From: a virus
Lineage: Duplodnaviria > Heunggongvirae > Uroviricota > Caudoviricetes
Strand: one strand, 5' to 3'
Virus record (IMG/VR): IMGVR_UViG_2778261176_000002
Location: 1-5,698 of that record
Length of the DNA stretch: 5,698 nt
Part shown: piece by piece, positions 1 through 5,698 of the stretch
How the letters are laid out: the number at the start of each line of letters is the position of its first letter
How positions within the stretch are numbered: the stretch's first letter is position 1
The notes under the pieces: model-generated
Seen by the model: only the letters and a program-made list of their open reading frames with translations
Told to the model about the DNA's origin: nothing
Databases searched by the model: none
Program-made: the position numbers and the translations under genes

Positions 1-745
1 TCTCGCGCGGATTTGCAGGACTGGTGATGTTCTTGCCGAACATGCAGCCTTTCGCCGTCAGCGACCAGAATTTTTTGATGTTGTTAATCGCGGTACGGCT
101 GTATCGTTCGCGCTGCTCGACGATCCCCAGCTTCACCATCTGGTGATATGCCTGATTAGCCGTAAGGCGGATACCATACTGTTTCAGCAGTGCACTCAGC
201 GACAGCGTAGGGCGACTTGAGCCATCAGGCGCGTCAGCAGGAGCATCAATGGCATAGCGCGGTGCCAGATTCGGTAAGCCAACAGCCTCCTGGAGTTTCT
301 GACAGGCACCAAGCACTGAAGAGTTAGACAGGTTTAATTCCCGGCGCATAAAGTCCAGCAGAATCACACCAGCCTGCATCTTGTCAGCAGCCTGCCCGGA
401 TAATTTTTCCGGTGCGCTGGTTACCATATCGAAAGTACGGATCACCTTCAGATGGAATGCCGGGCTGATCCACATTGTATAGGCATACACCAGTTCCTTG
501 CAGACATACGTTCCCCGTTCATTTCCCCCATGAATCACACTCACCGGGTCAACACCCAAATTCTGGGTGTTGGTCAATTCATGAACAAGCTCAACAGTTT
601 GTTGGCTGGAAAGAAACTTTCCTGGCTCCTTGGTTCTGGCATTTGCACCAGATGCTACTGCTGCGCGATGCAGATCGTTCAGGCTGTAACGCCCATAAGC
701 ATCACGACGAACTTCAATACCATCAATGACCATCAGATTATTCAT
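1..745 (-). CDS. KilA-N domain protein (antirepressor/Bro-like); partial, C-terminus lies beyond the left window edge
   Basis: Hand-translated minus-strand frame starting at ATG 745-743 (MNNLMVIDGIEVRRDAYGRYSLNDLHRAAVASGANARTKEPGKFLSSQQTVELVHELT...GTYVCKELVYAYTMWISPAFHLKVIRTFD...) is open to position 1. The N-terminal ~110 aa fit the KilA-N DNA-binding domain pattern. A GAGGAG Shine-Dalgarno lies 8 nt upstream of the ATG. Not in the ORF track because the frame has no stop inside the window. Confidence 0.7.
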   Translation of the reverse strand, partial: MNNLMVIDGIEVRRDAYGRYSLNDLHRAAVASGANARTKEPGKFLSSQQTVELVHELTNTQNLGVDPVSVIHGGNERGTYVCKELVYAYTMWISPAFHLKVIRTFDMVTSAPEKLSGQAADKMQAGVILLDFMRRELNLSNSSVLGACQKLQEAVGLPNLAPRYAIDAPADAPDGSSRPTLSLSALLKQYGIRLTANQAYHQMVKLGIVEQRERYSRTAINNIKKFWSLTAKGCMFGKNITSPANPRE

Positions 746-764
746 ACTTCGTTTCTCCTCTTAA

Positions 765-1154
765 TCAGGCGGCTGCACCCGCCGTTTTCTCGTACTTACT
801 GATAGTGATCTCGACCTTCCCTTCCGGGATAACCGGTCCCCACTCCACCAGCATTCTTTTCACCTGACTGTCGTCTTCCCACACACCCGCGTGGGTCAGG
901 GCGTCAAACAGCGCCTTGTTATAGTTGTCCAGATCGCGGATCCGGTTATCCGGAGGAAACAACACGATCTCCACTGAAGCAGGTGCCGACGTTGGTTTTG
1001 GCAGACGACGTAACTGCTCAACTATTGCTGCACACGCCGCGCTCTGGAATTTGCGCCCCGCCGCGCTTATCAGGCTCTTACCAGCAAACGCCCCTTTGTT
1101 GGGGTGTCGCCAGTACGTGTTCACGCTGGGCGGGAAAGGCAGGATCAGCTTCAT
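765..1154 (-). CDS. rusA: RusA-family Holliday junction resolvase (crossover junction endodeoxyribonuclease)
   Basis: 129 aa ORF MKLILPFPPSVNTYWRH...RIRDLDNYNKALFDALTHAGVWEDDSQV... shows the N-terminal PxxNxxYR-like motif and the acidic RDLDN / DAL..AG.W.DD core typical of RusA. AGGGAGA Shine-Dalgarno upstream. Its ATG (1154-1152) overlaps a TGA at 1153-1151. Confidence 0.85.
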   Translation of the reverse strand: MKLILPFPPSVNTYWRHPNKGAFAGKSLISAAGRKFQSAACAAIVEQLRRLPKPTSAPASVEIVLFPPDNRIRDLDNYNKALFDALTHAGVWEDDSQVKRMLVEWGPVIPEGKVEITISKYEKTAGAAA

Positions 1155-1222
1155 GCCACCATCTCCCTGACCAGTTTTTCTGCCTGCTGGCGAACCTGCG
1201 CCAGAAAGGCCTCACCACATGC

Positions 1223-1804
1223 CTAAAGTTCATCGCGCCCGATGTAGCTGATTGCCGGTCCCTTCCAAGTCTTGTCAAAAACAGCAATAGCACCAGCGAA
1301 GAAAGCGCCTGTCGGCACCTGCTTCTCATCTTTCGGGATAAACCAGGCAGGCAGTTCAAAACCAATACGCCCGCGAATAAAAGCAATATGATCTGCATCT
1401 TCCGGCCACCACACTTCGCTGGTGGCAGCTTTGATCAGGAAAACATAGCGCCCGCCCTTATCACGCATGGCACTGGCATGCTTCATGATGTAACGCATGC
1501 CGGTGATGTATTGCCCCTCATGCTGACTGGCGCGACTGTATGGTGGATTGCCAAAGGCAGCACCTTTAAGCTCCGCAAGGCGTTCTGACCAGTCACGCGC
1601 CAGCGCGTTGTCTTCCGCCGTGTAATACGCGGCACATTTGGCATTATCACCGTCAGTGAACAGATCCAGAACAAATGGGCCAAACAAGGTGTTAATTCCC
1701 CAGAAAATGCTGTCCGGCGTGCGCCACTGATCGCCCACCTCCTTCAGTTCATGGGATGGTTTGTTCCGCAGCTCCACCAGCGCCTGACAATATTTATTAC
1801 TCAT
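1223..1804 (-). CDS. Phage Dam-type DNA N6-adenine methyltransferase
   Basis: Same frame as track ORF 1223..1849, but started at ATG 1804 (MSNKYCQALVELRNK...) rather than the upstream GTG. Contains the N6-adenine MTase motif IV NPPY (AFGNPPYS). Ends at TAG 1225-1223. A GGGGGC Shine-Dalgarno-like stretch precedes the ATG. Confidence 0.8.
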   Translation of the reverse strand: MSNKYCQALVELRNKPSHELKEVGDQWRTPDSIFWGINTLFGPFVLDLFTDGDNAKCAAYYTAEDNALARDWSERLAELKGAAFGNPPYSRASQHEGQYITGMRYIMKHASAMRDKGGRYVFLIKAATSEVWWPEDADHIAFIRGRIGFELPAWFIPKDEKQVPTGAFFAGAIAVFDKTWKGPAISYIGRDEL

Positions 1805-1896
1805 TAAGCCCCCACGTAAAAAGCATCCGCAATGTCTCCGGAAGTACACCCCGGATGGGCTTCAATGAATTTCTGAACTTCATTCAAAAGACTCAT
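1804..1896 (-). CDS. Hypothetical 30-aa mini-protein (MSLLNEVQKFIEAHPGCTSGDIADAFYVGA)
   Basis: ATG at 1896-1894 lies 2 nt after the initiator stop (TGA 1901-1899) and is preceded by AGGGGGTGA with 5-nt spacing. Its TAA stop (1806-1804) overlaps the methyltransferase ATG as TAATG. Too short for the ORF track; coding status is inferred from coupling and the RBS only. Confidence 0.35.
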   Translation of the reverse strand: MSLLNEVQKFIEAHPGCTSGDIADAFYVGA

Positions 1897-1898
1897 GA

Positions 1899-2840
1899 TC
1901 ACCCCCTGAATCCTGCCGGGATCTGGCTGTAGTCCACGTTGTCGTAACTGGCTTTGAAGTACGGATCTTCGCGTTTTTCTGTGTACGTGCTGACGGACGG
2001 CGATAAGCGCAGGGAAAGCTCATCCCATTTTTCCCGCAGCTTCGACGGGCTGAGCACGTTACGGCACCAGAACGGATCGCGGCTGACGCGGCTGTACATC
2101 TCGCAGATTTGTTTGTGAGTACGACCATCCTGCACACACATCAGGCGAATTTCGTTTGCCCAGGCTGTCCAGTTCGGTTCTTTGGGACGAACCACCTCGC
2201 CGTCACATTCGGCAGCCTGCTCGTACAGGGCGATGATTTTTTTCCAGAGCCACTGTGCGCAGGTCAAATCATCCTGCGTTCCCCACTGGCGCTTTTTAGG
2301 GCTGAATACAACCGCATCAGGATGGCGAGTTAAAAAATCCTGTTCAGCCTTCTGCGTGTCCGGTTGCGAAGCGCCCGGACGAGAAGGTTTTTTATCTGAC
2401 GGATCATGTTTTGATTTTACTGACGGATCCCCGCCAGATTCTGACGGGTGAAAACCCGCTTTTTTGCCAGATTTCGACGCATCAAATTTTGACGGGTCAG
2501 ATTTTGATGCGTCAGATTTTGACGGGTCAGAATCTGACAGTTGAGAAAATGCCGCTGCCTGAAGCTTCGCAACGTTAAGCTGATAAACATTCGACGCATT
2601 GCGGTTACCCTGGCGACGCGCCTTACGCGTTAACCAGCCTTCTGCTTCCAGCCGTGCGATAGCCGTTCTGACGGTACTCATCCCCGCGCCAATCTGGCGG
2701 GCAATGGTTTCAATTGATGGCCAGCACACACCTTCGTCATTACTGAAATCAGCCAGGCGGGCCATAATTGCTACGCTGGATAATTTCATGCCTGACGCTG
2801 CGCAACCATCCCATACATAGCCGGTTAATTTAGTGCTCAT
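1899..2840 (-). CDS. Phage replication initiation protein (lambda O-like role): N-terminal winged-HTH, low-complexity linker, DnaT/primosome-like C-terminal domain
   Basis: 313 aa ORF. N-terminus [13 protein letters not shown]...SIETIARQIGAGMSTVRTAIARLEAEGWL reads as a wHTH. The central linker (SDSDPSKSDASKSDPSKFDASKSG...) is encoded by an iteron-like repeat array. GAGG Shine-Dalgarno 6 nt upstream of ATG 2840. Confidence 0.8.
   Translation of the reverse strand: MSTKLTGYVWDGCAASGMKLSSVAIMARLADFSNDEGVCWPSIETIARQIGAGMSTVRTAIARLEAEGWLTRKARRQGNRNASNVYQLNVAKLQAAAFSQLSDSDPSKSDASKSDPSKFDASKSGKKAGFHPSESGGDPSVKSKHDPSDKKPSRPGASQPDTQKAEQDFLTRHPDAVVFSPKKRQWGTQDDLTCAQWLWKKIIALYEQAAECDGEVVRPKEPNWTAWANEIRLMCVQDGRTHKQICEMYSRVSRDPFWCRNVLSPSKLREKWDELSLRLSPSVSTYTEKREDPYFKASYDNVDYSQIPAGFRG
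2394..2540. repeat. Iteron-like direct repeat array inside the initiator gene; putative phage origin of replication
   Basis: About eight copies of a TGACGG(G/A)TCA-type motif at ~15-16 bp periodicity. The best units are three tandem 15-mers ATTTTGA(C/T)G(G/C)GTCAG at 2486-2530, plus ATTTCGACGCATCAA at 2471-2485 and degenerate copies at 2394-2456. The core TCTGAC-GG-GTCAGA is itself a dyad. Placement inside the initiator linker mirrors ori-lambda inside gene O. Confidence 0.6.
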
Positions 2841-3009
2841 GACCGACCTCTATTTCCCTGAATTTACGACGAAACTGTTCGAGCGGACTGAAGCACTCAT
2901 GCTCATAGCCTTCGCGGAGGTAGATAACCCGTTGTGTTTCCGGCTCCCAACGAATGACTCTGACGGGCACTCCGTAGTGATCTTTGAACCAGCGGTTAAC
3001 TTGTTGCAA
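2830..3009 (-). CDS. Hypothetical small protein (59 aa, TTG start): (M)[58 protein letters not shown]
   Basis: Found by hand-translating the minus strand in the frame offset from track ORF 2850..3188. Strongly protein-like sequence. AAGGAG Shine-Dalgarno at 3023-3018 sits 8 nt upstream of TTG 3009-3007. TAA stop at 2832-2830 overlaps the initiator start by 11 nt. No ATG in this frame downstream of the TGA at 3039-3037. Confidence 0.4.
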
Positions 3010-3188
3010 AGGACTGTCTCCTTCTGCCGGTTGAAATCACCCACAGCCCACTCTGCAAAGCTGTGGGTTACAATTTCCCTGTCACCTGGTACATTCACTG
3101 CATAGCAATACTCCACCTTCGCTTTTCCACCCGGCACAGGAAGCGCAATCAGTTGCGAGCGACGGTAGTGTGTTGTTAAACTGTTCAT
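2850..3188 (-). CDS. Hypothetical protein in the frame coupled to the cII-like gene; likely genuine only in its N-terminal part (about 3188 to 3040)
   Basis: ATG 3188-3186 overlaps the cII-like stop as ATGA; GGAGAA lies ~10 nt upstream. The N-terminal ~50 aa ([52 protein letters not shown]) look protein-like. The C-terminal part (…[24 protein letters not shown]) looks like an out-of-frame read of feature 2830-3009. Confidence 0.3.
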
Positions 3189-3826
3189 GCGTTAGTTTCT
3201 CCACAACCAGAAGCAATCGACGCCACGACGCCCGGAGCTGCACACTCGCGGGCGTTACTCTTTTCCGGCGCACAAAAAACACGAAATAACAGTGTTAAAT
3301 GCTCCTGCCACTTCGCCATTACTTGGTAGCTGTTCTCTTCGATTTGCTCACGCTCAGCCTGATCAATAACTCCATCAGCAGTTGCCTTACGTAAGTACTG
3401 GGAATGCTTGCCAATCCATTCTATTGACTCCATCAGCCGCTGATTAATGTCACCATTGTCAATGTCATCAATGACCACCAGCGGCACAAACACCCCATTA
3501 CTACGACGGGCTATTGCATCCGTTACATGCCTGGTACCACTGGCATCCTGTAAAACCATGGCCCACTCGAGTGGAAAAATTTGATCCCCACCGCTACGCA
3601 GTCTGTTATGCAATTGATCTTTTGCTGGGGTGATATCATCAGATTTATACAAACCAAGAATTTCTGCTGCTTCCTCATAGCCATGAGGTAAATCAGCAAT
3701 CGTTCTTCGTATTGCTGCCACCAGCCATGCTGGCTGTTTATCAACTTTCCATTCAGGTTCTTTACCCACGTTTAAGTCCTCATATCTGTGGTTTCTGTAA
3801 ATCGATTTATCCATTAGATTTTTCAT
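3185..3826 (-). CDS. cII-like lysogeny-establishment regulator (possibly Phage_CP76 / cII-type family)
   Basis: Same frame as track ORF 3185..3883, started at ATG 3826 ([13 protein letters not shown]...); ATG 3814 is an alternative. Sits immediately after the cro-like gene, overlapping its stop, which is the cII position in lambdoid phages. The central segment [24 protein letters not shown] resembles, from memory, the conserved F-P-E-W-L-D block of CP76-type CII proteins; this was not verified by search. No good Shine-Dalgarno, so start may depend on coupling to cro. Confidence 0.55.
3190..3266 (+). ncRNA. Putative oop-like antisense RNA covering the 3' end of the cII-like gene
   Basis: Candidate sigma70 promoter on the + strand: TTGCGA (3153-3158), 18-nt spacer, TAAACT (3177-3182). 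The predicted start is near the cII-like stop and a + strand intrinsic terminator lies at 3228-3266, giving a ~75-nt transcript antisense to the last ~80 nt of the cII-like gene. This matches the lambda pO/oop arrangement. Hexamers are weak (4/6 each). Confidence 0.3.
3228..3266 (+). terminator. Rho-independent terminator-like hairpin with U-rich tail on the + strand (antisense, inside the cII-like coding region)
   Basis: Stem ACGCCCG+GAG (3228-3237) pairs with CTC+G+CGGGCGT (3245-3255) with one bulge; 7-nt loop; followed by TACTCTTTTCC. The reverse complement on the minus strand has no U tract, so the element is + strand specific. Confidence 0.4.
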
Positions 3827-4007
3827 AAAGCTCAGGTTTAAATGGCAACCGTCCGCAAGTTCTATATGCAGCCTCTGCTGCACGTCCTTTTGGAATTAAC
3901 TGGCCAGGACGGTTTCGCCACTGATAAACGGCTTCAGTTGTTATGCCGAAAAAAGCAGCAACTTTCTCAATGCTGCCGAAGTAGCTTTCGATATCGTCAG
4001 TCGTCAT
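3807..4007 (-). CDS. cro: Cro-like HTH repressor (YdaS/Cro family)
   Basis: 66 aa ORF divergent from cI. HTH segment SIEKVAAFFGITTEAVYQWRNRPGQLIPKGRAAEAAYRTCG matches the Cro/YdaS-type pattern. GGAGGG Shine-Dalgarno 4 nt upstream of ATG 4007-4005. Confidence 0.8.
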   Translation of the reverse strand: MTTDDIESYFGSIEKVAAFFGITTEAVYQWRNRPGQLIPKGRAAEAAYRTCGRLPFKPELYEKSNG

Positions 4008-4018
4008 ATGCCCTCCAA

Positions 4019-4035
4019 ACTAAGTTTTGTTAGAT
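4019..4035. promoter_or_regulatory. Operator-like dyad ACTAAGTTTTGTTAGAT (CTAA-N7-TTAG)
   Basis: 17-mer differing at only 2 positions from the site at 4797-4813 on the other side of cI. Overlaps the -10/+1 region of the candidate cro promoter. Confidence 0.5.
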
Positions 4036-4067
4036 CTTAATTATCAATCTATCTTAGGTCAATAAAA

Positions 4068-4083
4068 ACTAAGATTACTTAGT
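4068..4083. promoter_or_regulatory. Operator-like dyad ACTAAGATTACTTAGT
   Basis: Perfect 6-bp inverted arms ACTAAG / CTTAGT around a 4-bp centre; same CTAA-N7-TTAG geometry as the other sites. Lies just upstream of the candidate pR -35. Confidence 0.5.
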
Positions 4084-4104
4084 AATTAAAGAAATGGTGC
4101 TCCT

Positions 4105-4731
4105 ATGGAAACAGTTGGTCAGCGTATAAAAGCTCTGAGAAGGGTTACCAGAACGTCCCAGAAAGAATTGGGTAAATTTTGTGGAGTAAGTGACGTTGCT
4201 GTGGGGTACTGGGAGAAAGACATCAATGTCCCTGGTGGGGAAGCACTTTCAAAATTAGCGAAGTTCTTCAATACGTCAATAGATTACATTCTTTATGGTG
4301 CTGAGTTTGAAGGCAAACTCGTCACAAACATGCGCAGAGTTCCTGTAATCTCGTGGGTGCAGGCTGGGCAGTTTACTGAGTGCAGGACAGCAGAAGTGTT
4401 TAGTGAAGTAGACAAGTGGGTAGATACATCATTAAAGATTGGTGATAACTCATTTGCATTGGAGGTTAAAGGCGACTCCATGACTAACCCTAATGGCCTC
4501 CCAACAATACCAGAAGGCGCAACAGTGATTGTAGATCCTGATGCAGAACCCCGGCATGGAAAAATAGTCATCGCTAGACTTGATGGAACAAACGAAGCCA
4601 CAGTAAAAAAATTAGTTATCGATGGCCCTCAAAAGTTTTTAGTGCCATTAAATCCCCGGTACCCCAACATCCCGATCAATGGTAATTGCCTCATCATTGG
4701 TGTAGTCAAAGGAGTTCAATACGAACTCTAG
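4105..4731 (+). CDS. cI: CI-type prophage repressor: N-terminal XRE-family HTH, C-terminal S24 (LexA-like) autopeptidase domain
   Basis: 208 aa. HTH: TSQKELGKFCGVSDVAVGYWEK. Ala-Gly cleavage-site context VQAGQF. Ser nucleophile in KGDSMTNP and general-base Lys in ATVKKLV, all spaced as in LexA / lambda CI. Divergent from the cro-like gene. Confidence 0.9.
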   Translation: METVGQRIKALRRVTRTSQKELGKFCGVSDVAVGYWEKDINVPGGEALSKLAKFFNTSIDYILYGAEFEGKLVTNMRRVPVISWVQAGQFTECRTAEVFSEVDKWVDTSLKIGDNSFALEVKGDSMTNPNGLPTIPEGATVIVDPDAEPRHGKIVIARLDGTNEATVKKLVIDGPQKFLVPLNPRYPNIPINGNCLIIGVVKGVQYEL

Positions 4732-4751
4732 CTCCCCCTTTTCTCTAACCA

Positions 4752-4781
4752 AAACACCGAACTAAGAAAAGTTTGGTGTTT
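4752..4781. repeat. Inverted repeat AAACACCGAACT-aagaaa-AGTTTGGTGTTT immediately downstream of cI
   Basis: 12-bp arms with one G/T mismatch (G-U in RNA) and a 6-nt loop, 21 nt after the cI stop. Contains a CTAAG half-site. AT-rich stem and poor U-tract make it an atypical terminator; it could equally be a protein-binding dyad. Confidence 0.4.
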
Positions 4782-4785
4782 CCTC

Positions 4786-4814
4786 TTGCTATTAAAACTA
4801 AGTTAAGTTAGATT
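4786..4814 (+). promoter_or_regulatory. pL-like early promoter candidate: -35 TTGCTA, 17-bp spacer, -10 TAGATT
   Basis: Hexamers at 4786-4791 and 4809-4814 on the + strand, pointing into the gene at 4920. The spacer and -10 are overlapped by the operator-like 17-mer at 4797-4813. Confidence 0.4.
4797..4813. promoter_or_regulatory. Operator-like dyad ACTAAGTTAAGTTAGAT (oL analogue)
   Basis: 15 of 17 positions identical to the site at 4019-4035. Located downstream of cI where the lambda-type map places oL/pL. Confidence 0.5.
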
Positions 4815-4919
4815 TTATATCAAAGATAACGAACAGGCAGGACGCCCACGAAGTAGCCCGCCCGGTACGTACGAAGACCGGGATGATTCGTTAGCGGATG
4901 ATTTCAGTGGAGAGAATAG

Positions 4920-5228
4920 ATGAATGAGCAGGATTTGAAGCATGTGATCGCATTGTTGCTGGAAGACGCTAAACGTTTACAGCAGATAGAGCCAAATGCA
5001 GGCACTGAGGCCCGTATTTTGTTAGCAAAACAGGCATTAAAGACTTGCGGGGCGCAAGACCCTGATCGAACCAAGTTCATGAATTTCATGGCTAACACGA
5101 TCACCCCCCTGCCATGCAATGGAGAGAGGGTGAGCCGTGTTTATCACGACACAATGGTTAAGGCATTAAGAATCGAGCTTGATGGGCTTAGGCGTAAGAT
5201 CGTGATGAACAAAATCGTTGCCAACTAA
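4920..5228 (+). CDS. Hypothetical protein, first gene downstream of the pL-like region
   Basis: 102 aa ORF (MNEQDLKHVIALLLEDAKRLQQIEPNAGTEARILLAKQALK...VKALRIELDGLRRKIVMNKIVAN) with GGAGAG Shine-Dalgarno 5 nt upstream of the ATG. Predicted largely helical. No recognisable family and no arginine-rich N-terminus, so it does not look like lambda N. Confidence 0.6.
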   Translation: MNEQDLKHVIALLLEDAKRLQQIEPNAGTEARILLAKQALKTCGAQDPDRTKFMNFMANTITPLPCNGERVSRVYHDTMVKALRIELDGLRRKIVMNKIVAN

Positions 5229-5507
5229 GGAAGCAGACGGAAGTAAGCATGCGCTTTGTTCAAATTTGCAGACAAATATATTTGCGTCAACACCAGCACT
5301 GTTAGCAATGGAAAAAGTTTGATCAAGGATTTGTTGGCAGTTCATTGTGCTTTTGAGGATATATCCCTCTGGAATCAGTCTGCAGCAGCTATCGTCAGAC
5401 TCTTTGATTGTTTTCTGGTACAGAAAGTTAAGCATTAATTCTTCAAATTTTTTGGTCTGTTCGGCTGTTGCTTCAAACAGACGAACGTGAACATAAAACT
5501 GGTTCAT
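5166..5507 (-). CDS. Hypothetical protein, convergent with and overlapping the 3' end of the 4920-5228 gene
   Basis: Same frame as track ORF 5166..5543, started at ATG 5507 (MNQFYVHVRLFEATAEQTKKFEELMLNFLYQ...) because AAGGAA lies 6 nt upstream; ATG 5543 has only a poorly spaced GGTGG. Codon usage looks E. coli-like (CGT, CTG, GAA, CAG, AAA). No recognisable family. Confidence 0.5.
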   Translation of the reverse strand: MNQFYVHVRLFEATAEQTKKFEELMLNFLYQKTIKESDDSCCRLIPEGYILKSTMNCQQILDQTFSIANSAGVDANIFVCKFEQSACLLPSASLVGNDFVHHDLTPKPIKLDS

Positions 5508-5698
5508 TAGGTTTCCTTGCTGGCTGTGTGAGAACTCCAGCATACCACCGAGCCTGAAGTGGTGAAAAGACAGGCAATAGTTTCATTGCTGTGTGTAGTC
5601 TTGGCGCTACCAGCTTGTACCCTTGCTTCCGGCTGGTACCGTCCTTTTTACAAAACAGAGAAGAGCATCACCGGACGACGGGCTCATAACCCAATCCA

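Follow-up and report, generated by a model that had tools for sequence, protein, structure and literature searches.

An amber codon that appears to truncate the accessory dam gene of an SfV-type prophage and to strand its 3' end in front of rusA

Why should an apparent gap of 68 bp lie between a methyltransferase gene and rusA in an otherwise tightly coupled phage operon, and why should the methyltransferase frame stay open across it? The question is raised by a 5,698-nt stretch of a Caudoviricetes record in IMG/VR (IMGVR_UViG_2778261176_000002, positions 1 to 5,698), the whole of which is referred to here as the window. An initial annotation, made from the letters alone, had proposed that the methyltransferase was cut off by a recent nonsense mutation or, alternatively, that its stop codon is a readthrough site. 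The minus strand of the window carries the early genes of a lambdoid (SfV/mEp460-type) prophage as a rightward string, in the order O-like gene, 30-aa ORF, methyltransferase, rusA and KilA-N. The features of the locus are as follows.

1899 to 2840, minus strand: replication-initiator gene (O-like, HTH_36), at the head of the early gene string.
1804 to 1896, minus strand: remnant of a PerC-like gene (orf40/YfdN-like), 30 aa, whose TAA overlaps the dam ATG.
1223 to 1804, minus strand: phage dam, cut short (N-6-adenine methyltransferase, PF05869), 193 codons and TAG, deposited as MBB7334032.1.
1223 to 1225, minus strand: amber TAG at codon 194, ancestrally GAG (Glu194), with G replaced by T on the coding strand at window base 1225.
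1151 to 1222, minus strand: orphaned 3' end of dam, 23 codons (ACGEAFLAQVRQQAEKLVREMVA) with the ancestral TGA (1153-1151), encoding most of a C-terminal helix.
765 to 1154, minus strand: rusA (Holliday junction resolvase), ATG at 1154-1152, Pfam RusA 6e-15.
1163 to 1167, minus strand: GGGAG, a Shine-Dalgarno-like motif 8 nt 5' of the rusA ATG, with a presumed role in initiation.
1151 to 1154, minus strand: ATGA junction, at which relatives insert the 324-bp orf42 (LexA_DNA_bind-like, 108 aa) between dam and rusA.

The start of dam was placed at ATG 1804-1802, which has one base in common with the TAA of the preceding small ORF, and not at the upstream GTG 1849 of the ORF list. The window product then amounts to 193 aa, deposited under the name 'phage N-6-adenine-methyltransferase', and the protein restored at codon 194 amounts to 217 aa, which is the length of SfV Dam. 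The restored protein matches Pfam PF05869 with 158 bits (cutoff 28.1; E = 2.4e-46) over residues 17-198, corresponding to profile positions 2-167 of 169. The (D/N)PPY motif is present as NPPY at residues 86-89, within GNPPYS at residues 85-90; in a homologue alignment reaching 31% identity, P87, P88, Y89 and S90 never vary, and conservation of N86 is at least 90%.

Direct reading of the minus strand bears out the initial description of an in-frame TAG at the end of the methyltransferase, an open extension of 23 sense codons and a TGA that overlaps the rusA ATG in a real ATGA. The extension reads GCA TGT GGT GAG GCC TTT CTG GCG CAG GTT CGC CAG CAG GCA GAA AAA CTG GTC AGG GAG ATG GTG GCA TGA. 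A run of 23 stop-free codons is expected by chance about one time in three, as had been calculated ((61/64)^23 = 0.33), and its openness would prove nothing by itself; it is the comparative evidence that lifts the case above chance. Relatives, with which the initial annotation had called for an alignment, have a sense codon at the TAG position, followed by the same tail and the same stop, and none of the homologues was seen to end at that position with unrelated sequence after it. In a DNA alignment, SfV and cdtI have GAG there, the same 23 codons thereafter and the same TGA, giving a dam of 654 nt (217 aa). Three closed E. coli chromosomes also have an intact 654-nt dam with GAG and an ATGA overlap with rusA. 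Among 126 sampled loci, mainly IMG/VR prophage contigs, codon 194 is GAG in 124 and TAG in 2. The 69 nt 3' of the TAG correspond to the coding 3' end of the intact dam of the same haplotype (for example in L003 and L071) with zero differences.

The intact relatives with GAG and an identical tail show that the TAG is a nonsense mutation and that the gap of 68-69 nt, which had been noted as odd for such an operon, is the stranded 3' end of dam, with the original TGA retained in the ATGA overlap. One G-to-T transversion has changed Glu194 (GAG) of an accessory prophage dam to amber (TAG), and translation would end 24 codons short of the ancestral end. The first proposal of the initial annotation is thus supported, and a recent origin of the TAG is plausible because nothing else has changed in the stranded tail and only 2 contigs, L134 among them (see below), are on record for the window-type allele. 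Homologues keep a sense codon at this position, the frame continues beyond it, and the TAG is a minority derived allele nested in intact haplotypes, all of which are marks of an internal-stop pseudogene. A 57-mer containing the window-type TAG, which spans an SNP at site 612 and is valid for the window-type haplotype only, had no exact match in the complete E. coli genomes (5426), whereas pattern scans (TAG pattern in metagenome contigs, NNN pattern in genome contigs) gave no match of any kind and are uninformative.

Alternatively, the TAG might be a regulated site of readthrough or suppression, where amber suppression or near-cognate decoding yields a little full-length Dam, or yields it under certain conditions only. 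Genes with programmed readthrough and amber-suppressor-dependent phage genes resemble the window in that an open and meaningful extension follows an in-frame stop, and here the downstream frame is intact up to the ancestral coupled stop and the same TAG occurs on two haplotypes (see below). However, an intact downstream frame is expected of any recent nonsense mutation, and the stop in question is a rare allele (~1% TAG versus 98-99% GAG) that is not conserved among homologues bearing the extension. None of the deposited phage genomes examined has it: neither the window-type nor the sister-type TAG-containing 57-mer has an exact match among the 41-42 that hold the segment. The RNA around the site gave a fold z of +1.18, with 182 of 200 shuffles folding at least as well, and no stimulatory context, tRNA gene or suppressor tRNA was found in the window. 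Readthrough, the second proposal of the initial annotation, is therefore extremely improbable, and the TAG is better read as a nonsense mutation.

A sequencing or assembly artefact in a short-read draft contig, such as a chimeric path between related prophages, could also have produced the TAG or the surrounding gene order. The window is indeed a whole 5698-bp contig of an E. coli draft assembly, assemblers can be misled by the long near-identical stretches common to related prophages, and N gaps mark one TAG-bearing record (L133) as a scaffold. On the other hand, the 193-aa protein of the window is recorded on two contigs. The other one, L134 (AATJUT020000114.1, 5698 bp, from the E. coli draft assembly GCA_012846515.2), encodes the same protein and differs from the window at 4 bases (999, 1053, 1391 and 1394); the window is probably a second near-identical contig beside it, from another assembly version or a sister isolate. 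The same TAG is present in closed genomes, and the orf42-less junction is likewise known from closed genomes, so that an artefact is hardly credible. The observation is real, but not novel: it is a member of the known SfV-type phage Dam family with an ordinary amber mutation, a prophage pseudogene that involves no new mechanism.

What the lost codons contribute to the protein was examined by structure prediction and conservation. AlphaFold2 with a 51-sequence alignment (mean pLDDT 94.4, pTM 0.90) predicts a single helix over residues 190-216 with pLDDT 94-98; a shallow alignment, in which all sequences were at least 76% identical, had given pLDDT 38, and the deeper run added homologues of 31-69% identity. 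From the high pLDDT and pTM we infer packing of this helix on the core, where it would flank the methyltransferase fold as an integral part of it. E194 and G197 do not vary among homologues that are 76-88% identical (Salmonella, Cronobacter, Atlantibacter, Enterobacter and Buttiauxella), in which L193, A195, A199, F200, Q203, R205, A208 and L211 are at least 90% conserved. A search of 1.84 billion representatives gave homologues of 45-57% identity whose alignments extend through query residues 209-216. A set of 17 sequences, the most distant at 31% identity, still shows no substitution of G197 and at least 90% conservation of L193, and every member continues for 20 or more residues past position 194. 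The pN/pS ratio over 94 unique alleles is ~0.25 in the tail versus 0.10 in the core. The translated product of the window has neither the complete C-terminal helix nor the invariant Gly197, the codons of which lie 3' of the TAG. The 193-aa product would keep the catalytic core including NPPY and lose nearly all of the helix, and it is probably unstable or inactive because the predicted helix and the family-invariant Gly197 are lost. A sequence search found no solved structure of the PF05869 Dam family. In a fold search with the model (m635325699c93), the best solved matches were CAPAM/PCIF1 (6irw, 6irx and 6irv; TM 0.45-0.52, 11-13% identity), which are eukaryotic cap-specific adenosine N6-methyltransferases and not classical bacterial Dam; they are silent on the tail.

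The same TAG is found on a second haplotype, here called the sister allele, which differs from the window-type allele at 22 of 669 nt and has both orf42 and the full PerC-like gene. It is present at L006, L007, L127-L132 and L135 (for example, NZ_CP060938.1 2268881-2269534), and its 57-mer has exact matches in 16 of 1605 complete E. coli records. In many of these 16 records, with genomes of ~4.85 Mb, the allele lies at the same chromosomal position, ~1.678 Mb, which points to one clone and a few others. The 193-aa protein of the sister allele is recorded on at least 250 contigs, and the prophages that carry the allele differ in their late-regulator module, of which there are at least two kinds. 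In E. coli EC11 (NZ_CP060938.1), it is H9198_RS10860, which shares with the window the G-to-T change at the same codon and the intact downstream frame, whereas it differs by 3 amino acids in the dam segment; RefSeq/PGAP describes it as a 654-nt pseudogene with an 'internal stop'.

The persistence of the sister allele bears on the possibility that truncated Dam still works, the helix being dispensable or modulatory and the TAG allele a length variant, neutral or hypomorphic. Both the catalytic core and NPPY precede the stop, and since residue 198 is the last in the Pfam match, only ~4 residues of the curated domain are removed. The sister allele is unchanged on its many contigs and in several mosaic prophage contexts. 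Moreover, codon 194 is the only site of an internal stop in dam in the IMG/VR sample, though 75 single-base nonsense changes in 59 codons are possible. Against a working product stand the conservation of the helix and Gly197 down to 31% identity, the uniform extension of full-length homologues beyond residue 194, purifying selection on the tail, and the very high confidence with which AlphaFold sets the helix in the fold. Persistence, in turn, can be explained by clonal inheritance because many of the 16 genomes share the chromosomal position of the allele. A functional truncated Dam is accordingly regarded as unlikely, and loss of function of the 193-aa product as the probable outcome.

Each TAG haplotype has a GAG parent of its own. 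In the 3' third of dam, the nearest intact allele, L071 (GAG, direct rusA junction), is separated from L134 by two bases only, the TAG base and a private SNP (552); the window departs from L071 at two further, synonymous sites (426 and 429). In the same third, L015 (GAG, orf42 junction) differs from the common TAG type only at the TAG base. Around the TAG, the two haplotypes can be told apart by sites 543, 552, 612 and 662 and by the gene that follows dam, and the longest stretch that might be shared by recombination between the two TAG alleles is 59-68 bp. Two independent G-to-T events would be the simpler reading, and the sister TAG probably has an independent origin. A purely neutral one-off mutation does not predict the same TAG on a second haplotype.

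Recurrence might mean that loss of the Dam C-terminus is adaptive and repeatedly selected, for example as a way of shedding a costly or mutagenic extra methylase from lysogens. The identical change on two haplotypes with GAG parents is consistent with this, as is the occurrence of other decayed forms of dam, namely four further copies disrupted by 5' rearrangement in the IMG/VR sample and in-frame deletion variants (see below). However, the allele search targeted codon 194 itself, so that over-representation of this site among all nonsense alleles cannot be read from it; the pattern would be no different after conversion over a tract of up to 68 bp or at a mutational hotspot (the G adjoins a TT run), and the overall frequency is low (~1%). 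Adaptive loss is thus quite improbable. That the same amber arose at least twice because removal of the C-terminal helix was specifically favoured, through altered activity or stability or through expression conditional on amber suppression, likewise appears decidedly doubtful, the alternative being plain neutral decay. If confirmed in a full census, the same base change on two haplotypes would indicate a mutational hotspot or selection on prophage Dam.

The genes on either side of dam also differ from those of relatives. In most of these, the ATGA at the end of dam overlaps orf42 (327 nt, 108 aa, LexA_DNA_bind), which overlaps rusA by a second ATGA. In the window, orf42 is absent exactly from ATGA to ATGA (324 bp; compare L001 2643-2969). 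A direct junction of dam and rusA is seen in ~16 of the 126 sampled loci, and it occurs with intact dam in L003-L005. To judge from these junctions, gain or loss of genes such as orf42 takes place at the 4-base ATGA overlap. The PerC-like gene (164 aa) has been reduced by an in-frame deletion of 132 codons to 30 aa, with MSLLNEVQKFIEAHPGCTSGDIADAF followed directly by YVGA; phage cdtI also has no PerC-like gene. A candidate precedent for a role of orf40 or orf42 was a methyltransferase of Stx prophages that depends on a partner subunit (PMC10810198); it was rejected, since that enzyme belongs to a different family (MT-A70/DPPW). An apparent insertion between dam and orf42 in L133 was also set aside, that record being a scaffold with N gaps.

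With the TAG in place, ribosomes translating dam would stop 68 nt before the rusA start, and the ATGA coupling would be lost. As a consequence, rusA would have to start independently, presumably from its own GGGAG. A scan of positions 700-2000 for promoters and terminators gave nothing above shuffle expectation and no such site in the gap.

E. coli normally carries its own chromosomal Dam. The mutation would be tolerated because the prophage methylase is accessory and dispensable. SfIV has a replication module as in its relatives, without the methylase present in SfII and SfV (PMC3851460). Taken together, a nonsense TAG, a stranded dam 3' end, probable loss of function, self-initiation of rusA and a dispensable gene form a joint explanation that we hold to be highly probable.

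The closest well-known counterpart is the SfV type of Dam (AAL89443.1, U82619 29614-30267; also in SfII, mEp460, cdtI and several Stx2 phages), which belongs to PF05869 and is alike at ~97% DNA identity across the region. The two agree in the gene string O-like, (PerC-like), dam, (orf42), rusA and KilA-N, in all 23 C-terminal codons and in the ATGA-coupled stop, whereas the window has TAG in place of GAG at codon 194, no orf42 and only the 30-aa PerC-like remnant. SfV Dam is reported to be functional, a point that was given no weight here. E. coli FDAARGOS_1059, APEC E123 and O111:H2 12A resemble the window in the direct ATGA junction of dam and rusA, the absence of orf42 and the 'MVA' tail haplotype, but they have GAG at codon 194, a full 217-aa Dam and an intact PerC-like gene.

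Internal-stop alleles of dam are already recognised in standard annotation, as in the PGAP entry for the sister allele. The deposited 193-aa product of the window is named as a normal enzyme, and it should be flagged as truncated in the way that PGAP does for the sister allele. Beyond annotation, the finding carries little weight. A fresh nonsense mutation can reveal itself as an odd gap between the genes of an otherwise tightly coupled phage operon, and ATGA junctions are points where genes such as orf42 come and go.

Decay of dam is also seen elsewhere. Variants from E. coli and Salmonella (P0072, P0080, P0092, P0116, P0031 and P0065) have in-frame core deletions of 24-27 residues or internal duplications, which are further signs of frequent dam decay. 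In L032 of IMG/VR (~14080-14160), the dam stop has been lost by a change of ATGA to ATGG, and dam enters the next gene by a few codons, with a tail ending in REMAAWRH before a stop. Many database proteins of ~380 aa (P0034-P0048 and others) join PerC (PF06069) and Dam (PF05869), and in others Dam is linked to LexA_DNA_bind, RusA or antiterminator domains; adjacent genes that overlap seem to have been fused in these cases.

Follow-up and report, generated by a model that had tools for sequence, protein, structure and literature searches.

Genetic organization of the locus

The window, by which the whole analysed stretch of 5,698 nucleotides from the Caudoviricetes record IMGVR_UViG_2778261176_000002 of IMG/VR is meant, is the immunity and early-right region of a lambdoid prophage. 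Its genes follow each other in the order repressor, Cro, CII/CP76-like, DUF4222, replication gene, a short ORF read below as a scar of yfdN, dam, rusA, and KilA-N (Table 1). In relatives, the annotations given to the replication gene are 'helix-turn-helix domain-containing protein', 'DNA replication protein O', and 'primosomal protein'. Beside the repressor, one ORF of 102 aa (4920-5228, plus strand) and another of 125 aa (5166-5543, minus strand) converge and overlap by approximately 60 nt. Neither has a match in Pfam, and they could be accessory genes of the immunity region. None of the complete E. coli genomes searched is colinear with the whole window, the best record reaching 88 % coverage at 97.5 % identity.

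Table 1 Positions of genes and sequence features in the window
Feature	Position	Strand	Remarks
S24-type repressor	4105-4731	plus	
Cro	4007-3807	minus	
CII/CP76-like gene	3883-3185		
DUF4222	3009-2830		
Replication gene ('O-like')	1899-2840	minus	313 aa; HTH_36, E 4e-11 (Pfam); ends TTC AGG GGG TGA
AGGGGG, Shine-Dalgarno-like run	1902-1907	minus	Within the last codons of the replication gene; taken as the native yfdN ribosome-binding site
30-codon ORF with stop	1804-1896	minus	Reads MSLLNEVQKFIEAHPGCTSGDIADAFYVGA; taken as yfdN with an in-frame internal deletion of 396 bp (pseudogene remnant)
5' remnant, yfdN codons 1-26	1819-1896	minus	MSLLNEVQKFIEAHPGCTSGDIADAF; start of the weak MarR_2-like N-terminal region
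Deletion junction GCTTTT/TACGTG	1818-1819	minus	Position ambiguous by one T
3' remnant, last four yfdN codons (YVGA) and TAA	1804-1818	minus	Contains GGGGG (1813-1809) and the TAATG overlap
Phage N6-adenine methyltransferase gene dam (Dam, PF05869)	1223-1804	minus	193 aa; Pfam Dam, E 2e-45
rusA	1154-765		3' of dam
KilA-N gene			After rusA; runs off the end of the window

The ATG of the 30-codon ORF (1896-1894) lies 5 nt 3' of the AGGGGG run and 2 nt past the TGA of the replication gene (1901-1899). An alternative start codon, GTG at 1902-1900, overlaps the stop of the replication gene as GTGA and gives an ORF of 32 codons (1804-1902). At the other end, the dam ATG (1804-1802) begins with the last A of the TAA stop codon (1806-1804), which results in the sequence TAATG; the GGGGG run in front of it is a possible ribosome-binding site of dam. 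The initial annotation had described an ATG 2 nt after the initiator stop, preceded by AGGGGG, and a TAATG overlap with the methyltransferase gene, and both are confirmed by the sequence, as is the extent of the ORF (1804-1896).

Translationally coupled gene pairs with ATGA or TAATG stop-start overlaps are a common mechanism in phage early operons. The features required of a coupling ORF, a stop-start overlap and a ribosome-binding site at the junctions, are both present here (TAATG at 1806-1802). The ORF resembles textbook coupled phage pairs in its overlap with dam and in its upstream junction, which is one of 2 nt from the ATG or the 4-nt GTGA from the GTG, and dam and rusA of relatives are joined by the same style of overlap. 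Unlike in such pairs, the middle 'gene' is here only a scar, and the dependence of dam on it is only putative.

The short ORF as a remnant of yfdN

Positions 1500-2300 were compared by megablast with complete E. coli genomes and with phages. Matches of two kinds were obtained: a few were colinear, while many more consisted of two pieces that together span 1197 bp, versus 801 bp in the window. The 396 extra bases belong to a gene annotated as 'yfdN: PerC family transcriptional regulator', 'putative protein YfdN', or 'PerC transcriptional activator family protein', and in the longer records the annotated yfdN sits between the replication gene and dam.

An alignment was made of the window, E. coli 13TMH22, E. 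coli EC12 (yfdN), and phage SfII (perC). In this alignment no base differs between the window and EC12 yfdN as far as GCGGATGCTTTT; the window then lacks 396 bases and resumes at TACGTGGGGGCTTAATG. Both flanks of this single gap match EC12 yfdN as well as SfII perC, and the first 113 columns, in which the 3' end of the replication gene is included, are identical between the window and EC12 yfdN. Translation of the EC12 gene gives VIMSLLNEVQKFIEAHPGCTSGDIADAF, a stretch of 132 aa, and YVGA followed by the stop, while that of the window gives VIMSLLNEVQKFIEAHPGCTSGDIADAF joined directly to YVGA and the stop. What is missing are 396 bp or 132 codons, corresponding to YfdN residues 27-158 (ATG numbering). 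The sequence GGGGGCTTAATG was common to 52 full-length and 59 deletion copies, an upstream 20-mer was kept in 56 of 57 deletion copies, and the contexts of both start and stop are identical between full-length and deleted copies.

The gene yfdN (b2357), located in the CPS-53 prophage of E. coli K-12, is the only PerC homologue of that strain (PMC5931665). Its orthologues include gp42 of phage SfII ('PerC transcriptional activator family protein'), orf40 of SfV, and Sb43 of Salmonella phage ST64B, and the full-length gene in E. coli prophages and phages specifies 162-164 aa (EC12, SfII, SfV, ST64B). The first 26 residues of the short ORF are identical to those of EC12 YfdN and of many phage copies (26/26), and 25 of 26 are identical to SfII. 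The ORF has furthermore in common with these orthologues the last four codons, the stop, the slot in the operon, the AGGGGG start context, and the TAATG overlap with dam. It differs from them in that 132 internal codons are absent, and with them all of the PerC domain and most of the MarR_2-like stretch, leaving 30 instead of 162 aa. The PerC domain (PF06069) occupies residues 100-151 of full-length EC12 YfdN (Pfam, E 8e-9) and lies wholly within the deleted part. A weak MarR_2-like match, below the Pfam cut-off, covers residues 12-59 of the 164-aa form and straddles the junction. No Pfam or NCBIfam model matched the 32-aa form of the remnant, NCBIfam giving only the sub-threshold ANR_neg_reg and BilQ, and a search of PDB sequences with full-length YfdN returned nothing meaningful (best E 0.3).

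The long form is the ancestral one, as judged from several comparisons. It is the commoner of the two, the interior of yfdN being present in 2583 of 5426 complete E. coli genomes versus 116 with the junction, and it bears the domain. In the more distant phage ST64B, the slot is occupied by the full-length homologue Sb43, described as similar to E. coli b2357, which in itself points to the long form as ancestral. The tblastn search with the 30-mer that had been proposed in the initial annotation gave matches in 56 phage records; in 55 of these, only residues 1-26 were matched, and the match was to the N-terminus of a full-length PerC-family protein. The ORF shares with the PerC family the homology over its retained parts and the position between an O-like replication gene and dam (EC12, SfII, SfV, ST64B). 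It has neither a PerC domain nor a length of about 160 aa: with 30 or 32 aa against 162 or 164, it is to be regarded as a pseudogene remnant of the family and not as a functional member.

All of this makes it almost certain that the 30-codon ORF is the scar of an in-frame deletion of 396 bp within the PerC-family gene yfdN and, hence, a pseudogene. In the ancestral lambdoid prophage, a PerC-family regulator of 162 aa (from the ATG) was encoded by yfdN in the slot that separates the replication gene from dam. Codons 27-158 were then lost in one illegitimate deletion of 396 bp, whose junction shows no more than 1 nt of microhomology. The native start, with its AGGGGG and abutting the replication-gene stop, was fused to the native last four codons and stop, in frame because 396 is a multiple of three. 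A point against this reading is the prior chance of one in three for an in-frame outcome. The arrangement of the ORF is beyond chance only by inheritance, as both of its ends are the native ends of the longer yfdN.

Slipped mispairing was considered as the cause of the deletion and rejected: the breakpoints show only the 1-nt T ambiguity, and an imperfect CAGG..TTAC similarity fails to yield the observed junction. As no direct repeat flanks the junction, the event looks like a one-off illegitimate deletion.

Distribution, annotation, and decay of the operon

The exact junction was detected with a junction probe in 116 of the 5426 complete E. coli genomes, which represent varied pathotypes, and it is also present in 61 viral contigs of IMG/VR and in phage cdtI. 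The junction 22-mer did not occur in any of 185,579 species-representative genomes of GTDB. Some GenBank records under Salmonella names contain a variant of the 30-aa peptide. The short form is not conserved as such, most homologous regions holding the 162-aa gene (approximately 2500 genomes versus 116).

The same junction adjoins many alleles of the replication gene, with upstream ORFs of 176-353 codons, and it was found on two 5' haplotype families, each of which is also present among the full-length alleles. These varied neighbours and the two haplotypes fit one deletion event, after which the allele would have spread by recombination among mosaic prophages. Two independent deletions on the two divergent 5' haplotypes could in principle have given the same picture, but the breakpoints are without a repeat that might drive recurrence.

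The feature is already on record, as a known and annotated remnant and not as a new gene. RefSeq/PGAP places a pseudogene at the equivalent position in E. coli 13TMH22, DCE7, and 96_1414B (e.g., BWI85_RS26145 in 13TMH22), using the GTG as start and with the wording 'hypothetical protein; incomplete; partial in the middle of a contig; missing C-terminus'. This pseudogene covers only the 5' 84 nt and is called C-terminally truncated, whereas the actual deletion is internal and in frame, with the native stop kept. Two hypothetical proteins of GenBank, QAZ73810.1 with 30 aa and EJE58043.1 with 32 aa, match the peptide of the window exactly and come from the same allele with the same junction, and the ORF has also been called by gene callers on metagenomic contigs.

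Other inactivated alleles of yfdN were encountered as well. IMG/VR loci with premature stops leave 57, 61, or 75 aa, and phage Stx2a_WGPS2 (AP012537) carries an IS-interrupted copy. It seems that yfdN has been lost repeatedly in prophages.

A second presence/absence difference in the same operon concerns a 327-bp LexA-DNA-binding-like gene between dam and rusA, which is present in EC12, SfII, and cdtI (4043-4369, 3041-3367, and 3188-3514 of the locus records L002, L003, and L004). It is absent from the window (at about 1151-1154), from 13TMH22, and from 96_1414B.

The dam gene of the window carries a nonsense mutation of its own, GAG to TAG (G to T at 1225; codon 1223-1225, E194), by which the last 24 of 217 residues are lost; the normal end is at 1151. 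This mutation is unique among the 55 deletion-allele loci checked. Of 55 other loci with the deletion allele, 54 have the 217-aa form. The shortened Dam still covers the Pfam domain (profile positions 2-161 of 169), and its gene leaves an untranslated gap of 72 nt before rusA, where relatives have an ATGA overlap. In one contig with the deletion allele (L163, 3929-4583), dam is split into two ORFs of 95 and 137 aa, and in another (L167, 550-1829) an adjacent IS (rve transposase) shortens it to 192 aa. The lesions in these two contigs show the operon in further decay.

Translation of the remnant and its relation to dam

Since all translation signals of the parent gene are intact, the 30-aa peptide is probably still made. 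It would be inert, as the PerC domain is gone along with most of the DNA-binding-like region at the N-terminus. The deletion spared the GGGGG ribosome-binding site of dam, and ribosomes terminating at TAATG can probably reinitiate at dam, as they would after translation of full-length YfdN. The suggestion in the initial annotation that the ORF delivers ribosomes to the methyltransferase gene is possible in this sense, namely as a by-product of the geometry of the parent gene.

It is a different matter whether the short ORF has been retained by selection as a coupling or leader ORF, with ribosomes on it opening or reaching the dam ribosome-binding site and dam depending on their passage. The TAATG overlap and the good Shine-Dalgarno site would suit such a role, but this geometry is unchanged from full-length yfdN, so that nothing in it is purpose-built. 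The deletion ends 15 nt before the dam ATG and spares the GGGGG run; that same run also gives dam a site of its own. None of 66 copies has the frame interrupted, and 54 of 55 loci have an intact dam of 217 aa; in the window, however, dam carries the nonsense mutation, and selection on it is not evident here. A selected leader is considered unlikely. The stricter proposal, that dam is translated only by way of ribosomes passing through the 30 codons, which would have become a leader by accident and then been kept by selection, is improbable as well.

The record of phage SfV (U82619.2; L160, 1076-1102) lists predicted -35/-10 hexamers of dam, TTGCGC and TACGGA, within orf40 (yfdN), at a place that falls into the 396 bp missing from the window. 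Should these signals be genuine, an internal promoter of dam has gone with the deletion, and dam would have to rely on upstream transcription, which favours a leader role; the promoter is, however, a weak prediction by the depositor. A promoter scan of 1500-2300 gave no sigma-70-like site, and a terminator scan of the same region gave only two weak terminator-like hairpins, on the plus strand and not above chance.

Codons 10-13 of the ORF (UUCAUUGAAGCCC; 1860-1872, minus strand) are complementary to the ribosome-binding site and start of dam (GGGGGCUUAAUGA; 1802-1813). The deletion brought these codons (CAUUGAAGCCC) to within approximately 55 nt of the complementary dam site (GGGGCUUAAUG), and the two pair in the minimum-energy fold, which hints at a leader role. 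The fold of 1770-1925 on the minus strand is nevertheless no more stable than those of shuffled sequences (-45.6 versus -43.0 +/- 3.9 kcal/mol; z = -0.66), which does not point to a selected structure. No RNA family was recognised when the whole window was compared with Rfam.

The question of a functional peptide

The initial annotation also raised the possibility of an unannotated micro-protein. This is not supported: the feature is a pseudogene in RefSeq and a hypothetical protein in some GenBank entries, it has no family match, and nearly all of its polymorphism recurs in full-length yfdN. That the peptide nonetheless functions, for instance as a small regulator or a dominant-negative fragment of YfdN, is very doubtful. 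The argument for it would be that the frame is intact in every copy, that gene callers call the ORF, that variable sites are mostly synonymous (5 versus 2), and that phage cdtI, whose entry was submitted as a complete phage genome, has the allele. An open frame in all 66 deletion copies might reflect constraint; at 2-4 % divergence, however, a stretch of 93 bp has had little chance of being disrupted. Likewise, the 5 synonymous and 2 nonsynonymous variable sites among the 66 copies are too few, and 93 bp are without power, for a test of selection.

The synonymous variants are CTT/CTG, TTG/TTA, CCG/CCT, and GGG/GGC/GGT, and the nonsynonymous ones E6D and A30D. Changes private to the deletion copies are the synonymous GGT and the nonsynonymous A30D, L4M, C17R, and L3I. 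Since both main 5' haplotypes and nearly all of the variants can be seen among full-length alleles as well, they record the evolution of the long gene, and the bias towards synonymous changes would stem from selection on the long protein. The peptide has lost the PerC domain and most of the MarR-like region, its allele is a small minority next to the long form, and the other losses of yfdN, by premature stops or by the IS in Stx2a_WGPS2, suggest simple dispensability. Nothing in these comparisons indicates a function for the peptide.

Closest to the result among the three options of the initial annotation was the remnant of an N-terminal HTH-like domain displaced by a frameshift. The ORF is indeed the remnant of a weakly MarR-like N-terminal region, but of a separate gene, yfdN, and it owes its form to the in-frame deletion of 396 bp and not to a frameshift. 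A frameshift that separated the ORF as an N-terminal domain from the methyltransferase can be dismissed with near certainty: although the ORF abuts dam with a one-base overlap and the cdtI record extends dam by 15 codons into the region, that extension is in another frame than the ORF (as an ORF at 1223-1849), Dam has 217 aa and starts with MSNKY in all relatives, the Pfam Dam domain begins at residue 17, and the peptide is identical to the N-terminus of a separately annotated gene. Dam homologues with the peptide in frame at their N-terminus were not found, the peptide mapping to the separate gene.

In the record of phage cdtI (AB285204; L004, 2493-3191, equivalent to 1849-1151 of the window), dam starts 45 nt upstream at a GTG and has the N-terminus MYFRRHCGCFLRGGL-MSNKY. 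The extension runs over the scar in another frame, and the scar itself is left unannotated. Comparison with all other records suggests that this dam start is misplaced.

Concluding remarks

The explanation of the ORF is an ordinary one, neither a new micro-protein nor a frameshifted methyltransferase domain. Its biological weight is small, and it serves as a worked example of how an ORF that looks made for a purpose, with coupling at either end, can turn out to be what an in-frame deletion has left of a gene. Two annotations are corrected by it: the RefSeq pseudogene note 'missing C-terminus', as the deletion is internal and in frame, and the phage cdtI record, in which dam has been extended upstream over the scar. 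The presence of the deletion in cdtI suggests that yfdN is dispensable for these prophages.

Follow-up and report, generated by a model that had tools for sequence, protein, structure and literature searches.

Between positions 2830 and 3188 of the window, the 5,698-nucleotide stretch of a Caudoviricetes virus analysed here (IMG/VR record IMGVR_UViG_2778261176_000002, positions 1 to 5,698), two reading frames of the minus strand both look protein-coding. The interval lies between a cII-like regulator and a replication initiator, and the question that it raises is whether one gene has been broken, one gene is recoded during translation, or two genes lie on top of each other. A first-pass annotation, made from the sequence alone, listed three origins without choosing between them: a 1-nt indel, a programmed -1 frameshift, or an independent TTG-initiated gene deeply overlapping its neighbour. 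The last of these is supported by the comparisons reported below and the other two are not. We consider it very likely that 2830-3188 represents two genuine protein-coding genes overlapping out of frame, with no damage and no recoding site, and both frames would then be translated in vivo.

Locus and gene layout

The locus belongs to an e14/SfII-like lambdoid prophage, of which the window represents the immunity and replication region. E. coli prophages are 99% identical to the window, the query region is matched over 80% or more of its length by 1904 E. coli records (mostly at an identity of at least 95%), and the locus was found in 2679 of 5426 complete E. coli genomes, about half. Its features are as follows.

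3185..3769, minus strand: ymfL, cII-like regulator of the Phage_CP76 / YmfL family (NF041471, E = 1.3e-53); the mechanical ORF of the ORF list extends upstream to 3883
3185..3188, minus strand: ymfL/ymfM junction, read from the sequence; ymfL TGA 3187-3185 overlaps ymfM ATG 3188-3186 as ATGA
2850..3188, minus strand: ymfM, 112 codons and TAG 2852-2850; the same gene as K-12 b1148
3009..3188, minus strand: YmfM N-domain, codons 1-60, no overlapping gene
2853..3008, minus strand: ymfM tail, codons 61-112, in the +1 frame of DUF4222
3018..3023, minus strand: DUF4222 Shine-Dalgarno sequence (SD) AAGGAG, 8 nt upstream of the TTG
2830..3009, minus strand: DUF4222 gene, TTG 3009-3007, 59 codons and TAA 2832-2830
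2841..2852, minus strand: ymfM stop region, TAG 2852-2850 running into an SD-like AGAGG (2851-2847), with 9 nt to ATG 2840
1899..2840, minus strand: O-like replication initiator (HTH_36; phrog_391, E = 2.4e-135)

The extent of ymfL is also backed by the PGAP annotation of a locus 99.3% identical to this one (L001). Structurally, the first-pass description of the two frames was exact to the base. The first frame starts at ATG 3188, coupled as ATGA to the stop of the cII-like gene (ymfL), and runs for 112 codons without a stop until TAG 2852-2850; the adjacent frame is closed by TGA 3039-3037, then presents AAGGAG before TTG 3009 and contains no in-frame ATG. The DUF4222 frame is -1 relative to ymfM, with a start-to-start distance of 179 nt and an out-of-frame overlap of 157 nt, and each wobble base of DUF4222 serves as a second codon position in ymfM. 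The replication gene begins with ATG 2840, within the last codons of DUF4222 and 9 nt past the ymfM stop, and the overlap between the 3' end of DUF4222 and the replication-gene start is 11 nt.

A complete gene in the second frame

The second frame encodes a full-length DUF4222 protein (PF13973; 69.5 bits where the gathering cutoff is 27, E = 1.8e-19, covering positions 1-52 of the 53 in the profile), a product which also corresponds to the small phage proteins of phrog_1343. Its homologues all begin at the same aligned Met residue, specified by ATG in most loci and genera, by TTG in the e14 type and by GTG in a small number of loci, and an SD of the GGAG(G) type occupies the same place in other genera, 8-11 nt upstream of the start. 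It is this full domain with its own conserved start that supports an independent, TTG-initiated gene. With a dN/dS of 0.11 at a dS of 1.45, DUF4222 is, as judged by its substitution pattern, under strong purifying selection, and its frame is the one bearing amino-acid constraint in the overlap. The predicted structure is a confident small Tudor/SH3-like beta-barrel.

The layout is widely shared. The identical 359-nt arrangement with both ORFs is present in 155 e14-type loci, comprising 64 haplotypes (64/64 with two frames), and the two-frame layout extends across at least 10 genera in a set of 48 diverged loci. The first two scans of viral contigs returned near-identical E. coli loci only, and these were used for the population check and not for divergence. 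Across the diverged loci the arrangement is retained with N-domains that are only remotely homologous and through swaps of the replication gene. The homologue search that the first-pass annotation had proposed returns two ORFs, with an uninterrupted colinear ORF in none of the 64 haplotypes and none of the 48 diverged loci. A frameshifted pseudogene was also considered and rejected; a colinear single ORF exists only in rare singleton fusion clusters.

These observations bear directly on the readings that assume a single gene. A 1-nt indel, by mutation or sequencing error, splitting one ancestral gene of about 118 aa would suit the frame geometry and the rare fused variants, but it is refuted by a layout held in common by 155 e14-type loci and 48 loci from other genera, by the 64 haplotypes and at least 10 genera that these represent, and by the large number of closely matching E. 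coli records; we regard its probability as negligible. A programmed -1 frameshift in 3036-3010, yielding an N-domain/DUF4222 trans-frame protein of about 118 aa, is very improbable as well. The frame relationship is indeed -1, no stop interrupts the DUF4222 frame in the 9 codons before the TTG, and fusion-type proteins of 118-119 aa occur in public assemblies (cluster P0059, and cluster P0065 with 14 member sequences). However, these database fusions differ in junction position, as sporadic indels would, a stop closes the DUF4222 frame 0-6 nt before its start in several loci, and the DUF4222 homologues share a start Met and their own SD. A slippery heptamer of the form X_XXY_YYZ is absent from the window and from 37 of 47 loci, and in the others it lies at scattered, non-homologous positions; no motif is conserved across the 47. 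RNA folding around the DUF4222 start was not significant (z-score -0.62), and an Rfam scan of the same region gave no match. In the minimum-energy fold (z -0.62), the DUF4222 SD pairs with CCUUU just before the start.

YmfM and its tail

The first frame matches phrog_1170 over its full length (1-112 of 112, E = 7.5e-70), and the nearest protein cluster (P0001) is 96% identical. The K-12 e14 copy, also of 112 aa, differs at 4 residues, all in the tail; synteny with K-12 is kept, with ymfM between ymfL and the O-like gene, and K-12 e14 carries both reading frames. The K-12 gene (b1148) is annotated as a 112-aa “cell division inhibitor YmfM”. It has been proposed as the SOS-associated division inhibitor SfiC, and expression of the K-12 ymfM ORF leads to filamentation, with cell division inhibited (Ansari et al., bioRxiv 10.1101/2020.11.19.390815).

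The two halves of YmfM behave differently. Polymorphisms in the N-domain number 21 synonymous and 8 nonsynonymous, a pattern by which this domain is under purifying selection, and its AF2 model (pLDDT 55-72) presents a small fold of three strands plus helices; the model of the whole protein has a pLDDT of 52.6. Three N-domain types were recognised, which are remote homologues of one another, and a stand-alone 78-aa version is found in a phage locus (L265) where DUF4222 is absent. In the relatives of a Providencia protein (P0212), the N-domain gene stops at the DUF4222 start, and the +1 ORF has its own ATG, which overlaps the N-domain stop (ATGA or TAATG); it stays free of stops as far as +172 (probability by chance 0.01-0.04).

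The tail is rich in S, T, A and G and is predicted to be disordered, with an AF2 pLDDT below 40 for residues 68-112. By its divergence, it is under almost no amino-acid constraint: differences at fourfold sites are 0.52 in DUF4222 versus 0.57 in the O gene, and 25 within-population variants are synonymous in DUF4222 and nonsynonymous in ymfM. The description of this second half as low-complexity sequence is borne out, and it is not conserved as protein. Compared with synonymous resamples conditioned on an open frame, the tail is enriched in S/T and small residues and depleted of hydrophobic ones in 47 of 47 loci, a composition bias that is inseparable from a preference for C-ending codons. Two DUF4222 wobbles are invariant despite safe alternatives (Asn5 AAC in 25/25, Val28 GTT in 28/28). 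The composition of the tail varies by clade, being polar in the e14 type and hydrophobic in the P0212-like clade. Taken as a peptide, the tail may have no function at all.

A frame kept open through DUF4222

The ymfM frame is open through DUF4222 in 48 of 48 diverged loci and stops between +157 and +163; in 42 of the 48, a stop closes the third frame between +5 and +23. By chance, an open +1 frame is expected in 8.3% of 52-codon windows taken empirically from neighbouring genes, or in a mean of 7.5% when DUF4222 itself is resampled synonymously. Among Leu, Val and Ile codons for which a synonym would create a stop in the ymfM frame, 0 of 209 use that synonym; in neighbouring genes, 27.9% of the codons in this context do. 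These at-risk codons do change: T<->C wobble changes arose independently at least 23 times, and none to A or G was counted. When sequence clusters are treated as independent, the probability of the observed openness ranges from 10^-6.7 (7 clusters) to 10^-22 (20 clusters).

Other tests were less powerful. The lack of ymfM nonsense variants within the population gives P ~0.08, at low power, and permutation of synonymous codons within the gene gives a mean P of 0.45, which is uninformative because the codon pool of the gene is already depleted of stop-making codons. A few relatives lack the open +1 frame, namely the L234 type, where a TGA is forced by a Met-Ile pair, and L238, with four stops. 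From these codon counts, both frames are open more often than chance allows, through frame-specific avoidance of stops. The synonymous sites of DUF4222 are saturated across the diverged loci, and the ymfM frame is still open. The first-pass annotation had held that conservation of one frame only at synonymous sites would show the other frame to be non-coding. Amino-acid conservation in the overlap is indeed confined to the DUF4222 frame, but the conclusion that was to follow is misleading, because the ymfM frame is actively kept free of stops.

Why the ymfM frame stays open

With two genuine genes, ymfM would initiate at the ATGA shared with ymfL, produce a folded N-domain some 60 aa long, and continue for 52 codons across DUF4222, which would be translated on its own from an SD and a TTG that lie within ymfM. 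The tail would be a disordered, overprinted extension that drifts fast, since each DUF4222 wobble is a ymfM second position, and selection would act mainly on the uninterrupted frame. In the mechanism that we prefer, ribosomes entering at ymfL/ymfM would travel unterminated to a stop that lies within the replication gene's SD, 9 nt before its ATG. Such coupling would link translation of the early operon to the replication initiator and avoid polarity. We put forward translational coupling as the role of the open ymfM frame tentatively, as a favoured but far from assured mechanism. The geometry of stop, 9 nt and ATG between the ymfM stop and the replication-gene start is found in 35 of 45 loci, with any type of replication gene. 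DUF4222 translation ends at the same place, and the ymfM frame is to that extent not strictly required for coupling.

The main competitor holds that the frame is kept for the protein, with the tail as a functional, disordered and polar C-terminal part of the division inhibitor in which length and composition matter and exact sequence does not. The S/T-rich, low-hydrophobic composition in all 47 loci, the invariant Asn5 and Val28 wobbles, the retention of an own ATG by the +1 ORF where the N-domain is unfused, and the filamentation that follows expression of the whole ymfM ORF all agree with this. However, DUF4222 has diverged at synonymous sites just as much as the neighbouring gene, the preference for C-ending codons confounds the composition bias, members of the P0212-like clade have a hydrophobic tail, the N-domain of L265 bears only a short tail, and the model of residues 68-112 stays below a pLDDT of 40. 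We regard a functional tail as possible, though doubtful. A simpler proposal is that DUF4222 is the sole real gene past 3009, with YmfM ending at about 60 aa and its frame open merely by chance. The low-complexity tail without amino-acid conservation would fit, PGAP annotates DUF4222 only, and roughly 8% of windows of this kind lack a stop by chance; but openness in 48 of 48 loci despite a dS of ~1.45, the complete absence of unsafe codons among the 209 at risk, the 23 independent wobble changes, all to safe bases, and a stop position conserved 9 nt before the replication-gene ATG render this improbable.

A broader form of the coupling mechanism can be proposed for the whole DUF4222 family. 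Its +1 frame may be an obligatorily translated ORF with a free-drifting peptide, where the act of translation is selected and ribosomes are carried from the cII-like/YmfM N-domain cistron to the start of the replication initiator. The +1 ORF would be fused to the N-domain in the e14 type and form a separate, ATGA- or TAATG-coupled cistron elsewhere. We consider this generalisation, in both its parts, rather unlikely as it stands. As a corollary of it, the long-sought SfiC might be either the Tudor-like product of the nested DUF4222 gene or just the N-domain of 60 aa.

Consequences for the division inhibitor and for annotation

By its coordinates, the cloned ymfM ORF should also hold the DUF4222 SD, the TTG and about 55 of the 59 codons, and a ymfM knockout should delete both genes. 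If translational coupling holds, the division-inhibiting activity ascribed to “ymfM” would reside in the N-domain or in DUF4222. The published case for ymfM as SfiC rests on the expression or deletion of a fragment with both ORFs, and the attribution of the Z-ring block to one polypeptide is affected.

Annotation is split at this locus: the K-12 reference has YmfM only, other pipelines call YmfM, and RefSeq PGAP calls DUF4222 only, so that each current annotation misses one gene at a locus carried by roughly half of the complete E. coli genomes. A literature search on ymfM, DUF4222 and out-of-frame remodelled gene families found no paper on the second frame or the overlap, and none containing both “ymfM” and “ribosome profiling”. 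The locus represents a natural example of overlapping genes in which amino-acid constraint lies in one frame and the other is held open through synonymous saturation, and the same module is known in fused and split architectures.

Comparison with known systems

The gene described here is the same as K-12 ymfM and has the same position; the literature treats the K-12 gene as having a single product. The nested gene agrees with PF13973 and phrog_1343 in length and in its place upstream of, and overlapping, the replication-gene start. The PF13973 family description is silent on a second frame, whereas the +1 frame is open, and apparently selected, at this locus and in almost every relative examined.

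Lambda Kil, Rac KilR and Qin DicB are listed as small prophage division inhibitors (Ansari et al., bioRxiv 10.1101/2020.11.19.390815). The proteins of this locus resemble them in size (about 50-110 aa) and as prophage products of the early operon; Kil, KilR and DicB block Z-ring formation when expressed. Scans of the locus proteins against Pfam, NCBIfam and PHROG gave no match relating them to these three.

Lambda Rz/Rz1 is a known case of an out-of-frame embedded gene, with embedded, overlapped and separated architectures among phages, and the products of Rz and Rz1 are both constrained, functionally characterised and interacting. Unlike that pair, ymfM/DUF4222 is constrained at the amino-acid level in one frame only across the overlap, lies in an early replication operon instead of a lysis cassette, and has two products that are not known to interact. 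Like Rz/Rz1, it is a same-strand, out-of-frame pair in a lambdoid phage, with a nested gene that has its own SD and start. Its architecture varies likewise, with ymfM and DUF4222 fused and embedded here and existing as separate cistrons in the P0212-like clade.

Two Overlapping Frames Downstream of ymfL

The 601 bases around 2830-3188 find matches in 2688 E. coli records, with a top identity of 99.3%, and the best matches are lambdoid prophages of the e14/SfII type together with isolated phages, such as vB_EcoM-720R4, SfII, and SfIV. The minus strand carries, in order, a cro-like gene, ymfL, the ymfM/DUF4222 region, and an O-like replication initiator.

Features of the window
4105-4731, plus strand: cI-like repressor
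3807-4007, minus strand: cro-like gene
3185-3769 (PGAP's start), minus strand: ymfL, cII-like regulator, Phage_CP76/YmfL family
3188-2850, minus strand: ymfM frame
3009-2830, minus strand: DUF4222 frame
1899-2840, minus strand: O-like replication initiator

The first-pass annotation had described both frames of the ymfM/DUF4222 region, and all of its coordinates for them were correct on re-check of the sequence. The ymfM ATG at 3188 overlaps the ymfL TGA as ATGA, and its frame is open for 112 codons, ending at TAG 2852-2850. The DUF4222 frame, which is -1 relative to ymfM (ymfM being +1 relative to DUF4222), is closed upstream by TGA 3039-3037, contains no ATG, starts at TTG 3009 with AAGGAG located 8 nt 5' of it, and terminates at TAA 2832-2830. 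The long frame is ymfM, and the e14 prophage of K-12 carries the same 112-codon ORF (b1148, "cell division inhibitor YmfM") plus the same second frame. The ymfM frame has no match in Pfam or NCBIfam. The second frame encodes DUF4222 (PF13973) in full, matching profile positions 1-52 of 53 at 69.5 bits (cutoff 27), and PHROGs places the two frames in separate families, phrog_1170 (112 aa) and phrog_1343 (59 aa). Existing annotations are mutually exclusive, as neither PGAP nor K-12 lists both ORFs: PGAP, including at locus L001, annotates the 59-aa TTG gene and no ymfM, while several phage records and the K-12 reference (L004, MG1655 e14, 1203822-1204180) annotate ymfM and no DUF4222.

DUF4222 as an Independent Gene

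Sampling one genome per species yielded 48 loci, from genera including Escherichia, Citrobacter, Enterobacter, Kosakonia, Kluyvera, Pantoea, and Phytobacter. The DUF4222 homologues all start at the same aligned Met, with a GGAG-type SD 8-11 nt upstream and a start codon that is mostly ATG, with few GTG, and TTG in the e14 type only. The median pairwise dN/dS is 0.11 at a dS of 1.45, and AlphaFold predicts a small beta-barrel with confidence (pLDDT 83.6). DUF4222 stands as a gene in its own right and is strongly constrained.

Two other options had been left for this region, and both are refuted. A 1-nt indel or sequencing error is contradicted by the constant two-ORF layout of the 155 e14-type loci in the viral collection, which represent 64 distinct haplotypes: the ymfM ATG and the DUF4222 stop span exactly 359 nt in all, ymfM is intact in 64/64 haplotypes and DUF4222 in 63/64, and the start codon is always TTG. 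Fused YmfM-N/DUF4222 proteins of 102-152 aa do exist in public assemblies as rare, small clusters (P0031, P0053, P0059, and P0065, at 102-119 aa, and P0090), with a junction position that differs in each, as expected for sporadic indels or assembly errors. One of them, P0065, counts 14 member sequences, which may mean that at least one natural fusion allele is in circulation. A programmed -1 frameshift fails because the ymfM frame of the window contains no X_XXY_YYZ heptamer, 37/47 loci lack one as well, the remainder carry it at unrelated positions, and an Rfam scan and RNA folding at the DUF4222 start returned no Rfam element and no significant structure. Several loci also have a stop in the DUF4222 frame 0-6 nt 5' of its start.

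At 3007-3024 (minus strand) of the window, the minimum-energy fold pairs the DUF4222 SD (GAAGGA) with UCCUUU, which includes the first two TTG bases at its end. Through such a hairpin, whose fold z of -0.62 is not significant, initiation at DUF4222 could be tied to translation of ymfM.

The ymfM Frame Is Kept Open through DUF4222

The +1 frame of DUF4222 is open in 48/48 loci, from at least 170 nt upstream through to a stop at +157 to +163 (L181 and L212 are cut by a contig end, with just 68 nt upstream visible in each), and the third frame is closed at +5 to +23 in 42/48. This openness persists across at least three upstream N-domain types that are only remote homologues (hhalign probability 95.5% for T1-T2 and 89% for T2-T3), and despite several unrelated downstream replication-gene types. 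The chance of a 52-codon open +1 frame is 0.075 when synonymous codons are resampled at local usage, and 0.083 as measured in neighbouring genes.

Each DUF4222 codon has its wobble base at the middle position of a ymfM codon, and at a Leu, Val, or Ile codon before A or G, a G- or A-ending synonym creates TGA, TAA, or TAG in the ymfM frame. Such at-risk codons end in T or C in 209/209 cases. G- or A-ending codons make up 28% for the same amino acids at harmless DUF4222 sites, and the stop-making codon takes 27.9% in the same dicodon context of neighbouring genes (Fisher's test 6e-29, uncorrected for phylogeny). On a neighbour-joining tree the at-risk wobble sites toggle between T and C at least 23 independent times, never reaching a purine. 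A cluster-based estimate, with single-linkage clusters taken as independent, gives 10^-6.7 for 7 clusters (80% nt identity) and 10^-22 for 20 clusters (85%). The region is probably a genuine, conserved case of same-strand dual coding, in which ymfM comprises an N-domain and an overprinted tail, and DUF4222 lies nested in the -1 frame with independent initiation. The remaining option, a pair of small genes in deep overlap, is borne out.

What the Open Tail Frame May Serve

In 35/45 loci, with any replication-gene type, a spacer of exactly 9 nt separates the stop of the ymfM frame from the replication-gene ATG, and this spacer is purine-rich and SD-like (TAG-AGG... in the window, TAA-AGGA... elsewhere). 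In the window, TAG 2852-2850 merges into AGAGG 2851-2847, 6 nt before ATG 2840, and the DUF4222 stop falls within the replication gene. Taken with the ATGA overlap at 3188, this arrangement makes the operon a putative chain of coupled cistrons with DUF4222 nested within. The preferred reading, a tentative one, is that the tail frame is kept open for uninterrupted ribosome transit to the replication-gene RBS, which would provide coupling and avoid polarity.

The amino-acid sequence of the tail is not conserved. Overlap variants within e14-type prophages comprise 25 that are DUF4222-synonymous and ymfM-nonsynonymous, and 4 the opposite way; the non-overlapped N-domain shows 21 synonymous and 8 nonsynonymous variants, which marks it as a normal constrained protein. 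Synonymous divergence in DUF4222 is close to that of the adjacent O gene (dS 1.45 vs 1.48; fourfold-site difference 0.52 vs 0.57). The AlphaFold model of YmfM has three strands and helices in residues 1-65 (pLDDT 55-72) and disorder in residues 68-112 (pLDDT <40), and the tail is richer in S/T and less hydrophobic than open-conditioned resamples in 47/47 loci, a bias that cannot be told apart from a preference for codons ending in C. Site-specific constraint in the tail is hinted at only by two wobble positions, which remain invariant despite other safe synonyms: DUF4222 Asn5 is AAC in 25/25 loci, and Val28 is GTT in 28/28 O-type loci and 44/45 distinct sequences overall (Val4 and Val28 are at 2998 and 2926 of the window). 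They give an invariant Thr and Leu in the tail, for no obvious reason. A more tentative explanation for the open tail frame is that the inhibitor protein requires a disordered tail. The comparative data cannot separate ribosome transit from a required disordered tail.

Distant Relatives

More distant relatives are viral contigs related to P0212, a protein of Providencia rustigianii. In one clade (L239, L257-L262), the N-domain ORF runs through DUF4222 in the +1 frame. In another (L215-L233), the upstream gene, which in several members bears a YmfM-like "FVEWLVGDFN" motif, is in the other frame and stops at +5 to +8, and the +1 frame begins at an ATG of its own (+7), which overlaps the upstream stop as TAATG or ATGA. 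This +1 ORF is open to +172 or beyond (chance 0.01-0.04); the encoded peptide, about 55 aa long, is hydrophobic and has a transmembrane-like first half, e.g., MKTQIILIGCIWISVVFVFASYVM... The +1 frame is therefore found both fused to the N-domain and as a separate cistron. Exceptions are the L234 type, where a Met-Ile pair forces a TGA into the +1 frame at +106, and L238, with four stops there. In an Entomohabitans teleogrylli prophage (L265 2001-2237, KQ947383.1), the N-domain is a stand-alone 78-aa gene that directly overlaps the start of the O-like gene, and DUF4222 is absent. The retained first residues of the tail (CSQLT...) give this gene the look of a deletion derivative. The N-domain and DUF4222 modules can thus exist apart.

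Implications for SfiC

Ansari et al. (bioRxiv 10.1101/2020.11.19.390815) based their case for ymfM being SfiC on a ymfM fragment in pBAD24 and on deletion of ymfM, and the fragments recovered in earlier library screens span ymfL-ymfM-ymfN. By coordinates, the ymfM ORF includes the DUF4222 SD, its TTG, about 55 of its 59 codons, and the entire predicted barrel, so that, judged from sequence, neither set of results would identify the active polypeptide. Literature searches found no paper mentioning the second frame. Out-of-frame gene overlap is well known in phages; this one belongs to a much-studied locus of E. coli K-12 and reveals a systematic annotation gap. The identity of SfiC is directly testable via three point mutations, each silent in the other frame.

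The Replication Gene and a Putative Origin

In loci L165-L212 the YmfM/DUF4222 module precedes at least five unrelated replication-gene N-termini, including MTSRPIVINPDL..., MSRIFDIVQS..., MNTLIQLLDRP..., and MKANLMKKNS... Each of these genes begins within about 20 nt of the ymfM-frame stop, and a mosaic recombination joint therefore appears to be located there. Inside the O-like gene of the window, a 15-bp unit (CAGATTTTGACGGGT) occurs about 4.3 times in tandem at 2468-2531, encoding a repeated SDPSKSDASKS stretch. These repeats look like iterons and suggest an origin of replication inside the initiator gene, a putative arrangement that resembles lambda.

Follow-up and report, generated by a model that had tools for sequence, protein, structure and literature searches.

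In the phages lambda and 434, the origin of replication lies inside the gene for the initiator itself, its repeats occupying the part of gene O that encodes a linker between the DNA-binding N-terminus and the C-terminal domain; four sites of 18 bp are found there, with starts 20, 24 and 23 bp apart. Further lambdoid examples are phi80 gene 15 and P22 gene 18. At the plasmid origins of P1, F, R6K and pPS10, a winged-helix Rep protein binds repeated sites beside an A/T-rich region; the iterons of such plasmids are usually direct repeats of 17–22 bp that lie outside rep and have DnaA boxes close by, and GATC sites occur in or near the opening region of both P1 oriR and oriC.

Among lambdoid phages, a set of replication modules encodes an O-type protein only, with no helicase or loader; a survey counted these in 34 of 314 phages, or about one in nine of those of the Enterobacterales, and LLS too has such a module (PMC12315714). 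The same 2025 survey states that O-only replication is not understood, describes no origin for it, and names mEp460_4F5 as a relative of LLS (PMC12315714). The GenBank record of LLS has cos, attP and frameshift sites annotated and no origin, and the genome paper for SfIV mentions a replication module and no origin. Replication regions of the HTH_36 type are listed as uncharacterised in Stx phages (PMC8951638). An HTH_36 N-terminus is also found, together with a DnaT C-terminal motif, in DopC, the product of a domesticated chromosomal gene accompanied by a lambda-P-like DopE (PMC5509034); its authors found no iterons in DopC (Brezellec et al. 2017, PMC5509034).

The locus described here lies in a 5,698-nt stretch of viral DNA (IMG/VR record IMGVR_UViG_2778261176_000002, positions 1–5,698; ‘the window’), for which mEp460_4F5 is the best phage match at 97% identity. 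We propose that the segment from about 2331 to 2546 would serve as the replication origin of a lambdoid prophage, placed like ori-lambda within the initiator gene itself, in the part that codes for the linker; judging from sequence, we put the probability of this reading at roughly 0.7.

The gene in question (1899–2840, minus strand; 313 amino acids) was assigned from its ORF call together with Pfam, phrog_391, BLASTP and the layout of an AlphaFold model, and its description as an initiator in the first-pass annotation is borne out: the protein matches phrog_391 (‘replication initiation O-like’) with an E-value of 2e-135, and its residues 70–277 align with residues 78–270 of phage 434/lambda O (BLASTP, E 3e-27; 30% identity, 214 aligned columns). 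Reading from its N-terminus, the protein begins with an HTH_36 winged helix and continues through a repetitive linker, for which disorder is predicted, into a lambda-O-like C-terminal domain followed by a DnaT-like tail. The first of these, a winged helix-turn-helix domain (codons 1–98; 2547–2840, minus strand), is modelled by AlphaFold as helices plus a beta-hairpin ‘wing’ at pLDDT 63–86, with MarR/ArsR/TFE-type winged helices as its best fold matches in the PDB; Pfam returns HTH_36 for this region (E 4e-11), alongside GntR and PaaX-type models for the protein, and misses Phage_rep_O (PF04492), the family that 434 O matches at an E-value of 6e-36. Nor is there a Pfam match to a Rep_3-type plasmid initiator, with RP-C falling below threshold (17.2 bits against a cutoff of 24.4 bits). 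We presume the winged helix to be the iteron-binding domain. The linker (residues 102–160) is modelled at pLDDT <50, after which values reach 82–94 in the C-terminal domain (codons 161–283; 1992–2360, minus strand), whose homology to the C-terminal domain of lambda O is drawn from tblastn, BLASTP and AlphaFold; against the O-type genes of lambda, 434 and phi80 it shows 34.7% identity, with an E-value of order 1e-18 (4e-18 by tblastn). A PDB sequence search with the initiator gave weak MarR-type matches to the winged helix only, with neither the C-terminal domain nor the tail matched.

At the core of the proposed origin is a tandem block (2473–2546) of five 14-bp palindromes of the form TYTGA-N4-TCARA, found by repeat, inverted-repeat and motif searches, which start at 2473, 2488, 2503, 2518 and 2533 at an exact 15-bp pitch; the central three are perfect and the outer two have one mismatch each. 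Towards lower coordinates, three degenerate or half iterons can be read from the sequence (2395–2408, 2419–2432 and 2440–2453), along with a lone TTTGA half-site at 2410–2414. The first-pass annotation had claimed about eight copies of a motif here, and the array is indeed present beyond chance expectation: allowing up to two mismatches, TGACGGGTCA matches 12 times in the window against 3.85 expected, a number reached in none of 200 shuffles, with starts at 2397, 2421 and 2442 (the degenerate sites, each with 1–2 mismatches), and at 2490, 2505 and 2520; with weaker copies at 2475 and 2535, the number of copies comes to eight. The three near-perfect tandem 15-mers reported at 2486–2530 run in the order TTTTGACGGGTCAGA, TTTTGATGCGTCAGA, TTTTGACGGGTCAGA, the first and third being identical and the second differing at two positions, and the dyad symmetry ascribed to the core is real, as seen in the inverted repeats I1–I9 and in the occurrence of TYTGANNNNTCARA at 2488, 2503 and 2518. 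Tandem Repeats Finder describes the interval 2468–2531 both as 4.3 copies of a 15-bp period (81% matches) and as 2.1 copies of a 30-bp period (88%).

Two details need amending. The spacing originally given as 15–16 bp holds, at 15 bp, for the five copies of 2473–2546, but along the array as a whole the starts are 24, 21, 33, 15, 15, 15 and 15 bp apart, with none at 16; and the boundaries of 2394–2540 were drawn too narrowly, the constrained DNA continuing for about 60 bp further (codons 101–170; 2331–2540). In protein terms, the array (2395–2546) corresponds to residues 99–149, within or adjoining the low-confidence linker, and codes for the repetitive part of the initiator as had been claimed, the minus-strand ORF of 1899–2840 giving the peptide SDSDPSKSDASKSDPSKFDASK. 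An antisense terminator-like hairpin at 2445–2458 is not conserved in the relatives that we inspected by eye, and is for this reason left out of our model.

Constraint on the DNA was measured with a set of 47 non-redundant homologues from many genera, collected by an alignment-based scan of genome contigs; a scan of viral contigs with the single protein returned only loci that were 98–99% identical, useless for tests of divergence. The lambda-type O sequences available are, within each specificity type, too alike for the synonymous-site method. Most of what the plasmid collection offers are prophages, sitting in records that are large or of chromosome size. One 16-kb circular record (NZ_CP148542.1), which looks as if a related prophage had been excerpted in the manner of lambda-dv, was set aside, its O-like gene being frameshifted in the record and hence excluded as evidence.

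In a profile of synonymous-codon identity over 20 diverse full-length homologues, codons 101–170 stand at 0.66–0.86, against mostly 0.30–0.46 (and at most 0.59) for the other 10-codon blocks of the initiator gene; it is this profile that delimits the whole nucleotide-constrained element of ~215 bp that we propose as the origin (2331–2546), and the constraint coincides with the segment of the protein predicted to be disordered. Across the 47 homologues, conserved residues have a top-codon fraction of 0.52 in codons 1–97 and of 0.90 in codons 101–161 (Mann-Whitney p=1.4e-16), with columns at or above 0.9 numbering 1 of 73 in the former and 27 of 41 in the latter; identical residues show a third-base identity of 0.43 in the winged-helix part, where synonymous sites are saturated, and of 0.84 in the linker. 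Rare codons are fixed in the linker (TCA 46/46, TCT 40/40, GTA 46/46, TGT 33/33), and the codons lying over the degenerate iterons of 2395–2453 are near-invariant (GAT 47/47, CCG 45/47, TCA 40/40, GTA 46/46). The nucleotides are kept even where the residue is replaced, S becoming F, C, Y or P as TTT, TGT, TAT or CCT and K becoming E or N as GAA or AAT; the central codon of each repeat unit varies freely. Expressed as a matrix of 198 units from the 47 homologues, the coding strand reads TCA RAW TYT GAC SCR.

On this comparative sequence evidence, the codon pattern is the footprint of an array of binding sites; a segment that was young or had been transferred recently would not give it. The first-pass annotation had set against an origin the case of homologues that share the linker peptide repeats and no conserved DNA motif; what we see is DNA conserved much more strongly than the peptide. 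Because disorder is predicted for the linker, the protein would tolerate the SDxSK repeats; taking the observed codon pattern together with the predicted disorder, these are the iterons seen in translation. It is the conservation of the DNA repeats far beyond the needs of the protein that makes an origin very probable. The converse view, that the array is a slippage-prone, low-complexity SDxSK linker whose DNA has no role of its own, or is held constant by an overlapping gene, we judge to be highly improbable: copy number does change in multiples of five codons, and in the window two ORFs in other frames (55 and 60 aa) run across the array, but synonymous sites are near-frozen where amino acids change, in a linker predicted to be disordered. 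As to an overlapping gene, stops occur in four of the five alternative frames in all 47 homologues and in the fifth frame in 29 of the 47, and the seven homologues inspected show no conserved start or end in any alternative frame; we therefore reject this idea.

The half-site of the palindrome goes with the type of N-terminal domain: group A proteins are found with TYTGAC (62/62), group B with RTTGAS (6/7) and group C with TYTGAA (4/4), the repeat unit of this last group being the perfect palindrome TCTGAACGTTCAGA. Since N-terminal type and half-site are adjacent and co-inherited, the association could partly reflect linkage. N-terminus and array recombine as one unit onto C-terminal domains that are either lambda-O-like or Phg_2220_C, the module joint falling just after the array. 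A variation in repeat number against a conserved protein, which had been suggested as a point of comparison, is seen among the homologues, with lengths of 274–323 aa among near-identical alleles, 313 aa being the commonest by far. As a point against the origin reading, the tandem block is absent from rare natural alleles (P0017, 282 aa, and P0015, 287 aa), which may belong to defective prophages.

The joint directly after the array, together with the invariance of two GATC sites (see below) and an mRNA strand that folds better than shuffles (z = -4.5), might instead speak for a cis element of another kind: a homology patch for modular exchange, a site for some other protein (IHF, or SeqA/Dam acting at the GATC pair), or a fold in the mRNA that controls translation of the initiator. 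We regard such an element as an unlikely explanation. A recombination patch needs neither palindromes of 15-bp periodicity with free centres nor half-sites specific to each group, the RNA fold is ill-defined (MFE structure frequency 0.006, with a very different centroid), and its z-score is uninformative because tandem palindromes fold well whatever their function. Scanning against Rfam gave nothing at threshold: the one hit, to a eukaryotic miRNA hairpin, scored 30.7 bits where the gathering cutoff is 97, and is put down to chance.

Adjoining the iterons on their C-terminal side is an A/T-rich stretch of 33 bp (2388–2420; 27% GC, A-rich on the coding strand), located by a GC scan and a list of GATC sites, which contains the lowest 30-nt GC in the initiator gene (0.27 at 2390–2419). 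The stretch is short, is broken by a GATC/half-iteron, and is less extreme than that of lambda. One invariant Dam site lies inside it (GATC 2402–2405) and a second just past its high end (GATC 2426–2429); the D codon at both DPS motifs is GAT in 47/47 homologues, as against GAC in ~83% of the tandem units. This A/T-rich, GATC-bearing segment is common to all three N-terminal groups and, by analogy, is a candidate for the place of unwinding or of host-factor binding. A point against an origin is that DnaA boxes show no enrichment (TTWTNCACA with up to one mismatch, 10 matches against 11.5 expected); none falls within the array.

The modest character of the A/T-rich stretch bears on a further reading, in which the palindromes are real initiator sites with a regulatory role (autorepression, an intragenic roadblock, copy-number control or handcuffing) and the strands open elsewhere; dyad symmetry, DNA conservation and the association with N-terminal type all show the character of a binding site rather than the firing of an origin. 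We nevertheless consider a purely regulatory array improbable. In the complete genomes of two viable phages, SfIV and LLS, the 14-bp motif is confined to the array (3/3 matches in each), leaving no second motif cluster anywhere in either to act as origin; the array takes exactly the position that ori-lambda has, and the protein encoded there has a C-terminal domain of the lambda-O type; and the conserved A/T-rich GATC segment, shared by every specificity group, lies next to the sites.

The extreme C-terminus of the initiator, SQIPAGFRG (1902–1928, minus strand), resembles the end of E. coli DnaT, SQIPPGFRG, with 8 of 9 residues identical, and the tail of one homologue (P0021) matches DnaT at 14 of 20 positions (E 9e-8); the DnaT sequence used for comparison was confirmed against NCBIfam NF002770 (349.6 bits, positions 1–179 of 179). 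Directly downstream in the window there is no P gene, the initiator being followed in order by a PerC-like remnant of 30 aa, Dam and RusA; the SfIV and LLS genomes have no annotated helicase, loader or primase. Relatives with tails of a non-GFRG type carry a neighbouring Phage_lambda_P, such that tail and P are anticorrelated. A 2026 paper on the structure of the preprimosome gives no role for the extreme C-terminus of DnaT.

These elements could be assembled into a working scheme for the proposed origin. Inactivation of cI would allow rightward transcription from a pR-like promoter through cro, a cII-like gene and the initiator; a sigma-70 promoter-like site between cI and cro (4034–4062, minus strand; TTGACC-17-TAAGAT, 9/12), picked out by sequence match and gene order, is by analogy presumed to be this pR-type promoter, serving cro, the cII-like gene and, further on, the initiator gene with its array. 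Dimers of the N-terminal winged helix would then bind the TYTGA-N4-TCARA sites, five at 15-bp pitch and three weaker, as suggested by the dyad symmetry of the sites, their conservation as DNA and the way in which half-site follows N-terminal type. A pitch of 15 bp (~1.4 helical turns) places neighbours on nearly opposite faces of the DNA, so that a wrapped, lambda-like O-some is not guaranteed. In the weakest step, drawn by analogy, the nucleoprotein complex would destabilise the neighbouring A/T-rich GATC segment (2388–2420). Lastly, and speculatively, the lambda-O-like C-terminal domain and DnaT-like tail might recruit host DnaB-DnaC directly, a suggestion prompted by the missing P gene and supported by the anticorrelation of tail and P.

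Taken as a whole, we offer as a tentative possibility that the array and its GATC-flanked A/T-rich segment are the origin in a lambdoid replicon of a class of its own, one needing no phage helicase loader, in which a winged-helix initiator would act on palindromes at 15-bp pitch, with a geometry unlike that of the lambda O-some, and a tail mimicking DnaT would recruit host DnaB-DnaC. If true, the DnaT-like tail would functionally replace the O-P interaction, and this would explain how O-only phages replicate. With a probable origin, the 14-bp palindrome recognised in it, its three specificity groups and a tail that is a candidate for helicase recruitment, the gap in O-only replication becomes open to simple experiments. 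For annotators, these features supply an origin signature applicable to thousands of prophages in E. coli, Shigella, Salmonella and Klebsiella, serotype-converting and some toxin-converting phages among them, and the locus provides a clean example of a protein linker with its sequence dictated by an overlapping DNA element.

Set against ori-lambda, the array aligns with O residues ~110–160, the part in which the 434 record annotates its four gpO sites; the ori-lambda-like placement foreseen in the first-pass annotation, with repeats in the inter-domain linker, is what we find, and its other sequence-level predictions that lend themselves to checking are likewise borne out, apart from the spacing and boundaries amended above. 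The two share dyad-symmetric repeats, an A-rich (coding strand) segment on the C-terminal side and a homologous C-terminal domain, and in both the type of repeat goes with the type of N-terminus and the C-terminal half is exchangeable. They differ in geometry, with 14-bp palindromes at 15-bp pitch in place of the 18-bp sites of lambda and 434, whose phasing of about two turns (20–24 bp) is not matched here. Of the O-only phages, LLS encodes a protein (gp44) that shares the group-A N-terminus, the SDxSK/TYTGAC array and the GFRG tail, but its C-terminal domain is Phg_2220_C where that of the window is lambda-O-like. With iteron plasmids, the locus has in common repeats, a winged-helix protein and an A/T-rich region, its sites however being palindromic and intragenic; with DopC, the protein shares HTH_36 and a DnaT-like extreme C-terminus, but iterons are present here and P is absent. 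The concept is lambda's own; new, in comparison with lambda, are an HTH_36 N-terminus, a 15-bp pitch, two invariant GATC sites, a module with no P gene, and a tail resembling that of DnaT.

The window comes from a lambdoid prophage (SfII/SfIV/mEp460/cdtI type), of which it covers the immunity and early-right region; its closest phage matches show 96–98% identity across 38–80% of its length. A cI-type repressor (S24/HTH_3; 4105–4731, +) and a P22-type Cro (3807–4007, −) border an interval holding a sigma-70-like promoter (4062–4034); then come a CII/CP76-like activator (3185–3883, −), two small ORFs (2850–3188 and 2830–3009, both −), a 313-aa ‘replication initiation O-like’ protein, here the initiator (1899–2840, −; phrog_391, E 2e-135; Pfam HTH_36, E 4e-11), Dam (1223–1849, −) and RusA (765–1154, −). 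The small ORFs overlap by 160 nt in different frames, both with family support (DUF4222, E 6e-19; phrog_1170, E 8e-70), and public records differ on which is annotated; either the PHROG family has been fed by inconsistent annotation, or one ORF is related to the other by a frameshift. Directly after the initiator, a 30-aa ORF (1807–1896, −; MSLLNEVQKFIEAHPGCTSGDIADAFYVGA*) resembles the first ~26 residues of a PerC/YfdN-like gene, which occupies this position at 161–164 aa in three relatives (L082, L083, L162), and stops abruptly at the Dam start; recombination within a mosaic seems to have truncated the gene at this joint. Dam and RusA are separated by only 68 nt (1155–1222), where mEp460_4F5 carries a 327-bp LexA_DNA_bind-type gene, which suggests either a deletion in the window or a different mosaic arrangement at this point.

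Within the initiator gene, Tandem Repeats Finder reports at 2468–2531 a period of 15 bp (4.3 copies) and also one of 30 bp (2.1 copies); with up to two mismatches allowed, TGACGGGTCA has 12 matches in the window as a whole, where 3.85 would be expected, a count reached in none of 200 shuffles. Three copies are perfect 14-bp palindromes of the form TYTGA-N4-TCARA (starting at 2488, 2503 and 2518), with one-mismatch copies at 2473 and 2533; these five keep a pitch of exactly 15 bp, whilst three degenerate or half copies, at 2395, 2419 and 2440, are spaced by 24, 21 and 33 bp. The first-pass annotation, which had flagged 2394–2540 as a probable origin, was thus right on four points: there are eight copies, three of the 15-mers are near-perfect, the core is palindromic and the array encodes SDPSK/SDASK repeats; its ‘15–16 bp spacing’ holds for five copies, at 15 bp, and fails for the other three. 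Between the tandem and degenerate copies, and antisense to the gene, sits an intrinsic-terminator-like hairpin (2445–2458, +; CGGGTGAAAACCCG then CTTTTTTG, the T-run extending to 2465); it is not preserved in the homologues inspected by eye and is therefore probably incidental.

A scan at one genome per species gave 80 loci, in Escherichia, Pantoea, Providencia, Yersinia, Rahnella, Tatumella, Edwardsiella and other genera. Codon alignment of 47 non-redundant genes sharing the N-terminus type shows that synonymous choice is close to random in the winged-helix domain (mean top-codon fraction 0.52; 1 of 73 columns at or above 0.9) and almost fixed in the linker (0.90; 27 of 41 columns; Mann–Whitney p=1.4e-16), bearing out the expectation that the DNA motif, and not the peptide alone, is conserved. 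At identical residues, third-base identity is 0.43 in the winged helix versus 0.84 in the linker, where rare codons are invariant (TCA 46/46, TCT 40/40, GTA 46/46, TGT 33/33). Where Ser is replaced by Phe, Cys, Tyr or Pro (TTT, TGT, TAT, CCT), or Lys by Glu or Asn (GAA, AAT), the nucleotides are kept despite the amino-acid change. Alternative readings were weighed here (ALTERNATIVES): the synonymous-site data exclude a pure protein-linker explanation; four of the five other frames are interrupted by stops in every homologue and no conserved start or end was seen in the seven homologues inspected, which makes an overlapping gene unlikely; and there is no support for a defined RNA structure. Across 198 units the coding-strand consensus is TCA RAW TYT GAC SCR, the central ‘variable codon’ carrying least information; invariant arms about a free centre exclude a segment that is merely young or recently transferred, and on sequence grounds look like the pattern of a protein-binding palindrome.

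When 20 diverse homologues are compared along the entire gene, synonymous-codon identity amounts to 0.66–0.86 at codons 101–170 (window 2331–2540) and mostly to 0.30–0.46, nowhere exceeding 0.59, in the remaining 10-codon blocks. In our AlphaFold2 model, built with a 30-sequence alignment, residues 1–98 form a winged helix-turn-helix (pLDDT 63–86), residues 102–160 fall below 50, residues 161–283 form a confident helical domain (mostly 82–94; 67 at 211–220) and the C-terminal tail is of low confidence; the gene's most constrained DNA thus encodes its least structured peptide. The top PDB fold matches are winged helices of the MarR/ArsR/TFE type. The C-terminal part shares homology with the lambda/434 O C-terminal domain and phi80 gp15 (tblastn 35% identity, E ~1e-18), residues 70–277 aligning with O residues 78–270 (BLASTP, E 3e-27), whereas the N-terminus is not lambda-type, matching HTH_36 where 434 O matches PF04492. 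The 434 record annotates four gpO sites at O codons ~117–145, in a linker positionally equivalent to the one holding our repeats.

Homologues carry three N-terminal domain types, and the half-site differs between them: TYTGAC in all 62 genes of group A (recognition helix STVRTAI), RTTGAS in six of the seven of group B (TTVSAAI or STVKSAI), and TYTGAA in all four of group C (STVIxxI). The group C unit is a perfect palindrome, TCTGAACGTTCAGA, and the change between A and C half-sites is symmetric, affecting both arms. Some half-sites in Providencia arrays read TCTGTY in place of TCTGAC. At many loci similarity to the query is confined to residues 1 to ~161, N-terminus and array being joined, right after the array, to a Phg_2220_C C-terminal domain; the same modular logic has long been described for lambdoid O genes. 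Since the N-terminus adjoins the array, linkage may be part of the cause of the association. Some of the conservation may be due to modular recombination or to another DNA-binding factor.

Common to all three groups, and lying 3′ of the tandem units on the coding strand, is the segment GGG GAT CCG TCA GTA AAn TCA AAA CAn GAT CCR TCA GAT AAA AAA CCT TCT (shorter in group B). Asp is GAT at both DPS motifs in 47 of 47 genes, giving two GATC sites (window 2402–2405 and 2426–2429); in the tandem units it is GAC in ~83%. At 2388–2420, in the position of lambda's A/T-rich region, lies the gene's lowest GC (27%), A-rich on the coding strand; this short stretch would be the best candidate for an unwinding or host-factor part. 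The prophage's own Dam gene lies two genes downstream of the GATC-bearing element. SfIV has the same origin-like element and no methylase gene (PMC3851460), which makes a link between phage Dam and origin control optional at most.

In the complete SfIV genome, whose initiator is 98.7% identical to ours, TYTGANNNNTCARA occurs three times, all within the array; in the coliphage LLS, which forms plaques and shares the N-terminal module, there are likewise three occurrences, all within gene 44. Taken with the synonymous-site data, the linker position and the half-site types, this motif uniqueness supports well the earlier proposal that the array is a replication origin, a reading to which we give a probability of about 0.7. 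Alternatively, the initiator may bind these sites for regulation, with opening elsewhere. Against an origin, the A/T-rich stretch is modest, the 15-bp pitch departs from that of lambda, rare alleles lack the tandem block and DnaA boxes are not enriched. In neither SfIV nor LLS is a helicase, loader or primase annotated, and the carefully annotated LLS record, with cos, attP and frameshift sites marked, has no origin. O-only modules occur in 34 of 314 lambdoid phages, their replication being ‘not yet understood’ (PMC12315714, the LLS paper), HTH_36 replication regions are likewise uncharacterised in the Stx-phage ‘Eru’ survey (PMC8951638), and we came across no account of this origin in the literature searched.

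At its C-terminus the initiator reads SQIPAGFRG (1902–1928, −), matching SQIPPGFRG, the final nine residues of E. coli DnaT (sequence checked against NCBIfam), at eight of nine positions; the tail of a homologous protein, P0021, matches DnaT at 14 of 20 (E 9e-8). Where tails resemble HWNSPEAWENTL or TDWIDGIENDL, a Phage_lambda_P gene follows (4/4 tested); GFRG-tailed relatives have no downstream lambda-P, the next gene being PerC-like, Dam or another, and in two cases a DnaC/IstB-like ATPase (relevant loci: L154, L162–L166, L169, L170). Both kinds of C-terminal domain can bear the GFRG tail. It may replace the O–P contact in helicase recruitment. Domesticated DopC had already been described as combining HTH_36 with DnaT-C (PMC5509034), and a 2026 preprimosome paper makes no statement of what the DnaT tail binds. 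A third tail type, ...W[NA]xIW[KQ]..AQR... (L092–L101 from Providencia/Proteus, L118, L134, L135, L142 and others), has neither GFRG motif nor downstream lambda-P gene in the cases inspected. L169 (NZ_CP148542.1), a circular 16-kb entry submitted as a plasmid, consists of a related lambdoid prophage's early region, from cI to lysis; its O-like gene, of group B, is frameshifted as recorded, and it also encodes a DnaC-like ATPase. This entry may represent either a natural replicon of the lambda-dv kind or an artefact of assembly.

The origin concept is the classical lambda one. The variant differs in its DNA-binding family, its 14-bp palindromes at 15-bp pitch, its invariant GATC pairs, the absence of a P gene and the presence of a DnaT-like tail; with these differences, and in a class of replicon that has expressly been called not understood, the array is a useful lead despite the familiar concept.

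Follow-up and report, generated by a model that had tools for sequence, protein, structure and literature searches.

The junction between a cII-like gene and a ymfM-like gene in this phage DNA carries a small RNA gene on the opposite strand. We confirmed positions 3153-3266 (+) of the window, which is the whole analysed stretch of 5,698 nucleotides, as a real antisense RNA gene and as the phage orthologue of ECS003, a transcript of prophage e14 in Escherichia coli K-12. The explanation that we favor, with about as much confidence as doubt, is that this ~74-nt ECS003 orthologue is a cis-antisense RNA that represses the junction, acting in the manner of sar and SymR on ymfM and in the manner of oop on the cII-like gene.

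The window comes from a lambdoid phage and spans its immunity and early-right region. Its nearest relative is phage mEp460, and prophage e14 and phages SfII and SfV are kin. The cro, cII-like and ymfM-like genes (Table 1) share the - strand with an O-like replication gene, Dam and RusA. The cII-like ORF, taken as 3883..3185, matches PHROG 101 'CII-like transcriptional activator' (E = 4e-62), Pfam Phage_CP76 (28.2 bits; cut-off 26) and the NCBIfam YmfL family (NF041471; 180.8 bits), and the ymfM-like protein is 96% identical to K-12 YmfM. The C-terminal 29 residues of YmfL (window 3185-3271, - strand), which are encoded under the RNA, fall outside NF041471 and are missing in the homologue of the Klebsiella-type loci discussed below; this tail looks like coding sequence laid over an antisense RNA gene. 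Between cro and cI, at 4017-4089, repeated palindromic ACTAAG...CTTAGT boxes are likely operators, and they overlap a pR-like TTGACC-17-TAAGAT on the - strand (4062..4034). Inside the O-like replication gene, positions 2468-2531 hold 4.3 tandem copies of a 15-nt unit, CAGATTTTGACGGGT, which are probably the origin iterons.

Table 1. Coordinates of the antisense element and of the surrounding genes in the window.
Feature	Position	Strand	Remarks
-35 hexamer TTGCGA	3153..3158	+	within codons 11-12 of the ymfM-like gene
-10 hexamer TAAACT	3177..3182	+	within codons 3-4 of the ymfM-like gene
Antisense RNA, ~74 nt	3186..3259	+	5' end ±~3 nt; 3' end by K-12 homology
Anti-SD/anti-AUG 5' segment	3186..3204	+	complement of GGAGAAACUAACGCAUG; AUG 3188..3186 and SD GGAG 3202..3199 of the ymfM-like gene
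5' domain helix GCGU(U)/(G)ACGC	3189-3193 with 3219-3223 (domain 3189..3223)	+	closes a loop displaying the anti-SD UUCUCC
Terminator hairpin	3227..3256 (core 3228-3255)	+	11 bp, one bulged G, 7-nt loop CUGCACA
U-rich tail	3257..3266	+	DNA UUACUCUUUUCC; U-rich tail ACUCUUUUCC
cII-like gene, YmfL family (proposed target 1)	3826..3185	-	mechanical ORF reaches GTG at 3883
ymfM-like gene (proposed target 2)	3188..2850	-	ATGA stop/start overlap with the cII-like gene at 3185-3188
P22-type cro	4007..3807	-	
LexA-like cI gene	4105-4731	+	
Mosaic joints	3152; 3255-3279; about 1720-1760 of locus L071		

The most direct evidence for the RNA comes from K-12. The ymfL/ymfM junction of e14 equals window 3101-3256 except for two bases, both upstream of the promoter, and the two sequences diverge only past the hairpin, where the tail is UUACUCUUUUCC in the window and UCAUUACUUUCUG in e14. 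From e14, Shinhara et al. (2011, BMC Genomics 12:428) described ECS003 as an antisense RNA of ~70 nt on Northern blots, with a heavily read part of 78 nt and a faint ~120-nt species beside the main band. It had the highest read count of the nine cis-antisense candidates tabulated there, its level did not vary between the conditions, and an hfq mutant was not reported to differ. The ECS003 sequence given in the supplement of that paper begins CAUGCGUUAG, which is window 3186. In the Term-seq data of Adams et al. (2021), a 3' end labelled 'antisense ymfL' at MG1655 1203751(-) has scores of 1.4e7 and 2.8e7, ~100x those of its neighbours. This end maps 4 nt past the stem and, together with the 5' end of ECS003, defines an RNA of 74 nt corresponding to window 3186-3259. 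The initial annotation, made from the window's letters, had predicted a + strand RNA of ~75 nt running from the cII-like stop to just past the hairpin, in close agreement with the 74 nt found for e14. Orthology between ECS003 and the window extends across the promoter, the RNA body and the hairpin. The expression data come from K-12 e14 and from the ST64B region only.

In Salmonella, coordinate mapping indicates that STnc1300 of ST64B, a highly expressed + strand RNA of 139 nt (L003 1466-1604), overlaps the element on the matching strand and has the same 3' end. It starts 68 nt upstream of the start point of the conserved promoter, so promoter usage may differ between phages. A second promoter-like sequence, TTACGC-17-TAATCT, is located at L003 1431-1459. 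STnc1310 was also considered as the Salmonella counterpart and discarded, as coordinate mapping places it beyond cI. Rfam contained no family matching the element, either at E values up to 10 on the window or at the gathering score on related loci; the sole window match, mir-5880, is spurious and caused by the ori iterons. Other RNA families do occur in relatives. The long 'antirepressor' ORFs of SfV (L001 989-1177 (-)) and ST64B (L003 995-1183 (-)) hold strong Rfam matches to C4 antisense RNA, at 82 and 80 bits, and to IsrK, at 64 bits. They represent an RNA immunity module of the P1/P4/Gifsy type, which is absent from the window.

The antisense promoter is contained in the first 12 codons of the ymfM-like gene. 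The proposed TTGCGA-N18-TAAACT on the + strand is indeed there, with an 18-nt spacer and a TG at 3174-3175, the extended -10 position in the window, and both the conservation of its hexamers and the K-12 experiments back it. The hexamers match the consensus at 8/12 positions, below the scan cut-off of 9/12, and this match is not significant by itself. The promoter and terminator scan of the window listed neither the antisense promoter nor the bulged hairpin, and gives no support either way; it also found fewer promoter-like sites in the window than in shuffles, and it probably missed the hairpin because of the bulge. Since the promoter match lacks significance by itself and the scan picked up neither feature, the case rests on conservation and on published experiments with near-identical K-12 DNA. 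The comparison used 66 distinct sequences of the element that span the whole promoter; their loci were found via the cII-like protein, which does not bias the choice with regard to the promoter. Among these relatives TTGCG of the -35 hexamer is invariant, including both of its synonymous sites. The sole other -35 variant seen, TTGCTT, occurs at two genome loci, one of them in Erwinia. The -10 hexamer occurs only as TAAACT, TAAATT, TACACT or TAATAT, and T1, A2 and T6 are always kept though the encoded residues change. The spacer is a constant 18 nt in at least 44 different sequences. Shimada et al. (2014) found an RpoD-holoenzyme SELEX binding peak between ymfL and ymfM of K-12 in vitro (strand not resolved), and the 5' end of ECS003 lies 4-7 nt past the -10 hexamer. 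The element thus combines hexamers within the 16-18 nt spacing of sigma-70 promoters with use by the polymerase. The lambda promoter pO is said to be SOS-controlled. For the promoter in the window, a LexA box was considered and rejected, as CTGT-N8-TAGT is a poor match by eye and is lost in the TAAATTGCTCATGCGG variants.

A promoter in this place could matter through the act of transcription and not through its RNA, by interfering convergently with early-right entry into ymfM, O and the replication genes, or by modulating replication. It faces the early-right operon and binds holoenzyme in vitro without added factors, the O-like gene with its ori iterons lies ~650 nt downstream, and a related idea has been discussed for lambda pO, which a review calls important for replication control. 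We nevertheless regard this as quite improbable, since a covarying terminator hairpin and a conserved anti-SD segment would be left unexplained, and a 74-nt transcription unit offers little room for collision.

The hairpin and its U-rich tail, predicted on the + strand inside the minus-strand cII-like ORF, were both found in that place. The concern that the fold might be too weak for termination was not borne out: the + strand hairpin has -17.7 kcal/mol (z = -3.2), and 0/200 dinucleotide shuffles are as stable. Unlike the promoter, the hairpin is therefore significant by itself. No U tail follows the hairpin on the - strand, so intrinsic termination is possible on the + strand only and the hairpin would terminate the antisense transcript alone, as the initial annotation held. 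Among 24 distinct hairpins, 100% of cells are paired and the covariation score was reached by 0/500 shuffles, with the caveat that some of these loci were gathered with a 16-mer that fixes the loop and the inner stem. Double (compensatory) changes occur in three pairs, C-G to A-U (twice), C-G to G-C and A-U to G-C. Homologous tails range from the weak UCAUUACUUUCUG of e14 up to UCACUUUUUUUUG in Erwinia. With its energy, its covariation and a K-12 Term-seq 3' end just past the stem, the hairpin has the properties of an intrinsic terminator, albeit one with an interrupted U tract and, in K-12, with the faint ~120-nt species as read-through. Trimming back to the hairpin might also have produced the 3' end. 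A further 3' end antisense to ymfL, bicyclomycin-sensitive (Rho-dependent), is located at K-12 MG1655 1203416 (-) (L010 about 3417), 335 nt past the hairpin, which implies some read-through of the terminator.

In the protein-anchored relatives, the loop CUGCACA (3239-3245) and the GCCACG before the stem (3222-3227) are almost invariant, with one position in each varying slightly. This extreme conservation of hairpin and loop goes beyond the needs of a plain terminator and is not explained by repression of the junction; it could reflect a kissing-loop contact or another constraint. An invariant loop, which a terminator does not require, would fit a hairpin acting on the sense mRNA, in its processing or stability or as a structure coupling the cII-like gene to ymfM, with the antisense RNA as a by-product. 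The sense strand folds as stably, at -18.9 kcal/mol, but its z is only -2.4 and 6/200 shuffles are as stable. In addition, the conserved hexamers, the T-rich tail on the + strand and the very abundant antisense 3' end would have no explanation, which makes such a role very unlikely indeed.

Conservation along the element follows the RNA and its promoter. Over the 66 sequences, the mean column entropy is 0.27 bits in the -35 hexamer, 1.05 in the spacer and 0.29 in the -10 hexamer, 0.26-0.41 in the start/stop and anti-SD segment, 1.52 in the RNA body, 0.10 in the hairpin and 0.38 in the tail. At third codon positions the hairpin has 0.05 bits and the hexamers have 0.11-0.17, compared with 1.0-1.6 in the flanks. 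Together, the compensatory changes and the -10 variants that preserve TAnnnT point to selection on the RNA and the promoter at the nucleotide level. A helix in the 5' domain (Table 1) appears in the fold of the single sequence as well as in the consensus that RNAalifold gives for 48 distinct RNAs. Its fourth pair is U-A in 26, G-C in 10, G-U in 6, U-G in 4 and A-U in one, with one mismatch. In these sequences, which are related, the partners pair in 99.5% of cells and, with the partner slid along, in 22-62%, a modest sign of covariation.

The element is present in 2731 of 5426 complete E. coli genomes, in up to 4 diverged copies per genome, and is annotated as RNA in none of them; many Enterobacterales have it in their prophages too. 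Roughly three in four matches in the 16-mer genome scan arose by chance and served as the control, from which the true elements (6/6 outer pairs, mostly Enterobacterales) were cleanly separated by stem complementarity. A ymfM-anchored locus search, with the promoter region among its search patterns, returned near-identical relatives only and has little independent value. Mosaic recombination joints among the phages lie at the element edges, just outside the -35 hexamer and just after the hairpin or tail, and also within the variable middle.

Such joints at both edges and inside, the multiple diverged copies per genome and the abundance of the RNA in a lysogen where its cis target is repressed would be compatible with the RNA, though real, having its role elsewhere or none at all, acting in trans on host genes, related prophages or superinfecting phages, or serving as a recombination 'linker' at a module boundary. 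The compensatory changes and the -10 variants that keep TAnnnT indicate selection and not mere homogenization, a change of the RNA level is not reported for the hfq mutant, and no trans target is known. We therefore consider this unlikely.

Two genes meet at the element, and the RNA is complementary to both. It covers the last ~24 codons of the cII-like gene, an overlap of ~72 nt, and its 5' segment is complementary to the SD and the start codon of the ymfM-like gene, which is the arrangement of sar/SymR-type repressors, with a segment entropy of 0.26-0.41 bits. The initial annotation, which described an oop-like RNA against the cII-like 3' end, was right in geometry and size; sequence homology to oop is lacking, and the coverage of the ymfM SD and AUG had been overlooked. 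At all 197 element loci, the cII-like gene lies on one side and the ymfM-like start on the other. The hairpin lies within the cII-like ORF at 189 of them. At the remaining eight (Klebsiella phages, Erwinia and Mixta), the cII-like ORF is only 26% identical and ends at the hairpin or ahead of it, which makes the RNA body intergenic. The element of these Klebsiella-type loci is conserved, with a compensatory change, despite this. Two loci, L071 and L072, have a cII-like gene without ymfM and lack both the promoter and the hairpin, with the joint just after the tail; they are near-identical to each other and are effectively one observation. Judged from these sequences, the link between the element and the ymfM-like gene seems to be no weaker than its link to the cII-like ORF, although a promoter placed within ymfM makes some of the co-occurrence with that gene inevitable.

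The gene after the element has a notable identity. K-12 YmfM is SfiC, a toxic, SOS-inducible inhibitor of FtsZ-ring formation, and overexpression of ymfL gives no filamentation. In SfV, Stx2 phages and ST64B, the 'antirepressor' gene that follows the element starts with a YmfM-like domain, to which Ash and Rha domains are joined. The view that the downstream genes are unrelated was discarded, as these 'antirepressor' ORFs begin with a YmfM-like domain at 34% identity (E = 7e-9). The ymfM translation start would accordingly be the most consistently conserved target, and an oop-like effect on the cII-like gene as well is plausible. In a p19 dsRNA table whose columns carry no headers, ymfL appears to have more reads than either ymfT or ymfM.

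If the RNA were purely an analogue of oop, RNase III would cleave the duplex at the cII-like 3' end, lower the activator and bias the phage to lysis, and the overlap with ymfM would be incidental. The position, orientation and size are those of lambda oop, whose mechanism is established (review); PHROG and Pfam both class the upstream gene as CII-like, and the hairpin sits inside this ORF at nearly all loci. YmfL as a CII is putative, though, being assigned by profile match, and the RNA has no sequence homology to oop. At the Klebsiella, Erwinia and Mixta loci the overlap shrinks to roughly the stop codon and the element is still kept, and the anti-SD/anti-AUG segment is the most conserved part of the RNA outside the terminator. 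On balance, an exclusively oop-like role appears doubtful, although it deserves more weight than the other alternatives considered above.

In the mechanism that we favor, repression of the junction, a sigma-70 promoter in codons 3-12 of the ymfM-like gene fires against the early-right operon, and transcription runs from the cII-like stop and ymfM start (ATGA) to the terminator hairpin in the last cII-like codons. These production steps have been shown directly or for K-12 DNA near-identical to the window, and in the K-12 lysogen the RNA is abundant and constitutive. Spanning the junction, the RNA would then form a perfect duplex with the operon mRNA. The 5' third of the RNA would mask the ymfM-like SD and AUG and block translation, as P22 sar does on ant and SymR on symE. 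The masked gene would be the FtsZ inhibitor or, in other phages, the YmfM-like domain fused to the Ash/Rha 'antirepressor'. RNase III probably cuts the duplex, which is ~70 bp long. Of the two genes, the ymfM-like one would offer the main conserved target, at its translation start, with the cII-like gene targeted alongside. YmfM-dependent SOS filamentation persists in K-12 despite the abundant RNA, so any repression must be leaky or overridable. The ATGA overlap suggests translational coupling, which might bypass the masking of the SD.

Tentatively, the RNA might be an antitoxin-like guard. By masking the start of a YmfM/SfiC-type or YmfM-Ash-Rha gene, it would set a threshold below which leaky prophage transcription does no harm, and would couple this to the level of the CII-like protein, with one RNA acting on two genes. 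Heteroimmune phages have almost the same 5' and 3' segments, so a resident copy, e.g. that of e14, could act in trans on superinfecting or co-resident relatives. Such a guard is possible, but we would not call it probable.

ECS003 is among the most abundant antisense RNAs of E. coli K-12 and is found in about half of the complete E. coli genomes, yet it is unannotated there and absent from Rfam. It overlaps the genes of two regulators: a CII-like factor for lysis-lysogeny, and YmfM/SfiC, an inhibitor of division that is inducible by SOS. Knowing which of these genes is controlled would explain the silence of SfiC-type inhibitors in lysogens, and would give the oop/sar theme a second solution, one without homology. 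As a type, such an RNA is unsurprising.

The transcript itself was known already, catalogued as ECS003, in a description that drew no comparison to oop or sar and named no family; a 2025 review of phage small RNAs mentions neither e14 nor ECS003. Its function, its family-wide conservation and its likeness to oop and sar appear to be undescribed before. The window RNA shares with ECS003 its strand, its 5' end, its size of ~70-74 nt and its antisense position to ymfL and ymfM, and differs in the tail.

In the λ paradigm, OOP has its own promoter, pO, which lies where the gene following cII begins. Its transcription opposes that from pR and stops within the 3' end of cII, at an intrinsic terminator. 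The window RNA has the same layout, and direct comparison with lambda (L091) bears out the likeness in geometry and size that had been proposed (77 nt for OOP, 74 nt here); the overlap with cII is 55 nt in lambda and ~72 nt here. The likeness is not one of descent that can be read from the letters: the Smith-Waterman score is 16, against a shuffle mean of 12.6 +/- 2.1 with 10% of shuffles scoring at least as high, and the best local match is 8 nt, CGGGCGTT, so homology to oop was rejected. The two RNAs also differ at their 5' ends. Oop begins 11 nt upstream of the O start codon, which it thus leaves free; the window RNA covers both the AUG and the SD of the next gene, and this next gene is a division inhibitor and not O.

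In P22, sar is encoded at the arc-ant junction. Like the window RNA, sar (68/69 nt) is a small phage antisense RNA on the translation-initiation region of the downstream gene of a junction, and it blocks ant translation by pairing at the initiation region (review). The downstream gene here is similarly labelled 'antirepressor' (YmfM-like + Ash + Rha) in many relatives. The location differs: sar belongs to immI, whereas the window RNA belongs to the early-right operon. A further parallel is found in the type I toxin-antitoxin pair SymR/SymE of E. coli. SymR is reportedly a constitutive cis-antisense RNA of ~77 nt with a promoter only a short way into the toxin ORF, and is said to cover the SD and AUG of the SOS-induced toxin gene symE. 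YmfM is likewise toxic, blocking the FtsZ ring, and SOS-induced. In contrast to symE, a stand-alone gene, the target here is an internal cistron of a phage operon.

Follow-up and report, generated by a model that had tools for sequence, protein, structure and literature searches.

Predicted operators of a P22 immC-type lysis-lysogeny switch and a probable immunity specificity in an E. coli lambdoid prophage

Introduction

Closely similar dyads are found on both sides of a cI-type repressor gene in an E. coli lambdoid prophage. Are these dyads the operators of the lysis-lysogeny switch, and do they define an immunity specificity distinct from that of P22? The DNA analysed (the window, 5,698 nucleotides) is the immunity region of the prophage and shows 98% identity to phage mEp460_4F5. 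Of 5426 complete E. coli genomes, 513 (~9%) contain at least 80% of the 1.1-kb region, and the same module is carried by the isolated coliphages mEp460_4F5, Kati, vB_EcoS-569R4, vB_EcoM-689R6 and LLS. The module has so far been annotated only as "LexA family protein". A literature search with the exact operator strings gave no matches, and one on P22 immC heteroimmunity gave nothing on this prophage group. mEp460 itself appears in the literature mostly as mentions within prophage-prediction work.

The repressor and Cro genes

The gene identities proposed in the initial annotation, a repressor and a Cro-like protein, were borne out by Pfam matches:

4105..4731, + strand: cI-type repressor gene, 208 aa; HTH_3 (E 3.5e-9) and Peptidase_S24 (E 1.6e-27)
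3807..4007, - strand: cro-type gene, 66 aa, divergent from cI; P22_Cro (E 4e-11)

The closest characterised relative of the CI protein is P22 C2 (47% identity, 205 aa, E 1e-65). P22 has the same HTH plus S24 repressor architecture and the same Cro Pfam family, the two Cro proteins being 30% identical. The N-terminal domain of CI matches PDB 2R1J/1ADR, and its C-terminal domain is homologous to that of lambda CI (E ~1e-28), with the VQAG, GDSMT and KKL motifs aligned. The recognition helix of CI (S29-D39) reads SDVAVGYWEKD and the recognition helix region of Cro reads ITTEAVYQWRN. Since CI carries the Ala-Gly, Ser and Lys self-cleavage motifs (A87-G88, S125 and K168), SOS-activated RecA should trigger induction. 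Downstream of cro are a Phage_CP76/CII-like protein and an O-like initiator, a lambdoid gene order. The first leftward ORF (4920-5228) has matches among PHROGs of unknown function only and none in Pfam.

The dyad motif

Four sequences had been singled out around cI, and each is present in the window exactly as reported:

4019-4035: dyad, ACTAAGTTTTGTTAGAT
4797-4813: dyad, ACTAAGTTAAGTTAGAT
4068-4083: dyad, ACTAAGATTACTTAGT
4761-4776: weaker dyad, ACTAAGAAAAGTTTGG

The 17-mers at 4019-4035 and 4797-4813 differ at 2 of 17 positions, as originally counted, and both differences are in central bases, which are without contact in the P22 model. The spacing first given, CTAA-N7-TTAG, is one base too long; the correct form, CTAA-N6-TTAG (14 bp), is equivalent to CTAAG-N4-CTTAG within an 18-bp site. 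The consensus of the 18-bp site is two-fold symmetric, a-a/t-C-T-A-A-G-N4-C-T-T-A-G-a/t-t.

The exact dyad occurs three times in the window compared to 0.052 expected (5000 dinucleotide-preserving shuffles; P of three or more = 2e-4). All three copies are within the 285 bp of intergenic DNA on either side of cI, which agrees with the flanking arrangement described initially. When just this AT-rich flanking DNA was shuffled, 0.019 exact dyads were expected and three were reached in none of 20000 shuffles. A match of 15/17 between the intergenic regions on the two sides turned up in 0.1% of shuffles. Allowing one mismatch gives weaker evidence: four dyads against 1.55 expected, with 10 of 200 shuffles reaching four.

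Every strong ACTAAG half-site is on the + strand, and the right arms show less symmetry than those of P22. An additional ACTAAG at 5224 was rejected as a site; its right arm is absent (3 mismatches) and it sits at the stop codon of a 102-aa ORF.

The OR region

The DNA between cro and cI, the OR region, has a G+C content of only 29%. The following elements can be placed on it:

4018..4035: OR1, predicted 18-bp operator AACTAAGTTTTGTTAGAT, core dyad 4020-4033; exact CTAA-N6-TTAG in the P22 OR1 register
4042..4059: OR2 (weak), predicted operator TATCAATCTATCTTAGGT, core 4044-4057; two left-arm mismatches, placed by spacing and relatives
4067..4084: OR3, predicted 18-bp operator AACTAAGATTACTTAGTA, core 4069-4082, perfect 6-bp arms; exact dyad in the P22 OR3 register
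4034..4062, - strand: PR, predicted early rightward promoter for cro; -35 TTGACC (4062-4057), 17-nt spacer, -10 TAAGAT (4039-4034), start ~4026-4028
4047..4075, + strand: PRM, predicted cI maintenance promoter; -35 ATCTAT (4047-4052), -10 TAAGAT (4070-4075), start ~4081

PR is the sole sigma-70-like match found by a consensus scan of 3900-5000 (score 9/12), and its -35, seen as GGTCAA, is (nearly) invariant among relatives. Its register is that of the annotated P22 PR (TTGACT-16-GATAAT). A GATAAT on the complement of 4040-4045 was considered as the -10, as in P22, and rejected with a spacer to TTGACC of just 11 nt; the register-equivalent element is TAAGAT. PRM was missed by the consensus scan and was assigned solely by register with the annotated P22 PRM (AGGAAT-17-TAAGAT); a poor consensus match is as expected of an activator-dependent promoter. 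The leader of cI would be ~24 nt long compared to 4 nt in P22.

OR1, which adjoins cro, extends over the PR start region and the final 2 nt of the PR -10. OR3, at the end of OR nearer cI and clear of the PR promoter elements, is a perfect palindrome and contains the predicted PRM -10 (TAAGAT), just as P22 OR3 contains the annotated PRM -10 TAAGAT. These two sites of the initial annotation stand, but its OR set was incomplete, a weak third site (OR2) having been missed. With two mismatches OR2 is not callable by itself. Its distance is 24 bp to OR1 and 25 bp to OR3, Rahnella has an exact dyad, CTAATCTTTATTAG, at the same offset, and the A5/A6 and T columns are invariant among relatives. OR2 overlaps the PR -35/spacer and the predicted PRM -35. 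The layout is close to that of P22: OR is three-part in both, the spacings are 24/25 bp compared to 23/25 bp (~2.3 helical turns), and the PR -35 is between OR2 and OR3.

The OL region

On the other side of cI, the intergenic DNA carries two further sites, a predicted promoter and a hairpin:

4796..4813: OL1, predicted 18-bp operator AACTAAGTTAAGTTAGAT, core 4798-4811; exact dyad in the P22 OL1 register
4760..4777: OL2 (weak), predicted operator AACTAAGAAAAGTTTGGT, core 4762-4775; one-mismatch match, 36 bp upstream of OL1
4786..4814, + strand: PL, predicted early leftward promoter; -35 TTGCTA (4786-4791), 17-nt spacer, -10 TAGATT (4809-4814), start ~4821
4752..4781, + strand: 12-bp hairpin, AAACACCGAACU/AGUUUGGUGUUU, directly after the cI stop and overlapping OL2

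PL scores 8/12, under the threshold of the consensus scan, and was placed by register with the annotated P22 PL (TTGACC-17-TAAATT), not by promoter scan; relatives have TTGACC at the aligned -35. OL1 is located between the PL -35 and -10, the same position in the PL spacer as in P22. P22 has OL1-3, whereas no clear OL3 was found upstream of OL2 in the window, just a lone CTAAC half-site at ~4745 that is not conserved.

In the PL leader no boxA (CGCTCTT) was seen on reading 4815-4919, and folding of 4820-4925 gave a z of -0.4, no better than shuffles and no evidence of a put-like or nut-like structured RNA. On this fold a conserved stretch at 4828-4895 was dropped as a candidate antitermination RNA. 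An Rfam scan of the whole window (E <= 1) found no known RNA family in the cI flanks; its sole match, mir-5880, is over the iterons of the O-like gene and is spurious. The window, unlike lambda and P22, has neither a boxA/boxB nutL nor an N/gp24-like gene downstream, and an N/nut type of antitermination is not indicated.

Conservation of the sites

Relatives from eight other genera, with CI proteins 63-90% identical to that of the window, were aligned over OR (12 relatives) and OL (10 relatives). Mean column identity is 0.97-0.99 in the dyad arms of OR1, OR3, OL1 and OL2 (singly, 99% for OR1, 98% for OR3 and 97% for OL2), 0.86 in the arms of OR2, and 0.70-0.72 in the remaining intergenic columns. 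The dyad centres and spacers drift while the arms stay. Since the flanking intergenic identity is ~71%, the conserved arms are not explained by identical DNA having been transferred horizontally in recent times. The OL1 core is identical in sampled relatives from Enterobacter through Rahnella, and the CTAAGAT of OR3 is kept in all relatives, its first base differing in two. Among 80 E. coli viral contigs, variation falls outside the CTAA/TTAG arms of OR1, OR3, OL1 and OL2, barring a rare OL2 variant, CCAAG, in 5 of the 80; OR3 is invariant and the OL1 core is identical in all 80.

Operator specificity

The window and the P22 immC plus imm21 group (phage 21, DE3, mEp235) have operators of one design: 18 bp, two-fold symmetric, with xTAAG half-sites and a 4-bp A/T-rich centre. 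The P22 consensus is ATTTAAGATATCTTAAAT, and V33 of the P22 repressor is packed against the TTAA methyl groups (PMC5175364). V33 is kept as V31 in the CI of the window. The operators differ at position 3 (and 16): the window has C/G, aaCTAAG-N4-CTTAGat, and P22 has T/A, ATTTAAG-N4-CTTAAAT. Position 3 of the half-site is a base contacted by the P22 repressor. When position 3 of the operator was changed from T to C (3C), the wild-type P22 repressor bound it non-specifically only, at least 16-fold weaker (PMC4267663). The recognition helix differs as well, SDVAVGYWEKD compared to SNVAISQWERS in P22 C2 (N32D, I35V, S36G, Q37Y), and V42 and G44 of the window take the place of P22 E44 and N46, to which a part in indirect readout has been ascribed (PMC4267663). 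The Cro helices read AVYQW in the window and AVSQW in P22.

An unbiased 5-N4-5 dyad search was carried out at homologous repressor loci, with recovery of TTAAG for P22 as the positive control. The top half-site follows the helix:

GYWE helix: CTAAG best or joint-best in 20 of 24 loci (window included), second in 3; CTAAT in 1
SQWE helix: TTAAG, P22 and 6 loci
TGWE helix: GTAGG, 4 loci
ISQLE helix: ATAAG, 12 loci
IQHLE helix: ATAAC, 5 of 6 loci

None of the surveyed GYWE loci has TTAAG as a recurrent dyad and none of the SQWE loci has CTAAG. The Cro recognition helices split with the half-site as the CI helices do. The CI covariation is between clades, that is, few independent events in about five groups.

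Neither the half-site ATT(T/A)AAG with T at position 3 nor the helix SNVAISQWERS, by which membership of the P22/phage 21 group was judged, was found in the window. Since the window has the half-site aaCTAAG together with the helix SDVAVGYWEKD, and the P22 repressor rejects the 3C operator, the region is placed outside the P22/phage 21 immunity group. The suggestion that the sites define a probable immunity specificity is supported by a change at a contacted base and by covariation of both the CI and the Cro helices. The prophages would then constitute a separate, uncharacterised immunity group, heteroimmune to P22 and phage 21.

Alternative explanations

The repeats might not bind protein at all, having arisen by chance in AT-rich intergenic DNA or by duplication of PR/PL promoter sequence. 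The low G+C of OR, the marginal enrichment when one mismatch is allowed, and the abutment of both OR1 and OL1 on a -10 element would fit such an origin. It is effectively refuted, with next to no probability left to it, by the failure of 20000 shuffles of the same DNA to give three exact dyads, by the position of the palindromic OR3 outside the PR promoter elements, by arms that remain 97-99% conserved while centres and spacers drift, and by the joint shift of half-site and recognition helix. A more limited doubt concerns the weak site at 4761-4776, which might be merely the loop and 3' arm of a cI terminator hairpin, its likeness to the dyad being incidental. The hairpin at 4752-4781, 12 bp long and directly past the cI stop codon, is stable (dG -14.8 kcal/mol, z -4.4 compared to shuffles), 80% of its cells are paired across relatives compared to 34-44% in slid controls, in Kosakonia and Kluyvera it leads into a T-run, and the right arm of OL2 is TTTG, not TTAG. 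This hairpin probably terminates cI transcription. Its covariation is weak, with one compensatory pair and a score reached by 28 of 500 shuffles, and Yersinia proxima, Providencia and Proteus, which lack the hairpin, have an exact CTAA-N6-TTAG at the aligned position. Furthermore, the CTAA and TT.G columns of OL2 are invariant and the 36-bp distance to OL1 matches the 35 bp of P22. One stretch can be DNA operator and RNA hairpin at once, and the conservation of OL2 may partly reflect the overlapping hairpin; that the site is no operator is unlikely.

The operators could also be real and their specificity not distinct, the CI of the window and the repressors of P22 and phage 21 cross-recognising each other's sites so that no separate immunity group exists. 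The design of the sites is identical overall and the half-sites differ at just one or two of seven positions (CTAAG compared to T(T/A)AAG), the valine at P22 position 33 is conserved, and the natural OR2 of P22 is ACTAAAG..CTTTAGT, meaning that the P22 repressor tolerates some variation. Against this are the merely non-specific binding of the 3C operator by the P22 repressor (PMC4267663), the separation of GYWE and SQWE helices by half-site at homologous loci, and the four substitutions in the CI helix with a parallel S-to-Y change in Cro, which leave cross-recognition very improbable.

A model for the switch

The enrichment, the gene families, the relationship to P22 C2, the P22 register, the phylogenetic footprint, the covariation and the published P22 data together indicate that the dyads are, with high probability, the operators of a lambdoid (P22 immC-type) lysis-lysogeny switch. 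In the proposed switch, dimers of the 208-aa CI would bind the 18-bp sites, each helix-turn-helix reading one xCTAAG half-site, and the A/T-rich central 4 bp would probably be read indirectly, as in P22. CI bound at OR1, and cooperatively at the weak OR2, would block PR and thereby silence cro together with the cII-like and replication genes, and CI at OL1 and OL2 would block the leftward early operon. From OR2, CI probably also activates the weak PRM. OR3 covers the PRM -10 and start, through which CI would regulate its own synthesis negatively and Cro would shut off cI.

The switch is taken to follow the same logic as in lambda, where cI and cro are likewise divergent, OR has three parts and a further set of operators is present at PL. 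The lambda operators, of the TATCACCGCCAGTGGTA type, are 17 bp long, and OL and OR are ~2.4 kb apart in lambda compared to ~780 bp in the window. Lambda CI shows ~35% whole-protein identity to the CI of the window, which lacks the lambda N-terminal arm. Phage 434 operators have a 14-bp core, ACAA-N6-TTGT, a 4-N6-4 design with central bases that are not contacted. The window shares this core design; the half-site differs. The 434 repressor is not the closest by sequence, and no 434 entry was among the solved-structure matches to CI. Indirect readout has also been mentioned for the 434 repressor (PMC3317979).

Implications

The type of switch is textbook, and the result is a refined annotation, no new mechanism. 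The prophage module gains operator, promoter and probable immunity-specificity annotation, and homoimmune prophages become predictable. The pair of P22, whose operators have been studied intensively, and the window is a clean natural case of repressor, Cro and operators shifting specificity together.

More tentatively, the P22 C2-like repressors may form a natural allelic series in which two or three helix residues set position 3 of the NTAAG half-site to C, T, G or A, with a parallel S-to-Y change in Cro. Speculatively, the residues reading base 3 would be those at P22 positions 32, 36 and 37, here D30, G34 and Y35. If such a series exists, the E. coli group would be a minimal, one-base immunity step away from P22 and phage 21, immunity groups would be predictable from sequence, and a few point mutations could suffice to swap specificity.

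Probable operator dyads flanking cI

The initial annotation described 17-bp dyads on both sides of cI, the gene for a 208-aa repressor (CI). All four sequences it quoted are found in the window at the positions it gave. Its title gives the spacing as N7, one base too long: the dyad that the sites share is CTAA-N6-TTAG, equivalent to CTAAG-N4-CTTAG inside an 18-bp site.

Candidate operator sites (18-bp site; dyad; arms and centre)
OR1, 4018-4035; exact, 4020-4033; AACTAAG-TTTT-GTTAGAT
OR2, 4042-4059; weak; TATCAATCTATCTTAGGT
OR3, 4067-4084; exact, 4069-4082; AACTAAG-ATTA-CTTAGTA
OL2, 4760-4777; one mismatch, 4762-4775
OL1, 4796-4813; exact, 4798-4811; AACTAAG-TTAA-GTTAGAT

Against these three exact dyads, dinucleotide-preserving shuffles of the window gave an expectation of 0.052 (P = 2e-4). 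When the two AT-rich intergenic regions were shuffled alone, 0.019 were expected and three were reached in 0 of 20000 shuffles. Of the five ACTAAG copies in the window, four form the left arm of a dyad site. The weak dyad lies midway between the two other OR sites, 24 bp from one and 25 bp from the other; it is exact (CTAATCTTTATTAG) at the equivalent offset in Rahnella prophages, and the A5/A6 and T columns of its arms are invariant in the alignment of relatives. OR is therefore read as three-part. No OL3 was found with the 18-bp pattern scan.

In OR1, OR3, OL2 and OL1 alike, the left arm on the plus strand is the one with the best half-site, AACTAAG. Left-arm G7 is nearly invariant in relatives, while the symmetric right-arm position 12 varies freely; the asymmetry is weaker in P22 operators. 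Possible causes are a difference in preference between CI and Cro, or constraints imposed by overlapping promoters.

Gene content and distribution

The window, 5.7 kb long, comes from an E. coli lambdoid prophage and corresponds to its early-control region. Coliphage mEp460_4F5 matches region 3800-4920 at 98.2% identity, and phages vB_EcoS-569R4, vB_EcoM-689R6 and Kati match it at ~95%; of 5426 complete E. coli genomes, 513 carry at least 80% of the region.

Genes of the window
4105-4731, plus strand: repressor, 208 aa, HTH_3 and Peptidase_S24
3807-4007, minus strand: P22_Cro-family protein, 66 aa
3185-3814, minus strand: CII-like activator, CP76 family
2830-3009, minus strand: DUF4222 protein
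1899-2840, minus strand: O-like replication initiator
1223-1804, minus strand: methyltransferase
765-1154, minus strand: RusA

The N6-adenine methyltransferase frame (1151-1804, minus strand) has an in-frame TAG at 1223-1225, 23 codons short of a stop codon overlapping the rusA ATG; E. coli 13TMH22 has an intact homologue of 217 aa. The gene in the window is probably truncated; prophage decay or a sequencing error may account for this. Within the O-like initiator gene, 4.3 tandem 15-bp iterons (CAGATTTTGACGGGT) at 2468-2531 are probably the phage replication origin; they produced a spurious Rfam match to mir-5880, and the Rfam scan gave no relevant RNA family. The leftward operon begins with a 102-aa ORF (4920-5228, plus strand) that sits in the N/gp24 position and lacks an Arg-rich N-terminus; its PHROG matches are all of unknown function. 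Its end is overlapped by a convergent 125-aa ORF (5166-5543, minus strand).

Comparison with P22

A translated search of phage genomes found no repressor relative between 60% and 80% identity. The best characterized relatives, at 47-49%, are P22 C2 and the imm21 repressors (DE3, mEp235); pairwise, CI is 47% identical to C2 over 205 residues (E 1e-65). Its N-terminal domain matches the solved N-terminal domain of P22 C2 (PDB 1ADR, 2R1J, 3JXB) and its C-terminal domain matches lambda CI, with the VQAG cleavage site, GDSMT serine and KKL lysine. The annotated P22 region and the window were both scanned with an equivalent 18-bp pattern.

Layout of P22 (promoters annotated) and the window (promoters predicted)
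OR1-OR2-OR3 spacing: P22 23 and 25 bp; window 24 and 25 bp
OL2-OL1 spacing: P22 35 bp; window 36 bp
OR1-OL1 centers: P22 about 820 bp; window 778 bp
PR: P22 TTGACT-16-GATAAT; window TTGACC-17-TAAGAT, 4062-4034, minus strand
PRM: P22 AGGAAT-17-TAAGAT; window ATCTAT-17-TAAGAT, 4047-4075
PL: P22 TTGACC-17-TAAATT; window TTGCTA-17-TAGATT, 4786-4814

The annotated P22 promoters and those predicted in the window are placed alike: the -35 of PR spans the gap between OR2 and OR3 and its -10 shares the final 2 nt of OR1; TAAGAT within OR3 is the PRM -10, the PRM -35 is at the center of OR2, and OL1 fills the PL spacer. The predicted PR was the sole match in a promoter scan of 3900-5000, and relatives have TTGACC at the window's PL -35 position.

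The PR -10, with a variant at 4036, is TAAGAT in the window vs TAACAT or TAGCAT in most E. coli copies. The PL -35 (4786-4791) is TTGCTA in the window, mostly TTGCCA in E. coli and TTGACC in other genera. Both promoters depart more from consensus in E. coli than in other genera.

Conservation and covariation

Scanning the CI protein against one genome per species recovered prophages in Enterobacter, Kosakonia, Kluyvera, Serratia, Rahnella, Yersinia, Rouxiella, Providencia and Proteus, with CI 63-90% identical to the window's. Nearly all carry exact dyads at matching offsets, about -86 and -37 from the cI ATG; those keeping the cro-cI-PL layout also have a dyad about 65-80 bp past the cI stop. 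When the two intergenic regions are aligned, conservation is much higher in the arms than in the remaining DNA.

Mean column identity
Arms of OR1, OR3, OL1, OL2: 0.97-0.99
Arms of OR2: 0.86
Central six bases, OR3, OL1: 0.87-0.88
Central six bases, OR1, OR2, OL2: 0.68-0.73
All other intergenic columns: 0.70-0.72

Among 80 E. coli viral contigs (CI 98-100% identical), variants fall in the center (OR1 position 12), between sites and in weak OR2, outside the CTAA/TTAG arms, except for a rare OL2 variant, CCAAG (5/80); the OR3 and OL1 cores are invariant.

Loci L010-L012, L014 and L023 (Rouxiella, a Serratia MAG and a gammaproteobacterial MAG; CI homologues 65-67% identical) retain both upstream CTAAG dyads without an adjacent cro or an OL/PL region, and have a terminator 3' of cI. 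Two have an extra dyad pair, 49 bp apart, about 440-570 bp upstream. They represent the same repressor and operator pair in a different architecture.

Around all the homologous repressor genes recovered, an unbiased search for recurrent 5-N4-5 dyads covered 170 bp on either side of the gene; as a positive control, it returned TTAAG for P22.

CI helix and half-site
VGYWE: CTAAG, best or joint-best in 20/24 loci (window counted), second in 3; CTAAT in 1
SQWE (Photorhabdus, Xenorhabdus, P22): TTAAG, 7 loci
VTGWE: GTAGG/GTAAG, 4 loci
ISQLE: ATAAG, 12 loci
IQHLE: ATAAC, 5/6 loci

The divergent Cro proteins split in parallel (AVYQW or AFYQW; AVSQW; SV(C/S)GW). The covariation spans about five independent clades, a small number; the pattern is as expected if the dyads are cognate operators and position 3 a specificity base.

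The P22 operator consensus is ATTTAAGATATCTTAAAT. The window sites have this design with C for T at position 3 (G at 16) and position 2 relaxed. Wild-type P22 repressor binds the 3C operator variant only non-specifically, at least 16-fold weaker (Harris et al., PMC4267663). The recognition helix is SNVAISQWERS in C2 and SDVAVGYWEKD in the window (N32D, I35V, S36G, Q37Y, R40K, S41D), with Val33 retained, and the Cro helix is changed in parallel, from AVSQW to AVYQW.

The candidate OL2 site and the PL leader

In Yersinia proxima, Providencia and Proteus, exact dyads align with the site at 4761-4776, and the spacing between this site and OL1 agrees with P22 OL2. The site is also enclosed by a stable 12-bp hairpin (4752-4781; dG -14.8 kcal/mol, z -4.4) positioned after the cI stop, with a T-run 3' of the equivalent hairpin in Kosakonia and Kluyvera and weak covariation support. 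From these sequence features we read the site as OL2 overlapping the cI terminator; an operator only, or a terminator only, is possible.

Just 3' of the predicted PL start, a ~65-bp stretch (4828-4895) is shared, at 84-90% identity, with phages whose repressors are unrelated (SfII, SfIV, ST64B, phiNP, YeP1-3, Pantoea AH07). Its core, CAGGCAGGACGCC, is similar to the start of the P22 PL transcript, ATCAGCAGGACGC. The conserved leader folds no better than shuffles and no boxA was found in the stretch. The stretch may represent a module junction, or a leader sequence, at the left edge of the immunity cassette.

A model for the switch

By analogy with the P22 and lambda paradigms, CI dimers on OR1 and OR2 would repress PR, and CI on OL1 and OL2 would repress PL. 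CI on OR2 would activate the weak PRM. As OR3 spans the predicted PRM -10 and start, CI bound there would exert negative autoregulation and Cro would shut off cI. RecA-stimulated cleavage at A87-G88 would inactivate CI and induce the prophage. OL-OR looping is conceivable because the OR1-OL1 center distance is close to that of P22.

The P22-like layout, the arm conservation and the helix/half-site covariation support the initial interpretation of the dyads as operators of a probable CI/Cro immunity specificity. A literature search found no description of the operator set or immunity group, and databases annotate the repressor just as "LexA family protein" or "repressor cI". Judged from sequence, the region is a P22-type immunity module, a well-known type, whose half-site specificity is changed by one base. 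Its value lies in offering a natural and minimal step in specificity beside the best-studied indirect-readout repressor.

Follow-up and report, generated by a model that had tools for sequence, protein, structure and literature searches.

The two convergent genes at positions 4920 to 5507 of the window (the whole 5,698-nucleotide stretch of DNA that was analyzed) are, with something close to certainty, the ymfJ-ymfI pair of an e14-family lambdoid prophage. Both are long-annotated e14 genes that carry no assigned function, and the locus is not an undescribed one: the preliminary description had singled out this part of the window as the most likely to be undescribed, but the locus already bears the names ymfJ and ymfI. 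What is new here is a probable assignment of YmfI to a family and a fold, the association of YmfI with a C-terminal motif of YmfJ as one module, and a conserved, portable promoter predicted upstream of ymfI.

Identity and layout of the gene pair

Convergent genes of 102 aa (plus strand) and 113 aa (minus strand) that overlap by 63 bp at 5166 to 5228 had been described beforehand, and the list of open reading frames and the sequence itself bear this out, as follows.

4920-5228, plus strand: ymfJ, 102 aa, with its ATG preceded by GGAGAG (open reading frame list and sequence)
5166-5507, minus strand: ymfI, 113 aa, overlapping ymfJ at its 3' end
5166-5228: 3' coding overlap of ymfJ and ymfI, 63 bp, with ymfI codon position 3 opposite ymfJ codon position 1

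The minus-strand open reading frame at 5166 to 5543 encodes 125 aa from an upstream ATG, and an internal ATG at 5507 yields the 113-aa form. As read from the sequence, the latter is the true start of ymfI: it is preferred because AAGGAAA (5512-5518) lies 4 nt upstream of it and because RefSeq YmfI has the same start, and the 125-aa start is disfavored because its ATG (5543-5541) falls within the conserved -10 hexamer of the predicted ymfI promoter. Upstream of the ymfI start, the window extends for another 191 bp, which leaves the context to the right of the minus-strand gene incomplete, as had been remarked.

In megablast searches of complete Escherichia coli genomes, positions 4823 to 5698 of the window are 99.4% identical to e14-type prophages integrated beside icd (locus L001) and positions 4828 to 5579 are 95.9% identical to the e14 element of K-12 MG1655 (locus L002); the annotation in both gives ymfJ (or a hypothetical protein) and ymfI. 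Identity to the K-12 proteins is 92% for YmfJ (94 of 102 residues) and 97% for YmfI. YmfI matches the NCBIfam model NF051477, "YmfI family phage protein," at 161.6 bits (E value of 4.8e-48 over residues 1 to 90 of the 113-aa form; the curated cut-off is 140 bits) as well as PHROG 8894, and YmfJ matches PHROG 12693 over residues 1 to 102 of 102 (E value of 8.7e-70); both PHROGs are families of unknown function. The statement that neither protein matches a family was, thus, wrong. YmfJ has no NCBIfam or Pfam model; Pfam searches and PDB sequence searches with both proteins returned nothing usable, neither protein matched a defense family of PADLOC-DB 2.0 at an E value of ≤1, and a literature search produced no functional study of ymfJ or ymfI.

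The convergent order of the two genes is kept in every relative examined, with overlaps of 63, 42, 14, 8, or 4 bp. Because the overlap shrinks to 4 to 14 bp in deeper relatives, what is conserved is not the overlap of 63 bp, which reflects a clade-specific extension of the ymfI tail.

Repressor, operators, and leader on the pL side

ymfJ is the first gene of a repressor-controlled pL operon, the relevant features of which are as follows.

3807-4007: Cro-like gene (Pfam search)
4019-4034 and 4068-4083: oR copies of the operator 16-mer, between cro and cI
4105-4731, plus strand: cI-like repressor (HTH_3 plus Peptidase_S24; Pfam Peptidase_S24 at 1.6e-27, HTH_3 at 3.5e-9)
4786-4814, plus strand: candidate pL, with -35 TTGCTA (4786-4791), a 17-nt spacer, and -10 TAGATT (4809-4814), read from the sequence
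4797-4812: operator oL, ACTAAGTTAAGTTAGA, within the spacer of the candidate pL
4821-4919, plus strand: leader of ymfJ (about 99 nt), which e14-type prophages conserve and SfV and mEp460 share in part (BLAST)

The cI-like repressor controls pL and pR. The operator pattern ACTAAG-N4-STTAGW is seen at three sites against 0.04 expected by chance, an expectation that is partly circular in that the pattern was derived from the same three sites. TTGCTA...TAGATT with an operator copy in its spacer is a plausible pL/oL, and the earlier placement of the plus-strand gene directly behind a pL-like promoter and operator beside the immunity region stands, given the operator at 4797 to 4812 and the two in oR. 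Homology to the e14 element, whose repressor differs, begins only at about 4823 to 4828 (BLAST), right after the pL -10; the point just past the pL -10 is the usual boundary of lambdoid immunity modules. The leader contains a small hairpin (CCCGGT...ACCGGG), has no significant fold (z of -0.13), and has no Rfam match.

Coding status and predicted promoter of ymfI

Outside the overlap, ymfI has dN/dS values of 0.07 to 0.30 at dS of 0.6 to 1.4 in six lineages, together with an in-frame indel of one codon, and 276 of its 339 coding bases (not counting the stop codon) are free of overlap with ymfJ. The relatives of YmfI are few (30 clusters at 75 to 99% identity, all from Enterobacteriaceae), and their differences are mainly synonymous. 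Substitutions inside the overlap are mostly silent in ymfI and appear as I/V/L/M exchanges in the C-terminal helix of YmfJ. Judged by its patterns of substitution, ymfI is a real protein gene.

5508-5577, minus strand: ymfI control region, with -35 TTCACC (5566-5561), a 16-nt spacer, TGn (5547-5545), -10 TATGCT (5544-5539), and Shine-Dalgarno sequence AAGGAAA (5518-5512)

Six YmfI lineages show almost no variation in the 70 nt upstream of ymfI, and the elements TTTCACCAC ... GTGGTAT(G/C)CT ... GCAAGGAAA are kept upstream of relatives with only 25 to 50% protein identity. We infer that ymfI has its own conserved, extended -10 promoter, from which a transcript would begin near 5532; its predicted ribosome-binding site is strong. 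This promoter is probably independent of immunity, since the region upstream of ymfI holds no repressor operator and the cassette is found with several unrelated repressors. The minus-strand gene does look like a moron, as had been suggested, with its own conserved (predicted) promoter and boundaries that are independent of immunity type and accompany three different integrases.

Predicted fold of YmfI and its relationship to GhoS

GhoS (YjdK; Pfam PF11080; PDB 2LLZ) is the endoribonuclease that serves as antitoxin in the type V toxin-antitoxin system GhoT/GhoS, and it acts on ghoT mRNA. The AlphaFold model of YmfI (pLDDT of 71.5, pTM of 0.64) has a strand at residues 2 to 11, a helix at 15 to 27, a strand at 48 to 53, a helix at 57 to 70, and a strand at 74 to 82, and its core (residues 1 to about 90) is predicted to adopt the beta-alpha-beta-beta-alpha-beta, GhoS/Cas2-like ferredoxin fold that is also the fold of GhoS. 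The ferredoxin fold is very common. The remainder of the protein (residues ~93 to 113) is a clade-specific tail, which includes the part that overlaps ymfJ; disorder is predicted for this tail and, in the model, from residue 85 onward. GhoS is the best structural match of YmfI by two methods and ranks first in a Foldseek search of 350,542 chains (probability of 1.00, TM scores of 0.54/0.60); a Foldseek search of viral models (BFVD) returned nothing significant.

A profile of YmfI searched against 1.8 billion representative proteins recovered relatives of 92 to 96 aa, namely, P0151 to P0153 at E values of 1e-26 to 1e-30 and P0156, P0157, P0158, and P0160 at 1.7e-7 to 1.5e-4. Two of these, P0160 (28.8 bits) and P0157 (24.2 bits), exceed the gathering score of the Pfam GhoS model (21 bits for PF11080), and the model matches P0151, P0156, and P0158 weakly, being the top hit for P0151 and P0158. 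PHROG 8894 contains YmfI and the relatives that bridge to GhoS alike; E. coli GhoS has no match to PHROG 8894, and the YmfI of the window, which lies below the Pfam gathering score, has no hit to the GhoS model at an E value of ≤1. A strict YmfI alignment compared by hhalign with GhoS plus the bridging sequences gives a probability of 98.1% over 92 columns, in a test that is partly circular. The YmfI family against a single GhoS sequence gives 2%, local HMMs of the bridging proteins score only 5 to 10 bits against E. coli GhoS, and we make no claim of direct sequence similarity between YmfI and E. coli GhoS. Given such weak direct comparisons, the case for homology to GhoS depends on the fold and on how broad the Pfam model is.

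The residue of GhoS that is reported to matter most for RNase activity is R28 (PMC4010927). In an alignment-dependent correspondence, it falls opposite E22 of YmfI, a residue that hardly varies within the YmfI clade, and opposite a His in the bridging proteins; strand 1 ends in an acidic residue in GhoS (D15) and in the bridging proteins (E), where YmfI has R or Q (R9 in the YmfI of the window). With the replacement of R28 and D15 in YmfI, the site may have been lost, or its charges may have been swapped. The list of open reading frames contains no GhoT-like frame (PF10753) adjoining ymfI and no small hydrophobic frame downstream of it; the neighbor of ymfI is the convergent gene for the soluble, helical YmfJ and not a co-transcribed gene for a membrane toxin. 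Taken together, YmfI is quite likely a distant member of the GhoS superfamily, and we class it neither as a GhoS orthologue nor as a demonstrated RNase. Our literature search found no paper that links YmfI to GhoS.

YmfJ, a mosaic of helical modules

YmfJ is a small, modular, all-helical protein. In the AlphaFold2 model (pLDDT of 73, pTM of 0.28), helices at residues 3 to 23, 29 to 43, 48 to 58, and 73 to 101 form no compact fold. No PDB relative is detectable by sequence, and the protein contains no membrane segment and no known toxin domain. Its N terminus is acidic, MNEQDLKHVIALLLEDAK, and has no arginine-rich motif.

A homology search retrieved 236 relatives of YmfJ, whose alignments resolve two modules. 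The N-module (residues 1 to 42; 4920-5045; ELKHVIALLLEDAKRLQQxEPNAGTEARI) is very widespread and is joined to many different C termini. The C-module (residues ~58 to 102; 5091-5225) carries the motif ITPLPCxG..V.RVYHDTMVKALRI (in its alignment also given as ITPLPCxG..V.RVYHDTMVKALRIEL...), is co-inherited with ymfI, and also occurs behind two other N-modules, MEFKDLP... in Klebsiella and MLTNGYCSNKEE... in Scandinavium. Outside the overlap, dN/dS of the C-module is 0.08 to 0.65. The RVYHDTMVKALRI motif varies at synonymous codons and is, therefore, conserved as protein; a check for nucleotide constraint over and above that of coding, such as an RNA target site might show, found ordinary synonymous variation.

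The co-inherited cassette

BLAST comparisons with all fetched loci place the boundaries of the cassette at about 5100, inside ymfJ near codon 60, and at about 5577, 70 nt upstream of ymfI. Pairs of the YmfJ C-module and ymfI are distributed as follows.

(i) They occur together at icd, in e14-type prophages of E. coli and Salmonella (L001, L002, and L006).

(ii) They occur together in Klebsiella (L007 to L010), where the prophages have other integrases, lie at two further sites, and carry a Kil gene downstream, and in Scandinavium (L005).

(iii) More distant pairs, with YmfI 44 to 50% identical, are present in L015 (14-bp overlap), in L021 (8-bp overlap), and in L019, a Rac-like prophage with KilR and RecE, where the overlap is 42 bp.

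Among the relatives examined, ymfI always accompanies the YmfJ C-motif, behind at least three YmfJ N-modules and in unrelated prophage backbones. By this distribution of sequences, the C-motif and ymfI are one heritable two-gene module. The cassette is covered to at least 80% in 303 of 5,426 complete E. coli genomes, and a tblastn search with YmfI of 50,697 isolated phage genomes gave no match.

The most GhoS-like of the relatives, P0157 (L018), occupies the same slot with a 4-bp overlap, opposite a 66-aa protein without the YmfJ C-motif. That the relative closest to GhoS is paired with a protein lacking this motif speaks against a GhoS-like model of the pair.

Candidate terminators and expression in K-12

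5044-5058, minus strand: terminator-like hairpin, CTTGCGCCCCGCAAG then TCTTTAATG, inside ymfJ and about 110 nt past the ymfI stop (weak)
5603-5652, plus strand (that of pL): terminator-like hairpin and U-tract, beyond the antisense passage through ymfI
5645-5698, plus strand: 5' arm of a conserved stem of 25 bp that runs past the right-hand edge of the window (z of -5.1 for the full element in L001)

An excludon is a pair of genes, convergent or divergent, that are expressed to the exclusion of each other because their transcripts overlap. Use of the hairpin at 5058-5044 would make the ymfI transcript antisense to ymfJ mRNA over about 190 nt; a stronger analogous site is present in the ymfJ-like gene of Klebsiella locus L009. 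The pL strand has no terminator between the ymfJ stop and 5603. The positions of these candidate terminators imply that the pL and ymfI RNAs are complementary over far more than 63 nt.

Antisense interference between the two transcripts, as proposed from the convergent arrangement, is plausible: the K-12 ymfI-ymfJ pair is catalogued from RNA-seq as a convergent excludon with overlapping transcripts (PMC12288877; ExcludonFinder). Like the members of an excludon, the two genes are opposite-strand neighbors, with coding sequences that overlap by 63 bp in the window and transcripts that overlap, according to the RNA-seq, in K-12. Two Rfam hits elsewhere were discarded, DicF in the spacer downstream (19.4 bits, where the gathering score is 48) and mir-5880 at 2465 to 2539, a false positive on iteron repeats.

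Late in the K-12 SOS response, ymfJ rises by 4.8 log2 units (with ymfM and intE) and ymfI by 2.0, in a data set that is possibly unstranded, and YmfJ protein was detected in the same study (PMC11002266). That ymfI also rises somewhat during SOS (PMC11002266) fits poorly with clean mutual exclusion of the two genes. ymfJ is, moreover, among the most strongly up-regulated genes in a dam mutant (PMC11741368) and is raised along with the SOS cluster in a hupAB mutant (PMC2634741). The K-12 literature on SOS, dam, and hupAB agrees with the repressor control read from the window: ymfJ is a repressor-controlled lytic gene. A lysogenic-conversion moron had been suggested for this side of the immunity region; ymfJ is not one but answers to the repressor and is induced late in the SOS response (PMC11002266).

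Discussion

Functional inference for ymfJ-ymfI is weak, and we set out our reading of the module as a proposal. The chances that it constitutes a toggle between lysogeny and the lytic state seem to us evenly balanced. ymfJ would be silent in the lysogen and turned on once the S24-type repressor is cleaved during SOS, and ymfI, as a separate transcription unit on the opposite strand, would be expressed in the lysogen. There, convergent transcription of ymfI would counter leaky expression from pL, by collision or by antisense pairing, and the YmfI protein may also counter ymfJ/pL mRNA, as GhoS does ghoT mRNA. On induction, the much stronger pL transcript would cross all of ymfI as far as the hairpin at 5603 to 5652 and thereby switch ymfI off. 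Mutually exclusive transcription of ymfJ and ymfI is a proposition that could fall either way. The relationship to GhoS suggests an RNA-directed activity of YmfI, and co-inheritance suggests that the target of YmfI is either ymfJ RNA or the YmfJ protein; by analogy with GhoS, an action of YmfI on ymfJ/pL RNA is conceivable but unlikely. Somewhat more doubtful still is the fuller version, in which a GhoS-like YmfI made in the lysogen would post-transcriptionally silence the first pL gene or the early-left transcript and would itself be silenced by read-through from pL upon induction. That version would amount to a type V-antitoxin-like "lysogeny lock" in K-12 and to one case of a more general plan, in which the pL-proximal genes of these phages are arranged as convergent pairs with a common portable antisense promoter.

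Two other explanations of the module, each of which we hold to be rather unlikely, differ over whether the proteins or the transcripts matter. ymfJ-ymfI might be a type V-like toxin-antitoxin or abortive-infection moron that serves to maintain the prophage or to defend against phages and not to regulate lytic growth, in which YmfJ, by way of its C-motif, inhibits growth and YmfI is the RNase or protein antitoxin. The fold of YmfI and its family link to the GhoS superfamily, strict co-inheritance with the C-motif, and the position of the pair in a moron hot spot (L007 has a HipA_2/DUF3037 pair in the same interval) would all suit such a role, as would the presence of the cassette in 303 of 5,426 E. 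coli genomes when no isolated phage among 50,697 matches YmfI. Against it, the PADLOC search was empty, the two genes are not co-transcribed, with the putative toxin under repressor control and the antitoxin under its own predicted promoter, YmfJ lacks a membrane segment or known toxin domain, YmfI lacks an equivalent of GhoS R28, and K-12 readily loses e14 by spontaneous deletion with no killing reported. A role in exclusion or defense, raised in the preliminary description, likewise finds no match to known systems in PADLOC and nothing that points to exclusion. Alternatively, the arrangement could be a purely transcriptional excludon, in which antisense RNA or convergent transcription is what matters and YmfI is an unrelated accessory protein expressed in the lysogen. 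The convergent order in all relatives examined and the listing of the pair by ExcludonFinder agree with this explanation, and the same portable promoter drives antisense PHROG 3311 against PHROG 3195, the first pL gene, in SfV and L018. However, strong purifying selection on YmfI and the maintenance of the YmfJ motif at the protein level argue for protein function and for coupling, and the constant pairing of YmfI with this C-motif would be left unexplained.

Two further readings concern the genes singly, and both have far less to recommend them. YmfJ could be taken for the N-type antiterminator of this phage in that it is a product of about 100 aa from the first gene after pL, behind a conserved leader of about 100 nt that contains the hairpin CCCGGT...ACCGGG; the leader would then carry the nut site. 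We consider this identification very improbable and reject the lambda N/nut reading of YmfJ and its leader: the N terminus is acidic and the arginine-rich motif is missing, YmfJ is a mosaic of interchangeable modules, unrelated first genes lie behind the same leader elsewhere (SfV orf33 and, in mEp460, an HTH_17 protein), the fold of the leader lacks significance (z of -0.13), and neither Rfam nor Pfam lends support. The notion that ymfI is a chance antisense open reading frame or an annotation artifact, leaving ymfJ as the sole gene, could appeal to the small size of the frame opposite an operon, the lack of a Pfam domain, and frameshifted copies in some genomes (P0144 to P0146, P0148, and P0149). 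It is effectively refuted by dN/dS of 0.07 to 0.30 at dS near 1 with an in-frame indel; the conserved Shine-Dalgarno sequence and promoter, the 276 of 339 coding bases outside ymfJ, the confident compact fold, and the occurrence in the same genomic slot of relatives with identities as low as 25% count against it as well.

Returning to the toggle that we propose, its setting can be compared with several known systems. K-12 e14 ymfJ (b1144) and ymfI (b1143) share with the window the 63-bp convergent overlap, the region upstream of ymfI, and the placement of the pair between the repressor gene and the xis-int side, but the e14 repressor and operators are unlike those of the window, and the genes downstream are yfdP/yfdQ/yfdR in the closest relatives of the window versus ymfH in K-12. 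GhoS is of the same length class as the YmfI core (about 92 to 98 aa) and aligns with it collinearly over its full length, with YmfI residue n at GhoS n+6, and members of the PHROG of YmfI pass the Pfam GhoS threshold. YmfI itself, in contrast, falls below Pfam detection, has E22 for R28 and R9 for D15, is borne by a prophage, has an extra disordered tail, and is convergent with the gene for a helical protein, with no ghoT-like toxin and no ghoST-type operon. Excludons resemble the pair in that 3' ends overlap and the pL transcript must cross all of ymfI in antisense, but here the coding sequences of ymfJ and ymfI overlap and their products seem functionally linked. Like lambda rexAB and sieB, ymfI would be an accessory gene expressed in the lysogen from its own promoter beside the immunity region; unlike them, it is antisense to pL and not co-transcribed with cI, and there is no sequence or family similarity. 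The nearest architectural parallel is in SfV, where orf33 (PHROG 3195) and an antisense 81-aa gene (PHROG 3311) form a convergent, overlapping pair in the same slot, with a piece of the portable promoter that is 97% identical over 38 nt and overlaps of 83 bp in SfV and 176 bp in L018, although both proteins are unrelated to YmfJ and YmfI and the antisense gene is unannotated in the SfV record.

ymfJ is among the K-12 genes most strongly induced in late SOS (PMC11002266) and, like ymfI, uncharacterized, and the pair now gains a concrete hypothesis, namely, that a protein resembling GhoS is encoded on the strand opposite a repressor-controlled gene and antisense to it, with both in one module. 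If this is false, the locus is simply the annotated e14 gene pair. If it is true, the logic of GhoS and of type V systems would extend from one chromosomal toxin-antitoxin pair to the control of lysis and lysogeny in prophages, and the recurrent architecture of convergent pairs beside pL would be explained.

Repeats, a probable terminator, and a conserved spacer

Three further sequence features of the window are as follows.

2468-2531: 15-bp unit CAGATTTTGACGGGT, repeated four and a third times within the O-like replication gene (1899-2840, minus strand)
4752-4781: inverted repeat AAACACCGAACT / AGTTTGGTGTTT, immediately 3' of the repressor stop codon
5578-5698: spacer element between ymfI and yfdP, the next early-left gene

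The 15-bp repeats are probably origin iterons, and they caused a false-positive Rfam match to mir-5880 at 2465-2539. The inverted repeat probably serves as the cI terminator; a terminator is annotated at the equivalent place in phage SfV. Its span also covers a weaker operator-like copy (4760-4780).

Only half of the spacer element lies inside the window; the complete version is present in the e14-type prophage next to icd (L001, 6760-6935), where the full element folds strongly (z of -5.1). Conservation of the spacer extends to a large number of lambdoid phages without ymfI, among them SfV, mEp460, and Stx2c phages. The spacer contains a 13-bp hairpin with a U-tract followed by a 25-bp stem, which is retained in five loci with one compensatory change and whose 5' arm takes in the U-tract of the hairpin. 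On the pL transcript, such an element could be an RNase III or other processing site, or a regulated terminator. A weak Rfam match to DicF (19.4 bits versus a gathering score of 48) does not make the spacer a member of that family.

Modules, decay, and cargo

The small helical modules encoded by first pL genes are shuffled in a domain-like manner: in three proteins (P0063, P0087, and P0106; 133 amino acids [aa]), an MEFKDLP-type N-module is fused to the YmfJ N-module in a single protein. In some genomes, ymfI is present as variants with a frameshift or an internal deletion (proteins P0144 to P0146, P0148, and P0149). Such decay of the gene in a fraction of the population is what cryptic prophages would be expected to show.

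The interval between the repressor and the ymfJ-like gene acts as a hot spot for cargo. The ymfJ-ymfI pair is not in every case next to the immunity region. In one Klebsiella pasteurii prophage (L007), extra morons are inserted into this interval, as follows.

L007 5866-7915: DUF2767, a 58-aa open reading frame, and a HipA_2 + DUF3037 pair

Convergent pairs and the predicted ymfI promoter

Window 5539-5576: predicted ymfI promoter piece, ~35 to 38 nt
SfV (L011) 2221-2466, minus strand: unannotated 81-aa gene, PHROG 3311 (E value of 1e-55)
L018 3612-3857: corresponding PHROG 3311 gene, in a PHROG 3311/PHROG 3195 pair

The presence of the promoter piece alone in several hundred E. coli genomes without the full cassette (545 genomes; 97 to 100% identity over ~35 to 38 nt, with no annotated gene beneath it) suggests that it is portable and may drive varied cargo genes. 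In SfV, a ymfI-type promoter piece (97% identity over 38 nt) precedes the 81-aa gene, over whose start the SfV record places a "putative terminator," and orf33 (PHROG 3195) is convergent with this gene, overlapping it by 83 bp. In L018, the PHROG 3311/3195 pair and the GhoS-like pair lie in tandem. Given the pairs in SfV and L018, convergent pairs beside pL with a common predicted antisense promoter are a recurrent feature of this phage group.
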